From positions 3,136,001 to 3,200,000 of the forward strand of contig OZ252098.1 in NCBI GenBank assembly GCA_965248355.1: a stretch of 64,000 nucleotides of DNA, written 5' to 3'. Positions 1 to 64,000 of the stretch are shown one piece after another; the stretch's first letter is position 1, and every line of letters begins with the position of its first letter. This DNA comes from Candidatus Latescibacterota bacterium (GTDB lineage: Bacteria > Latescibacterota > UBA2968 > UBA8231). The position numbers and the translations under genes were made by a program. The notes under the pieces are model-generated. The model was not told where the DNA came from. It ran no database searches and saw only the letters and a program-made list of their open reading frames with translations.

Positions 1-120
1 GTATCCTGCTGCTCCTGGGCCTTCGACGCTCCGGTGAACGAGACCTTGGTCCGGCGGGCCGAGATCGGACTGGCCGCCGTCGACCTGCGTCCCTCCACCC
101 TGCGCGCCGAGGCCGGGCCT
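1..120 (+). pseudogene. Truncated, diverged 5' fragment of a sugar phosphate isomerase/epimerase (paralog of 1190..1975)
   Basis: Frame 1 reads VSCCSWAFDAPVNETLVRRAEIGLAAVDLRPSTL versus ISCCTWALEGPVTESMVRLAEIGLGAVDVRPSTL in 1190..1975. Similarity ends near 110-120 and the frame stops at 211-213. Confidence 0.75.
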
Positions 121-153
121 CTGAGCTGCAATCCTTCTCTGAGCTGCAATCCT
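119..153. repeat. 17-bp direct tandem repeat CTCTGAGCTGCAATCCT x2
   Basis: Copies at 119-135 and 137-153, where the paralog fragment breaks off. Confidence 0.9.
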
Positions 154-187
154 AGGGACACCTTCTCTCGCGAGCGGGAATGGCAAG

Positions 188-1045
188 ATGACAACCCTCT
201 ATCAAAAGAGTGACCATCAGTTGGAGCGCCTGCGTGACAGGCTGACCATGCCCGCGGAGTCGAACAGAAACAGCTCCGACACGATAGAGGCCGAGGCGGC
301 CGAAGTCGTCGAGAACGAACGTCGATCGATGTCGGAGCTTGCCCCGCCGGCCTCTCGTTCGGGAGCCCAGTTGATTACAGAGACGCGGCGTTTGGTCACG
401 GAGGAACTAGCCAACCGCGTGGATGATCAGAGACTGGCAGCGGTCCTCCAACGGAAGATAGACGCGGAGTACAAAAAGCCACCGAAGAAACGTGCGGCTA
501 TCGTCAGTCCTTACCATGTCTCGACTTGGCCCGGCGATGCCAAGGTCTGGATGGAAGTCGCGGTGGGGCTTGATCAAGCCAGTCGGGCACCCGACTCAAG
601 CCTACGTGACCACTGCAAAAGCAATGTCGCGCATGTGGCCACTGGATTTGCATTCGAGCTGGCATATAAATGTCTGCTTGTGGGGGAGTTCGAGCCATTC
701 GTGCAGACGCACAGTTGCCAACTCCTTCACGACCGTCTTGCTCCCGACACGCAAGCGCGGCTGGAGACAATTATGGCGGAGCAAGGCTGGTCACGCGCAA
801 CCGCATGCGTCAAGTATCTGGACGAGCGAATGAGCAACAAAGACCGCAAGTACTGGATGGTGACTCCCGACCGGACCAGGGAGACGGGACGCTCCAAAGG
901 AACAGGATTCATTGTTGCAGACAGCCCGATGGCGATCGGTCGACTCGGTCAAGTCTTGCTTGGTATACTGCCGCTCGTGACATGCAAGTTGAGTCAAGCT
1001 CGACGAGCTTGGGACTACCGGCATCGGTCACAGGATGTAGAGTGA
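188..1045 (+). CDS. Hypothetical protein with HEPN-like C-terminal region
   Basis: 285-aa ORF, visibly lower GC than flanks. ATGFAFELAYKCLL...FVQTHSCQLLHDRL resembles the HEPN E..LKA.L....H.L..L pattern. Confidence 0.55.
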   Translation: MTTLYQKSDHQLERLRDRLTMPAESNRNSSDTIEAEAAEVVENERRSMSELAPPASRSGAQLITETRRLVTEELANRVDDQRLAAVLQRKIDAEYKKPPKKRAAIVSPYHVSTWPGDAKVWMEVAVGLDQASRAPDSSLRDHCKSNVAHVATGFAFELAYKCLLVGEFEPFVQTHSCQLLHDRLAPDTQARLETIMAEQGWSRATACVKYLDERMSNKDRKYWMVTPDRTRETGRSKGTGFIVADSPMAIGRLGQVLLGILPLVTCKLSQARRAWDYRHRSQDVE

Positions 1046-1189
1046 TGGCAATTGCCAGACACTCGCCCCTGCTTGGGTTTGAGGTCGCGCGGCCTGGATC
1101 GGCCCGTGCCAAGCCCCACCGCCGCTTGCCCCCCCGGGGGCGAGGGCTCTATCTACGGGGCCCACCCACTTGCCGGCGGTTGATAGCGG

Positions 1190-1975
1190 ATGAAGAAGGA
1201 CGGCACGATCTCCTGCTGCACCTGGGCCCTCGAAGGGCCCGTGACCGAGTCCATGGTCCGGCTGGCGGAGATCGGCCTGGGCGCCGTCGACGTGCGGCCG
1301 TCCACCCTGGGCGGCGCCGAGGCCCGGGCCCTGGTGCGGAACCTCGGGCTGGAGGTCGGCTGCGTGGCCCTGTCCCACGAGATGCCTGAAGGGGCGGCCC
1401 TCGACTCGGTGGAAGCCGGGACCGTGGAGGCCGCCATGGCGCACCTGCTGGGGGGCCTGGACCAGGCGGTCACGCTGGGCGCCTCTCATGCCTATGTGGT
1501 GCCTGAGGCGCCACTGGACGGGGACTCCCTGACCCGCTACGCCGAGGTCCTGCCCGGCCTCGCCGACTACGCCCGCGCCGCCGGCGCCGGCCTCTGCATC
1601 GAGCACTTTCCCGGCACCGCCCTCCCCACCGTGGCCGCGACCCTGGACTTCCTGGAGGGCCTCGGTCACGACAACCTCTACCTGCTCTTCGACATCGGCC
1701 ACGCCCAGATGTCGGGCGAGGATCCGGCCGAGATCCTGCCGGCGGCAGGACCGCGTCTCGGCTACGTCCATCTCGACGACAACGACGGCGCCGGCGACCT
1801 GCACCTGGCCCTGACCGACGGCGTGCAGACCCGCGAGTCCCTGGCCTCGCTCTTCGAGACCCTGGAGGAGATCGGCTATGACGGTCCCGTGAGCCTGGAG
1901 ATGAACAGCAACCTGCCCGACGTGCCCGGCGCCATCCGGCGCAGCTTCGACCTCGTCGCCGGTCTGCGCTCCTGA
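1190..1975 (+). CDS. Sugar phosphate isomerase/epimerase (AP endonuclease 2 / xylose-isomerase-like TIM barrel)
   Basis: Metal ligand motifs CIEHFP, LFDIGHAQ, YVHLDDN, VSLEM. Confidence 0.85.
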   Translation: MKKDGTISCCTWALEGPVTESMVRLAEIGLGAVDVRPSTLGGAEARALVRNLGLEVGCVALSHEMPEGAALDSVEAGTVEAAMAHLLGGLDQAVTLGASHAYVVPEAPLDGDSLTRYAEVLPGLADYARAAGAGLCIEHFPGTALPTVAATLDFLEGLGHDNLYLLFDIGHAQMSGEDPAEILPAAGPRLGYVHLDDNDGAGDLHLALTDGVQTRESLASLFETLEEIGYDGPVSLEMNSNLPDVPGAIRRSFDLVAGLRS

Positions 1976-3309
1976 TGCGGCTCAGCGAACGCCACCAGCG
2001 CCTCCTGAAGCGCACCTTCCTCGACTACCAGCACCACGACGCCTTCGCCGAGAACCCCCTGATCGTGTCCCGGGCCGAGGGCCTGCACTACTGGGACGTG
2101 GAGGGCCGGCGCTACTTCGACGGCATCGCCGGGGTCTACGCCGCCACCCTCGGCCACGGGCACCCGCGCGTCGTCGAGGCGGTCACGCGGCAGCTCGAGC
2201 GGCTCCCCTTCGCCCCGCCCATGCACGGCACCGCCGACATCACCCTCGACTTCGTCGAGCGCATGGGCTCGGTGACCCCCGGGAGCCTCGACTTCGTCAA
2301 GTCCTTCTCCGGGGGCTCCGAGTCGATGGAGGCGGCCTTCAAGTTCGCCCGCCAGTACTTCCGCCAGACCGGCCGCCCCGGGAAGTACAAGTTCATCAGC
2401 CGCTACCACGGCTATCACGGCGCCACCATGGGGGCCATGGCCGCCAGCGGCACCGGCCCCCGCAAGTCGCCCTTCGAGCCGGGCCCCGCCGGCTTCCTCA
2501 AGGTCTTCCCGCCCACCCACTACCGCGGCCAGTTCGACAGCTGGGAGGAGTGCAACCGCTTCGCCGCGCGCCAGGTGGAGGACGTCATCGTCCACGAGGA
2601 CCCGGAGACGGTGGCCGGGGTGATCCTCGAGCCGGTGAGCAACACCGGGGGCGTGATCACGCCGACGCGGGAGTACTTCCAGATCCTGCGCCAGACCTGC
2701 GACCGTCATGACGTGCTGCTCATCTTCGACGAGATCATCACCGCCTGCGGGCGCACGGGATCGATGTTCGCCGCCCAGACCTACGGCGTCACGCCCGACA
2801 TCATCTGCGGCGGCAAGGGTCTGTCGAGCGGCGCCGTTCCCCTCGGGGCCATGATGGCCCGCCTGGACATGGCCGACGCCTTCCAGAGGCCCGGGTCCGC
2901 CAACTTCGCCCACGGCCACACCTACGCCGGCCATCCCGTGGCCTGCGCCGCGGGCATCGCCGTCATCGACGAGATCGTCGAGCAGGGGCTGGACCGCCGC
3001 GCCGGGGAGCTGGGGGACCGCCTGGCGGCCGGGCTGGAGGGGCTCCGGCGGCACGGGGTCGTGCGCGAGGTGCGGGGCAAGGGTCTGCTGCGGGGCGTGG
3101 AGCTGGTGCGGGAGGAGGGCTCGGCCGAACCGTTCCCGGAGCTCGGCGCCGCGCTCAAGAGGACGGCCCTGGCCAACGGCCTGATCCTGCGCGTGGATCC
3201 GTCCTGGTTCGCCCTGGGGCCGGCCCTGACCATCGACGAGGCCGGGGTGGACGAGCTGTGCGACCTGGTCGACCGCAGCCTGGCCGACGCTCTCGCCGGC
3301 CTGCGTTGA
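1975..3309 (+). CDS. Aminotransferase class III (PLP-dependent)
   Basis: SGGSES, YHGATMG, ILEP, FDEIITACGRTG, GKGLSSG (PLP lysine), HGHTYAGHP, RGKGLL. TGATG coupling to the upstream gene. Confidence 0.92.
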   Translation: MRLSERHQRLLKRTFLDYQHHDAFAENPLIVSRAEGLHYWDVEGRRYFDGIAGVYAATLGHGHPRVVEAVTRQLERLPFAPPMHGTADITLDFVERMGSVTPGSLDFVKSFSGGSESMEAAFKFARQYFRQTGRPGKYKFISRYHGYHGATMGAMAASGTGPRKSPFEPGPAGFLKVFPPTHYRGQFDSWEECNRFAARQVEDVIVHEDPETVAGVILEPVSNTGGVITPTREYFQILRQTCDRHDVLLIFDEIITACGRTGSMFAAQTYGVTPDIICGGKGLSSGAVPLGAMMARLDMADAFQRPGSANFAHGHTYAGHPVACAAGIAVIDEIVEQGLDRRAGELGDRLAAGLEGLRRHGVVREVRGKGLLRGVELVREEGSAEPFPELGAALKRTALANGLILRVDPSWFALGPALTIDEAGVDELCDLVDRSLADALAGLR

Positions 3310-3321
3310 CGGCCAACAGAG

Positions 3322-4176
3322 TTGGCGGCCCTCTACCTGATCGACGGCAGCTTCGAGCTGTTCCGCTGCTACTACGGGTCGCCGCGGGCCCGCCTCGACG
3401 ACGGCCGCGAGGTAGGCGCCGTGCGGGGCTTGTTCCAGACCCTGGCCTCGCTGCTGCGCGAGGAGGACCTGGCCTACACGGCCATGGCCTTCGACGACGT
3501 GGACGCCCTGCAGGCCCGGGAGCCCGGGGACACGGAGAACATCCACGCCCAGTACCCCCTCGCCGTCGAGACCGGGCAGGCCCTCGGCATCGATACCTGG
3601 GTCATGTCCGGGTACTCGGCCGACGACGCCATCGCCTCGGCGGCCCACCACTTCGGCCCGGCGCCGGAGCTGAGCCGCATCGTCATCTGCTCCACCGACA
3701 ACGACTTCGCCCAGTGCGTCCGCGGCGAGCGCGTGATCCTGCTGGACCGCATCCGCAAGGTGCGCGCCGGCGAGGCGGAGGTGGCGGCGAAGTTCGGGGT
3801 CCCGCCGCGGCGCATCCCCGAGTACCTGGCCCTGGTGGGGGACAAGTCCGACGGCATCCCGGGGATTCCGGGGTTCGGGCCGCGCTCGGCGGCGGCCGTC
3901 ATCCGGCGCTTCGGCGCCATGGAGGAGATCCCGATGGACGCGGCCGAGTGGGACGTTGAGGTGCGCGGCCGGAAGCGGCTGGCCGCCACCTTCCGGGAGC
4001 GCCGGGCCGAGGCGATCGGCTACCGGGACGCCTCGATCAAGCGCCTCGACGCGCCCCTGCCCGGCTCCCTGGAGGAGCTGCGCTACCACGGCGCCCACCG
4101 CCCCGGCGTCGAGGCCCTGGCCGCCGCCGTCGAGGCCCCCGGCCTGCTGCACCGGACCGTGCGCTATCTCGACTGA
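3322..4176 (+). CDS. Stand-alone 5'-3' exonuclease / flap endonuclease (Pol I N-terminal-like)
   Basis: LIDGS, SADDAIAS, STDNDFAQ, LALVGDKSDGIPGIPGFGPRSA (H3TH motif). Confidence 0.9.
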   Translation: MAALYLIDGSFELFRCYYGSPRARLDDGREVGAVRGLFQTLASLLREEDLAYTAMAFDDVDALQAREPGDTENIHAQYPLAVETGQALGIDTWVMSGYSADDAIASAAHHFGPAPELSRIVICSTDNDFAQCVRGERVILLDRIRKVRAGEAEVAAKFGVPPRRIPEYLALVGDKSDGIPGIPGFGPRSAAAVIRRFGAMEEIPMDAAEWDVEVRGRKRLAATFRERRAEAIGYRDASIKRLDAPLPGSLEELRYHGAHRPGVEALAAAVEAPGLLHRTVRYLD

Positions 4177-4194
4177 GCGCGGGTCCGGCGTCTT

Positions 4195-4662
4195 TCAGTC
4201 GTAGATCCCGAGCAGCTCCACCTCGAAGACCAGCACCGCGCAGGGAGGGATGGTGCCCCTCGAGCCCTTGCCCCCGTACGCGAGTCCGGGCGGGATGGTC
4301 AGCTTCGCCTTGCCGCCGCCGCGCAGCCGCTGCAGCCCTTCCGTCCAGCCGGGGATCACTTCCGACAGCTTGAACTCCTCCGGCCAGCCGCGCGCGTACG
4401 AGCTGTCGAAGACGGTGCCGTCCGGCAGCCGCCCCTCGTAGTGGACCTGCACCCGGTTGCCGGCCTTCGGCTGCGGTCCGTACCCGGCCTCCAGCTCGCG
4501 GTAGACGAGGCCCGACTCGGTGCGCACCGCCCCCTCCTCGGCGGCGGCGGCGTCGAGGACCTCCCGGTTCTCCGGAGTGTCGCAGGGATCGCCGCAGGCG
4601 CCGGCGAGCAGGGCCGCCAGGGCCAGGGCGGGCAGCGGCAGGAGACGGGTCGGCATGAACAT
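4195..4662 (-). CDS. FKBP-type peptidyl-prolyl cis-trans isomerase, probable lipoprotein
   Basis: TESGLVY, VQVHYEGRLPDGTVFDSS, VIPGWTEGL, IPPGLAYG, LVFEVELL. LAGAC lipobox. Confidence 0.95.
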   Translation of the reverse strand: MFMPTRLLPLPALALAALLAGACGDPCDTPENREVLDAAAAEEGAVRTESGLVYRELEAGYGPQPKAGNRVQVHYEGRLPDGTVFDSSYARGWPEEFKLSEVIPGWTEGLQRLRGGGKAKLTIPPGLAYGGKGSRGTIPPCAVLVFEVELLGIYD

Positions 4663-4738
4663 GGGGGATCACCTCCCGGTTGGGCTGTGACGATGGGGAC
4701 CTCGGCGACCGGCGGGGCAGAGAGGACGCTCTCCTCAG

Positions 4739-5773
4739 TCAGCCGAGGACGCTGCGCAGGGTGAGGGCGAAGTCATCCACGTCCTCCTCGGTGGTGTCCC
4801 ACGAGGCCATCCAGCGCACCTCGCCGGACTCCTCGTCCCAGACGGCGAACCGCGCCAGGCGCCGCAGGGCCTCCAGCCGGTCGAGGGGCACGAGGGCGAA
4901 GACGGCGCTGGCCTGCGTCGGCCGCGAGATGCGCAGGCCGGGGATGTCGCGGACGGCGTCGTGCAGGCGCCGGGCCATGGCGTTGGCGTGGGCGGCGATG
5001 CGCAGCCACAGGTCGTCCTCCAGCAGGGCGAGGAACTGGGCGCTGAGGAAGCGCATCTTCGAGGCCAGCTGCAGCCCCTGCTTGTGGACGTAGGCCAGGC
5101 GGTCGGCCAGGGACGGGTCGAAGTAGACGACGGCCTCGCCGATCATGAGACCGCACTTGGTGCCCCCGAAGCTGAGCAGGTCGACGCCGGCGCCGGCCGT
5201 GATCTCGCGCAGGCTCACGCCCAGGGCGGCGGCGGCGTTGGCCAGGCGAGCCCCGTCCATGTGCAGCAGCCAGCCGCGCTCGTGGACGGCGTCGGCCAGG
5301 GCCCGCACCTCGCCGGGGGTGTAGACGGTGCCCAGCTCGGTGGCCTGCGTGATCGACAGCAGGCGCGGCTTCGACTGGTGCGGCTCGCCGTGGCCCGCGG
5401 GCACCTGCTCCAGGCAGGACGGGTCGAGCTTGCCGTCCACCGAATCCACCACCAGCACGCGGCAGCCGGCGAAGCGCTCGATGGCGCCGCACTCGTCGAT
5501 GTGGATGTGGGAAGTGCGGGCGCTGACCACGGCCTGGTAGGCCTCGACGGCCCCGGCGGCGGCCACGACGTTGGCGGCGGTTCCGTTGAACACGAGGTGG
5601 GTCACCGTCTCCGGGCCGAAGACCTCCCGGAACCGGTCGCGCACGGCGGCGGTGAGGGGATCGCTGCCGTACGAGGGGACGTGCCCCCGGTTGGCGGCGG
5701 CGATGGCCTCGAAGATGCGCGGGTGGATGCCGGCCTCGTTGTCGCTGCAGAACTGCCGCTTGTCGTCGGTCAT
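4739..5773 (-). CDS. Low-specificity L-threonine aldolase family
   Basis: FCSDNEAGIHP, NGTAAN, HIHIDECGA, TELGTVY, HMDGARLANA, SFGGTK. Start taken at MTDDK. Confidence 0.9.
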   Translation of the reverse strand: MTDDKRQFCSDNEAGIHPRIFEAIAAANRGHVPSYGSDPLTAAVRDRFREVFGPETVTHLVFNGTAANVVAAAGAVEAYQAVVSARTSHIHIDECGAIERFAGCRVLVVDSVDGKLDPSCLEQVPAGHGEPHQSKPRLLSITQATELGTVYTPGEVRALADAVHERGWLLHMDGARLANAAAALGVSLREITAGAGVDLLSFGGTKCGLMIGEAVVYFDPSLADRLAYVHKQGLQLASKMRFLSAQFLALLEDDLWLRIAAHANAMARRLHDAVRDIPGLRISRPTQASAVFALVPLDRLEALRRLARFAVWDEESGEVRWMASWDTTEEDVDDFALTLRSVLG

Positions 5774-5859
5774 GGGGCACATGTTCCTCAACCGGATGGC
5801 GCCGCGCAAGAGGCGAGTACCCGCCGGAGGGCGCCGCTCCGGCCGCTGTCCGCAAGGGC

Positions 5860-5875
5860 TGGCACGGCCGTTGCA
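5860..5875 (+). promoter_or_regulatory. Sigma-54 (RpoN) -24/-12 promoter
   Basis: TGGCACGGCCGTTGCA is an exact match to TGGCACG-N4-TTGCW, in an intergenic region facing the downstream small ORFs. Confidence 0.75.
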
Positions 5876-6079
5876 TGATCCACGTCCGAAGGAGCCGCGT
5901 CAGGCGGAGGGAGCCACGGCCGGCTCGAAGCCGCGCAAAGATTGCCATGGCCCCCATCGGGTTACGGCAGAAATTGCACCGCAGAGCCTCCGTGAACCGC
6001 CGCCCGCACCGGCGATCGGCTTCGCTGTCAAATTCACCGGCGGCCCTCGGGCCGCCACAGACGCAAGGAGCGTTGGAAG

Positions 6080-6172
6080 ATGCGACGGGAGCTTGTGAAT
6101 CAGGCCCTGGTGTACGGTTTGGTCGGCTTTCTCGTCATCCTCGTCTTCCCCGTCTTCGGCCGCCTCTCCTGA
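6080..6172 (+). CDS. 30-aa small membrane protein (MRRELVNQALVYGLVGFLVILVFPVFGRLS), absent from the ORF track
   Basis: AAGGAG SD 9 nt before ATG, with one hydrophobic stretch flanked by Arg residues. Confidence 0.55.
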   Translation: MRRELVNQALVYGLVGFLVILVFPVFGRLS

Positions 6173-6248
6173 GGCGCCCGGCCGGGGAGTGGAGGGTGGC
6201 GGAAGAGCCGCCGTCGAAAGCGCACACGCAGACTCGAAGGAGAGCGAC

Positions 6249-6392
6249 ATGCATTTCAGCCATTCGGGCATCCGCCCCTCTCGGCGCGTCGCCGAGAGCG
6301 TGCAGCGCGTGCTCTGGTGGATGCTCGCCCTGACGGCGGCGTATTCCGTGGCCAGCGATCCCGGAATCCTGCTGGCCGTCGTCACCAACTGA
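6249..6392 (+). CDS. 47-aa small membrane protein (MHFSHSG...LWWMLALTAAYSVASDPGILLAVVTN)
   Basis: AAGGAG SD before ATG 6249, hydrophobic C-terminal half, stop 19 nt before the next gene. Confidence 0.55.
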   Translation: MHFSHSGIRPSRRVAESVQRVLWWMLALTAAYSVASDPGILLAVVTN

Positions 6393-6411
6393 CCGCCGGC
6401 AGGAGCCCCCG

Positions 6412-7425
6412 GTGAACGATACCCGGATCGAGGAGCTGCTCGACGCCGTGCCCGCCCTGGCGGTGCTGGCCGGGCTGCGCCTCGATCTGTTCAGCCACGT
6501 GGCCAGCACGCCGAGGACCGCCGCCGAGCTGGCCGGCCGGGTGGGGGGAGACGAGCGCCGCCTGGAGGCCCTCCTCCACGCGCTGGCCGCCCTCGACCTG
6601 CTCGAGGTGAGGACCGCCGCCGGCGGAGGGCCTCCGCGGTTCCTCTGCCGGCCGGCGGCGGCCCGCCGGCTGGTCTCCGGCGGCGAGGACTACGCCGGCC
6701 ACGGCAGCGAGCTGGCCGCCCGCCTGTGGACCGCCGGCCTCACCGTGGCCGATTCCATCCGAAGGGGCGCGGCCACGGCGCCCGGCACCGCCGGCGGGGA
6801 CTCCGACGAGGAGACCGGCGCATTCCTGCGGGCCCTGCATCCCGGGGCCGTCAGGACCGGCCGGGAGATGGCCCGCCGCGGCTGGTTCGCCGGCTGCCGC
6901 CGCATCGTCGACGCCGGCGGCGGCTCCGGCGGTGTGGCCGCGGCCCTGCACCGGGACCTGCCCGAAGTCGAGGTCTCCGTGGTCGAGCGCGAGTCGGCGG
7001 CTCCCTGGACGCGGCGCTTCCTCGAGGAGGAGGGCGCCTCGGCCGTCCGTGTGGTCGTGGGGGACTTGGTGGACGCCGGCGCCGGTCTGGAGGACCAGCT
7101 CGACCTGCCCTGCGACGGGGTGGTCTGCCTGTCCGTCTTGCAGGTCTTGGCACCGGAGGAAGCGGCGCGGGTAGTGGCCCGGATCGCCGGCTGGCTGCAG
7201 CCGGGAGGCCGTCTCGTGATCGCCGGCATGGGGGTGCTGGCCGACGACCGGCTCTCCCCCCGCGACTCGGCGGTCCACAACATCCTGCTCGGGGCCCTCT
7301 ACGAGAGCGGCCGCGGCTACACCCTCTCCGAGTACACGCGCTGGCTCGAGGCCGCCGGCTGCACCGCCGTCGAGTGGGACGAGCTGGCCGACGGCCGCGG
7401 CGCCATCCGCGCCGTCAGAACATGA
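6412..7425 (+). CDS. SAM-dependent O-methyltransferase (COMT/ASMT-like, N-terminal dimerisation domain)
   Basis: N-terminal LRLDLF...TAAELA...LLHALAALDLL wHTH, IVDAGGGSG motif I, VVGDL, LQPGGRLVI. GGAG SD. Confidence 0.88.
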   Translation: MNDTRIEELLDAVPALAVLAGLRLDLFSHVASTPRTAAELAGRVGGDERRLEALLHALAALDLLEVRTAAGGGPPRFLCRPAAARRLVSGGEDYAGHGSELAARLWTAGLTVADSIRRGAATAPGTAGGDSDEETGAFLRALHPGAVRTGREMARRGWFAGCRRIVDAGGGSGGVAAALHRDLPEVEVSVVERESAAPWTRRFLEEEGASAVRVVVGDLVDAGAGLEDQLDLPCDGVVCLSVLQVLAPEEAARVVARIAGWLQPGGRLVIAGMGVLADDRLSPRDSAVHNILLGALYESGRGYTLSEYTRWLEAAGCTAVEWDELADGRGAIRAVRT

Positions 7426-8473
7426 AGCTGGTGTTGCGGTAGTCCTCGGGCAGGTCGGGGATGCCGTCGCCGAACCCGATCCGCCGACCCAGCTCGCAGC
7501 TGCGGTAGAAGGCCAGGCCCAGACCCACGTTCTCCAGGCCGTTGGGCCCCGAGTTCTCCGGCTCCTCCACCTCGCCGTGGACCGCGGCCAGCAGATCGGC
7601 CAGCTCCAGGACGTAGGCGTTCTCCCCGTCCTCGGGCGGCACCTCCTCGGGCTCGTCGGCGCCGGACCGGAAGAGCCGCACGGGCCCGCCCCAGACGTCG
7701 AACCGCAGCCCGCCCTCGGTGCCGCCGATCCAGTGCCCCCGCGCCGGCAGGCCCACGGTGGAGCCGGTGCGGGCCGTGACCAGCGCCCCCGACTCGAATC
7801 GCACCAGGCCGAGCACGATCTGCGGGCTCATCCAGTCGCCGTGGGGCTGGTTGCCGGCGATGTCGGCGCTCACCGCCGCCACGGGCCCGAAGACGGCGCG
7901 GGAGCAGTCCAGCTCGTGGATGAAGGACTCCAGCACCCGGCCCCCGGAGTCGGCGGGGCTCTCCCGCCAGTGCCCGGTCCGGGGGGCGGCCTCCTCGACG
8001 GAGCGCTTCGGGGACTTGCCCATGCGGTCGAAGCTGCCCGTCACGGGAGTGCCGATGGCGCCCTCGGCCACCAGGCGGCGGACGGTGCGGAAGGTGCCGA
8101 AGAAGCGGATCGTGTGGCCGATGGCCAGCTTCACGCCGGCCCGCTCGCAGGCCTCGGTCATGCGCCGGCAGGACCCCAGGTCCAGGGCCATGGGCTTCTC
8201 GCAGAGCACGTGCTTGCCGGCCTCCGCCGCGCGCGCCACCAGCTCCGGATGGCTCGGCGTGGGGGTGCCGATGACGACCACGTCCACGTCGGAAGCCAGC
8301 AGGTCCTCGAGGCGGGTCACGGCCCGCGCCCCGGCCTCCTCGGCGCGTGTCCGGGCCGCCTCCGGGTCCAGGTCGAAGGTGAGGGTCAGGTCGCAGTCCG
8401 GATGCTCGCCCACGGCCTTGACCCAGGCGCGGGCGATGTTGCCGCAGCCGATCAGCCCGATGCGGTGTCTCAT
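7415..8473 (-). CDS. Gfo/Idh/MocA family oxidoreductase
   Basis: MRHRIGLIGCGNIA, GTPTPSH, KHVLCEKPMA, IHELD. True start at 8473, inside the long track ORF 7415..10633. Confidence 0.92.
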   Translation of the reverse strand: MRHRIGLIGCGNIARAWVKAVGEHPDCDLTLTFDLDPEAARTRAEEAGARAVTRLEDLLASDVDVVVIGTPTPSHPELVARAAEAGKHVLCEKPMALDLGSCRRMTEACERAGVKLAIGHTIRFFGTFRTVRRLVAEGAIGTPVTGSFDRMGKSPKRSVEEAAPRTGHWRESPADSGGRVLESFIHELDCSRAVFGPVAAVSADIAGNQPHGDWMSPQIVLGLVRFESGALVTARTGSTVGLPARGHWIGGTEGGLRFDVWGGPVRLFRSGADEPEEVPPEDGENAYVLELADLLAAVHGEVEEPENSGPNGLENVGLGLAFYRSCELGRRIGFGDGIPDLPEDYRNTSFMF

Positions 8474-8566
8474 CTGTGTGATCCCGTCGTGATTGACTAT
8501 CGTTGTCGCGTGGCGAACGAGTCTATCCCATACCCGCCGCCGGTTCCACCCCGCCGGTAGATCCCC

Positions 8567-10516
8567 GTGCCCTCCGACCTCGAAGAGGGCCTCGTCGAGG
8601 CCCAGGCCAACCTCGGGGAGGTCTTCGCCCGCTACGACGAAGCCGCCGTCGAGCTGATCCGAATCGCCCGCCTCGACGGCCACTTCGCCGGCCGCGCCGA
8701 GGCCGACCTGGAGTGGCCGGCCTACCGGCCCGATCAGGACCCTCCCATCGACCCGTCCGGCCTCGAGCGCCGCGCCGCCCTCATCGCCGAGATCTTCGCC
8801 GGCATCCCGCCGCGCCGCGAGCACCGGCTGTCCGACGCCTACGAGCGCTACCAGAAGGCGAGGCCGGCGTACCTGCGCAGCGTGCGCCGCTTCCTGCAGG
8901 TGCAGCGCCAGTTCGTCGTCCACGGCGCCGGGGACGAGCGCGACTTCGGGGAGCTGTACGGGGCCGTCTACATCGACGCCCTCGGCCGCGAGGACCCGGT
9001 CCCCCTCGACGAGGGCGAGGCCGCCCTGGTGGAGTTCAAGGTCGCCCGCGCCCCCCTGGCTCACGCCGCCGCCGTGGTGGAGAAGCTCCGCCCCGCCCCG
9101 GCCGCCGACGACCCCCGCTGGAACGCCGGCTACGAATGGGCGATCGACGGCGAGCGCGGCCAGGGCCCCCTGCGCGACCTGCTCACCGGGATCGCCGCCG
9201 ACGTGGTCGACTACCTGGCCGCCGGCGAGCACCTGGCGATCCGCTACAACACCTTCTCCAACTTCATCTGGTTCGGCATCTCCGTGTGGAAGACGGTCTC
9301 CGAGCTGGAGTTGCTCGCCGCTCGGCTGCGGGACCGGGCGCCGAAGCGCTGGCTCGACCGCCTGGAGCAGCATGTGCGCCTCGCCCAGGCCCTGCTGCTG
9401 CGCTTCCTCCAGGCCCACCTGGAGGACCCGGCGCAGATCCGTCCGAGGGACTATTGGTACGGCCAGCGCTACAGCTACCTCACCCGCGACATGATCGACC
9501 TGACCCGCGGCCTGGTGCGCAAGGCCGAGCGCCTGCGCGCCCGCCACGGCGCCGAGCTGCCCGCCGTGGGGCTGCCGCCCCTGCTGGACGGGACCTCCTC
9601 CGGACGGTGGCACGAGTACGGCCACGTGGGCCGCCAGGGAGAGTTCTCGCCCCTGGCGCGGGCCCGGCGCCTCGTGAAATGGGTGCGCCTCTTCCGCCGC
9701 ACGGCCCGCGAGAAGAAGCGCCTCGACCGCTCGAACCTCTCCGACGCCGAGCGCTACGCTGCCGCCTGGGAGGCCAACCTCGCCTGGGGCCGCGCGACCC
9801 TGGAGAACTTCGGGATCACGGTCTCGGTGATCATCGACCCCGACTTCGCCGACATGGCCCTCGAGCTCGACCTGAAGCCGAAGGGCCGCAAGGTCGTGTT
9901 CTTCCCCACCCACCAGACCCTGCTCGACCACCCGGTGATGTACCGGGCCCTGGAGTCGGAGGAGCTGCTGGCGGCCATGGGCTGGTCGGCGCCCGTGCCC
10001 TGCTGCCTGCTGTCGCGGGGCCGGCTGCTGTCGCAGACGGCGGTGAAGGTGGGGCGGCGGGGGTTCTCCCTCATCGGCGTGAGCCCCGCGGAGACCGACC
10101 GCCTCGCCGAGGAGGTGGACGGCTACGTGGTGCTCTCCCGGGACGAAGGAGGCTCGCCCACGAGGCGCTTCGCCCGCGTCATCGAGGACCGGCCCGGCGT
10201 CGTCTACGGCGGCGGCACGACCTCGGCCTTCGACCTGCAGGTGCTGCCCATGCAGCACGCCTTGTTCGCCCACCTGCCCCAGGACGTGGTCTTCGTGCCC
10301 GTCGCCTTCCGCGGCATCCACGCCCTGTGGCCGAAGTGCCCCCGGGGCAACGTCCAGCTGCGGCCCGGGCACGTGGAGGTCTACGTCTCCCCGCCGGTGC
10401 CCGGAGAGACGACGCTGCTGCCGCGCCGGCGCGCCCTGCGCACGCAGCTGGAGCCGGCCACCCTGTTCCAGGCGATCCACATCGCCACCCTGCTCGATCC
10501 CGGAGAGGAGGACTAG
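8567..10516 (+). CDS. Unknown helical N-terminal region fused to a C-terminal PlsC-type acyltransferase domain
   Basis: VVFFPTHQTLLDHP (HX4D), VYGGGTT in place of FPEGT, VFVPVAFRG. Confidence 0.65.
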   Translation: MPSDLEEGLVEAQANLGEVFARYDEAAVELIRIARLDGHFAGRAEADLEWPAYRPDQDPPIDPSGLERRAALIAEIFAGIPPRREHRLSDAYERYQKARPAYLRSVRRFLQVQRQFVVHGAGDERDFGELYGAVYIDALGREDPVPLDEGEAALVEFKVARAPLAHAAAVVEKLRPAPAADDPRWNAGYEWAIDGERGQGPLRDLLTGIAADVVDYLAAGEHLAIRYNTFSNFIWFGISVWKTVSELELLAARLRDRAPKRWLDRLEQHVRLAQALLLRFLQAHLEDPAQIRPRDYWYGQRYSYLTRDMIDLTRGLVRKAERLRARHGAELPAVGLPPLLDGTSSGRWHEYGHVGRQGEFSPLARARRLVKWVRLFRRTAREKKRLDRSNLSDAERYAAAWEANLAWGRATLENFGITVSVIIDPDFADMALELDLKPKGRKVVFFPTHQTLLDHPVMYRALESEELLAAMGWSAPVPCCLLSRGRLLSQTAVKVGRRGFSLIGVSPAETDRLAEEVDGYVVLSRDEGGSPTRRFARVIEDRPGVVYGGGTTSAFDLQVLPMQHALFAHLPQDVVFVPVAFRGIHALWPKCPRGNVQLRPGHVEVYVSPPVPGETTLLPRRRALRTQLEPATLFQAIHIATLLDPGEED

Positions 10517-10861
10517 ATGTCCCTCACCTTCTACCTGTGGCTGCACCTGGCGGGCCTGGGCCTGCTGCTGCTGGCCCTCGGCGGCATGGCCCGGCTCGCG
10601 GGGGAGCGGAACCGCATGCTGGCCGCGGCCCACGGCCTGGGCCTGCTCCTGTCCTTTGTCAGCGGTTTCGGCCTGCTGGCCAAGGCCGGGATCCCCTGGC
10701 CGTGGCCGGGGTGGGTCTTCGGCAAGATCCTGCTGTGGCTCGTGCTTGGAGCCGCCCCGGCCGTGATGCGGCGGATGCAGGGGCGGGCCGCGGCCCTCTT
10801 CTGGGGCCTCTGGGCGCTGTTCCTGCTGACCGCCTGGCTGGCCGTGCTCAAGCCCTTCTGA
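10517..10861 (+). CDS. Small four-helix membrane protein
   Basis: Hydrophobic 114 aa ending LKPF. GAGGAG SD, starts directly after the upstream TAG. Confidence 0.75.
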   Translation: MSLTFYLWLHLAGLGLLLLALGGMARLAGERNRMLAAAHGLGLLLSFVSGFGLLAKAGIPWPWPGWVFGKILLWLVLGAAPAVMRRMQGRAAALFWGLWALFLLTAWLAVLKPF

Positions 10862-10876
10862 GCGGGGGACCGCTCC

Positions 10877-11914
10877 TCACACGGGCAGCTCGACCCCGAA
10901 GCCGGGGCCGCCCGTCCAGCGCGCGCGGCCGTCGCGCAACTCCCGCCCGCCGACCCACTCCATCCACGGGCGCCCGCTCTCGGCCAGGGGCTCCGGGTCG
11001 AGGGCGGCGATGGCGTGCAGCCCCCAGACCTCGGAGCCGCGGTGCGGGCAGACGCGCACGCCGTGGTCCCGCGCCAGCCGGTAGATCTCCACGAGCTGGG
11101 TCAGCCCCCCGCACCAGCAGACGTCGGGCTGGTAGATCCGGTGGCAGCCGCGGTCCATCAACTCGGCGAAGGCGCGGGCCGTGAACTCGTGCTCGCCGCC
11201 GGCGATCGGCACCGGCGAGCGCTGAGCCAGCCAGGCGTAGCCGTCGAGATCGTCGGAGGGCAGCGGCTCCTCCAGCCACACCAGACCCAGATCGGCCACC
11301 TCCTCGCACAGGGCCAGCACGCGGGCGGGGTCGGTCCAGCCCATGCCCGCGTCGGCCATGAGCTGCACGCCGCCGCCGGCCCGCTCCCGGGCGCGCCTCA
11401 GGAGGTCGGCGGCGCCGTCGTCCGGGGAGCCTGGATCGTAGCGGCCCAGGCCGCCGAGCTTCACCGCGCCGAAGCCCGCGTCAAGAGCCTCGGTGATACC
11501 CTGCAGGCCGTCCGCCCCGTCGAGGCCGGTCGTGCTGTAGGCGGGGACCTCGGCGGCCGGGGACTCGGCCAGCAGGCCGGCCACCGGCTTTCCCGCGGCC
11601 TTGGCTCGCAGGTCCCACAGGGCGAGGTCGACGCCGCTGATGGCCATGAGGGCCAGGCCCTTGCGCCCGTAGGCCAGGGTCGCCCGGTACATGGCCTCCC
11701 AGAGGCCCTCCAGGTCACTCGCGTCGGCGCCGGTCAGCAGGGGCCGCAGCTCCCGCTCGATCACGTGGATCCCGGCCGCGCCTCCGGCGCCCATGCCGTA
11801 GCCTACCAAGCCGCCGGCCTCGACCGCCACCGACAGCTGTCCCAGAAAGCCGCGCCAGTCCCGGGGCGCGCTGTCCGCCTCCGGTTGCGCGGCGCGCACG
11901 TCCGTGATTTTCAT
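10877..11914 (-). CDS. Mandelate racemase/muconate lactonising enzyme family (acid-sugar dehydratase-like)
   Basis: MKITDV start, AISGVDLALWDL, MADA, WLEEP, IAGGEHEF, QPDVCWCGG. Confidence 0.92.
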   Translation of the reverse strand: MKITDVRAAQPEADSAPRDWRGFLGQLSVAVEAGGLVGYGMGAGGAAGIHVIERELRPLLTGADASDLEGLWEAMYRATLAYGRKGLALMAISGVDLALWDLRAKAAGKPVAGLLAESPAAEVPAYSTTGLDGADGLQGITEALDAGFGAVKLGGLGRYDPGSPDDGAADLLRRARERAGGGVQLMADAGMGWTDPARVLALCEEVADLGLVWLEEPLPSDDLDGYAWLAQRSPVPIAGGEHEFTARAFAELMDRGCHRIYQPDVCWCGGLTQLVEIYRLARDHGVRVCPHRGSEVWGLHAIAALDPEPLAESGRPWMEWVGGRELRDGRARWTGGPGFGVELPV

Positions 11915-11928
11915 CCCCTCTCCTTCCA

Positions 11929-12750
11929 ATGACGATCGACGTCCTACTCCTCGGCGGCCGGGGCAGGATCGGCTCCGGCCTGCGCATGTACCTGCCGCGC
12001 CTCGACCCCGCGTACCGGTTCACCTCCGTCGACCTGCCGGGGTGCGAGGACCAGGCCACGGAGCCGGTGCCCCAGCGCGACTTCGTCGGCCTCGACATCG
12101 CCGCCGAGCCCGGCCGCGTGCGCGAGCTGATGGCCGGCCGCGACCTGGTCGTCTACCTGGCGCGCCGGGGCTCCCTGGCCGAGATGAACGCCATGACCGA
12201 CCTCGTCTTCAAGGCGGTCCTGGCCCAGGAGCCGGTGCCCATGGTCATCGGCGCCAGCTCGGTCCACGCCTGCGACGGCGCCTACAGCGTCGACGAGGGC
12301 CCCTGGTCGATCTGGGCCGAGCGCCGCTTCGACGAGCTGGACCCGGCGCCGGAGCGCGTCTCGAGCCTCATCGAGGCCTGTCCCACCAACGACTACGGCC
12401 GCGAGAAGGCCCACGTGGAGCAATGGTGCGAACGGCTGGCCGCCCTCGGCCACGGCGCCGTGGCCGCCCGCTGGGGCGGCATCAACCCGGCCAACGCCAT
12501 GACCGCGGAGAAAGGCTACTTCGCTCTCTGGTGCCACCAGGAGGACGCGGCCCGGTTCGTCCATGCATGCTGCACGGCGCACCGCAACGGAACCCTGCGC
12601 AGCGGCGCCCACTACTTCGTGGTCTCGGACAACACCCGCAACATCTTCGACATCGACCTCGCCCGCCGCGAGATCGGCTATCGGCCCGTGCACGATGCCG
12701 AGCAATTCTACTCTACGCCGGGGGGTGAGGGGCGGAAACCGCCCCATTGA
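11929..12750 (+). CDS. NAD-dependent epimerase/dehydratase (extended SDR)
   Basis: LLGGRGRIG Rossmann motif, GASSVHA, YGREK (YxxxK). Confidence 0.85.
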   Translation: MTIDVLLLGGRGRIGSGLRMYLPRLDPAYRFTSVDLPGCEDQATEPVPQRDFVGLDIAAEPGRVRELMAGRDLVVYLARRGSLAEMNAMTDLVFKAVLAQEPVPMVIGASSVHACDGAYSVDEGPWSIWAERRFDELDPAPERVSSLIEACPTNDYGREKAHVEQWCERLAALGHGAVAARWGGINPANAMTAEKGYFALWCHQEDAARFVHACCTAHRNGTLRSGAHYFVVSDNTRNIFDIDLARREIGYRPVHDAEQFYSTPGGEGRKPPH

Positions 12751-12775
12751 CGATTTCGGGATCCCTCCTTATACT
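12747..12775 (+). promoter_or_regulatory. Sigma-70 promoter of the aspS leader
   Basis: TTGACG (12747-52), 17-bp spacer, TATACT (12770-75). Predicted start about 12782, a few nt before the leader ATG. Confidence 0.75.
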
Positions 12776-12785
12776 CTCAACTCTC

Positions 12786-12848
12786 ATGAACAACAATCCA
12801 ACCAAAACTGGCGATAATAATCCGCCCGACCTATTGCGCGTGTTCTGA
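12786..12848 (+). CDS. Putative Asn/Asp-rich leader peptide MNNNPTKTGDNNPPDLLRVF
   Basis: 20 codons with 5 Asn and 2 Asp, AT-rich for this genome. Lies between a promoter and a terminator upstream of aspS sequence. Confidence 0.7.
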   Translation: MNNNPTKTGDNNPPDLLRVF

Positions 12849-12878
12849 ACGACTGACTCCAACTGTATCCTTAGATCC

Positions 12879-12913
12879 AACCCGTCGCGGGCACGCATCG
12901 CGGCGGGTTTTTT
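12879..12913 (+). terminator. Intrinsic terminator (attenuator) with an overlapping alternative antiterminator helix
   Basis: Stem AACCCGTCGCG / CGCGGCGGGTT (11 bp, one G-U), 9-nt loop, T6 at 12908-13. 12838-53 can pair with 12884-96. Confidence 0.85.
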
Positions 12914-12928
12914 CATGCCTCATGGGGC

Positions 12929-13812
12929 GTGCCGAGCCGGCTCTACCCCGGCCGCTTCTACGCGCTGCCCCAGTCGCCGCAGCAGTTCAAGCAGCTGCTG
13001 ATGGTCTCCGGCTTCGATCGCTACTTCCAGATCGCCCCCTGCTTCCGCGACGAGGATGCCCGAGCCGACCGCTCTCCCGGGGAACACTACCAGTGCGATA
13101 TCGAGATGCCCTTCGTCGAGCAGGAGGACGTCTTCGCCGTCGTGGAGGAACTCTTCTCCGGTCTGTTTCACGAGTTCACCGACTGGCAAGTGAGCGGCCC
13201 TCCCTTTCCCCGTCTCTCCCACGCCGAGGCCATGCTGCGTTTCGGCACGGACAAGCCGGACCTGCGCTTCGGGCTGGAGATCCGGGACCTGTCCCACATT
13301 TTCGCAGGCTCCTCGTTCAGGCTGTTCCGGGAGATCGTCGCCGAAGGTGGGGTGGTCCGCGCATTGTGCGTTCCCAAACTCGAGGCCCAGCCGCGCTCGT
13401 TCTTCGACGGCCTCGGGGCGTTCGTGAAAGAATCGGGCGGCCAGGGGCTGGCCTGGCTCATCAACGGGGCCCAGGCCACAGGATCGATCGCCGCGGCCCT
13501 CGAACAGAGCACGATCAGCAGCATCACCGAGGCGTGCTCAGCCGATCCGGGGTCGGCGGTCCTCCTCATCGCCGGATCGCCGGGTGAGGCGGCGCACCTG
13601 GCGGGACGGTTGCGCCTGCCTCTTGCATGCCGCAGGGTGGGATGGATGCCCTGGAGAGGCGACCGCCGCTGGAGATCAAGGCGTATCAGTACGACATCGT
13701 CTGCAACGGCCTGGAGCTGTCGAGCGGCGCCATCCGCAACCACCGGCCGGACATCATTTACAAGGCCTTCGAGATCGCCGGGTACCCGCGCCGGGAGGTG
13801 GAGCGCCGGTTT
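12929..13812 (+). pseudogene. aspS: Aspartate--tRNA ligase remnant lacking its N-terminus, an internal segment and its C-terminus
   Basis: VPSR..PGRFYALPQSPQQFKQLLMVSGFDRYFQIAPCFRDED (motif 2), FGTDKPDLR, GAD insert. After a frameshifting deletion near 13623 it resumes MPQGG...[20 protein letters not shown]. Motif 3 is absent. Confidence 0.92.
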
Positions 13813-14571
13813 GTGCCCGGGCTGCCGCTCTCGTTTCTCGACCACAACCTGGGTCGAGGAATTCACTACTGACACTCCCGAGGAACAGATTGTGCTTTCC
13901 TTCCTCGATGCTGATGCTCTGATCGGTAGAGCGGCAAAACCTCTGGCGAGGCTTGCCAATATCAACGATGCGTCGTTGCCGGATATCGAGGCCGCCCGCG
14001 AGGCGGCGCGAGAAGCCCGGGAGGCGATCCGCAGCACCGAAGTGCTTTGCGATCTGATCGCAGCACAGCCGCTTTCCGAAGACTCCAGGGTCACTCACTT
14101 CCCTTTCGAGGTCTGGAGGCAGCATCGGCAACCCGCCGTGGCAGGAAGCGACCATAGAGGAACATGCATTCTGGGCGCGTCACTTTCCGGGCCTGCGGGC
14201 TCTTTCCCAGCGCCAGCAGGAAGCGGAGAAAGCCAAGCGGCAGAAGGAGAGGCCCGACTTGGTGTCGCTCTATGAGAGCGAGGTAGCCGAGACCGAGAGG
14301 ATGCGCAAGGCACTGGTTGGTGGTGCCTTCCCCGGGATGGGAACTGGAGACCCCGATCTCTACAAGGCGTCTTGTTGGCGGTTCTGGAGGTTGACCGGCG
14401 AAGACGGCGGACGCATTGGCGTCGTGTTGCCACGTAGTGCGCTCGCAGCCAAGGGTACGACCGACTTCCGTCATACGGTATTCGGTGAATCGGAACAGGT
14501 CGAAGTCACCATGCTGCTCAACCGGGCGGGGTGGGTGTTTGACGAGGCGGAGCACCGCTACACTATAGGTC
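13813..14571 (+). pseudogene. Fragments of an Eco57I-like / type IIG restriction-modification methylase
   Basis: (F)[19 protein letters not shown] at 14124-14141 (amino-MTase motif IV), GDPDLYKA, GRIGVVLPRS. The pieces lie in different frames. Confidence 0.8.
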
Positions 14572-14942
14572 TCGAGCCGTCGGCTCGGCCCACGGGGGGT
14601 CTTCGACGCGGCGGCCATGGGTGGGGGCGGATCTCTCGGGGACAGTGCTGCAGCCAGACCGTGCGGCCGCAGACGCGGACGTCCCGCCAGCGCCGGGGCT
14701 TCATGGTCCGTACGATCTGGCCTCGCCGGCCACATTGCGGACATCGACACCCCGTCTTGTGCGGCTTCACGGCGACCACGAGGTCGCGTCCTCCCGGGCC
14801 TTCGAACCACGAGTCCGCCGCGCGGAACCCCTTGAATTTCAACAGCTTGGAGACTATCTTCCCTGCGGTCATAGGTCGGGTCTCCCTCTCTCCCGCCGGA
14901 GAGTGCTTGATGTGGTGGTAGCACCAAGCTCAGGAGTCGACC
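14572..14942 (-). mobile_element. ISL3-family transposase 5' remnant
   Basis: CRCPQCGRRG...RRWRDV.VCGR zinc-finger start, followed out of frame by PTHGRRVED.PWAEP. Truncated; outer end approximate. Confidence 0.75.
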
Positions 14943-15049
14943 TATGACCTTGTCATGTACTCACGTTTCAGCGTTGAAGAATAAGGCTGGGACTACCAAG
15001 CGAGGCTGGACGGCGTGCGCAGCCATTTCCTGGCGTGGAGGAGTCGTCG

Positions 15050-16198
15050 ATGACCCTGCGTGTCGATGTGAGACCGGAGCTGTTCCGCTGGGCGCGCGAG
15101 CGGGCGGGAGTCGAGCTGGAGGCATTGGTGAAGCGGTTTCCCAAGTACCGGGAGTGGGAGAGCGGGGAGAAACAGCCGACGTTCAAGCAACTTGAGCAGC
15201 TTGCCAACGTCACCCATGCTCCGGTCGGCTCCTTCTTCCTATCTCAGCCACTCCAGGAACCAGTCCCGATACCCGACCTGCGCACCGTCGGCAATCGCTT
15301 TGTCGGCCGACCCAGCGTCGACCTGCTGGACACCGTTTATCTGTGTCAGCAACGGCAGGACTGGTACCGCGAATACGCCCGCATGGAAGGCGAGGATCCG
15401 CTCCTCTTCGTCGGCGCCGCCACACCGGCGAGCGATGTCGAATCCACCGCATCGAGAATAAGAGCGGCTCTCGGCTTCGGCCTCGACGAACGCCGCACAC
15501 TGCGCACCTGGACCGATGCCCTGCGGGGCTTCATCGAGCAAGTCGACTCCCTCGGCGTCCTGGTGATGGTAAACGGCGTAGTCGGCAACAACACCCGCCG
15601 CAAGCTCGACCCGGAGGAGTTCCGAGGCTTTGCCCTCGCCGACGACCTCGCGCCCCTCATCTTCATCAACGGCGCCGACACCAAGGCAGCGCAGATGTTC
15701 ACCCTGGCGCACGAACTGGCCCACATCTGGCTCGGGGAATCGGCCCTGTCCGACGTCGAGCCGGCCTCGATACCCTCTCATCAAATAGAGATGTGGTGCA
15801 ACCGCGTGGCGGCGGAGCTCCTCGTTCCCCAAGGGACGCTACGTGAAGCCTATCGAGGGTGGGAGGACCTGGCGACCCAGCTAAGCCGCTTGGCCCGCCA
15901 TTTCAAGGTGAGCACCCTCGTCGTTCTTCGCCGCATCTTCGACATCGGCGCAATCGACCGCGGCGAGTTCGATCTGGCCTACCGGCGAGAGCTGGATCGC
16001 TTACTGTCCATGGCAACGGCAAGCGGCGGCAACTTCCATCCAACTCTGAAGACGCGGGTCGGACAGAGGTTCGGCCGCGCGCTGGTCGCCTGCACGTTGG
16101 GAGGCAGAACTTCGTTCTCCGAGTCCTTCCGCCTGCTCGGCATCAAGAAGCCAGCGACCCTGCGCGAGTTCGCGGCAAGCCTGGAAGTGGGTTCGTAG
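15050..16198 (+). CDS. XRE-HTH plus ImmA/IrrE family Zn metallopeptidase
   Basis: LFRWARERAG...WESGEKQPTFKQLEQLA HTH, FRGFAL, FTLAHELAH (HExxH), EMWCNRVAAE. GGAGGAG SD. Confidence 0.92.
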   Translation: MTLRVDVRPELFRWARERAGVELEALVKRFPKYREWESGEKQPTFKQLEQLANVTHAPVGSFFLSQPLQEPVPIPDLRTVGNRFVGRPSVDLLDTVYLCQQRQDWYREYARMEGEDPLLFVGAATPASDVESTASRIRAALGFGLDERRTLRTWTDALRGFIEQVDSLGVLVMVNGVVGNNTRRKLDPEEFRGFALADDLAPLIFINGADTKAAQMFTLAHELAHIWLGESALSDVEPASIPSHQIEMWCNRVAAELLVPQGTLREAYRGWEDLATQLSRLARHFKVSTLVVLRRIFDIGAIDRGEFDLAYRRELDRLLSMATASGGNFHPTLKTRVGQRFGRALVACTLGGRTSFSESFRLLGIKKPATLREFAASLEVGS

Positions 16199-16693
16199 AT
16201 GGCGTATCTCCTCGACGCCGATGTCTTCATACGCGCAAAGAACCTGCACTACGGCTTCGACTTCTGTCCCGGATTCTGGGAGTGGCTGATTCAGGCCAAC
16301 GCCCAGGGACGAGTCTTCAGCATTGAGAAGGTCGGGGACGAGATCAAGGCGGGAGACGACAAACTCGCCAAGTGGGGAAAGAAGCGCGGCGAGGGTTTCT
16401 TTCTCGCGCCAACGCCCGCGGTGCTCGAAGCACTTGGAAGAGTGGCGGATTGGGCGAACAGCCAGGACTACCAGCCTACGGCCATCGACACGTTCCTTCA
16501 GGTAGCCGACTACTACCTGATTGCCCACGCCCTGGCCTGCGGCTATGAGGTAGTTACCCACGAAATCCCATCCTCGTCCAGGAACAGGATCAAGATTCCC
16601 AACGTCTGCATCGGTCTTTTCGTCAAGTGTCTGACACCGTATGAGATGCTGCGCCGGGAACGGGTGCGGTTGGTATTGGGGGCCGCTGCATGA
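16199..16693 (+). CDS. DUF4411 family PIN-like protein
   Basis: YLLDADVFI..KNLHYGFDFCPGFWEWL, ADYYLIAHA, VVTHE, IKIPNVC. Confidence 0.88.
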   Translation: MAYLLDADVFIRAKNLHYGFDFCPGFWEWLIQANAQGRVFSIEKVGDEIKAGDDKLAKWGKKRGEGFFLAPTPAVLEALGRVADWANSQDYQPTAIDTFLQVADYYLIAHALACGYEVVTHEIPSSSRNRIKIPNVCIGLFVKCLTPYEMLRRERVRLVLGAAA

Positions 16694-19579
16694 CCCGCGC
16701 ACCCTCGTTCATTGACAACCGGAACGGCAACACCTTGGCACAGGCCCTGGGTACCCTACTGGGTGTTGGGCCGGCCGCCGCAATGGGGGCGCCGTCAGAT
16801 AAGCCCGATCAGGTCAGCATCGCCACGGCCTTTTTCAGCCCCACTGGTTTCGCACATGTCGCCGATCAACTGGAGGAGGTTCCAGAGGTTCGCCTGCTGC
16901 TTGGAGCGGACCTGGCCGCTGGGGCGGTGGAGCACCGCAAGCCTCTTGACGAGACACCGGAGAGCTTTGAACGAAGGCGGATCGAGGTGGGCCTGAGGAG
17001 TATGGCCGAAGGGCTGGAGCGAGACCGCGATCACCTGCCCTTCAATCGCACGAGCGGCGCGGCCTTGGGCAAGCTGATCGCGGCGCTTCGGGCCGGCAAC
17101 ATGGAAGTACGGCGCTACAAGAAGGCGTTCCTGCACGCCAAAGCGTACATCTTCACTTCCGGATCTGACGGAAGCGCGGGACCTGAAGGGATCATCGCCG
17201 GCTCTTCCAACCTGACGGGCGCAGGTTTGACCACGAACCTGGAGCTCAACCTCGGCCGCTTTGATCGACCTGTGGTCGAGGCGGCCAATCATTGGTTCAA
17301 CGAACTGTGGGAGGAAGCCGAGCCCTACGATCTGGCACGACTCTTCGCGGTGGCATTCGAGGCCGGTCACCCTGGGATATCTTCATCCGGGTCCTGTGGC
17401 AGCTCTACGGGGAGGAGGTCCAGGAGGACGCGCAGACGGATGCAAACCTGCCACTGACGAGCTTTCAGAAACACGGCGTTGCCAGAGCGTTGCGGCTGAT
17501 GCGCGATACCGGCGGTGTGATCGTCGCCGATGAGGTGGGACTCGGGAAGACCTTCATCGCCGGTGAGATCCTTCGCCTCTACCGAGAAAGTCGACAGCGG
17601 GCGCTCCTGATCTGTCCGGCGGCGCTGCGGGACGGTATGTGGAGGACATTTCTGAGTGAGTTTCAGCTCTATGTGGAATACCTGTCCTTCGAGCAACTGG
17701 CGAACGACAGACAACTTCGGGACCGGCAGCGCCCGAATGCGGACCAAGCTCATCTTCAGCGATCCCTTGACGAATATCAGCTCGTCATCGTCGACGAGGC
17801 GCACAATTACAGCAACCCTGACGCGCCCACGCGGGCCGCTGCGCTGCGCCGGCTTCTCTTCGGACGAAGGCGGGATCTTCTTCTGCTCACCGCCACGCCG
17901 GTGAACAACTCGCTTTGGGATCTCTACCACCTGATCCGCTTCTTCCTGCGCCAAGACGCCCACCTTGCCGGCCGCGGCATCCTCTCGATCCGCGAACGCT
18001 TCGAACACGCCATGCGGGTGGACCCGTCCAGATGGCGCAGGAGCACGACACCTTTCTGGAGGCGCTGGACGTCGGTTCCGTCGTCACGACGGCCTTCCTT
18101 CAGGAGATTTCGGGTGACGACGAGACCGTCTTCGAGGATTTTCTGAGAGCGTCGGATGACCGCTCTGAAGCGGCACTCTACGATGTCCCCCGGTTGCGCG
18201 CCGCGGTAGAGCAGGATCGCGATCTACTCCGTGGTCTCGCGGACGAGGCGCGGTCGATCACTGCCGACCAGGACCCCAAGCTGAAAGCCTTGTCCGATGC
18301 GCTGGCGGAAATCGCTCAACAGGCGGAAGGGGAAGCGATCGACAGTGCGGACGAAGGGCAGAAGCGGAAGGTGCTGGTCTTTTCCTTCTTCGAGGACACC
18401 GTCGAGTGGATCCGGGATTTCCTGCGACGAGAGGTCGCCGGACGACCCGAGCTCGCCGGCTACCGGGATCGCATGGTCGCGGTCAGCGGCTCGGGGGATC
18501 TGGACGAGCCTTCACGCCAGCGGGCGGTCCAGGGTTTCGCGCCAGTGTCCATGCAGGCACCGGCCGGACAGGATGCGGATCTCTACGACCTCATGATCGC
18601 CACGGATGTGCTCGCCGAGGGGGTGAACCTTCAGCAGGGCCGGCACATCATCAATTTCGACCTGCCCTGGAACCCGATGCGGCTCGTGCAGCGCCACGGC
18701 CGGATCGACCGGATCGGCAGTCCTCACAGCCAGGTATTCCTTCGGACCATCTTTCCCGCCGATCGCCTCGACTGCCTGCTGAACCTGGAACAACGGATCC
18801 TGGGGAAGCTGGAAGGATGCGTCACTCTACGAGCGCGGGGGCAGCGCGGGGGAAGCGCGGGCGCCGCCCAGACCGGGGAAGAGTATCGGCAGACCCTGCG
18901 CAAGGCGCTCGATGTGAACCGGGAGCGCATCACCGGGACGCCGTGGAAGGTCGGCTCGGGCATGGTCAAGGGCAGGCATCGGGGGGTGTTCTTCTGTGCG
19001 GTAGTGGGCGCCGAGACCGAGTTTGAACGAACCTATCTGCGCTTCATTCCCGCCGGTGAGGATTGGGCGCCCGCCACAGGCAGCGGCATGGAGCGCGAGC
19101 TTGGCACCTGTCTCCGGCTCATTGAGTGCGGTGAGGAGACGCCGCCTTGGTATCCTCGTTTCCTGCGAGAGAGGGCATACGACTTCTGGGAAGTAGCCCA
19201 GCACGACATCTGGACCGGCTGGATGCGCGAGACCGACCCGGCGAATCTGCAGCCCCCGGTCCACCCTCTGAACCACCGCGTGGCGGAGTTCATCCGTAGC
19301 CATCCGCCGCTGAATGTGTCCGAGGACCGCGTGAACCGGGCACTCGATATCCTCGAGTCGCCCTGGCCCCGGCGCGACGAGATCATGCTGCGGAACTGGT
19401 TCGGGTCCAGAGAATCCCAGGGCTCGGGGCTCGCGGGGTTTCTGATCGACCAAATCCTCGAGACCGGTCTCGAAGCAACCATGCCGCCTCCGCCACTGCC
19501 CCCGATCGAACAAGAGGAGGTCGAGCTTCTCTGCTGGATGGGGATAGAACGCGAAGACGGCGCGGAAGAGTTGCAATGA
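16690..19579 (+). pseudogene. PLD-nuclease domain plus SNF2-like helicase, frameshifted and internally deleted
   Basis: IATAFFSP, LHAKAY, AGSSNLT (PLD). ADEVGLGKT, VDEAHN, LTATP, TDVLAEGVNLQ, INFDLPWNP, QRHGRIDRIG (helicase). Breaks near 17365, 18030 and 18812. Confidence 0.88.
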
Positions 19580-19911
19580 CCAGCGTCACCGACACACTCA
19601 TCCACCAGATGGTCCATGCAATCGTCGAGGAGGTCGATCCCGAAAGGGTGATCCTCTTCGGGTCCCGCGCCCGAGGCGAAGAGCAACAGGGATCGGACGT
19701 CGATCTGGTGGTCGTGGAAGCCGAGCCGTTCGGTCCGAAGCGAAGCCGCCACAAAGAGATGGTCAGGCTCTACAAGGTCCTGGCGGACTTTCCCGTGTCG
19801 GCCGACGTCCTGGTCTATTCCCATGATGAGGTCGATTACTGGCGCGACTCCCTCAACCACGTTCTGGCGCGGGCGCTGCGGGAAGGGAAAGTGCTCTATG
19901 AGCGACCCTAA
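19576..19911 (+). CDS. Minimal nucleotidyltransferase (MNT)
   Basis: VILFGSRARG....SDVDLVVV, ALREGKVLYE. Confidence 0.92.
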   Translation: MTSVTDTLIHQMVHAIVEEVDPERVILFGSRARGEEQQGSDVDLVVVEAEPFGPKRSRHKEMVRLYKVLADFPVSADVLVYSHDEVDYWRDSLNHVLARALREGKVLYERP

Positions 19912-21208
19912 GGCACTGCGCAGAAATAAACGCTGTTCTTTCTGATAGAAAGGTGTTATCCTTGACGGGTGGACACGGAAAGCACCCTGCGGGCGAAATA
20001 CGAAGCCTTGACGCCGGTGTTGAACGAGCGCACGCGACGCTTGTGGGCCGCGTCGGAGGCGCAAGCCCTGGGACATGGCGGCATTGCGGTGGTGGCCCGT
20101 GCGACGGGCCTGTCGCGGACCCGGATCGCTCGCGGCCTGCAGGAACTGCGGTCGGACGCCCCGTTGGACTCCGGCCGTGTGCGTCGGCCGGGCGGCGGCC
20201 GCAAGCGGCGCGTCGACACCGACGTGACGCTGTTGTCGGACCTCAACGCCCTGCTCGAGCCGGTCACCGCCGGGGCGCCGGACGACAGCCCCTTGCGATG
20301 GACGTCGAAGAGCGTCCGCAAGTTGGCGGTCGAGTTGCAGGCCCTGGGCCATTCGGTGAGTCCTGGCCTCGTCCACGGACTGTTGCACGAGCTCGGCTAC
20401 ACGCTGCAGGCGAATCGCAAGACGAAAGAAGGCACGCAACACCCGGATCGGGACGCCCCGTTTCACTACCTCCACGACCAGGTCCGAAGGGCCCAGGCCC
20501 AAGGCCAGCCGGTCATTTCGGTGGACACCAAGAAGAAGGAGCTGATCGGCGACTTCAAGAACGTGGGTCGCCAATGGCGTCCGAAGGGCGAGCCGGAGCG
20601 CGTGAAGGTCCACGACTTCATCATCCCGGCCCAGGGCCAGGCGATTCCCTACGGGGTCTACGACCTGGGCCGCAACGAGGGCTGGGTCAGCGTCGGCGTC
20701 GACCACGACACCGCCCACTTCGCGGTGAACGCCATCCGCAGCTGGTGGAAACGCATGGGTCGTCCGGCCTACCCGGCGGCCTCGCACCTGTGGATCACGG
20801 CCGATGCGGGGGGCCGCAACGGTCCGAGACTGCGGCTGTGGAAATGGGAATGGCAGCGCTTGGCCGATCGCACGGGCCTGACGATCACGGTCTGCCACTA
20901 TCCTCCGGGCACGAGCAAGTGGAACCGCATCGAGCATCGCCTGTTCTCCTATATCGCCATGAACTGGCGAGGCCAACCTCTGGTCAGTCTGGCCACGGTG
21001 GTCAACCTGATCGGCCGGACGACAACGAAGAAAGGGCTTCGCGTGCGCGCCGAGATCGACAAGCGAGCGTATCCCAAGGCCGTGGTCGTCAAGGACGAGC
21101 AAATGGAGCGGATCCATCTCTCGCCCCATGCGTTCCACGGGGATTGGAACTACACGATCCGGCCGGCCACTGAGGGTTGAAGTGAATCATCTGTTTCGGG
21201 ACAAAGCC
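19912..21208 (+). mobile_element. ISAzo13-family IS, 1297 bp, TAA target duplication
   Basis: Imperfect IRs GGCACTGCGCAGAAATA / GGCTTTGTCCCGAAACA. TAA at 19909-11 and 21209-11. Confidence 0.9.
19969..21180 (+). CDS. ISAzo13-family DDE transposase
   Basis: LNERTRRLWAA, ISVDTKKKELIG, ITADAGG.N, HYPPGTSKWNRIEHRLF, FHGDWNYTI. Confidence 0.92.
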   Translation: MDTESTLRAKYEALTPVLNERTRRLWAASEAQALGHGGIAVVARATGLSRTRIARGLQELRSDAPLDSGRVRRPGGGRKRRVDTDVTLLSDLNALLEPVTAGAPDDSPLRWTSKSVRKLAVELQALGHSVSPGLVHGLLHELGYTLQANRKTKEGTQHPDRDAPFHYLHDQVRRAQAQGQPVISVDTKKKELIGDFKNVGRQWRPKGEPERVKVHDFIIPAQGQAIPYGVYDLGRNEGWVSVGVDHDTAHFAVNAIRSWWKRMGRPAYPAASHLWITADAGGRNGPRLRLWKWEWQRLADRTGLTITVCHYPPGTSKWNRIEHRLFSYIAMNWRGQPLVSLATVVNLIGRTTTKKGLRVRAEIDKRAYPKAVVVKDEQMERIHLSPHAFHGDWNYTIRPATEG

Positions 21209-21781
21209 TAAGTGCGCCCGGATGCTGCTCGGCGCGGCCGAACGCGATGTCCTCACGCTCAGGAACATGACGTCCGGGGTGCCGGACGAATCGTATGGAT
21301 TCCACCTGCAGCAGGCAGCGGAAGAGTCCTTCAAGGCTTGGCTCGCACTGCTGGGCGAGACGTATCCGCTTACCCACAATCTCGAGGCGTTGGTGAATAT
21401 CCTCGCTTCGCGCGCTCTCGACATGATGGCTTTTCGGAAGCTGGTCGTGTATACCCCATACGCCGTCGAGTTCCGATATGGGGGTGTCGATTCGGGTACC
21501 GAGCCGATCGACCGTATGAGCGCGCTGGCCCTCGTCGAGGCGTTGCTCGAGCAGGTCCGGCGCGAGTTGGAAACGGTGGAGAGGAATGATGACCAGCGGG
21601 GGGCCTGCCCCCCCGACTGAGCACCGGCAGCCTCTCAGCGAAACAGCCTCAGGGCTCCGCGTTCTCTTCCGTTCAAGCCCCCGAAGAAAGTCTCAACACC
21701 CGGACGGCGCCGTTCGTCGTCAGGTAGGAGAGCCGGCGCCCCGGATGGGCGATCGCCAGGGCCCCGGCCGCACTCTCCAGC

Positions 21782-21815
21782 GTTTGCATGCAAACAGCCC
21801 CGGAGTGCCTTGACA
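21782..21815 (+). promoter_or_regulatory. 14-bp perfect palindrome (possible operator) next to a TTGACA hexamer
   Basis: GTTTGCATGCAAAC at 21782-95 and TTGACA at 21810-15. No strong -10 box. Confidence 0.35.
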
Positions 21816-21886
21816 CTGTTCCAGGGCCTCGGACAGCTTCGATCCGTCCTTTGCCCACACCCTCATCCTCAACCTGCAGGACGGCG

Positions 21887-24409
21887 ATGCACCGATTCAC
21901 CGCGGTGCTGGCCGCCGCGCTCCTCTTCGCAGGAGCCGCCGGCGCCGGCGCCGATGAACAGTCCTCCCAGGCCGACACCAGCGATGCGCGCATGGAGCGC
22001 TGGATGGCCCATCCCCAGCGGACCGCCCACGCCCGGCGCGCGGAGACGCCGCCGCGCCTCGACGGGATCCTCGACGAGGAGATCTGGCTGCGCGCCCCGG
22101 TGCACGAGGGGTTCACCCAGAGCGACCCGGACAACGGCGAGCCGGCGTCGCTGCGCACCACCTTCCAGGTGGCCTACGACGACGACGCCCTGTACATCGC
22201 CGGCGTCTGCTACGACGACCCCGACAGCGTCACGGCGCGTCTGGCGCGGCGCGACGAGTGGCGCGAGCGCGACTTCTTCGAGGTCAGCCTCGACCCCCAC
22301 CACGACCATCAGACGGGGGTCTGGTTCACCGTGGGCCCTTCGGGCTGGTTCAGCGACGGGATCCTCTACAACGACGAGGACTGGGACGACGGCTGGGACA
22401 GCGTCGCCGAGGTGGCGACGGCGAGGCGCGCCGACGGCTGGAGTCTGGAGCTGAAGATCCCCTACCACGTCCTGCGCTTCGGCGAGAAGGAGACCTACAC
22501 CTGGGGGTTCAACGTCTACCGCAGGATCTCCCGCCGCGCCGAGTGGACGGCGTGGAGCTTCACGCCCCGGGGGGTCAGCGGCTACGCCTCGCGCTTCGGG
22601 CATCTGGAGGGGATCGAGGGCATCCGGCCGCAGCGCAGCCTCGAGGTCCTGCCCTTCGCCCTGGGCCGCGGCACCCTGTCGCCGGGAGACGCGGACGGCG
22701 GCAACGACCTGTTCTCCTCGGCCGGCGTCGACCTGCGCTACGGCCTGTCGTCGAACATCTCCCTCAACGCCACCGTCAACCCGGACTTCGGCCAGGTCGA
22801 GGGCGACCCGGCGGTGCTCAATCTGGGGGTCTTCGAGACCTTTCTCCGGGAGCGCCGGCCCTTCTTTCTGGAGGGCATCCAGATCTTCGAGTCGCCCGGG
22901 CCCTTCATCGCCGGCATCAGCCGGCCCTCCACCCTGTTCCATTCGCGGCGCATCGGCCGGCCGCCCTCCCGCTTCGACCTGCCCGACGGCAGCGAAGAGA
23001 TGGACCGTCCCCACAACACCACGATCCTCGGCGCCGCCAAGATCTCGGGCAAGACCGCCGGACGCACCGCCTTCGGCCTGCTCAACGCGGTCACCGGCCG
23101 CGAGCGGGCCCTCATCGACCAGCGCGTCACCAGCGCCGAGACGGGTCTCGCCGACACGGTGCGCCGCCAAGTCGAGGTGGAGCCGCTCACCAACTACTTC
23201 ATCGGCCGCGTGCAGCAGGACCTGCTCACCAACTCCACCGCCGGGGCCCAGCTCACCGCGGTCAACGGCGGCGGCTTCGAGCCGGCCTACGTCGGCGCCG
23301 GGGACGTGCACGTGAAGTGGGGGGACAACGACTACCGGTTCTACAGCCGCCTCGCCGCCAGCCGAGCCGGGCAGCAGGAGGAGCGCGGCACCGGCTGGGA
23401 GGGGGCGCTTTACCTCCAGAAGTCGGGGGGCGCCTTCGGCGGCCAGGCCTACATGGACGCGCAATCGCCCGGCTTCGAGGCCAACGACCTGGGCTACATG
23501 CGGCGCAACGACCGCGTCCAGGCAGGCGCCCACGTCTATCACGAGAAGCTCGACCCCTGGTGGTTCGCCCGCAGGTCCGGGTTCAACCTCAACGTCTGGA
23601 GCCACTGGAACTTCGCCGGCGAGCGCCTGGCCCGGGGGGTCAACGTCAATTCCTGGAACAACCTGCACAACTACTGGGGATTCTGGATGGGCGTCAGCCG
23701 CGGCCTGGAGGCCTTCGACGACCTCGCCACCCGCGGGGGGCCGCTGATGCTCTCACCTGCCAGCACCTGGATCGGCATGAACCTGTGGACCGACGACCGC
23801 AAGCCGGTCAGCGGCGGGCTCCGCGGGAACCTCAGCTGGAGCCGGGGGGGCGACAACCTGGGCTCGTGGGTGGGGGTCGAGCTCGAGATGCGCCCCCTGT
23901 CCCGCCTGGCGCTGGAGATCGAGCCGGGATACAACTACAGCCGCAGCTTCGCCCAGTGGGTGGAGAACGCGGACGCGGACGGCGACGGCGAGGACGACCG
24001 CTTCATCTTCGGCGAGCTGGAGAGCCGGGTCTTCGAGGTCGGCCTGCGCGGCGACTGGGCCTTCACGCCGGGCCTGAGCCTGCAGCTCTTCGTGCAGCCC
24101 TTCGCGACCACCGGCGACTACGGGGCCATCAAGGAGCTGGCGCGCCCGCGCTCGTACGAGTTCCGCCCCTACGCCGGCCTCGAGGACAACCCCGACTTCC
24201 ACCGCCGCGCGCTGCGCTCCAACCTGGTGCTGCGCTGGGAATACAGGCCCGGCAGCACCTTCTTCGCCGTCTGGCAGCAGAGCCGGGACCGGGACTTCGA
24301 CGAGGCCCGGGACCCCGCCTTCCGGCCCGCCGGCGACCTGACCCGCGCCTTTGCCGACGACGGCGACGATATCTTCCTGATCAAGTTCAACCGCTGGTTC
24401 GGGCTGTAG
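21887..24409 (+). CDS. Secreted CBM9-like plus DUF5916 protein
   Basis: Signal peptide, PRLDGILDE.IW, YDDDALY, GWSLELKIP, NATVNPDFGQVE.D, ERRPFFLEG. C-terminal FLIKFNRWF beta-signal-like end. Confidence 0.85.
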   Translation: MHRFTAVLAAALLFAGAAGAGADEQSSQADTSDARMERWMAHPQRTAHARRAETPPRLDGILDEEIWLRAPVHEGFTQSDPDNGEPASLRTTFQVAYDDDALYIAGVCYDDPDSVTARLARRDEWRERDFFEVSLDPHHDHQTGVWFTVGPSGWFSDGILYNDEDWDDGWDSVAEVATARRADGWSLELKIPYHVLRFGEKETYTWGFNVYRRISRRAEWTAWSFTPRGVSGYASRFGHLEGIEGIRPQRSLEVLPFALGRGTLSPGDADGGNDLFSSAGVDLRYGLSSNISLNATVNPDFGQVEGDPAVLNLGVFETFLRERRPFFLEGIQIFESPGPFIAGISRPSTLFHSRRIGRPPSRFDLPDGSEEMDRPHNTTILGAAKISGKTAGRTAFGLLNAVTGRERALIDQRVTSAETGLADTVRRQVEVEPLTNYFIGRVQQDLLTNSTAGAQLTAVNGGGFEPAYVGAGDVHVKWGDNDYRFYSRLAASRAGQQEERGTGWEGALYLQKSGGAFGGQAYMDAQSPGFEANDLGYMRRNDRVQAGAHVYHEKLDPWWFARRSGFNLNVWSHWNFAGERLARGVNVNSWNNLHNYWGFWMGVSRGLEAFDDLATRGGPLMLSPASTWIGMNLWTDDRKPVSGGLRGNLSWSRGGDNLGSWVGVELEMRPLSRLALEIEPGYNYSRSFAQWVENADADGDGEDDRFIFGELESRVFEVGLRGDWAFTPGLSLQLFVQPFATTGDYGAIKELARPRSYEFRPYAGLEDNPDFHRRALRSNLVLRWEYRPGSTFFAVWQQSRDRDFDEARDPAFRPAGDLTRAFADDGDDIFLIKFNRWFGL

Positions 24410-24430
24410 AGGTGGCGAGCGGGCGCCGCG

Positions 24431-25936
24431 TCAGTCCTCGAACCAGATGGGACTGCTCCAGGCCATCTGGCCGTTCTCCTGGGTGACGCGCAGATAGCAG
24501 CAGGACGGCGTCTCGCCCTGGTCGATGAAGTGACCCTCCAGGGAGTAGAGCGCCTGGGGCAGGGCCCGATGAGCAACGATCCAGGTGGGCAGCCCGTCCA
24601 CCCGCCAGCCCCGGCGCCCCTGCAACAGCTCGCCGATGGTGAAGCCGGCTTGTGAACCGCCGAGCTGGCCGGTGAGGGTGAAGTCGGTGGCCGTGGCCAG
24701 CAGGCTCTTGCTGGTGCGGCAGTCGAAGTCGAGCCGGACCCGCGTCTCTTCCGTGCCCTCCACCTCCACGCACAGGGCGTCGTTGGCCCTGGGCGCCGTG
24801 GAGCCGTTGCGGGTGGTGAAGATCGAGCCGCGCGAGGTGTGGGACTGCCAGGCGCAGCTCGCCTCGTCCCGTTCGAGGACGCGCTTGCGCCGGACCTCGT
24901 CGAAGGGATCGGAGCTGAAGCAGGGCACGACCCGCGACAGCCGTCCGCCGTCGACCTGCAGCCGTCCCTGCCAGTCGTAGACCTGGTATCCCTTCATCGG
25001 CCCCCAGCCCCACTCGAAGCGCAGCCGGTAGGTCTGTGGTCCCGCAGCCGGCGCGCCGTAGTCGGGTGTCTCCAGGTGTACTGGAATGTTGTCGCGCACC
25101 ACTTCCACGCTCTTGAGCGTGTCCCAGCCCTCGACCCGGTAGTCGAGCCGGCGCTCCGCGGATCCGCTCACGGCCTCGCCCATCCAGGCCTCCCCGGCGC
25201 GGCAGAGCACCTCGATGCGGTCGCCGGTGACCGCCGTGGTCCGCCGCTTCCGCAAGGCGTCGAAGAGGGCGGCGCGGCTGTTCTCCGCCGCCCAGATCCC
25301 CGTCAGCCCCAGGCCGTAGCCGCCGGGGTAGCCGTCGTGGTTGTCGGTGCCGGCCACGAAGCCGAAGCGCTTGCCCAGGGCCAGTCCGTGCTGCACGGTG
25401 AACTGGTATCCGGCCGGCCCGCCGCTGTGGCCCAGCATGGGATGGAGGCCGGTGTCGCGCTCCGAGGAGCCGTGCTCGGAGAAGATCTCCACCACCGGCG
25501 ACAGGGACTCGTCGAAGCCCTCCCAGTCGACGCCGCGCTCGTAGGCGGTGTGATGGGGAACCAGGATCGCCTGCCGGACCCTGAAGTGGTCCTGCAGATC
25601 GGCCAGACTCCGCGCGCAGTACATGGACTCCATGTCATCGCAGGCGATCACGTGGAGGTGGCCCCAGGCCGAGGAGTGCCACTCGTAGGCGGGGAGGCAG
25701 GTGAACTCGCCGGGCCGGTCGTTCTCCCGGGCGGCCCGGCGGATCCGCTCCCAGTTGGCGACCACCACCGGGTAGCCGTCCGGGACGCCGCCGTCGGCGT
25801 GCAGCCCGTGGGGGGTGAAGGCGTAGAAGTCGAGGTGGGAACGGGCGATCTCGTAGCTGCGCTCGAGGCTTCCCTGGGCATAGCCCAGCTCGTTGTGGTT
25901 GTGCAGCTCGCCCCAGTACAGGTTCAGATCGGGCAT
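24431..25936 (-). CDS. PHP-like metal-dependent hydrolase (DUF3604-like)
   Basis: YWGELHNH, AYEW, VPHH, VEIFSEHG, AGTDNHDGYPG. GAGGAG SD. Confidence 0.75.
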   Translation of the reverse strand: MPDLNLYWGELHNHNELGYAQGSLERSYEIARSHLDFYAFTPHGLHADGGVPDGYPVVVANWERIRRAARENDRPGEFTCLPAYEWHSSAWGHLHVIACDDMESMYCARSLADLQDHFRVRQAILVPHHTAYERGVDWEGFDESLSPVVEIFSEHGSSERDTGLHPMLGHSGGPAGYQFTVQHGLALGKRFGFVAGTDNHDGYPGGYGLGLTGIWAAENSRAALFDALRKRRTTAVTGDRIEVLCRAGEAWMGEAVSGSAERRLDYRVEGWDTLKSVEVVRDNIPVHLETPDYGAPAAGPQTYRLRFEWGWGPMKGYQVYDWQGRLQVDGGRLSRVVPCFSSDPFDEVRRKRVLERDEASCAWQSHTSRGSIFTTRNGSTAPRANDALCVEVEGTEETRVRLDFDCRTSKSLLATATDFTLTGQLGGSQAGFTIGELLQGRRGWRVDGLPTWIVAHRALPQALYSLEGHFIDQGETPSCCYLRVTQENGQMAWSSPIWFED

Positions 25937-26025
25937 GTCGGTCTCCTCTTGACGGTTCCGGGCCACCGGGCGACGTTCTGCGCCCGCCCCGGCGAATATG
26001 CGGTAAACCTGAAGTGGTGAGGGAC

Positions 26026-28971
26026 ATGGTCTTTCTCGCTGGCTGCCTGTTCTTCCTCTCCGGCGCCGCCGCCCTGGCGTACGAGGTCGTGTGGGTGAAG
26101 CTCCTCACCCTCCAGTTCGGCAGCGCCGCGTGGTCGATCTCGACGGTGGTGGCCAGCTTCATGGCGGGTCTGGGGGCCGGAGGCGCATGGGCCGGCCGCC
26201 GCGCCGACCGCATCCGCAGGCCCCTGCGAGCGTATGCCCTTCTGGAACTGGGCATCGCCCTCTTCGGCGTCGTCTCGGTGCCCCTCCTGCGGAACATGGC
26301 GGGCATCCTCGATCCGCTCTACGGCCTCACCGACGGGTACTTCGCCCTCTACCTGCTGCTGCAGTTCCTCCTCTCCTTCGCCATGATGGCGGTGCCGACC
26401 TTCCTCATGGGCGCCTCCCTGCCCCTGCTCATCGTGGCGGTCACGGAGGAGGCGGCCTTCCGCCGGAGCGTCGCCCTCCTCTACGGAATCAACACCCTCG
26501 GGGCGGCGGTCGGAACCCTCGTGGCGGGACTCGTCCTGCTGCCCGTTCTCGGGATCTCCGACACGGTGTGGGTCGCCGTCGCCGCGGGCGTCCTGGTGGC
26601 CGCCGGGGGGTATCTCCTCGATCTCCGCATGGGCCCCCGGGAGGCGGCGGAGGAGGATCCCGGGCCGGTGGCCGGGGCGGCCGGGACCCCCCGGCTGCTG
26701 CTTGGCGCCGTGGCCATGGCCGGATGCCTGGGGCTGTTCTACCAGATCGCCTGGACGCGCCTGCTCATCCCGGTGGTGGGATCCTCGGTCTACGCCTTCA
26801 CCATCATCCTCACGACGGTCCTCCTCGGCATCGGCGCCGGCTCCCTGCTGGCCGCCGTCCCCTCCTTCCGGGAGAGCTCCTGCTGGCGGGCGGTGGCCGT
26901 CACCCTGGGGGTCGGCTCGTGCTCGGTCCTGGCGGGGCTGTTCGCGGTGAACGAGCTGCCGGCGATGTTCACGGCCATGGCCCAGGGCACGGGCGACCGC
27001 ACCTGGCTCCTCTTGCTCTCCCAAGGCGCCCTGGCGGCCTCCATCGTCCTCGTCCCCGCCTGCGCCATGGGGGCCGCGCTGCCGCTGGGCATCGCCGCGT
27101 GGCGGAACGAGGTGGGATCGAGAGGCTGGGCGGTGGGGGGCATGTACGCCGCCAACACCATCGGAGCCATCGTCGGCTCCGTGCTGGCGGGCTTCGTCCT
27201 GCTGCCGTGGCTCGGAGCGACGGAATTGATCCGCCTCGGAGCCGTCCTGGGCATGGTGGTCACCGTCGTCCTCCTCATGCTGGACCGCGCCAGCTCTCAA
27301 CGACAGCGGCTCGGCTGGGCGGGCCTCTTCGCCGCCATGGTCGCGGCCTTCGCCTTCACCCTGCCCCAGACCGACATAGTGAACCTCCAGCGGGGCGTCT
27401 TCCGCAGGCTCCAGGCCGGCGAGGAGCGCGCGCCGACAGGGAGCTTCCTGCTCTACGCGCGGGAGGGGACCAACGCCACGGTCACCGTCTTCCGCACGCC
27501 CAACTCCACCGTCCTCAAGGTCAACGGCAAGGCGGATGCCTCGACCGGCGGGGACATGGACTCCCAGTACCTGCTCGGGCACCTGCCGATGTTTCTCCAT
27601 CCAGAGCCGCGGGAGATCTGCATCATCGGCTACGGCAGCGGCGCCACGGTGTACGCCACCGCAACGCATCCGAACGTGACGGCCGTCGACGTGGTCGAGA
27701 TCGAGCAGGCGGTGCTCGATGCATCCGAATACTTCGACTCGATCAACCACGACATCCTCGAAGACGACCGGGTGAGACTCTACACGGAGGACGGGCGCAA
27801 CTTCCTCCGCCACCAACGGAAGACGTACGACGTCATCCTCTCCCAGCCTTCCAACCCCTGGATCGCGGGTATCAGTTCCCTCTTCACCTCCGAGTACTAC
27901 CGGGCCGCGTCGGAGCGGCTCAAGGCGGGTGGCCTCTTCTGTCAGTGGATGCAGGCGTACGAGACCTCCGCGGAGACGGTGGGCGTAGTCCTCCACACCC
28001 TGGCATCGGAGTTCCCCTACGTGGCGGTCTTCAAGGTCAACGACGACCTCATCTGCGTCGCTTCCCACTCGCCCATCGAAGGCTCCGCGCGGCGTTACGC
28101 GGAGCGCTTCTCCTTGCCGGCGGTGCGAAGCTCGCTGCGGCGAATCCGGATCGAGACCCCCTCCGACCTCTTTGCCACCGCCTTCCTGCGATTCCCGGAG
28201 AACGCGGACGCCTTCAGCTCGCCGATCACGAACACGGACGACAACCTCTGGCTGGAGTATCGGGCGCCCATCGAGATGTACCGGGGGACGCAAGAGAGCG
28301 TCGTGTCCATTACGGGCACCGATTACCTGCTCATGCTCCAACACCTGTTTCCCGAGCTGGACCTCCGGCAGATCGTCCTCGGAGTCGCCCGGAGCATCAC
28401 AACCAGACACTCTGTTCTGTGGTATGTCATACCGGCTTGGCAGGGGATGTTTGCGGAGGATGAGTCGTTGGCCCAGAGGCTCGCGGAACTCTCCGCCATG
28501 GCCGATTCGAGAAAGCGCGCCCTCGACGGCAACGAGGCACGGGAGAAGGCGGCGCTGCGCCTGATCAAGACGAAGCGCTACGCCGAGGCGATTCCCGTCT
28601 TCGAGGGCGTGCTCGCCATCGAGCCCCGGAAGGTCTCCGCCCATCGCATGCTCGCCTGGGCCCTGTCGAACACCGGCGACAAGAAGAGGGCGTGGCGGCA
28701 CTACGTAATGGCCGTCCAGCTCAATCCCGACGATTTCGAGGCCCTCACGAACATGGGGGCCATGGCCCTGTCGAGCGGTGTGGCCGAGGGGACGGAGATG
28801 CTGGACCGGGCGCTGGAGGCCAACCCGCACCACTTCACCGCCTGGCGGGTCTACGTCGAGTACCTGGTCGACCAGAAGCGGTACGAGCGGGCCCGGGAGC
28901 TGCTGCGCCGGGCCGGGGAGTCGATCGACGGGGACAGGCTGGCGGCCCTCAGGAGCAGGATCCCCGGCTGA
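26026..28971 (+). CDS. Fused membrane/spermidine-synthase-like protein with C-terminal TPRs
   Basis: SGAAALAYEVVW...FGS, two YxxNT.GA.G repeats, IGYGSGAT, VVEIE, EDGRNFL, YDVILSQPSNPW, TPR-like tail. Start could be 26014. Confidence 0.88.
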   Translation: MVFLAGCLFFLSGAAALAYEVVWVKLLTLQFGSAAWSISTVVASFMAGLGAGGAWAGRRADRIRRPLRAYALLELGIALFGVVSVPLLRNMAGILDPLYGLTDGYFALYLLLQFLLSFAMMAVPTFLMGASLPLLIVAVTEEAAFRRSVALLYGINTLGAAVGTLVAGLVLLPVLGISDTVWVAVAAGVLVAAGGYLLDLRMGPREAAEEDPGPVAGAAGTPRLLLGAVAMAGCLGLFYQIAWTRLLIPVVGSSVYAFTIILTTVLLGIGAGSLLAAVPSFRESSCWRAVAVTLGVGSCSVLAGLFAVNELPAMFTAMAQGTGDRTWLLLLSQGALAASIVLVPACAMGAALPLGIAAWRNEVGSRGWAVGGMYAANTIGAIVGSVLAGFVLLPWLGATELIRLGAVLGMVVTVVLLMLDRASSQRQRLGWAGLFAAMVAAFAFTLPQTDIVNLQRGVFRRLQAGEERAPTGSFLLYAREGTNATVTVFRTPNSTVLKVNGKADASTGGDMDSQYLLGHLPMFLHPEPREICIIGYGSGATVYATATHPNVTAVDVVEIEQAVLDASEYFDSINHDILEDDRVRLYTEDGRNFLRHQRKTYDVILSQPSNPWIAGISSLFTSEYYRAASERLKAGGLFCQWMQAYETSAETVGVVLHTLASEFPYVAVFKVNDDLICVASHSPIEGSARRYAERFSLPAVRSSLRRIRIETPSDLFATAFLRFPENADAFSSPITNTDDNLWLEYRAPIEMYRGTQESVVSITGTDYLLMLQHLFPELDLRQIVLGVARSITTRHSVLWYVIPAWQGMFAEDESLAQRLAELSAMADSRKRALDGNEAREKAALRLIKTKRYAEAIPVFEGVLAIEPRKVSAHRMLAWALSNTGDKKRAWRHYVMAVQLNPDDFEALTNMGAMALSSGVAEGTEMLDRALEANPHHFTAWRVYVEYLVDQKRYERARELLRRAGESIDGDRLAALRSRIPG

Positions 28972-28989
28972 GGCCCCGCTTCGGTTGGT

Positions 28990-30159
28990 TCAGTTGTCCT
29001 CCACCGAGCCGTCCTCGTAGCGCAGCTCCGGACGCAGCATCGGCACGTAGGGGTGGGCGCGGGCCACCTCCTCGTTCAGCTCGAGTCCGAGGCCGGGGGT
29101 GTCGGGCAGCGTCACGAAGCCCTCCTCCACCTGGAACCTGTGCCCGAAGAACAGGTCGTCCCGCCAGTCGGTCTTCTCTCGGGAGGGATCGGCCTCGTAG
29201 CCCGCCATCTCCTGGATGACGCTGTTCGGGCAGTTCAGGCCCATGTGGATCTCGGCGGTGACTCCGACCCTGCTGTAGGTGATGTGGGGGGAGACCTGGA
29301 TGTACTGGGCCTCGGCCATGGCGGCGATCTTCTTGAACTCCGAGATGCCGCCGCAGTGGACGATGTCGGGGTTGAGGTAGCTCACCAGGCGTCTGGCGAT
29401 GATGTCCTGGAAGCCCCACTTGGTGAAGTTGCGCTCGCCCATGCACAGGGGCACGGTGGTGCGCTGGCTCAGCCATTCGAGGGCGTCGTTCGACCCCTCC
29501 ACCTGCATCGGTTCCTCGACCCAGAACGGGCGGTACGGCTCGATCGCCTTGCAGTACTCCAGGGCCATGGCCGGCGTCAAGCGGCCGTGGGCGTCGATGA
29601 GGATGTCGAAGTCCTCGCCCCCTTCGACCCGCATCTCCTCGACCAGGGCGACGGCCCGCTTCAGGTCCCAGGGCATGGGCACGGTGAGCGGGTCGCCGGC
29701 CCTGGTGACGGGCGGCCCCGTCTTGACGGCGTTGCACCCCATGCCGCGGGCGCGCTGCACCCCCGCCTTGCCGCCGCCGCCGGCGTAGATGCGGACCTTC
29801 TCCCGCGCGGCGCCCCCGAGGAGCTTGTAGATCGGCAGGCCCGCCACCTTGCCGAGGATGTCCCACAGGGCGATGTCGATGGCGCTCAGCGCGGTGCTGA
29901 AGAGGACCCCCACGTGCCAGCGGTTCCAGCGGTAGAGCCCCTGCCAGAGAAACTCGATGTCCGTGGGGTCCTTGCCGATGAGGTGGCCCTCGAGGTCGCG
30001 GATGCACTGGGCGATGGTGCCGGCCTTGTTGTCGCTGATCGAGCCTTCGCCAAGGCCGGTGATCCCCTCGTTGGTGTGGATCTTCACGAAGCAGCAGTTG
30101 CCTTCCACGAGGAAGGTCTCCACCGCCGTGATCCTTAGGCCCGGATACTTCGCGCTCAT
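28990..30159 (-). CDS. Mandelate racemase family, galactonate-dehydratase-like
   Basis: GITGLGE, SAIDIALWDILGK..GLPIYKLLGG, IDAHGR, VEEP, MGER, PGLGLEL. Confidence 0.92.
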   Translation of the reverse strand: MSAKYPGLRITAVETFLVEGNCCFVKIHTNEGITGLGEGSISDNKAGTIAQCIRDLEGHLIGKDPTDIEFLWQGLYRWNRWHVGVLFSTALSAIDIALWDILGKVAGLPIYKLLGGAAREKVRIYAGGGGKAGVQRARGMGCNAVKTGPPVTRAGDPLTVPMPWDLKRAVALVEEMRVEGGEDFDILIDAHGRLTPAMALEYCKAIEPYRPFWVEEPMQVEGSNDALEWLSQRTTVPLCMGERNFTKWGFQDIIARRLVSYLNPDIVHCGGISEFKKIAAMAEAQYIQVSPHITYSRVGVTAEIHMGLNCPNSVIQEMAGYEADPSREKTDWRDDLFFGHRFQVEEGFVTLPDTPGLGLELNEEVARAHPYVPMLRPELRYEDGSVEDN

Positions 30160-31226
30160 GTCACCCTCTCCTCCCGCCCCGACAGGGACGAACGGTACGC
30201 CGCGTCGAGGACCTCGACGCCGCGCATGGCCGCCTCCCCCGGAGCGTGGTTGACGTCGGTCCGGCCGGAGACGAGATCCACGAAGTTGGCCGGCGGCCCG
30301 GAGCACTCGTAGGCGCCTTCGCCGGGATCGAGGTCGAGGGACTCCCCCTCGCCGTCCTGGCGCGCCAGCTCCATGCGGGCGCGCTCGCAGTCGAGGAGCA
30401 GCATGCCCTCGTCGCCGAAGATGCGCAGGTCGACCTGGAAGCCGTGACCCGGGGGCACGTTGCCGGCCCCGGAGAGGCTGCCCACGGCCCCTCCCTCGAA
30501 GCGCACGGTCATGGCGTCGTAGAGCTCGACCTCGGCGCCGGGCCCGGACATGACCGCGAAGACCGAGGCCGCCCGCAGGCCGGTGAGCCAGAACAGCAGG
30601 CCCGAGGAGTGCGAGATCTGGGCGTGGCCGTAACCTCCCTCGGCGCGCGCCGGGTCGGCCCAGGTCGACGGGTCCGGGCCGAAGAGGCCGGACTCGGACC
30701 CGCCGCTCTCCTCGTCCAGGTCGGCCTTCTCGCCGGAGAGGAGCTGGCGGATGGGCGAGGCCATGTGGCAGAGGACGTACTCCACGGTGCCAACCCCGCC
30801 GCCATCCATCAGCTCCCGGGCCCGCTGCACGAAGGGCTTGTAGTGCCACCCGTAGGGGACCAGCAGGTGGAGGCCCTTCTCCCGGGCGCGCTCGACGAGC
30901 TGGCGGGCGTGGGCGGCGCGGGTCGTCATCGGCTTCTCGCACATCACGTGCAGGCCGGCGTCGAGGGCGGCCAAGGCGTGCTCGTGGTGCAAGGTGTGGG
31001 GAGAGGCCACGATCACCCCGTCCAGCTCGCAGTTGGCGAGCAGGTCGCGGTAGTCCTCGGTGGCGTAGGCGAAGCCGAAACGCTCCTGCACCTGCCCCAG
31101 CTCACGGGCCCCGAGGCGGCAGACGCCGGCCAACTCCACGTCGTCCCGGGCCGCCAGGATCGGCATGTGGTTGCTTGTGGCCCACCAGCCGGCGCCGATG
31201 AAGCCGAGTCTCACTTTCTCCGTCAT
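30156..31226 (-). CDS. Gfo/Idh/MocA family oxidoreductase
   Basis: LGFIGAGWWA, SPHTLH, HVMCEKPM. Confidence 0.92.
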   Translation of the reverse strand: MTEKVRLGFIGAGWWATSNHMPILAARDDVELAGVCRLGARELGQVQERFGFAYATEDYRDLLANCELDGVIVASPHTLHHEHALAALDAGLHVMCEKPMTTRAAHARQLVERAREKGLHLLVPYGWHYKPFVQRARELMDGGGVGTVEYVLCHMASPIRQLLSGEKADLDEESGGSESGLFGPDPSTWADPARAEGGYGHAQISHSSGLLFWLTGLRAASVFAVMSGPGAEVELYDAMTVRFEGGAVGSLSGAGNVPPGHGFQVDLRIFGDEGMLLLDCERARMELARQDGEGESLDLDPGEGAYECSGPPANFVDLVSGRTDVNHAPGEAAMRGVEVLDAAYRSSLSGREERVT

Positions 31227-31390
31227 GGGTCCCTCCTGTTCGGGCCAGGCGACAATCTATCCCGCACCGGGACCCGGTCCAGTCGGGAGGCCCGGCCCTT
31301 GCCTGTGCTGGGTGGGGAGGACAGCTTTGGCCGCGCCCGTCGTCGCGGAGCCGTCCCCAACTGCAGAGTCGTCGAGAAGGAGGTATCCCC

Positions 31391-32896
31391 GTGAAGGCCA
31401 CGGTCAAGCTGGACATCGATCGCCGTGCCGGCGAGATCGACCGCCGCATCTTCGGCGGATTCCTGGAGCATCTCGGGCGCGCGGTCTACGGCGGCGTCTA
31501 CGACCCCGACAGCCCCCTGAGCGACGCCGACGGGTTCCGCACCGACGTGGCCGAGTCGCTGCGGGCGCTGGACATGCCGTGCGTCCGCTATCCGGGCGGC
31601 AACTTCGTGAGCAACTACGACTGGCGCGACGGCGTGGGGCCGCGGGAGGGGCGCCCCTCGCGGCCCGACTTCGCCTGGAAGAGCATCGAGCCGAACACCT
31701 TCGGCGTCGACGAGTTCGTGCGCTGGTGCCGGCGGATCGGCACCGAGCCGATGATGGCCGTCAACCTCGGGACCCTGGGACCCCGCGAGGCCGCCGACTT
31801 GGTGGAGTACTGCAACCTGGAAGGCGGCACCCACTGGTCCGACGCGAGGCGGGCCAACGGCAGCGCCGATCCGCACGCGGTGAGACTCTGGTGCCTGGGC
31901 AACGAGATGGACGGTCCCTGGCAGGCGGGGCACTGCCCGGCGCCCGAGTACGCCCGCAAGGCGCGCCAGACGGCCCGGCTCATGCGCGGGATCGACCCCT
32001 CCGTCGAGCTGGTCCTGTGCGGCTCCTCGGGGCGCGGCATGGCGACCTACCTGGAGTGGGACCGCACCGTTCTCGAGCACTGTTGGGACGAGGTGGAGTA
32101 CATCTCCGCCCACCGCTACAGCGGCAACCACGAGGACGACACGGCGTGGTTCCTGGCCGAGGGCGTGGAGATCGACCGCATCCTGGACGACTACGCCGGG
32201 CTGCTGGCCTACGTGCGCGGCCTGAAGAAGAGCGACAAGCGCGTTTTCGTCGCCTTCGACGAGTGGAACGTCTGGTACAAGAACCACCAGAGCGACGGCG
32301 GCTGGACCGTGGGGCCGAGCCTGCTGGAGGAGGTCTACAACCTCGAGGACGCCCTGGTCTGCGCCCAGTACCTCAACAGCTTCATCCGCCACGCCGACGT
32401 CGTCCGGATCGCCTGCCTCGCCCAGATCGTCAACGTCATCGCGCCCGTGCTGACGAGGCCCGACGGGATCCTCGTGCAGAGCATCTACCATCCACTGCAG
32501 TTGTTCTCCCGCCACGCGAAGGGCGTCTCCCTGGCGCCCGTCGTCGACGGGCCCACCTACGAGGCCGGAGCCCGGGGCGAGGTCCCCGTCCTGGACGTCT
32601 CGGCCAGCCACGATGAGGAGACCGGCGCCGTCAGCCTCTTCCTGGTGAACCGGGGGATCTCGCAGGACCTGGAGGTGGAGGTCTCCTTCGGAGAGCGCGC
32701 GGCGGGGGGTTCTGTGGAGGTGGACGTGCTCGGCGGCGACGACCCGAAGGCGCACAACTCCTGGGAGAGGCCGGAGGCGGTCACGCCCGTGCGGGGCAGC
32801 GCCGCCCGGGGCGATGACGGGAAGCTGCGGGTGCGGGCGCCGGCCCTCGGATTCACGGTGGTCCGTGCGCAACTGGAGCGGCCCGGGGTCTCCTGA
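31391..32896 (+). CDS. GH51 alpha-L-arabinofuranosidase
   Basis: FLEHLGRAVYGG, RYPGGNF, CLGNEMDGPWQ, AFDEWNVW, LAQIVNVI. AGGAGG SD. Confidence 0.93.
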   Translation: MKATVKLDIDRRAGEIDRRIFGGFLEHLGRAVYGGVYDPDSPLSDADGFRTDVAESLRALDMPCVRYPGGNFVSNYDWRDGVGPREGRPSRPDFAWKSIEPNTFGVDEFVRWCRRIGTEPMMAVNLGTLGPREAADLVEYCNLEGGTHWSDARRANGSADPHAVRLWCLGNEMDGPWQAGHCPAPEYARKARQTARLMRGIDPSVELVLCGSSGRGMATYLEWDRTVLEHCWDEVEYISAHRYSGNHEDDTAWFLAEGVEIDRILDDYAGLLAYVRGLKKSDKRVFVAFDEWNVWYKNHQSDGGWTVGPSLLEEVYNLEDALVCAQYLNSFIRHADVVRIACLAQIVNVIAPVLTRPDGILVQSIYHPLQLFSRHAKGVSLAPVVDGPTYEAGARGEVPVLDVSASHDEETGAVSLFLVNRGISQDLEVEVSFGERAAGGSVEVDVLGGDDPKAHNSWERPEAVTPVRGSAARGDDGKLRVRAPALGFTVVRAQLERPGVS

Positions 32897-32992
32897 CAGG
32901 CGGCACAAGCCGCCCGCGGGACCCGCCGGCCGGTGAACGGCTCGGCAACCGGCTTGGCCGGCACGATGCGGTCGCGGGTCCGGGGCTCTCCG

Positions 32993-35068
32993 TCATCGAT
33001 CGGGGGCGAGCGCTCCCCAAAGAAACCGAAAGGCCAGCGTCCACATGTAGGCCCGCTGGGCGTTGTCCGCCGCCCCCGCGTGCCCGCCTTCCACGTTCTC
33101 GTAGTAAAGGACGTCGTGGCCCATGTCCCGCATCTTCGCAACCATCTTCCGGGCATGTCCCGGGTGAACGCGATCGTCCCGGGTGGACGTCGTGACGAGG
33201 AGCCTGGGGTAGTTCGCGTCCTTGGAGACGTTGTGGTAGGGCGAGAAACCCTCGATGAACGCCCACTCGTCGGGATCGTCGGGATCGCCGTATTCCGCCA
33301 TCCAACTCGCCCCGGCCAGCAGTTCGTGGTAGCGGCGCATGTCGAACAACGGTACCTGCGCGACGATGGCGCCGAACAGGTCGGGACGCAGGGTGAGCAT
33401 ATTGCCCATCAAGAGCCCGCCGTTGCTGCCGCCCATGGCGCCGAGTTGTTCCGGCGTGGTGACGCCTCGGCGAATCAGGTCCTCGGCCACGGCGATGAAG
33501 TCCTCGTAGGCGCGCGGACGATCCGCCTTGAGGGCGGCCTGGTGCCAGTCGGGTCCGAACTCGGCGCCGCCTCGAATGTTCGCCACTACGTAGACTCCGC
33601 CGCGCTCCAGCCACGCCGCGCCAATCCCCCCCGAATACCCGGGAACCAGGGGAATCCGGAAGCCGCCGTAGCCGTAGAGCAGTGTCGGGCGCGGTTCGCT
33701 CGTGTCGTCTCGCGAGACCTGGAAATAGGGAATCCGGGTCCCGTCGGCGGACGCGGTCCAATGCTGCGCGACGAACAAGCCGTCCGCGTCGAACTTGCCC
33801 GGTGCGCGCTTCAGCACAACGGGGTCCTCACCCACCGACGCAAGCGACAGCTTGGACGGGGTCAGGTAGTCGGTGGTGGTGAGGAAGAAACGGTCGTCCC
33901 CGTCGGGGTCTACGGCGTCGGCGTCGAGGGTCTGGAACCCGGCGGGATCGACGCCCTGAAGCGGGGCGGTGGTCCAGCCTTCGGGGCCGGGTGTCGCGAC
34001 TTCGATGCGGTTGCGCACGTTGTCCAGAATGTTGATGAGAACGTGGTTGCGGGTCAGCGAATAACCGGCGAACGCGGTACCTTCAGCCGGTTCGAACAGG
34101 ACTGCGAAGCCGCGTCCGCCGGCAAGGAAGCGATCCAACTCGAGGGCGATCAGGCTCCCCGTCGCAAACGTGGACGCTCCGGTAGCCCAGTCGCTGCGCG
34201 TCGTCACGTAGAGCCAGCCGCGGTGCACCGCGTAACCCGCGTCGGAAGGGATCTCAAGCGGTATGAGTTCCTCGCCGCGGCGGATGAAGCGATCGCTGTT
34301 GTAGAAGTCGCGTCCCCGATACACGAGCTGCATCTCGAAACCCGGGGACAGTTCGGCGTAGGCGCCCACCGAGACATCCGACGATTCGCCTTCGAAGACG
34401 GTGGTGGCTTCCTCGAGGGGCTGACCGCGCTGCCACAGTTTGACGATCCGAGGATAGCCGGATTCGGTCATCGTGCCGGCACCGAAATCCGTCGCCACGA
34501 AGATCTCGTCGGGGCCGGCCCAAGCGACGGTTCCCTTGGACTCGGGGAGCGAGAAGCCGTCGTCCACGAAGGCCTTGGCGACAAGGTCGAACTCCCGGAC
34601 AACGACGGCGTCGGCGCCGCCCCGGGACAAACGCAGCAGGCAGCGGTCGTAGGTCGGAACCAGGATGGGAGCACCCGCGTACACCCAGTTCTCACCCTCG
34701 TCGCGTCCCAGGGCATCGATGTCGAGCACGACCTCCCAGGCAGGGTTCGGCTTCCTGTACTCCTCGAGCGTCGTACGCCGCCACAGCCCACGGGGGTTGG
34801 CCTCATCCTGCCAAAGGTTGTAGTACCAGTCGCCGGCCTTGTAGACGTAGGGGATGCGATCGTCGGCATCGAAGATCCCCACGAGACGCCGCTGTAGCGA
34901 ATCGAAGGCCGGGTCTTCGGCAAACGCGTCCCGAATCGCATTGTTTCGTTCCCCGACCCACGCCAGCGCCTCGTCGCCACCGACATCCTCCAGCCAGAGA
35001 TAGGGATCCTCGTCAGTCGAACAGCCCAACAACGCCACGGCCACTCCTATGCTCGCTGGTAGTTTCAT
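32993..35068 (-). CDS. Prolyl oligopeptidase (S9A), probable lipoprotein
   Basis: DPYLWLE, LYGYGGF, NIRGG.EFG, GGSNGGLL, DDRVHP, EGGH. LLGC lipobox. Confidence 0.93.
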   Translation of the reverse strand: MKLPASIGVAVALLGCSTDEDPYLWLEDVGGDEALAWVGERNNAIRDAFAEDPAFDSLQRRLVGIFDADDRIPYVYKAGDWYYNLWQDEANPRGLWRRTTLEEYRKPNPAWEVVLDIDALGRDEGENWVYAGAPILVPTYDRCLLRLSRGGADAVVVREFDLVAKAFVDDGFSLPESKGTVAWAGPDEIFVATDFGAGTMTESGYPRIVKLWQRGQPLEEATTVFEGESSDVSVGAYAELSPGFEMQLVYRGRDFYNSDRFIRRGEELIPLEIPSDAGYAVHRGWLYVTTRSDWATGASTFATGSLIALELDRFLAGGRGFAVLFEPAEGTAFAGYSLTRNHVLINILDNVRNRIEVATPGPEGWTTAPLQGVDPAGFQTLDADAVDPDGDDRFFLTTTDYLTPSKLSLASVGEDPVVLKRAPGKFDADGLFVAQHWTASADGTRIPYFQVSRDDTSEPRPTLLYGYGGFRIPLVPGYSGGIGAAWLERGGVYVVANIRGGAEFGPDWHQAALKADRPRAYEDFIAVAEDLIRRGVTTPEQLGAMGGSNGGLLMGNMLTLRPDLFGAIVAQVPLFDMRRYHELLAGASWMAEYGDPDDPDEWAFIEGFSPYHNVSKDANYPRLLVTTSTRDDRVHPGHARKMVAKMRDMGHDVLYYENVEGGHAGAADNAQRAYMWTLAFRFLWGALAPDR

Positions 35069-35495
35069 TAGGAAGAATGAGGCACCTTTCTGGACTCTCG
35101 GTCAAGGCGCTGAGCGCACCGTTAGGGTCAGGCAGCTCCCTGAGGATCGGTTGCCAGTCCTTCGACCGAGATCGCAGTACAGTTTGGTTGCCTGTCGGCC
35201 CGTATCCGGATCAATCGGGGGCCTGAGGGACCGTTGAGGGCACACCCCGCCGTACGCCCGGCGACGGCGACGGGTCGAGAAGGCAGGTTCAGGCGGCGAA
35301 CTCGAACAGTGGCTCAGGCGGGGCCCTCGGCGGGGGCATCTCCGGCAGCCCTACCCTCTCCAGATAGGTCCGGATCGAGGCCGGATCGGTCAGGGCGGCG
35401 ATGATTCTCAGGTCGGAGGAAAACACCCGCGCCAGCAGGGTCGCCCACCGCAGCCGATGGCCGCAGGAGGCAGCGCTCGCATCGCCGTCTGCCGC
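35069..35495 (-). mobile_element. IS91/ISCR-like relic: transposase 3' end (about 35495..35289) plus oriIS-like end
   Basis: WATLLARVF..DL/RIIAALTDP..IR..L..VGLP..PPPRAPP, with the usual CxxC missing. Ends ...CATTCTTCCTA on the minus strand. Confidence 0.7.
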
Positions 35496-35664
35496 CGACA
35501 ACTGGCGCGGATACAGCGATGCTCTCGGCCTGTACGTATGCTGGGAGGACGGCTTCCTCAAGTTCTACAATCCCGAGACAGAGGACTATTTACGTAGCCA
35601 CCAAGAGGCCGAAGAACGTGTCGCCGAACTGGAGGCGGAACTTCGACGGCTGCGTGGGGAGTAG
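35496..35664 (+). pseudogene. C-terminal fragment of a Uma2-family endonuclease
   Basis: RGYSDALGLYVCWEDG.LKFYNPET..YL...EAEERVAELEAELRRLRGE. No N-terminus. Confidence 0.65.
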
Positions 35665-36096
35665 AGACTCCAGCTTCAGTTTGGATGCAGGCCCCTATAC
35701 GTGTCGGCTCGACAGCCGGACAGGGTCAGCGGGCCGCAGAAAACCTCCAGGGCCTTATGCAACAAGATGGGGACAGGTGTTGCGTCCTCTGAACCTCGAT
35801 CATCTGCCATCCTCTGTGGAGTTGGCGTCGGGCTAGAAATGGGCGACCGCCCCGAGTCCTTCAGACAACGGGGAGGAGAGGGAGACGCCGCACCAAGCCC
35901 AATAAGAGTCCAAAGAAGAAGCCCACCTTGCCTCTGGATGCAGGAAAGAACCACGCGCCAAGTTCTGACACCTGGCCGCCATGAGGATATTGCCAAGTCC
36001 AGACGTACTCATAGATCGGCATTCTTCATTCCCTTCGCGGGACGAATCCCGGGTGTTGTCTGTATTCTAGGTTCGGGCAGAGACACGGTCAACTCG

Positions 36097-36315
36097 TCAT
36101 CGCTGCGCGCTGAATACGACCCCAAACGCAACGCCGATTGAAATGCCGATTGAAATGCCCATTGCAATGCCCACGCCGATGTTATCAAGGGCGACTCCGA
36201 TGACCGTGCCTATGATCACACCGATGGCCGTGCCTACTCCCGCGCCTATTGCAATCCATGTGCCCGGTTCGGGTTTTTTCGACTGCCCCTGATCGTCCTG
36301 GCTGTCCGTGCTCAT
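36097..36315 (-). CDS. 72-aa glycine-zipper membrane protein
   Basis: GGAGGA SD and repeated GxxxG (GAGVGTAIGVIIGTVIG...GIAMGISIGISIG). Confidence 0.75.
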   Translation of the reverse strand: MSTDSQDDQGQSKKPEPGTWIAIGAGVGTAIGVIIGTVIGVALDNIGVGIAMGISIGISIGVAFGVVFSAQR

Positions 36316-36353
36316 CTATCCTCCCTTTACAAGTGAATCGCCGTCTGCTGAGC

Positions 36354-36627
36354 CTACGGCTCTCTCATCTCGATTACCCCTGCGGAGCCGAGCGCGTCCG
36401 GATCGTCATCGTCGGGCCCCGTGGGGCCGCCACGCCTTGCCTTGCCGCTCCAGTCCTCGATCTGCACTTCGACCAGCGTGGTTATACCGAGGTCGGCCGA
36501 CGGAGGAACGTTGTAGTCGTGGCCCAGGGTACGTCCGGGGAAGTATCGCTGCACCATGTCGTCGAAGATCTCCGACTTCTCAGACTCGTCAGTCACCTCT
36601 CTCGCTGTCCTGAACATCACTGAAGTA
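36354..36627 (-). pseudogene. 3' fragment of a pyridoxamine-5'-phosphate-oxidase-like flavin-binding protein
   Basis: YTSVM...AREVTD..EK...PGR...SGKARRGGP..D. The 5' end is replaced by an oriIS-like sequence. Confidence 0.6.
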
Positions 36628-36683
36628 TAGGAAAAATGAGGCACCTTTTTGGACTCTCGGTCAAGGCGCTGAGCGCACCGTTA
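36628..36683 (-). repeat. Second copy of the 56-bp oriIS-like end
   Basis: 54/56 identical to 35069-35124. Reads ...TTTTTCCTA(TAC) on the minus strand and contains a GCGC-TGA-GCGC hairpin. Confidence 0.8.
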
Positions 36684-39544
36684 GGCTTTGTCCCGAAACA
36701 GATGATTCACTTCAACCCTCAGTGGCCGGCCGGATCGTGTAGTTCCAATCCCCGTGAAACGCATGGGGCGAGAGATGGATCCGCTCCATTTGCTCGTCCT
36801 TGACGACCACGGCCTTGGGATACGCTCGCTTGTCGATCTCGGCGCGCACCCGAAGCCCTTTCTTCGGGGTGTAGCCTCGGTTTTACGCAGCCGTCTTGTC
36901 GGTCTGTTGTGTAGTCTGATGGAGGTACCAGTTCCAGAAGGCCTCCCATCGTTGGGATTGCACGTGGACTCGTAGATTGAGGATCTGCTGGCCTCCTTGG
37001 CGGGTCCAGCGCATGCCGCTGCGTTTGAGTCGATGGCCGACCAGGGTCTTGGCGGCGGCCTCCACGGGACCACTGGAGAGGATCAACCCCGAAGCGCGAT
37101 AGCGCGCGTAGTCCATCTTGTCCCGGTTGTTCCGGAAGTAGCCCAGCTCGGTGGTCACCTGACGATGGCGTTGGGAGCCGGGACGAAGGTTGCGGCGGTG
37201 GTAGGCCAGGGAGCGGATCAGGCCCTGAACGGCCCCGGGCTCATGACGCAGTTTGTGCCGCCAGGATCGGTACCAGCGAGCCGCTTTCGACGACCGCTTG
37301 CCGAAGAGGGGCTCGGCGGCCTTTGACAGGTGGTGGGCCGCGTGATAGAAGTCGAGAATCCGGGTGAAGCCGTCGAACACCGGCTGCCGATCCACGCTGC
37401 GCCAGATCTGGCGCTGGCCGTCGGCCAACACCACCCGGTGGTCATACTCCCCCCGCTGCAGGGCCCGGGCCGTCTCCTCCACCAAGCCGTGGACCAGGGT
37501 CTTCATCTTGGGCTCCGGCATGCGCGCGGCGTAGCGCACATCGACGCGTTGGGGGTCTTCCGTCGCCGGGTCCAGCGGCGTCCCATACGTGGCGACCATC
37601 CCTACCCCGGCCTCCTTCCAGGCGGTGGGCGCGCGGTCGGGGTCGGGATCCGTCGGTCGTTCGGCGGGCCGTCCGCGTTTCGGCGCCGGCTCCCGCAGCG
37701 GCACGGTGACGCCGTCCCAACTGACCACCAGGGTGTCGCCCTCGGTCTTTAGGGGCGCCGCCTCCTGCAAGGCCAGCTCGAGTTGCTCGGCGTGGTCCTC
37801 GGCGTACTGACCGACGGTGGTCAACAGATGCTGAATGGCGGTGCGCGACGGGGACGCCGGCAACAGCTCGGCCAAGCTGGCCTCGACTTCGGCCGGGACC
37901 AGGCGGGCGCCCAGAAAGGCCGTGAAACGCTCCAGCGCCGGCACCATGAATCGGTGGACCATGCCGCAGCGCTCATCCAAGGGCACCCGGCTGGGGCCGC
38001 CCCGATCGGGCTGATACAGCCGACGCGGCACCTGGACCTTGCCCCACAGGGTCATCCACTCCTTGTCGACCACCTGCTTGAACCGGTAGACCCGACCGTG
38101 GTGGATCACGGTGTCGTCGGCGATCTCGCACGCCTGCGCCAGCCGTTGGAAACCGATTCGACCGAGGTCGTCCAAAGCATCTCGCAACTCGCTCACCCTC
38201 TCGCGAAAGTCCTCCGGGCCGGCCTCCGGGGATTGCAGGCGATGCTCCCACTGGAGGACATTTTCCTCGAACTTTGTCAGGCGAGCGTGAAAATCCTTCG
38301 TATCTTCCATCAGGGACCCCTTTCCGGGTTTGGGCGTAAGTCCTTACACCCAAAGATACATTCGTGCCCGGACTTGGGGTCCCCCTTTTATCGACAATCT
38401 GCGTAAAGTGAAGGCTACACCCTTTCTTCGTTGTCGTCCGGCCGATCAGGTTGACTACCGTGGCCAGACTGACCAGAGGTTGGCCTCGCCAGTTCATGGC
38501 GATATAGGAGAACAGGCGATGCTCGATGCGGTTCCACTTGCTCGTGCCCGGAGGATAGTGGCAGACCGTGATCGTCAGGCCCGTGCGATCGGCCAAGCGC
38601 TGCCATTCCCATTTCCACAGCCGCAGTCTCGGACCGTTGCGGCCCCCCGCATCGGCCGTGATCCACAGGTGCGAGGCCGCCGGGTAGGCCGGACGACCCA
38701 TGCGTTTCCACCAGCTGCGGATGGCGTTCACCGCGAAGTGGGCGGTGTCGTGGTCGACGCCGACGCTGACCCAGCCCTCGTTGCGGCCCAGGTCGTAGAC
38801 CCCGTAGGGAATCGCCTGGCCCTGGGCCGGGATGATGAAGTCGTGGACCTTCACGCGCTCCGGCTCGCCCTTCGGACGCCATTGGCGACCCACGTTCTTG
38901 AAGTCGCCGATCAGCTCCTTCTTCTTGGTGTCCACCGAAATGACCGGCTGGCCTTGGGCCTGGGCCCTTCGGACCTGGTCGTGGAGGTAGTGAAACGGGG
39001 CGTCCCGATCCGGGTGTTGCGTGCCTTCTTTCGTCTTGCGATTCGCCTGCAGCGTGTAGCCGAGCTCGTGCAACAGTCCGTGGACGAGGCCAGGACTCAC
39101 CGAATGGCCCAGGGCCTGCAACTCGACCGCCAACTTGCGGATGCTCTTCGACGTCCATCGCAAGGGGCTGTCGTCCGGCGCCCCGGCGGTGACCGGCTCG
39201 AGCAGGGCGTTGAGGTCCGACAACAGCGTCACGTCGGTGTCGACGCGCCGCTTGCGGCCGCCGCCCGGCCGACGCACACGGCCGGAGTCCAACGGGGCGT
39301 CCGACCGCAGTTCCTGCAGGCCGCGAGCGATCCGGGTCCGCGACAGGCCCGTCGCACGGGCCACCACCGCAATGCCGCCATGTCCCAGGGCTTGCGCCTC
39401 CGACGCGGCCCACAAGCGTCGCGTGCGCTCGTTCAACACCGGCGTCAAGGCTTCGTATTTCGCCCGCAGGGTGCTTTCCGTGTCCACCCGTCAAGGATAA
39501 CACCTTTCTATCAGAAAGAACAGCGTTTATTTCTGCGCAGTGCC
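36684..39544 (-). mobile_element. Second ISAzo13-family copy (inverted), interrupted by ISKra4
   Basis: Same IRs and transposase as 19912..21208 with a few substitutions. TTA on both sides. Confidence 0.92.
36867..38422 (-). mobile_element. ISKra4-family IS, 1556 bp (transposase 38310..36883), 8-bp target duplication
   Basis: IRs GGGTGTAGCCTCGGTTTTACGCAG / GGGTGTAGCCTTCACTTTACGCAG. TTTCTTCG at 36859-66 and 38423-30. Motifs WDG, LADG..IW, LDFYHA, SGPVEAA.K...RLKRSGMRW. Confidence 0.9.
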
Positions 39545-39678
39545 TTAGGTGCAATACAGCCGTCGAGCGTACAGCAGGGTGAGGATCCTCCATCAATGCG
39601 TCCAAGTCGCCCGAGACCCGATCCACTAGATCAGGCCGGGCACCAACGAGGTCCATGAGTACTTTTGCCGCATCTACA

Positions 39679-41226
39679 CCCTCTGGTTGCATAAGAACAG
39701 GGCTTTTTCCTCCTCCGAACGGCCCATTGTCACTTGCGGCGCCCTCTGAAAAAGGGGTATTTGATACTGTCGACCAAGACATGTATCGACCCCTTTCAGA
39801 AGGACACCGCAAGTGAGGTTCAGAAAAGAAGACATTTTGGCCCGTTTTCACAAGCTCCCGCATCTTCGCTTCGAGGATCAACAGCTGACTTCCTTTGCGG
39901 GAGCCATCGTTTTTCAACTGCTCTTCCGGCGCCTGGATCTGAAGACTCGGCTGAAGTCGTGCTTCCCCGCCAAGAGCTCCGCGATCTTTGGTCCCCATCT
40001 CATGGTGTTGTTGCTCATCGTGCATCTGCTGCTGGGCTTCCGGCGGCTGCGAGACATGGACTATTACCGGGACGATCCGGTGGTGCTGCGTCTGTTGGGC
40101 TTGCGCCGCCTGCCGGACGTGGCCACCCTCAGTCGCGCCCTCGCAAGAATGGGCCGTTCGAGTATCGAAAAAGTGCGCCACCTGTCTTCGGTCCTGGTGG
40201 TGCAGGCGCTCCAGCGCGAGCGGTTCCCCCGTCTGACCCTCGACTTCGACGGCTCGGTGATCTCCACTTGTGGTCATGCCGAAGGGACCGCCGTGGGCTA
40301 TAATCCGAAAAAGAAAGGGGCGCGCAGCTATTACAACCTGTTCTGTACGGTGGCGCAGACCGGACAGTTCTTCGATGTCCTTCACCGCCCCGGCAACGTC
40401 CATGACAGCAAGGACGCCCATGCGTTCATGATGGACGCCTTCGATCGGGTGCGCGACGCGCTGGCGCCTACCGTGCTCGAGTCCCGACTCGACAGTGCCT
40501 TCTTCAGCCAGGACACGCTCACGCTCCTGGACCTGTATGGCGTCGAATGCACGATCAGTGTCCCTTTCGAACGCTTCCCCGTACTCAAGGACCAGATCGA
40601 AGCGCGCCAGCGCTGGCGCTTTCTCGATGAACACTGCGCCTATTTCGAGAGTGACTGGAAACCCAAACGCTGGCCCGCCTCGTACCGATTTCTCTTGGTC
40701 CGCCGTGCGGTCGCGCGTCAGACCAAGGAACCGCTGCAACTGGATCTGTTCGAACCCCGGCCCATCGATCATGAGTACCGCGTTCTGGTGACCAACAAGA
40801 GGATCTCGGCCCGCCGCGTGCTCCTCTTCCACTATGGCCGCGGCGCCCAGGAAGGGATCTTCGCCGAGGCCAAGCAACAGGCCGGGCTGGATCTGATCCC
40901 CACCCGGCGGCTGCTCGGCAACCAGATGGTGACTTTGTGTGCGATGATGGCCCACAATCTGGGACGCGAAATGCAGATGCGGGCGCAGGCGCGATCCAAC
41001 TATTCGCGCGCCAAACGCCCGGCGGCGTGGACCTTCCAGACCTTGGACACTCTGCGTCATCGCTTCATTCAGCGCGCCGGGCGCCTCACTCGGCCCAAGG
41101 GCGAGTTGACCCTGACCCTGAACTCCAATCCAAAAGTGGAAAAAGATCTGTTGCATTTCCTCGAAACACTGAAGGATGCCGCCTGATCACACCACCGCCT
41201 TCAAACAGATTTATGCAACGTTAGGG
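39679..41226 (+). mobile_element. IS1380-family IS, 1548 bp (transposase 39813..41186), TACA duplication
   Basis: IRs CCCTCTGGTTGCATAA / CCCTAACGTTGCATAA. TACA at 39675-78 and 41227-30. Motifs LTSFAG, TLDFDGSV, RLDSAF, YGRGAQE..F.E.K. Confidence 0.9.
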
Positions 41227-42775
41227 TACACGTGGTGCTGGACTACCCCATGACACCACGTCTTCCGAGCGACACTCAGTATCCTCATCCACCTCCGGCC
41301 TACGTGAGCTCGCCCCGATCCGCAGAAAATGCAGAAAGTCCTCCGTGTCTCCCCCCTCGGGGCCAGGCGGCAGAAGCCTCCGCTCAAGGATGACGCCGCA
41401 GGCCCGAACAATCACCTCCTCCCCCTCAGCCCTCAGCCGCGCGCCAACCCTCGCCGCGTCCAAGAACCCTTCCACTCTCCTCAGCAACGCATACATCTCT
41501 CCGAGAGCCAACCGGCCCCCCGGCTCCGCCCCCACCTCCAACCTCGTCTCCGTCGCTCTGATTGCTGCCGTCAGGTCGGGGTTGTCAGGATGCCTCTCCG
41601 TCAAGTCCGTCGCCCCCTCGTCGCCCTCTGCCGGCCCCCACGAGGTGGTGAAGACAAACGGACGCTCGTTCCCTCTTGGCTCCGGTTCTGTGTTCCTGAC
41701 TACCCTTCGAGCTTCCGGCGTCACTAGAGCCCCAGGCCCAATTGTGGAGAATAGCCTTCTCAGCAGATGATCCCTCGCCTCATCGGGGCAGTCGAATTCA
41801 AACGCACCTCGCTCAAAATCTGCCCGCTCTCCTCGGCTGAGACTCTCGAAACCCGCCGCCACAACATCGATGGCATCCTTGCGCGTATCGAGACAAACCA
41901 GAAACTCCTCCCTCATAGCAACGGGGCGCGCAAGCTTGAGCAGAGCTCCTCCCCTTTCGGCCGCAGCGAGAAACAGCCTCGACCACAAGACGGCTAACGA
42001 TCCCTTCTCGATCAATAGATCCCCAAGTCCGACAGCGACACTCTCCGCGCTCCCCCTCAGTACCTCAAGGAACTTGGCAATAAGAACCCCGCCATCCCCG
42101 TCAGTCTTTCTAGCCGGACTGTGTGCCCAAATGTGGCTAAAGTCGGGCCGGAGTCGCACTCGTCGCCCGCCCACGCTAAAGACCGCTTCCCTGCCCTCAG
42201 CGGCAATGGGATGCGCCCGCTCCACATAGCCATCAACTGCAACAACGAGCGCCTCGACAGCACGGCACGGGTGCAAGCCGAGAAACTCAAAGATGAACTC
42301 CTCCAACACATATCGCGCCATCGAATAGTCTTGGCGAGTGTTTGACATGAGTGGCAGAATCCGACTGGAGCCCATCTGGGTCTCACAGCTTTCGGTCACA
42401 ACGAATCCATAGGTCCTTCCGTAGATCTCCACGGCGAAGCCGGGATCCACATCCGCAATGACGCGGATCTTGTCGCAGATGGCGGGCACCTCCACCGGAG
42501 CAAATCTCTGGAGACGCTCCTCTTCGAACACCTTGGCAAGCAATTCCCGGGATGCTTGGGGATCTGTTTCGTAAGTGTCCGCCACGAACCCAATAGACGC
42601 CCGCACCAATTTCCCGGGCTCGCGGAGGCCATACCCGTAGGCCAGAAGCGACCGACTTGGCACGCCCAACTCCTTAGGCGGTGGCACACTCTCACTCCGC
42701 CGGTCGATGAATTGATAGAGTAGGAAGCGTACCGATACCGCTACGGGCGCAACATTGGCCGCAACTGCTTCAAGC

Positions 42776-44412
42776 GTAACCGTTCAGTCCCCTACGGCGC
42801 CAAGCCGGATGTTGAAAAATCGCTGTTCTGATTTGGCCTTTGTGGGTATCTTGGGACCGGTAGCTGGCACAGCGTCCTTTGACCCCGGGCAAGGCCGTGG
42901 AGAGTCCCCCTCAGATTTCGGTGTCCGACCGCGACTGGCAACGCACGCCGCCGTCGGTGCAGGAGGCGGTGGTCCGCTTGGGGGAGCGGGTGGCGCATCT
43001 GGAGCAGATCGTGGAGCAACAGGCCGCCCGCATCGCCGCCTTGGAGCAGGAACTGGCCCGGCGCCAGGGCCGAAGCCGCCGCGGCGCCCAAGCCTCGGCC
43101 TCCTCGGACAGCGACCGCCCCCGCCGGCGTCGATCCTCGGGACGCTCGCCGGGAGGACCGCCGGGGCACGAAGGCCATGGCCGGGCGCTGATGCCGGCCG
43201 GGCGCGTGGACCAGTGGATCCCGGTCAAGCCCGGCGCCTGCCACCGATGCGGGCAGCGGCTCACGGGCGAGGACCCCCATCCGCGGCGTCACCAGCAGGT
43301 CGTGATCCCGCCGGTGCGAGCCGAGGTCCTCGAGTATCAGCTGCACACGCTGCGTTGTCCGGCCTGCGACGTGCTGACCGAAGCCGACTGGCCCGCGGGG
43401 GTGTCCCGGCGCACCTTCGGGCCCAGCGTGCAGGCCTGGGTCGGCCTGCGGGCCGGCGCCTACCGCTTGAGTCATCGCAACATCGCAGCCCTGTTGTCCG
43501 ACGCCTTTGGCGTCGAGCTGTCGGTGGGCACGGTCAGCGCGTTGCAGCAAGAGGTGTCGGCGGCGCTGGCCGAACCGATGCAAGAAGCTTGCGCCTACGT
43601 TCGCCAACAGCCCCGAGTCAATGTGGACGAGACGGGCTGGCGGCAGCGCCGGGGCCGGGCCTGGTTGTGGACCGCGGTGACAGAGGGCGTCTCGGTCTTC
43701 GCCATTCGCCCCAGCCGCGGCCGGGAGGTGGTCGAGGAGTTGCTCGGCGCCGACAGCCCGGCGGGGGTCGGCTCGGACCGGTACTCGGCCTACGGGCATC
43801 GGCCGCCGGCGCGCCGGCAAGTGTGCTGGGCCCACCTGCGGCGCACCTTCGAGGACTTTTCGGCCCGCGCCGGACCGGCCGCCGGCGTCGGCCAGCAGTT
43901 GCTGGAATCCACCGATCAGATGTTCACCTGGTGGCATCGAGTGCGCGACGGCACCCTGCAACGCTCCAGCTTCCAGGTCGATGTCCGCACTCTGCGGGGG
44001 CGCGTTCGTCTGGCCTTGTGGTTTGGGCAGCAGTTCGCCGATGCCTCGACCGCGGCCACCTGCGCCAACCTCCTCGACTTGGGGCCGGCGCTGTGGACCT
44101 TCGCCCGTCGGGAAGGCGTCGAGCCGACCAACAACGAGGCCGAACGAGCCCTTCGTCATGGCGTGTTGTGGCGCCACACCAGCTTCGGCACCCACAGTGC
44201 CGACGGCAGCCGCTTCGTGGAGCGCCTGCTCACGGTGCGCGACACCCTGCGCCAGCAACAGCGCAGCGTCCTCGACGATCTCACGACGGCCTGTCACGCC
44301 GCCCTGCATCAACAGCCGGCGCCGTCGTTGCTGCCCCAAACCAGCTCCGTCCTTCGGTAGGCCTCTCCGCACCACGCCTCCGGCTCCATCAGCCTGGAGA
44401 CTGAACGGTTAC
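42776..44412 (+). mobile_element. Single-ORF IS66-family IS, 1637 bp (transposase 42879..44360), 8-bp duplication
   Basis: IR GTAACCGTTCAGTC at both ends. CTTCAAGC at 42768-75 and 44413-20. Motifs PGG.PGHEG, CxxC, VDETGW, SDRYSAY, QVCWAHL.R, PTNNEAERALR. Confidence 0.93.
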
Positions 44413-46908
44413 CTTCAAGCAGCCCGATCCAGGGCTCGTCAGGGACATCCCCCTCATCCTCTAGGCGAATGGCCAAGGCACCACAGAGGTAGGAGAGGGC
44501 ACTTACGGCGTTCTCGTCCTGGGCCACTACGCGCTCCGCAAGCCACTCTGTGTCCGTGGCCTCCACGGGTAGTTCCGCACAGATTCGGCAAGTCGCGCTT
44601 CGAACGATGGGGTCCGCCTCCTTGTCCGACAGGATGTGTCCGACAGCCGTCCAGAATGAAGAGCGATCCGGCTGGGACTCCCAAACCTCCTGCAGGAGGA
44701 ACCCAAGCGCTGGCGCCAGCATGAGGCCCAGCGCCTGTTCCTTCGCGAAGCGCTCGTCTCCACTTACGATTCTGGCTGGCTCGAGGAAAACCCGTGCTGC
44801 TGCAAAGTCAAAGAGGATGTGGTGCCGAAACTGAATCCACCGGTCGTTTCCTCCGCGAACCAGCACACCCTCCTGTGACAGGACATCGATCATGGCCGGA
44901 TCATCCGACCAGACCTTCTGCCTTGCCACGCGCAATTCACGTGCCTTTACCATCTCCGCGACAATAGCCCCAAGGCTACTCTCCGCGGGCGTTCCGTGCC
45001 TTTCAATCCTATGGGACCAATACAGGCACAGTAAGGCCGACTGAGACGACACCCGGTTTAGCTCGAGGAGATCCACACCGTCAGAAATGAGATCACCAAT
45101 CAACCGGGTATTGAAGGGAATCGCAGCAAGCTCCCGCAGCGGCGGAGGAGCGTTGCTGAGTGCTCTGGCCAGGGTTGGCGCCTGACTAAGCAGGTTCTGC
45201 AACTCGGACTCTGACCACGGGGTTATCTCTATGTGCCGAACACTGCTCAAATGTGGCTCTGCGTAGGTGCTGTCAGGCGGCGTACCCTCGAATAGGGAGC
45301 GCAATTGGCTACCCATTCTTAGGTCGAAGGTGCGAATGGATGCTACGACGCGCCATCGGTCGCATCTCCCCACTACCCCCTCGATCAAGGTGCGAAAGAC
45401 CCCCTCCCCCCTCCCTCCGCGCGTTGCGTCAAGGGCGTCGATAATCAGCCACGCTGGCCCTGGCCCATCCCAAGCCTCCAGGACTTCCAGAAGGCCGTGT
45501 TCTAGACCTATATCCCTTGACAACCCTTCTAACGACTCTACGGAGTGTTGATCGGCTGCTAGTTCGAGAACGTCCTTTCCCTGCATCACCAAACGGCCTG
45601 CGAGCTGGTTCACCACCCCACTCTTTCCGGAGCCCGGTTCGCCGACTATCAGGAGCGACTCCTCGAATGTCGAGGCCTCAACCGCCTCTTGGCACTCCCG
45701 GACAATCGAGGCACTTTCCCCGTTTGCAAGCTCAATCCTCTCATGCCGCCGCAACGAGCGTACAACTGACTGGGTGTGCTGAATGAGTGTCGAGATATCG
45801 TGCTGATAACTGGGCGCTGCAGCCAGGCTTACCCCCCTTGCCATGAGCCTTTCCCGCAGGTTTCCAAGATCAGCACCTGCCCGTTCCTTCATCATCTGAC
45901 CGCAAAGGACTTCCAAAACGTTCAGAGCTGCGTAGGCGTCCGTCCTATCCGACAGGGATCCTGCCAGGATCTCCGCTGTCGTGGACTGTGCGCCATCTAC
46001 GTCGAACACCAGCACTCTGACCAGTCCTGCCAGTTGATCTGGAAACTCCGGATCAAACTCATCATGTGTCGCCGATTCCCACGCTTGGGCGACGCACGGC
46101 CTGAAGACCTCCATTGCTTTCTGCTGGGCAACTGTCAGAGGACATCAGGGCCAGGTTGGGATCTCTGACGGAGCGCTTTCGGAAGGTCTTCACGCACCGT
46201 CTTGGGCGCTTGTGGGCTAACTGCAAGCACGAGCCGGTCCCGGGACGAATCCAGCGGCCGGTTCCACTCGCTGTCCCCATCCCCCCCGCGGCAGGCCAAC
46301 CAGTGCCGTACAAATTGAGAGATGGTCTTCCCGAAGGGGCTAGACATATCGGTCGAGAGAGATACAGTCGTTTTGGTTTGGATGGCTAGATAGCCGTCGG
46401 TTGATGTAGAGACGAGGATGTCATCGACTGGTGCGTTCGTCTCGAAGCGAAGCCATACAGGGGTAGCGTTGCCAAGATTCAGTCGTTCATCACCCGCCTT
46501 CTCTGCAAGAAGGCATGCGCCGAAAATCGCTCCGACCTTCTGCTGAAACGCGCCTGCACTAGTAGCCGCACCACCTGCCGCCGCCGGTGCATGTGAATCC
46601 TTGGATGTTTCAGACATTGCTGCTCTCCAGTTTGGGCGAGTGGCTCGACAGGGTCATCGCAGGTCCCAAGCTATGAAGGGGCAAGAGTGAGGGCCAGAGG
46701 ACGGCCGCCACTACCGTAGTAGTCCGCGCCTCACTTGGACGACCCGCCTACTATTGCTTCGTTTTCCCCGTTCCTTAAAGACTATGCCGCTAATGCACCT
46801 AAGGAGGCTTGGAACCGGCGACCGGATCGGCCTGTAGCAAATCCCACGGTATCAACGGGAACAGCGCTTCAGTTGCGGATCCGGTCTCCGTCCATTCATT
46901 ATGTCCCC

Positions 46909-47343
46909 ATGGCCAACAGACCCGTAGTCGTCTACGACGGCGAGTGCCGCTTCTGCCGGTGGAGCGTGGCCCGCATCCAGCGGCTGGACCGCGCCGGACA
47001 ATTCGAGTACCTCCCCCGCCAGGCCCCCGGCGCCGAGGACCGCTTCCCGGTGCTGACCCAGAGCGACTTCGACACCGGCCTGCGGCTCCTCCAGCACGAT
47101 CCGCAGATCGTCCACGTGGGCGCCGACGGCGTCTACCAGATCTACCGGCGGCTGCCGCCCCTGCATCGGGTGGCCTGGCTCTACCGGGTGCCCGTGCTCA
47201 CCTGGCTCTTCCGCCTGGGCTATGCCATCATCGCCCGCAACCGCCATCGCTTCGGGCGGGTCCCGCCCGAGATGGCCTGCGACGACCTCTGCGACCTGTC
47301 CTACGGCGAGCGCCGCGGGGATCCGCCGGCAGCATCGCCCTGA
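46909..47343 (+). CDS. DCC1-like thiol-disulfide oxidoreductase (DUF393)
   Basis: VVYDGECRFC (DxxCxxC), YAIIARNRHR. Confidence 0.88.
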   Translation: MANRPVVVYDGECRFCRWSVARIQRLDRAGQFEYLPRQAPGAEDRFPVLTQSDFDTGLRLLQHDPQIVHVGADGVYQIYRRLPPLHRVAWLYRVPVLTWLFRLGYAIIARNRHRFGRVPPEMACDDLCDLSYGERRGDPPAASP

Positions 47344-48239
47344 TGCGCTGCCGCCGGTTCGGCAAGACCGGCTGGCAGGTCAGCGAGATCGCCCTCGGCG
47401 GCGCCTGGTTCTACGGCCGTCCCGAGTTCGGCCCGCGGCCCCTCTCCCACGGCGCCGCCATCGTCGAGCGCGCCCTCGAGCTGGGGGTCAACTACATCGA
47501 CACGGCCCCCCTCTACGGCAGCGGCCGCAGCGAGGAGGTCCTGGGCCACGCCCTCAAGGGGGTGGATCAGCCCTTCTTCCTGGCCACCAAGGTCGGCTAC
47601 CTCCCGGAGCCCTTCGACTACACGCGGGACACGGTGATGCGCGGCTTCGAGGCCAGCCTGAAGCGGCTGCAGCGCGACCGCGTCGACCTGGTGCAGATCC
47701 ACGAGACCGAGAAGGCCGGCTGGGAGGGGGTCTTCGGCAAGGGGCGCACCCTCGAGGCGCTGATCGAGCTGCGCGAGCAGGGTCTGGCCACCCACATCGG
47801 CCTCACCGGCGCCGACCTCGACCTCATGGTGCGCATGCTCGGCGCCACGGACGAGTTCGTCTCCGTCATCACCTACCTCAAGTACGACCTGCTGGTGCAG
47901 GACGCCCGCCAGGCCCTGGTGCCCGCCGCGGTCGCCGCCGACGCCGCCCTCATCTGCGCCTCCCCCCTGCACGCGGGCCTGCTCGGCTCCCGGCGCGATC
48001 ACTGGCGTAGGCAGGGCCGCTTCGAGGAGCGGTACGAACGGCTGGAGCGGGTCGAGGCGGTCCTGGACCACCACGGCCTGAGCCCGGCCGACGCGGGGCT
48101 GCGCTACCTGCTGTCGGATCCGCGCGTGGCCACCGTCCTCTCCGGCGTCGACAGCGTCGCCGAGCTGGAGCGCTCCGTGGCGGCTTCCGACGCCGGACCC
48201 CTGGACGCGGAGCTGATCCGCCAGATCGAGGAGGCCTGA
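47343..48239 (+). CDS. Aldo/keto reductase
   Basis: FGKTGWQVSEIALGG, GVNYIDTAPLYG.GRSE, ATKVG, SLKRLQ.D.VDLVQIH. Confidence 0.93.
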   Translation: MRCRRFGKTGWQVSEIALGGAWFYGRPEFGPRPLSHGAAIVERALELGVNYIDTAPLYGSGRSEEVLGHALKGVDQPFFLATKVGYLPEPFDYTRDTVMRGFEASLKRLQRDRVDLVQIHETEKAGWEGVFGKGRTLEALIELREQGLATHIGLTGADLDLMVRMLGATDEFVSVITYLKYDLLVQDARQALVPAAVAADAALICASPLHAGLLGSRRDHWRRQGRFEERYERLERVEAVLDHHGLSPADAGLRYLLSDPRVATVLSGVDSVAELERSVAASDAGPLDAELIRQIEEA

Positions 48240-48865
48240 TGGCCGCACCCGTGAGACTGGGATTCATCGGCGTGGGATTCATCACCCAGCGCGCCCACCT
48301 GCCGGCCCTGCAGCCGCTGGTCGAGTCGGGCGAGGCGGAGTTCACCGCCTTCTGCGACCTGAACGAGGAGACCGGCCGGGAGCAGGCCGCCGCCTTCGGC
48401 GCCAGGGCCGTCTACACCGATCACGAGCGCATGCTGGAGCGCGAGTCCCTCGACGCGGTGTACGTCAACCTGCCGCCGACCCTGCACACCGACCAGGTGC
48501 GCCTCGCCGCCGAGCGCGGCCTCCACCTCTTCGTGGAGAAGCCGGTGAGCCTGGACATGGCCCAGGCCGTGGAGTTCGCCGCCGCCATCGAGAGGGCCGG
48601 CGTCGTCTCCCAGGTCGGCTTCAACAGCCGCTACAGCCCCTCGTCCGCGGTCGTCCGCGAGCGCCTCGCATCCCTGACCCCGCGCCACGTCCAGGTGCAA
48701 CTGCTCTACAGCGGCCGGCCGATCCGCTGGTGGACGAGCCGCTACGAGGAGTGCGGCGGCTCCTTCGTGGAGAACACCATCCACATGGTCGACCTGGTCC
48801 GCTACTGGCTCGGCGACATCGCCCAGGTCTCCGCCTTCTACCACTGGCGGGAGCCCGGCGTGGGA

Positions 48866-51525
<2,660 letters not shown>

Positions 51526-51971
51526 CGAGCCGATGAACCTGCCCCACGCGTACGACGTGAATTACCTCTTCGACTCCGGGGTCACGGGCAGCTTCACCAC
51601 TTCGCGGGTGCTCACCAACGTGGAGGCGGGGCGCAGGCAGGTGCTGATCGTCTGCGACGACGCCCTGATCGAGTGGTCGGCGGCGAAGGTGGTGGAGAAC
51701 GGAGAGACGGTCTGGGAGGAGGAGGCGGAAGGCCGAGCGGCCTTCGCCCTGCAGGCCGAGGCTTTCGTCGCCGCGGTTCGGGCCAGTGACCCGTCGGCGA
51801 CGCTCAGCCCCTACGGGCCGAGCCTGAACAGCCTGGCCGCCGTCCTCGGGGCCAACGCCTCGGCCGAGCGGGACGGCGAGCGGTTGCCCCTGGCGAACGT
51901 GCAGTCGGGAGCCGTGGCCTGGAACCCGCGCTTCGCGGCGGCCCACGGCGTGCCGGCGCTGGAGGACTGAC

Positions 51972-53882
51972 TCACCCCGCCGGCTGGTGCAGGTCCGGGT
52001 CCCTCACCGCCTCGTAGATCACCCCGCCCTCGACGTTGCGCGGCATCGGCGCCCCGGTCAGGTAGCAGATCGTCGGCGCCACGTCGATGACGCGCACCTG
52101 GCGGTCGAGCCGGCCCCCCCGGCGCACGCCGGCGCCGGCGGCGATGAAGGTCGAGTGCTGGCCGGCCATGCCGAAGGTCACCGAAGGCAGTTGCTTGCCG
52201 TGGGCCCCGTCGAACTCCGGGCGCAGGGCGTAGACCACGTCGCCCACGCGGTCCGACCACAGGTTCACCATCTCCGCGTCCTCGCGGGTGAGGGCGAGGG
52301 CGAAGGGACGCCGGCCCGTCTCCGGGTCCTCGTAGTCGTGGAGGGCCTGGATGATCTCCCGGCATACGTCGTCGTAGTCCTTGGGATCGACGATGCCGCC
52401 GGGCTCCCGCCCCTTCAGGTTCACGAAGATGTGCACCAGGCCCACGTCGGCCGCCCGGGTGCGCGTCCAGTCGACGCGCCGGTTGCGGCCGCGGCCCTCG
52501 TACTTCAGGAACCCGGCCTGCTCCAGCACCGCCGCGACGTTGACGACCGTGTGCTGCTGCGAGGTGCCGCCGTGGTCGGAGACCACGAAGAAGACGGTGT
52601 CGTCATCGGCCAGCCGGCGCAGGCGGCCGATCCAGCGGTCGATGGAAGCGTAGGTGCGCTCCACGCCCTCGCGGCAGCGCCTCTGCACCGAGGGCGGGGC
52701 CCCGGAGTGGGGATCGGCGGCGCGCAGGAAGAAGTGGCTGGTGTAGTCGGAGGCGTGGGTCTCCGTCATCAGCAGGTCCCAGTCCCGGGAGCCGGCGAGG
52801 TACCCGGCCACGTCGGCCAGGCGCTCGTGGTGGAACTCCAGCAGCTCGAAGTAGGTGTCGTCGTCGATCAGGCCGAGGGCGTCGCGGGCCGGGTTCTGCA
52901 GGAAGTTGCCCACGTGGCGGTCGATCTCGCGGGCCACGGAGGCGGGCTTGGTGTAGCCGTCGGGAGGCCAGATCTGGGGGATGAAGAGCTCGAAGGCGTC
53001 GGCCCCGCGCGACAGGGTGATCAGCTTGGCGCGCACGTATCCCCGCACCTTGCGGCCGTCGATCTCGAAGCGGTCCAGCCACCAGTCGCTCCACTCGCCC
53101 ACGCCGAGGTCGGTTAGAGGCCGGGCCGCGTTCTTCGAGCGGCAGATCCGCACCCGGTCGTAGCCGAGGTCGCCGCCGGCGTAGACCAGGGCGTACAGCG
53201 GCAGAGGGGTGCCCTCCCGGCCCCGGTTCATATCCTCGCGGCCCCTGGCCAGCGGCCGGATGGTGAGAACGGCCTCCTTCGGCGGCCGGCTCGATTCGGG
53301 CAGTCCGCTCCATCCCCGGGCCTCTTCAAGGGTCACGGGATCGAACTCGCTCACCCCCTGCAGGGCGCTCGGGTCCAGGGTCTCGGGGTCGCGCTGGGCC
53401 TCGAGCCGCCGGGGCGCCCACTTGCCGGCCACGAAGAGGTGATAGCCTGCCACCTGGTGATGGTTGGAGACGCCGGGGCCGGTGCCCTCCACCTGCACCC
53501 CCGAGCGCACCGTGGGCGGCCACGACATCTCCCACTTCACCAGGATCGGCTTCCTGCCGCCGCGCTCGAAGGCGTTCCAGATGTACTCCGAGCGCGACAG
53601 GGAGGTGTCGATGCCCCAGAGGGTGCGGTCCAGGCGCTCGCCCACGTGACGGATGTTGAAGTCCAGGACCCCGTGGGTGCCCGGCCACGAGCCCGTGGAC
53701 AGGGCCGTCCAGCCCGGGGGTGTCAGCGTGGGGAAGACGCCGACCATGGGCCGCCAGACGCCCGCCTTCATCAGGGCGCGGACGTTGGGCATGTGGCCGG
53801 CGTCGGCCATGTTCTTCACCAGCTCCATGCTGGCGCCGTCCATGCCGGCGACGATGGCGCGCCGGGCGGGTGCTGCACTCAT
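51972..53882 (-). CDS. Alkaline phosphatase superfamily (nucleotide pyrophosphatase/phosphodiesterase type)
   Basis: AGMDGA, PTLTPPGWTALSTG, VVSDHG, IDVAPT. ATGA overlap with the upstream helicase. Confidence 0.88.
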   Translation of the reverse strand: MSAAPARRAIVAGMDGASMELVKNMADAGHMPNVRALMKAGVWRPMVGVFPTLTPPGWTALSTGSWPGTHGVLDFNIRHVGERLDRTLWGIDTSLSRSEYIWNAFERGGRKPILVKWEMSWPPTVRSGVQVEGTGPGVSNHHQVAGYHLFVAGKWAPRRLEAQRDPETLDPSALQGVSEFDPVTLEEARGWSGLPESSRPPKEAVLTIRPLARGREDMNRGREGTPLPLYALVYAGGDLGYDRVRICRSKNAARPLTDLGVGEWSDWWLDRFEIDGRKVRGYVRAKLITLSRGADAFELFIPQIWPPDGYTKPASVAREIDRHVGNFLQNPARDALGLIDDDTYFELLEFHHERLADVAGYLAGSRDWDLLMTETHASDYTSHFFLRAADPHSGAPPSVQRRCREGVERTYASIDRWIGRLRRLADDDTVFFVVSDHGGTSQQHTVVNVAAVLEQAGFLKYEGRGRNRRVDWTRTRAADVGLVHIFVNLKGREPGGIVDPKDYDDVCREIIQALHDYEDPETGRRPFALALTREDAEMVNLWSDRVGDVVYALRPEFDGAHGKQLPSVTFGMAGQHSTFIAAGAGVRRGGRLDRQVRVIDVAPTICYLTGAPMPRNVEGGVIYEAVRDPDLHQPAG

Positions 53883-56308
53883 GGGGTCTCTCCTGATCGC
53901 GGGTTGAAGAGGTTCGACGGTGGGGCCGGCAGCGCCCCGGAGCCGTTCCAGAAGGCGCTCACCTCGCCGCGGATCGCCTCGCCGCTGCGGGTGGCTCGAG
54001 GCGCGCCCCAGGAGGGCGGGTACTGCTCCCGGTAGTCCGCCCGCGAGAACCGGCGGTCGATGAGCAGCAGCAGCCCGCGGTCGGTGTCGGAGCGGATGAC
54101 GCGCCCGGCCGCCTGCAGCACGCGGTTCATGCCCGGGTAGGCGTAGCCGTAGGCGAAGCCCGCGTTCTCCTGCTCGTCGTAGTAGCCGCGGATCAGGTCG
54201 CGCTCCAGGCAGATCTGCGGCAGGCCGACGCCGACGACGACGGCCCCCACGAGGCGCTCCCCCGCCAGGTCGATGCCCTCCCCGAAGAGGCCGCCCATGA
54301 CGGCGAAGCCGACCACGGTGGACGGATTGTCGACCCGGAAGAGGCCGAGGAAACGCTCCTTCTGCGCCTCGCCCATGGCCGGGATCTGGGCCATGGCGAG
54401 GGTGCCGGCCGGCGCCAGGGCCTCGAAGCGCGGCAGCACCTCCTGCAGGTACTTGTAGGAGGGGAAGTAGACCATGTAGTTGCCGCGGCGGCCGCCCACG
54501 GCGGCGGCGATGGCGGCGGCCACGTCGTCGTAGGAACGGCCCCGCCCCCGGTAGCTGGTGTCGATGTGGTCGGCCACCATGACCAGCAGGTTCTCCGTCG
54601 GAAAGGGGGAGTCGAGCTGCAGGGTGAAGTCCTCGCGCCCGCCGCCGAGGAGCCGGCGAAAGTAGTCCAGGGGGGTGAGGGTGGCGGAGAAGAAGGTGGC
54701 CGAGCGGCCCCGGTCGAGGGCCTTCTCGATGCGTCCCGACGGGTCGAGGCAGAACAGGCGCAGCAGCAGGTCGCCGCGGCCCCGCTTCTCGCCGTAGGTG
54801 ACGTAGCGGCCGTCGAAGAGGTCGGCCACGCGCAGGAAGGCGGCGAGGGTGAAGTACAGGTCGGTGAGGGCCTCGCGCCACGGCGCCGGACGGTTCCTCG
54901 CCAGGACCGGCTCGATCTCGGCCTGGACCCGCGTCAGCAGGGGCGGCAGGTCCTCGGGGGGGTCCTGGTCCAGCCAGCCGCGGCCGTCGCCCTCGTCGTC
55001 GCAGCGGCGCACCTGGGTCTCCAGGTAGAGGTCGAGGGTGCCGAGAGCGTGGGCGATGGCCGGCTGCGAGCCCCCCAGGGCCTTGATGACGGCCCGCACC
55101 TCGCCGCGGCGGATCTCGGCGGAGTACATGTCGCGGGCGCGTTCCACGAGGTTGTGGGCCTCGTCGATGAGGAAGGCGTAGTCGCCGCCGGAATCGAGGA
55201 AGTAGCGCTTGAGGTAGGCCTTGGGATCGAAGACGTAGTTGTAGTCGCAGATGAGCACGTCGGAGAGCAGGGACAGGTCGAGGCCCAGCTCGAAGGGGCA
55301 GACCGTGTGGCTGCGGGCCGTCTCCTCGATGTGGACCCGCGTGAAGTCGTCGTGGGAGCGGAAGGCGTCCTCGAGGGCGTCGTTGACGCGGTCGTAGTAG
55401 CCGAGGGCGAACTCGCAGGTCTCCATGTCGCAGGGGCGGCCGCCGCGGGCGTTGAAGCAGATGCGGTCGCGGGCGGTGATCGTGCAGGACTTGAGGCGCA
55501 GGCCCGAGGCGCGCAGATCGCCGAGGGCGCTCTCGGCCACGGTGCGGCCGCTGGTCTTGGCGGTGAGGTAGAAGATCTTCTCCACGCACCCCTCGCCCAG
55601 GGCCCGGACCGCCGGGAACAGGACCGACATGGTCTTGCCGATGCCGGTGGGCGCCATGGCGAAGAGCCGGCCCTTGGAGACGATGGTCTCGCGCACCGCC
55701 TCCGACAGCTCCTGCTGGCCGGGGCGGTACTCCGGGAAGGGGAAGTCCAGGGTCGAGATCGACGCGTCCCGCCGGGCGCACCACTCGTGCCAGATGCGGG
55801 CCCAGCGCAGGTAGCGGCCCACGAGATCGTCGAAGAAGGCGGCCAGCTCCTGCCGTGAGAACGGGCGCCCGTCCTCGCGCACCTGGCCGCTGTGGAGCTG
55901 CACGTAGGTGAGCCGCACCTCGATGCGCTCCGGCTGCAGGTCCTGGGCCAGGATGTGGGCGTAGAGCTTGGCCTGGCCCCAGTGGAGGGGGTTGTCGGGG
56001 CGGGCCTCGAGGGCGCCGTAGGTGGTCTTGATCTCCTCCACCAGCAGGTCGCCGCCGTCGTGAAGAACGCCGTCGACGCGCCCGGAGATCTCCAGCGACA
56101 GGGCGCCGCCGGCCTCCACCGTGCAGCGCACCGGCACCTCGCTGCGGTACCCGTCCGGCCTCTGGCCCTGCACCAACCGGTGGCCCCGGGTGCCCTCGAC
56201 GGCCCTCTGGGCGGAGTGGAAGGCCGTGCCCAGATCGCCGGAGCGCAGCACGAAGGCAATCAGGTCGCGGACGGAGATCTGTACGTGGCTGTCGGTGGCC
56301 GGCGGCAT
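53879..56308 (-). CDS. Fe-S DinG/Rad3-type helicase with N-terminal PD-(D/E)xK nuclease domain
   Basis: ISVRDL...GTRGH, GRVDG, EEIKT, QAKLYA. APTGIGKT, four Cys (ICF, CDMETC, VCPFE), IDEAHNL, FSATL, EGIDL, QAAGRVIR. Confidence 0.92.
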   Translation of the reverse strand: MPPATDSHVQISVRDLIAFVLRSGDLGTAFHSAQRAVEGTRGHRLVQGQRPDGYRSEVPVRCTVEAGGALSLEISGRVDGVLHDGGDLLVEEIKTTYGALEARPDNPLHWGQAKLYAHILAQDLQPERIEVRLTYVQLHSGQVREDGRPFSRQELAAFFDDLVGRYLRWARIWHEWCARRDASISTLDFPFPEYRPGQQELSEAVRETIVSKGRLFAMAPTGIGKTMSVLFPAVRALGEGCVEKIFYLTAKTSGRTVAESALGDLRASGLRLKSCTITARDRICFNARGGRPCDMETCEFALGYYDRVNDALEDAFRSHDDFTRVHIEETARSHTVCPFELGLDLSLLSDVLICDYNYVFDPKAYLKRYFLDSGGDYAFLIDEAHNLVERARDMYSAEIRRGEVRAVIKALGGSQPAIAHALGTLDLYLETQVRRCDDEGDGRGWLDQDPPEDLPPLLTRVQAEIEPVLARNRPAPWREALTDLYFTLAAFLRVADLFDGRYVTYGEKRGRGDLLLRLFCLDPSGRIEKALDRGRSATFFSATLTPLDYFRRLLGGGREDFTLQLDSPFPTENLLVMVADHIDTSYRGRGRSYDDVAAAIAAAVGGRRGNYMVYFPSYKYLQEVLPRFEALAPAGTLAMAQIPAMGEAQKERFLGLFRVDNPSTVVGFAVMGGLFGEGIDLAGERLVGAVVVGVGLPQICLERDLIRGYYDEQENAGFAYGYAYPGMNRVLQAAGRVIRSDTDRGLLLLIDRRFSRADYREQYPPSWGAPRATRSGEAIRGEVSAFWNGSGALPAPPSNLFNPRSGETP

Positions 56309-56379
56309 GAGGGGTGGGGAATATAGCGGTTGGCCGCGGACCGTTGCCGAAGGGGGCCCCACCGCCGATTCTATGCGCC

Positions 56380-57447
56380 ATGCCGACTCTTTCGATGGAG
56401 CAGATCGCCGAAGCCGCCGCCGCCCTCTTCACCGCCGCGGGCACCCCCGCCGACAAGGCGCGGACCGTGGCCGGCCTGCTGGCCGAGGCCAACTGCGCCG
56501 GCCACGACTCCCACGGCCTCATCCGCGTTCCCCAGTACCTCGACGCCATCGAGGACGGCCGCATCGAGCCGGCGGCCGAGGTGGAGGTCGTGCGGGAGAC
56601 GGCGATCACCGCCGTCCTCGACGGCCACTGGGGATTCGGCCAGGTGGCCATGACCCGCGCCGTCGACGTGGCCCTCGAGAAGGCGTCGGCCCTCGGTCTG
56701 GCGGCCGTGACCGTGCGCAACGCCGGCCACATCGGCCGCCTGGGCAGCTACGTTGACCGCCTCGCCCGCCGCGACCTGGCGGCCCTGCTGCTGGTCAACG
56801 CCGTCGGCATCCCCGCCTTCCGCATGGCCCCCTGGGGCGGCACCGAGGCCCGCCTCGCCACCGACCCCCTGGCCATCGGAGTCCCGCGCTCCACGGGCGA
56901 CCCCGTCGTCCTCGACATGACCACCACGGTGGTGGCCGAGGGCAAGGTGCGGGTGCAGAGCAACCGCGGGGAGCCGGTCCCCGAGGGCTGGCTGATCGAC
57001 GCGGAGGGCCGGCCGACCACCGATCCCGAGGTCCTCTACGAGGAGCCGCGGGGCAGCATCCTGCCCCTGGGCGGCCGCGCCGGCGGCCACAAGGGCTACG
57101 GCCTCAACGTCGCTCTCGAGCTGCTCGCCGGCGCCCTGAGCGGGACCGGTTGCATCGGCGGCGGTCAGCCCATCGGCAACGGCGTCCTGCTCCTCGCCCT
57201 GGAGGTGGAGCGCTTCCTGCCCCTCGACGAGTTCCACCGGGAGGCGGAGAGGTTCTTCGCCCACGTGAAGTCGTCGCCGCCGGCCGCCGGCTTCGACGAG
57301 ATCCTGCTGCCGGGCGAGATCGAGAGCCAGGTGCAGCGGCGCCGGCAGCGGGAGGGCGTCTCCGTCGACGACGAGACCTGGCGGCAGGTCCTGCAGTGGG
57401 CCGAAAAGCTGGGCGCCGACCTGCCCGTCCCGGAGGAGAGTCCATGA
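56380..57447 (+). CDS. Ldh_2 family (malate/L-lactate/ureidoglycolate dehydrogenase-like)
   Basis: GHDSHG, HIGRLGSY, LDMTT, GGHKGYGL, LPGEIE. Confidence 0.92.
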   Translation: MPTLSMEQIAEAAAALFTAAGTPADKARTVAGLLAEANCAGHDSHGLIRVPQYLDAIEDGRIEPAAEVEVVRETAITAVLDGHWGFGQVAMTRAVDVALEKASALGLAAVTVRNAGHIGRLGSYVDRLARRDLAALLLVNAVGIPAFRMAPWGGTEARLATDPLAIGVPRSTGDPVVLDMTTTVVAEGKVRVQSNRGEPVPEGWLIDAEGRPTTDPEVLYEEPRGSILPLGGRAGGHKGYGLNVALELLAGALSGTGCIGGGQPIGNGVLLLALEVERFLPLDEFHREAERFFAHVKSSPPAAGFDEILLPGEIESQVQRRRQREGVSVDDETWRQVLQWAEKLGADLPVPEESP

Positions 57448-58346
57448 TCGTCGACATCCACACCCACCCCCCGAGGCACCGCGAGCTGCCGCCCGGGGCC
57501 GAGCCGGAGCTAAATCACAAGTGGCGGCCCGACCGGCCCGTGAACGTGACCACCACCTGGAAGGACTTCTTCGCCGGCCAGACGCCGGCCGAGGTGTCGG
57601 TGGTCTTCGGCATCGCCATGAGCCCCGGGGGGCCCGCCTACCCGGCGGACCCGGACTGGTCGGAGGGCAACATCAACGACGCCGTGGCCGAGTTCGCGGC
57701 CGCCCACCCCGGCCGCCTCATCGGCTTCGCCGCCGTCCATCCCTTCGACCCGGACTGCCTCGACGAGCTGGAGCGCTGCCGCGTCGACCTGGGCATGCAG
57801 GGCGTCAAGCTCGCCGCCAACTACCAGAACTACGAGCCCCTCGAGCCCCGCGCCCTGGCCGTCTACGACTACGCCCAGCGCCACGGCCTGCCCGTCATGC
57901 TGCACCAGGGCACGTCGCCGGTGCAACACGCCCCCATCCGTTACGCCCACCCCCTGATCGTCGACGAGATCGCCATGCGCTACCCGGAGCTGCGCATGAT
58001 CATGGCCCACCTCGGCCACCCCTGGCAGGCGGAGACCTGCGTCGTCGTCCGCAAGCACCCGCACGTCTACGCCGACCTGTCGGCCACCTTCTACCGGCCC
58101 TACTCGTTCTGGGAGCAGATGGTGAAGGCCTCGGAGTGGAACGTCCTCGACAAGGTGCTCTTCGGCAGCGACTGGCCGATCACCGAGGTGGGGGAGTCGA
58201 TCGAGCGCCTGCGCGCCGTCAACGACATCGTCGAAGGGACGCCGCTGCCCAAGGTGGACCCCGACGCCATCGAGGCCATCATCGAGCGCGACTCCCTCGG
58301 CCTGCTCGGCCTCTCCGCGCCCCCCGGCGCGGGGGGAGAGCGATGA
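57444..58346 (+). CDS. Amidohydrolase family (Amidohydro_2)
   Basis: VDIHTH, GVKL, MLHQG, MAHLGHPW, LFGSDWP. Confidence 0.9.
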   Translation: MIVDIHTHPPRHRELPPGAEPELNHKWRPDRPVNVTTTWKDFFAGQTPAEVSVVFGIAMSPGGPAYPADPDWSEGNINDAVAEFAAAHPGRLIGFAAVHPFDPDCLDELERCRVDLGMQGVKLAANYQNYEPLEPRALAVYDYAQRHGLPVMLHQGTSPVQHAPIRYAHPLIVDEIAMRYPELRMIMAHLGHPWQAETCVVVRKHPHVYADLSATFYRPYSFWEQMVKASEWNVLDKVLFGSDWPITEVGESIERLRAVNDIVEGTPLPKVDPDAIEAIIERDSLGLLGLSAPPGAGGER

Positions 58347-59230
58347 CGCAGTCCGGCGGCGCCCTCGTGAAGCTCGGCGTAATCGGCGGCTCCGGGGTCT
58401 ACCAGATGGAAGGCGCCGAGATCGTCGGCGAGCACGAGATCGAGACGCCCTTCGGGCCGCCCTCGGACCTGCTGGTGGAAACCCTCATCGACGGCCGCAC
58501 CGTGTTCTTCCTCCCCCGCCACGGCCGCGGACACCGGCTGCTGCCCTCCGAGGTGCCCTACCGCGCCAACGTCCACGCCATGAAATCCGCGGGCGTCACC
58601 CACCTGCTGGCGGTCAGCGCCGTGGGCCTCATGAAGGAGCACATCCGGCCCGGCGACATGGTGATCCCCGACCAGATCTTCGACCGCACCCGGGGCCTGC
58701 GGCCGGCCACCTTCTTCGGCGACGGCATCGCCGGCCACGTGTCGCTGGCCGACCCCTTCTGCCGCGGCGAGCTGACGGCCGGCCTGGCGGCGGCGGCCCG
58801 AAAGAGCGGCGCCACCGTGCACGAGGGCGGCACCTACGTGTGCATGGAGGGGCCCCAGTTCTCGTCGAAGGCGGAGTCCCACTTCTACCGCCGCGCCGTG
58901 GACGCCCAGGTCATCGGCATGACCGCCATCCCCGAGGCCAAGCTGGCCCGGGAGGCGGAGATGTGCTACGCGCTGCTGGCCATGGGCACCGACTACGACT
59001 GCTGGCACGAGACCGAGGAGAACGTCTCGGTGGAGACGGTGGTCCAGATCCTGCGGGCCAACGCCGAGCTGGGCTGCCGCATCGTGCGGAATCTCGCCGG
59101 CCGGCTGCCGGCCGCCGTCGACTGCGAGTGCCACAGCGCCGCGAGGTTCGCCGTGATCACGGCGCCGGAGGCGATCAGCCCCCAGGCCCGGGCGCGGCTG
59201 CGGACCCTGTACGGCAAGTACTGGGAGTGA
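58343..59230 (+). CDS. mtnP: S-methyl-5'-thioadenosine phosphorylase
   Basis: GVIGGSG, LPRHG.GH, YRAN, EGPQFS.KAES, IGMT..PEAKLAREAE, TDYDCW. Confidence 0.92.
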   Translation: MTQSGGALVKLGVIGGSGVYQMEGAEIVGEHEIETPFGPPSDLLVETLIDGRTVFFLPRHGRGHRLLPSEVPYRANVHAMKSAGVTHLLAVSAVGLMKEHIRPGDMVIPDQIFDRTRGLRPATFFGDGIAGHVSLADPFCRGELTAGLAAAARKSGATVHEGGTYVCMEGPQFSSKAESHFYRRAVDAQVIGMTAIPEAKLAREAEMCYALLAMGTDYDCWHETEENVSVETVVQILRANAELGCRIVRNLAGRLPAAVDCECHSAARFAVITAPEAISPQARARLRTLYGKYWE

Positions 59231-59246
59231 GCCGGGGCGGGGCTCG

Positions 59247-60380
59247 ATGAAGCGGGATCCCTTGCGAGTCGCGGTGATCGGCGTCGGCAGGATCGGTTTC
59301 TTCCACGCCCGGCACGTGCAGGAGGTGGGAGCGGAGACCGGCGCCTGCCGCCTGGTGGCCGTGGCCGACCGCCATGGGGACACGGCGCAGCGGGCGGCGG
59401 CGAGGCTCAGCGAAGGGGGCCGCGAGCCGGTGGCGGCCTTCGACTCCCCGGAGGCGCTGGCCGGGGCCGGCGTGGCCGACGCCGCCGTGATCGCCTCGCG
59501 CACCCGGGACCACCGCCGCGACACCGAGGCGATGGTGAACGCCGGCGGCCGGGTGCTGCTCGAGAAGCCCCTGGCCGATTCCCTCGACGAGGCCCGCGAC
59601 CTGGCGGCCTGGCTCGAGGCGGAGCCCGCCCGCGGCCGGGCGGTGATGCTGGCCTTCCAGCGGCGCTACGACGAGGCCCTGCTGAGGGCCCGGGAGTTGC
59701 TGCGGGCCAACGCCATCGGCCGCCTCTTCAAGACCCTCTCCGTCCTCGAGGATCCCGAGCCGCCGCCCCCGGGGTACCAGAGCCCCGGCCTGCTGGCCGA
59801 CATGGCCGTGCACAACGCCGACGAGATCCTCTGGCTCGGCGGCGGCACGCCCACGGCGATCACCGGCGTCGGCGCGCGCCTGCACAACCAGCGCATCCCC
59901 GGGGTCGTGGAGGAGGACTTCGACGACATCTTCGTGCAGATGTGGTTCGGGGAGGAGGCGACGGCCCAGATCCAGGTGAGCCGCAACCACGTGGCCGGCT
60001 ACCGCAACGAGACCTTCCTCTACGGCGCCGAAGGCCTGATCCACGTGGGCCACTTCGACGAGGACCCGCTGCGGGCCCGGGTGGAGGCCTACGGCCCGGG
60101 GCACGAGGTCATCGAGAAGCGCGCCTTCGAGCTGCGCGACTACGGCGAGCCCGTGCCCGTCTTCATCCGCCGCTTCGGCAAGGCCTACAAGGCCGAGGTG
60201 GCCGACTTCGTGGCCCGGTGCCGCGCCGGCGAGCCCTTCGCCGTCACCCACCGGCACGGCCTGCAGGCCATGGAGGTGGTCATCGCCGGGGCCGGGGCGG
60301 TGCGCGGGTTGGGCGAGGCGGCACCCATCCGCTTTCCGTCTGACCTACGGTGTGTGGCGCGCAATAGCGGCGCTTCTTAG
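59247..60380 (+). CDS. Gfo/Idh/MocA family oxidoreductase (inositol dehydrogenase-like)
   Basis: VAVIGVGRIG, LLEKPL, FQRRYD, DMAVHNAD. Confidence 0.9.
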   Translation: MKRDPLRVAVIGVGRIGFFHARHVQEVGAETGACRLVAVADRHGDTAQRAAARLSEGGREPVAAFDSPEALAGAGVADAAVIASRTRDHRRDTEAMVNAGGRVLLEKPLADSLDEARDLAAWLEAEPARGRAVMLAFQRRYDEALLRARELLRANAIGRLFKTLSVLEDPEPPPPGYQSPGLLADMAVHNADEILWLGGGTPTAITGVGARLHNQRIPGVVEEDFDDIFVQMWFGEEATAQIQVSRNHVAGYRNETFLYGAEGLIHVGHFDEDPLRARVEAYGPGHEVIEKRAFELRDYGEPVPVFIRRFGKAYKAEVADFVARCRAGEPFAVTHRHGLQAMEVVIAGAGAVRGLGEAAPIRFPSDLRCVARNSGAS

Positions 60381-60385
60381 ACTCA

Positions 60386-60414
60386 GGGTAGAATTGGTTT
60401 TCCTGATTCTACCC
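60386..60414 (+). promoter_or_regulatory. Inverted-repeat operator overlapping a -10 box upstream of vapBC
   Basis: GGGTAGAAT-N11-ATTCTACCC. The left arm contains TAGAAT. Confidence 0.65.
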
Positions 60415-60429
60415 CTGGGAGGAATGGGA

Positions 60430-60687
60430 ATGAGCCTGAACATCAAGAACGACGAGACCTGCCGGCTGGCCGGGGAGCTCGCTCGACTGACCGGCGAGAC
60501 CATGACCAGGGCGATCACCGTGGCCTTGCAGGAACGTCTGGCGCGGGAGACGCGGGAACGCAGCGTCGAAACCCGCGAGAGAGAGCTGCGCGCCATCGCC
60601 GAGCGCTGTGCCCGGCTGCTGGGGCCGGGCCCCTCCGCCGTCGAGCACGGCGATCTCCTCTACGACGAACGCGGATTGCCCAGATGA
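60430..60687 (+). CDS. vapB: VapB-type antitoxin
   Basis: MSLNIKN.ET.RLA.ELA.LTGET...AI..AL.ERL...LYDERGLP. ATGA overlap with the PIN toxin. Confidence 0.9.
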   Translation: MSLNIKNDETCRLAGELARLTGETMTRAITVALQERLARETRERSVETRERELRAIAERCARLLGPGPSAVEHGDLLYDERGLPR

Positions 60688-61070
60688 TCGTCGACAGCTC
60701 GGCTCTGCTGGCCGTCCTGTTCCGCGAGGCGGATGCGGAGCGTTACGAGAAGGCGATCGCCGAGGCACCGAATTGCCGCATGTCGGTTGCCAATCTGCTG
60801 GAGGTATTCATCGTCGTGGAAAGCCGCGGCGGCACCGCGGCCGGGCAGGAGTGCGACGCCTTTCTGGACAAGGCGGAGATCGATCAGGAACCGGTCATGC
60901 CCGAACATGCGCAGGAGGCGAGGCGAGCCTGGCGGCGCTTCGGGAAGGGCAACCATCCGGCGGCGCTCAACTTCGGCGACTGCTTCGCCTACGCGCTGGC
61001 GCGCACGACCGGGGAGCCGCTGTTGTTCAAGGGCGAGGACTTCGCCCGCACCGATATCGAGGCGGCGTAA
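60684..61070 (+). CDS. vapC: VapC PIN-domain toxin
   Basis: MIVDSSAL, FGKGNHPAALNFGDCFAYALA, LLFKGEDF..TD. Confidence 0.95.
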   Translation: MIVDSSALLAVLFREADAERYEKAIAEAPNCRMSVANLLEVFIVVESRGGTAAGQECDAFLDKAEIDQEPVMPEHAQEARRAWRRFGKGNHPAALNFGDCFAYALARTTGEPLLFKGEDFARTDIEAA

Positions 61071-61136
61071 TCGCAGCGACCGCCGCAACGCCTCGGCCCC
61101 TGAACGCTCCAGGGACCGAGGCTTGATCCAACCCCC

Positions 61137-63491
61137 TCAGCGCAGCAGCAGCATGCGGCGGTGGACGGCCCACTCGCGGGTCTCGAGGCGGTAGACGTAG
61201 ACACCGCTGGCCGCGTCCCGGCCGTAGTCATCCCGGCCGTCCCAGGACAGGCGGTGCTCGCCGGCCCCGGCGGCGTCGACCCGCAGGGTCCGCACCACCT
61301 GCCCCGACAGGTTGTAGATGCTCAGGCGCATGGCGTCGCCCGCCAGTCCCGCCGGGACCTGGAAGGGGATCACCGTGGAGCTGTTGAAGGGGTTGGGCGC
61401 GTTCTGCTGCAGCACCGGGCGGGCGGGGCCCGTTCCCGGGCGGATCTCCCAGGCCTGGTCCTCCACCACCACCACCATGGCCTGCCCCAGTTGGGCGAAC
61501 AGGGCCAGCTCCGCGGGCTGGCCGGCCAGGCCTTCGTACAGCTTCCTCGGCATCTCGGGCCGGTAGGCCCGGTCGATCCACACCTCGTCGAGCAGCTCGA
61601 AGTCGCGGCCCATCCAGTGGGCGGTGGCGCGAGTCTCTTCCACCGACGTGGCTGACCGGTCATCGTCCTCGTCGTCCTCGCCGCCCGTGAAGCCGTCGCA
61701 GGTCGGGCAGTCGTCGCCCCCGCCGACAGCCACGTCGCGCGGCTCGGGGTTGACCTCCACGCCCTCGTCCGGGGCGAAGAGCGAAGTGCGCCGGGTCACC
61801 AGGCGGTAGTCCAGGCCCAAGGCCAGGATGTCGTCCAGCAGCTCCAGCTCGGGGCCGAAACGGGCGATCTGCTCCTCCAGGGCCAGGATCTTCTGATAGG
61901 CCCACAGACGAGGCAGCAGGTCCAGCGAAACGTCGGTTTCGGTGAACTCCAGCGGGAAGTCCGCCGAGACGTCCTTCTCCCCCACCTGGCCGCTCACGCT
62001 CAGGGTGAAGAGACCGCCCTGCGGGTAGCGGCCCACCTGGAACAGCTCCCGGCCGGCGGCCAGGGTCTCCACCCCGCGGGGGTGCACGTCGTGGATCTCC
62101 ACCGACCCGAAGGACAGCTCGTCGACCAGCAGCACGGGGAAGGTGAAGTCCTCGAACAGCTCCCGAAGCGCCGCTTCGATGTCCCCCTCCTCCGACAGGA
62201 AGTGCGCCTCGCCGCCGTGCTCCTCGGCCAGCACCGACAGGAACGCCTGGTCCACGTCGCTCCCCACGCCGATGGTGAACAGCCGCGCCCGGCCCCCCGA
62301 CCACTTCCCCACCAGCTCGCTCAGTGGCCCCAGCTCGATCTCGCCCAGATTCGGCAGCCCGTCCGTTAGGAAGATGACGTGGTTCACCCGGCCGGCGGGG
62401 AAGTCCTGCTGCATGGCTCTCCCCAGACCCGCCTCGAAGTTGCTCACCCCCAGAGCGTCCTGCTGGTTGATGAAGGCCGCGGCCGACTCCAGGTTCGACG
62501 CGTTGGCCGGCACCGGCGCCGCGGCGAAGGACTCGGCCCGGTGGCTGAAGACGACGATGTTGAACAGATCCGCCGACTCCAGATTCGCCAGCGCCGCCAC
62601 CAGCGCCCCCTTCACCGCCTCCAGCTTGCCCCGCTGCATGCTCGAGGAGATGTCGATGACGAAGGTCAGGCTGCGAGGCAGGGGATCGCCCTCGCTCAGC
62701 TCCGGCAGCGGCGGCAGCCACAGGGCGTAGTAGCCCAGGGCCTCGTCCTCCTCCGGCGCGAAGCTGAGCACCGTCGGCTGCAGGAGATCCCCGGTCCGCT
62801 GGATTGTGAGGGTGAAGTCCTCACGGGGCGTCAACTCCTCGTCGCCGAAGAACACGTGCGCCGTGCTCGCGTCGGGCCGGTCCACCTCGGTGAGCCGCGG
62901 CAGACCCGTGGTCGTGGCCTCGAAGGCGTGCTGGCTGCGCACCTGGGCGCGCAGCACGAACAGCTCCATCTGCAGCGCCTGGTCGGTCTCCGGCGCCAGC
63001 GGGAAGGTGTAGTCGATGCGCCCGTTGCGCGCGTCCAGAAGCTGCATGTACTCGAACTCCACCCGCCGGCTACCCCCCGCCGGGAAGGGGAAGATGCTCA
63101 GCCGGAACGAGTTCGGCGTCACCTGCTCGATCAGGGCCGGGTCGATGCGCTGGCGCACGATGTCGTCGTACACCCGGCGCGCCTCCTCCTTCTCCATGAT
63201 CAGCCCCTGGATCCGCTTGTCGCCGATCCACAGCACCAGGTCGGTGATGATGGCGCCTTCGGGCAGGGTGAACTCGTAGATCCCCTCCACCTCCCACTCG
63301 GCGTGGTTGGTGAAGATCTGGTCCGTGCGCGTGCGAGCCACCCGCTCGTCGATGCGCACGTCCACGGTGACCTCGGTCAACTCCAGGTGCTGGCGGCCGT
63401 CGTCGCCCACACCGGTGTACACGTAACCGATGCCGAGGGCGGGCAGGGGGGTCAGCAGCAGGGAGGTGAGAAGAATGAGTCGAAGGTGCAT
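61137..63491 (-). CDS. Secreted VIT plus vWA domain protein with FlgD-Ig C-terminal domain
   Basis: Signal peptide, QIFTN...EGIYEF.LP (VIT), VIDISSSM (MIDAS), FLTDG, QNAPNPFNSST...IYNLSGQ...WDGRD...SGVYVYRL. Confidence 0.9.
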   Translation of the reverse strand: MHLRLILLTSLLLTPLPALGIGYVYTGVGDDGRQHLELTEVTVDVRIDERVARTRTDQIFTNHAEWEVEGIYEFTLPEGAIITDLVLWIGDKRIQGLIMEKEEARRVYDDIVRQRIDPALIEQVTPNSFRLSIFPFPAGGSRRVEFEYMQLLDARNGRIDYTFPLAPETDQALQMELFVLRAQVRSQHAFEATTTGLPRLTEVDRPDASTAHVFFGDEELTPREDFTLTIQRTGDLLQPTVLSFAPEEDEALGYYALWLPPLPELSEGDPLPRSLTFVIDISSSMQRGKLEAVKGALVAALANLESADLFNIVVFSHRAESFAAAPVPANASNLESAAAFINQQDALGVSNFEAGLGRAMQQDFPAGRVNHVIFLTDGLPNLGEIELGPLSELVGKWSGGRARLFTIGVGSDVDQAFLSVLAEEHGGEAHFLSEEGDIEAALRELFEDFTFPVLLVDELSFGSVEIHDVHPRGVETLAAGRELFQVGRYPQGGLFTLSVSGQVGEKDVSADFPLEFTETDVSLDLLPRLWAYQKILALEEQIARFGPELELLDDILALGLDYRLVTRRTSLFAPDEGVEVNPEPRDVAVGGGDDCPTCDGFTGGEDDEDDDRSATSVEETRATAHWMGRDFELLDEVWIDRAYRPEMPRKLYEGLAGQPAELALFAQLGQAMVVVVEDQAWEIRPGTGPARPVLQQNAPNPFNSSTVIPFQVPAGLAGDAMRLSIYNLSGQVVRTLRVDAAGAGEHRLSWDGRDDYGRDAASGVYVYRLETREWAVHRRMLLLR

Positions 63492-63531
63492 GGAGGGCTC
63501 CTTTCGAAGGAGAGGGACGACGGAGGTCGGG

Positions 63532-64000
63532 TCAGTAGGTGACATCGACTCCCCGTGCTCTCAGGGCGGGGATCTGTTCGTTGATGGCCTGGTCACTGAG
63601 GGGGTTGCCTTTCAAGTCTATGTCAGCACGGAAGTCCATGTTGGCGACCAAAGAAGGGCTTATGTCCGTGATCCGGTTGTATCTCAGGTTCAGCCATCCC
63701 AAATTGGTTAGCGAAGCCAGAGCACTAAAGTCGGTGATCTGGTTCCCTCCCAAATAAAGCTGCCACAGGTTGGGCACGGAGGCTAGCGCCGCAATATCGC
63801 TAATCTCGTTATTCAGCAAGTAAAGCGTGCTCAGATTCAGGGAAGCCAAGGGGCCGACATCCGAAATCTGGTTGTTGCTCAAAGCCAAGTCATGTAGACG
63901 GACCAACGAGGCAAGGCTGCTCACATCCACGATCTGGTTGTGGCTCAGTTCCAGCTCTGCCAGGTTGGTCAGGGACGCCAGCCCGCTCACATCCACGATC
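63532..64000 (-). CDS. Internalin-type leucine-rich-repeat protein, 3' part only (runs off the window)
   Basis: 22-aa repeats LASLTNLxxLxLxxNQIxD and C-terminal cap LKGNPLS....QIPALRARGV. Confidence 0.9.
   Translation of the reverse strand, partial: IVDVSGLASLTNLAELELSHNQIVDVSSLASLVRLHDLALSNNQISDVGPLASLNLSTLYLLNNEISDIAALASVPNLWQLYLGGNQITDFSALASLTNLGWLNLRYNRITDISPSLVANMDFRADIDLKGNPLSDQAINEQIPALRARGVDVTY

Follow-up and report, generated by a model that had tools for sequence, protein, structure and literature searches.

The stretch of DNA analysed here, referred to throughout as the window, comprises 64,000 nt from a Candidatus Latescibacterota bacterium (GCA_965248355.1, contig OZ252098.1, forward strand, positions 3,136,001-3,200,000). 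At the locus of interest the G+C content is 72-77% to the left of about position 12700 and ~62-66% to the right of it. The gene at 11929-12750 encodes an epimerase-like protein, most homologues of which end ~10 residues sooner; a 5-nt duplication (TCTAC) has shifted its frame, with the result that it runs on to a TGA that overlaps the -35 hexamer of a promoter. The promoter is followed by a mini-ORF, an intrinsic terminator and the remains of an aspS gene (Table 1). An earlier, preliminary description of this DNA had recognized aspS sequence here, and the stretch 12929-13600 indeed matches the tRNA-synt_2 and GAD domains (the class II catalytic core plus GAD) as well as residues 185-393 of T. 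thermophilus AspRS. When compared with the 586-residue AspRS of relatives, the remnants comprise residues 180-417 (12920-13633) and, in a different frame, residues 455-516 (13627-13812); residues 1-179, 418-454 and 517-586 are missing, and no further aspS pieces were found in the window. Beyond the remnants lie an ISL3 transposase fragment, an M78-peptidase/DUF4411 pair and a broken PLD-SNF2 helicase gene.

Table 1. Features of the aspS leader element and its surroundings (positions are those of the window; L001, L002 and L067 are loci of close relatives)
Feature	Position	Strand	Remarks
-35 hexamer TTGACG	12747..12752	+	invariant across all 4 aligned copies
-10 hexamer TATACT	12770..12775	+	TACACT in L067 and L001, TACCCT in L002
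Leader mini-ORF MNNNPTKTGDNNPPDLLRVF, 20 codons and TGA	12786..12848	+	ATG at 12786, TGA at 12846-12848
Asp-Asn-Asn triplet GAT AAT AAT (putative main sensing codons)	12813..12821	+	always Asn/Asp, in 7/7 variants
Small hairpin GGCG/CGCC, Asp-Asn-Asn codons in loop	12810..12826	+	23/24 cells paired
Region 2 GCGTGTTCTGAACGAC, antiterminator 5′ strand, contains leader stop	12838..12853	+	one A more than relatives
Region 3, terminator 5′ arm and loop, pairs with region 2	12884..12896	+	loop GG; AA in relatives
Intrinsic terminator	12879..12913	+	12-bp stem, 7-nt loop, T6 at 12908-12913
aspS pseudogene remnants	12920..13813	+	compared with the relatives' 586-residue AspRS
Deletion junction	12914..12928	.	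breakpoint not placeable to the base

All of the features that the preliminary description had listed are present in the window at the positions given. The promoter, with a spacing of 17 nt between its hexamers, is sigma-70-like with 10/12 matches, and is the sole promoter-like site in the interval 11000-15000, where shuffled sequences contain 0.2 such sites on average. The ORF had been called nearly leaderless, which is a fair term: in the window its ATG lies 11 nt past the -10 box (10-11 nt among the four copies, in which the ATG is conserved), there is no Shine-Dalgarno sequence before it, and the predicted 5′ UTR is about 3-4 nt. Translation of the ORF gives the reported seven Asn/Asp codons among 20, five being Asn and two Asp. 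The terminator with its T6 run is also confirmed; its stem had been given as 11 bp, and our scan extends it to 12 by a basal A-U pair (12879-12909, 8 G-C pairs, -20.3 kcal/mol). Likewise present is the mutually exclusive helix, which joins 12838-12845 with 12889-12896 and 12850-12853 with 12884-12887, with 12 pairs in total including 2 G-U (-13.0 kcal/mol by itself), and which holds the leader stop codon in its internal loop. The complementarity between leader and terminator is borderline in the window (-30.7 kcal/mol against a mean of -24.4 in shuffles, with 53/1000 shuffles as good), and the fold of the leader as a whole does not stand out (z = -1.13). We would call the structural case from the window alone only moderate, and the best evidence for a genuine element is its conservation in relatives.

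Relatives were collected by a scan of genome contigs with the epimerase-like protein as query, which gave 69 loci. The three closest (L001, L002 and L067, with 86-87% protein identity to the query) carry the element at 82-83% identity by blastn, and in each of them it stands 34 nt before an intact aspS of 586 codons, whose product NF001750 identifies as aspartate--tRNA ligase with 795 bits (cut-off 443). In L067, for example, the aspS ATG (position 11863 of that locus) lies 34 nt past the U run and has the Shine-Dalgarno sequence GGGAGA. The aspS homology that begins at 12928 in the window is 569-570 bp farther from the element in the three relatives. At the junction, the relatives have ~20 nt more 5′ UTR with the GGGAGA Shine-Dalgarno sequence, the ATG, and aspS codons 1 to ~179; a deletion of ~590 bp has taken the start of the window aspS together with codons 1-179, and further lesions are found downstream. 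The original adjacency to aspS, which the preliminary description had inferred for the window copy, is thus observed directly in 3/3 close relatives; an unrelated gene behind the element, which it had named as the outcome that would speak against its reading, is found in none of them.

The surroundings on the upstream side are less constant. Upstream of the element, L067 and L001 have an MNT/HEPN pair, L002 has an insert of 1.8 kb that contains a PIN-like ORF, and the window has the epimerase gene directly. The junction of epimerase and leader is shared by the database proteins P0005 and P0013. Because the upstream neighbours vary while aspS stays, the element can be said to travel with aspS. 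No separate aspS promoter was seen in scans of 2900-3800 bp of the relatives. The other 66 of the 69 loci have neither aspS nor the element, which is known so far from one narrow lineage, as four DNA copies and three peptides. Covariance model R1, run against the window and the 69 loci (1.25 Mb), returned only its four training copies and one match with E = 0.6; there is no further copy within the window at up to 3 mismatches, and plasmid records gave merely chance matches of 20-30 nt (0/13 records covering 80% of the query).

The leaders of the relatives have a fuller layout than the window copy. Their ORF is 28-30 codons long (e.g., MIMMTRQNACTHNNPANPGDNNPPAPLRVF in L067) with 5-7 Asn/Asp codons, and folding divides the leader into four segments in a trp-like arrangement. 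Region 1 is CGUCAGAACGC, which encodes Arg-Gln-Asn-Ala; its pairing partner, region 2 (GCGUGUUCUGACG), consists of the last ORF codons and the UGA. Region 2 can pair instead with region 3 to form an antiterminator of 13 bp (8 + 5 pairs with one bulge), and regions 3 and 4 together form a 12-bp terminator with U6. Here, too, a small hairpin presents the Asp-Asn-Asn codons in its loop; in the window its arms are formed by a Gly codon and the Pro-Pro codons. The window ORF corresponds to that of the relatives less 24 nt, a loss that is in frame and includes the whole of region 1. In addition, the window antiterminator is weakened (12 pairs versus 13), two U-A pairs have become U-G, region 2 has the extra A, and one spacer hairpin has disappeared. 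Because they have kept region 1, the relatives are nearer to the trpL layout than the window copy, in which region 1 is deleted.

Among the three relatives, the stretch from region 2 to the terminator is 96.3-98.8% identical (81 columns), compared with 88-93% for the leader ORF and 75.3-83.4% for the four-fold sites of aspS. Across all four copies, 48/48 cells of the terminator and 52/52 cells of the antiterminator are paired, and the terminator is called in each copy; for the 1:2 helix, 32/33 core cells are paired in the relatives. The homologous promoter site is above the scan threshold in three of the four copies, that of L002 being below it. The change of the loop from AA to GG in the window retains pairing with the UU of region 2, and is the only informative change. 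Covariation is not significant in these four close sequences: one pair has changed on both sides, and 114-123/500 shuffles score equally well.

The mini-ORF has several properties of a reading frame. The leader is open in one frame only, the identical TGA stop is present in 4/4 DNA copies, and the 24-nt indel preserves the frame. Protein databases contain three more variants of the leader peptide (P0121, P0122 and P0124), which share this UGA as the end of their frame and have ...NPPAP(S/L)RVF as their last residues. P0121 was the sole match to a 47-residue translation of the frame, while P0122 and P0124 came from a search of representative proteins with four matches; the other two, P0123 (4550 aa) and P0125 (711 aa), are long proteins, not leader peptides, and were set aside. 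The triplet before Pro-Pro reads DNN in four variants, DDN in two and NNN in one; at the DNA level its changes are synonymous (GAT/GAC, AAT/AAC), and two other columns of the ORF also alternate between Asn and Asp. The Asn/Asp codons are thus conserved in 7/7 variants, in the sense that changes at the triplet stay within Asn/Asp or are synonymous. In total, there are 5-8 Asn/Asp codons among 20-30. When each copy was compared with 20000 composition-matched shuffles, the counts of three copies, the window among them, were reached by 7-12 (7 for the window), and that of L001 by 263. Because so few shuffles (7/20000) reach the window count, the richness in Asn and Asp is not a composition effect.

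The remainder of the peptide looks different. Apart from the Asn/Asp codons and those that form stems, it shows little conservation, and the variable sites of the ORF are distributed over codon positions 1, 2 and 3 as 4, 3 and 5 of 28, without an excess at the third position. The invariance of Gly, Pro-Pro and Arg-Val-Phe can be explained by the RNA stems alone. No selection acts on the peptide itself, which is expected of a leader peptide but would fit a non-coding RNA too.

We consider it probable that a bacterial-type aspS has in this element its 5′ regulatory leader, most likely a ribosome-mediated transcription attenuator, and the comparison of sequences supports the attenuator interpretation of the preliminary description. 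In the scenario that we favor, the sigma-70-type promoter would start a transcript in which the ORF begins after the first few bases. A ribosome translating the ORF would meet the Asn/Asp codons, including the triplet that is invariably Asn/Asp, and then Pro-Pro, before arriving at the end of the ORF and the UGA inside region 2. Region 2 may pair either with region 1, within the ORF, or with region 3, as the 13-bp antiterminator; region 3 would otherwise pair with region 4 to form the 12-bp terminator and its U6, at a distance of 34 nt from the start of aspS. With an ample supply of Asp-tRNA(Asp) and Asn-tRNA(Asn), the ribosome would reach the stop codon and cover region 2, the terminator would form, and aspS would not be transcribed. 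If the charged tRNAs are scarce, the ribosome would stall at or before the Asn/Asp triplet and leave region 2 free to capture region 3, which would allow RNA polymerase to read into aspS. That the ORF is translated, that ribosomes stall in it and that stalling decides the regulatory outcome, we infer from the arrangement of the leader.

Folding predictions with a modelled ribosome are consistent with this scenario. Nascent transcripts, extending to the terminator loop, were folded repeatedly, a block of 29 nt representing the ribosome being moved from codon to codon. For L002 and L001, the antiterminator (12-13 pairs) is predicted with the A site at 22/22 codons up to the second Pro, and at most 4 antiterminator pairs are predicted at 7/7 later positions, stop included. 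For L067, the antiterminator is predicted at 16/22 codons, or at 22/22 with region 1 occupied by a trailing ribosome; for the window, it is predicted at 14/14 codons up to the second Pro and at none after. The predicted switch point is directly after the Asn/Asp triplet and Pro-Pro, and the triplet would therefore be the last stall site that leaves region 2 free. Folds of the full-length leader are less tidy. With the ribosome at the triplet, the minimum-energy structure still favors the 1:2 helix and the terminator, and for the free leader of L001 the minimum-energy fold is already the antiterminated form; the model consequently rests on the co-transcriptional order of folding, which we infer. 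The main triplet lies at least 32 nt downstream of region 1, so that a ribosome stalled there would leave region 1 uncovered, unlike the situation in trpL.

There are other scenarios that deserve consideration. One is that the leader is a terminator/antiterminator switch that works independently of translation, through binding of a protein or an uncharged tRNA, the ORF being incidental; the protein might, for example, be AspRS itself, as in thrS-type autoregulation. The missing Shine-Dalgarno sequence and the very short 5′ UTR would suit such a switch, as would the substitutions without third-position bias, and the Asn/Asp triplet, exposed in a conserved hairpin loop, could be a binding loop. 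However, the changes in that loop keep the RAY codon pattern, the frame is kept across the 24-nt indel and in 7/7 variants, and the stop codon falls exactly inside region 2. In addition, neither the T-box model of Rfam (no match at E up to 10 in window positions 11500-14500 or L067 positions 11550-11950) nor any other Rfam model matches the window or the intact L067 leader. We regard a translation-independent switch as unlikely. A quite improbable scenario is that the element is an independent small gene, for a peptide of 20-30 residues or a small RNA of ~130 nt, that stands beside aspS by chance. It does have its own promoter and terminator, and has been kept in the window despite the death of aspS; against this, its place is in every case just ahead of aspS and in the same orientation, the scans of 2900-3800 bp show no promoter for aspS alone, its peptide is little conserved outside the codons named above, and no further copy was found in the 1.25 Mb of DNA.

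The preliminary description had offered a fallback, namely that the hairpin is simply the terminator of the epimerase-like gene, with promoter, ORF and competing helix arising by chance. From the window alone this would have some appeal, given the borderline complementarity (53/1000 shuffles) and the ordinary z-score (-1.13) of the leader fold. In the relatives, however, the MNT/HEPN pair (L067, L001) or the 1.8-kb insert (L002) lies between the epimerase gene and the element, which keeps its place before aspS and is far better conserved than neutral sites; synteny and conservation contradict the fallback, and it is hardly credible. The idea that the element is the downstream region of the epimerase gene, after which an island inserted, is refuted by the same synteny. 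An interpretation as tRNA, tmRNA, small RNA or island attachment site was rejected as well, since the window contains neither tRNA nor tmRNA and Rfam gave no match, and so was a minus-strand gene (a 67-aa ORF at 12716-12916, without homologue).

If the attenuator reading is correct, the aspS leader has several known counterparts. The leader of E. coli trpL is a promoter-proximal mini-ORF with codons for the sensed amino acid, followed by segments that pair as 1:2, 2:3 and 3:4 and by a U run; a ribosome at the stop codon blocks region 2. The aspS leader resembles it in the mini-ORF near the promoter, the cognate codons, and the 1:2, 2:3 and 3:4 segments with a U run, and a ribosome at its stop would similarly block region 2. 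It differs in that the controlled gene encodes an aminoacyl-tRNA synthetase and not a biosynthetic operon, in that the codons are Asn/Asp, and in that the main codon cluster is downstream of region 1 and not in it; moreover, the stop is inside region 2, and the ORF has hardly any 5′ UTR before it and lacks a Shine-Dalgarno sequence. A second parallel is found in mycobacteria, where leaderless short ORFs with polycysteine runs are reportedly cysteine-responsive attenuators (Canestrari 2020). These share with the aspS leader a short ORF at or near the 5′ end of the transcript, the absence of a Shine-Dalgarno sequence and a run of codons of one amino-acid class that would control the genes downstream; unlike them, the aspS leader has a canonical intrinsic terminator and antiterminator, and a synthetase gene as its putative target.

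Among synthetase genes, leader-peptide attenuation is known for pheST, whose leader in gamma-proteobacteria is pheM, with trpS and leuS as further, predicted cases. PMC1262725 notes pheST leader attenuation in gamma-proteobacteria, gives trpS2 and leuS of Streptomyces as predicted cases of classical attenuation, and states that in Firmicutes most synthetase genes are under T-box control and that none uses classical attenuation. The aspS leader is similar to pheM/pheST and to Streptomyces trpS2 and leuS in the proposed attenuation of a synthetase gene by a leader peptide with cognate codons (PMC1262725). It is unlike them in that the enzyme is AspRS, in that the codon set covers two amino acids, and in that it belongs to another phylum, the records being labelled Gemmatimonadaceae or Latescibacterota. 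With the T-box leaders of Firmicutes it has in common a choice between terminator and antiterminator before a synthetase gene, which would report tRNA charging; it has no T-box match, and sensing is proposed to occur through the translating ribosome and not by direct binding of tRNA. A leader-peptide attenuator for aspS, or any with Asn/Asp codons, was not found in full-text searches of the literature. In the accessible portion of PMC2659441, a motif and terminator before Shewanella aspS are predicted as a "tRNA synthetase leader" with no mechanism given, and the accessible portions of PMC4833913, PMC13402693 and PMC4206432 hold nothing specific to aspS leaders. We place the aspS leader among the leader-peptide attenuators, with Asn/Asp as its probable specificity and aspS as its probable target. 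If confirmed, it would bring classical attenuation to a lineage that is little studied and mostly uncultivated, and would add a new amino-acid specificity, Asn/Asp, to the attenuators.

A confirmed attenuator of this kind would also reveal, through regulation, whether an AspRS acts on tRNA(Asn) as well as on tRNA(Asp). It is conceivable, though on the doubtful side, that the leader is an Asn-dominated sensor, combined with a non-discriminating AspRS, a pause at Pro-Pro and an accessory aspS. AspRS would then be tuned to the supply of Asn-tRNA(Asn) from the indirect, tRNA-dependent route, and Asp and Asn codons would be interchangeable reporters of one enzyme, which would account for the drift among DNN, DDN and NNN. 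The invariant Pro-Pro would be a translational pause that times the ribosome relative to RNA polymerase, and an accessory, starvation-induced copy of aspS could be lost, as it was in the lineage of the window. As to the type of enzyme, the window fragment scores equally against the structures of a discriminating (1EFW) and a non-discriminating (5W25) AspRS, and the accessible part of PMC4206432 offers no usable sequence rule for distinguishing the two.

Finally, we note that the window leader is, to judge from its lost and weakened helices, a decaying relic beside an aspS pseudogene. Because aspS is a pseudogene, the element can no longer regulate anything useful in the window, and the window copy illustrates how a regulatory leader decays after the death of its gene.

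The aspS pseudogene that follows the leader (12920-13813) has suffered three or more lesions, and no further pieces of the gene are present elsewhere in the 64-kb window. The source genome must therefore depend on a different AspRS gene located outside the window.

At the junction between the leader and the epimerase-like gene directly upstream (12713-12750), a 5-nt duplication, TCTAC, shifts the reading frame of that gene; the resulting product is longer by about 10 residues and ends at a TGA within the −35 box. Two database proteins, P0005 and P0013, have the same C-terminus or continue into leader sequence, so the epimerase-leader junction is also present in other genomes.

Relatives carry different toxin-antitoxin-like cassettes in the gap that separates the epimerase gene from the aspS leader, and this gap looks like a hot spot for insertion. 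At the related loci L067 and L001, where aspS is intact, the leader is preceded by an MNT/HEPN toxin-antitoxin-like pair; in the window the pair lies 3′ of the aspS remnant (19573-21617), and the order of the leader-aspS and MNT/HEPN blocks is swapped relative to those loci. The window pair is also interrupted by an ISAZ013-family insertion sequence (19907-21211). Between the aspS remnant and the pair is an insert of lower GC (13814-19572) that relatives do not have.

Lesions, genes and cassettes at and around the aspS remnant and at related loci
Feature	Position	Strand	Context
aspS lesion 1	codons 1-179		lost
aspS lesion 2	residues 418-454		lost, with frame change
aspS lesion 3	residues 517-586		lost
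Epimerase-leader gap, L002	10801-12518		PIN-like ORF
Epimerase-leader gap, L067	10905-11640		MNT/HEPN, as in the L001 gap
ISL3 transposase zinc-ribbon fragment	14558-14872	minus	lower-GC insert
IrrE-like M78 peptidase and DUF4411 pair	15035-16693		lower-GC insert
PLD-SNF2 helicase gene, broken (three overlapping ORFs)	16690-19579		lower-GC insert
475-aa ORF	36886-38310	minus	~1.55-kb interruption of inverted insertion sequence

Within the leader ORF, a Pro-Pro (12822-12827 and homologous sites) immediately follows the Asn/Asp triplet and is invariant in all seven leader variants. It may be retained solely because its codons supply the 3′ side of the small hairpin that holds the triplet in its loop; alternatively, it may be a translational pause site.

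A second, inverted copy of the ISAZ013-family insertion sequence is present at 36681-39549, with arms 100% and 99% identical, and is itself interrupted by ~1.55 kb. The 475-aa ORF in this interruption has no Pfam match. The low-GC stretch adjoining the interrupted element contains a 58-nt direct repeat (35069-35126 and 36628-36685; 97% identical, spacing 1559 bp). Finally, two 59-nt copies, 92% identical and 69 nt apart (50246-50373), lie within or beside an opposite-strand gene for a MacB/FtsX-type permease.
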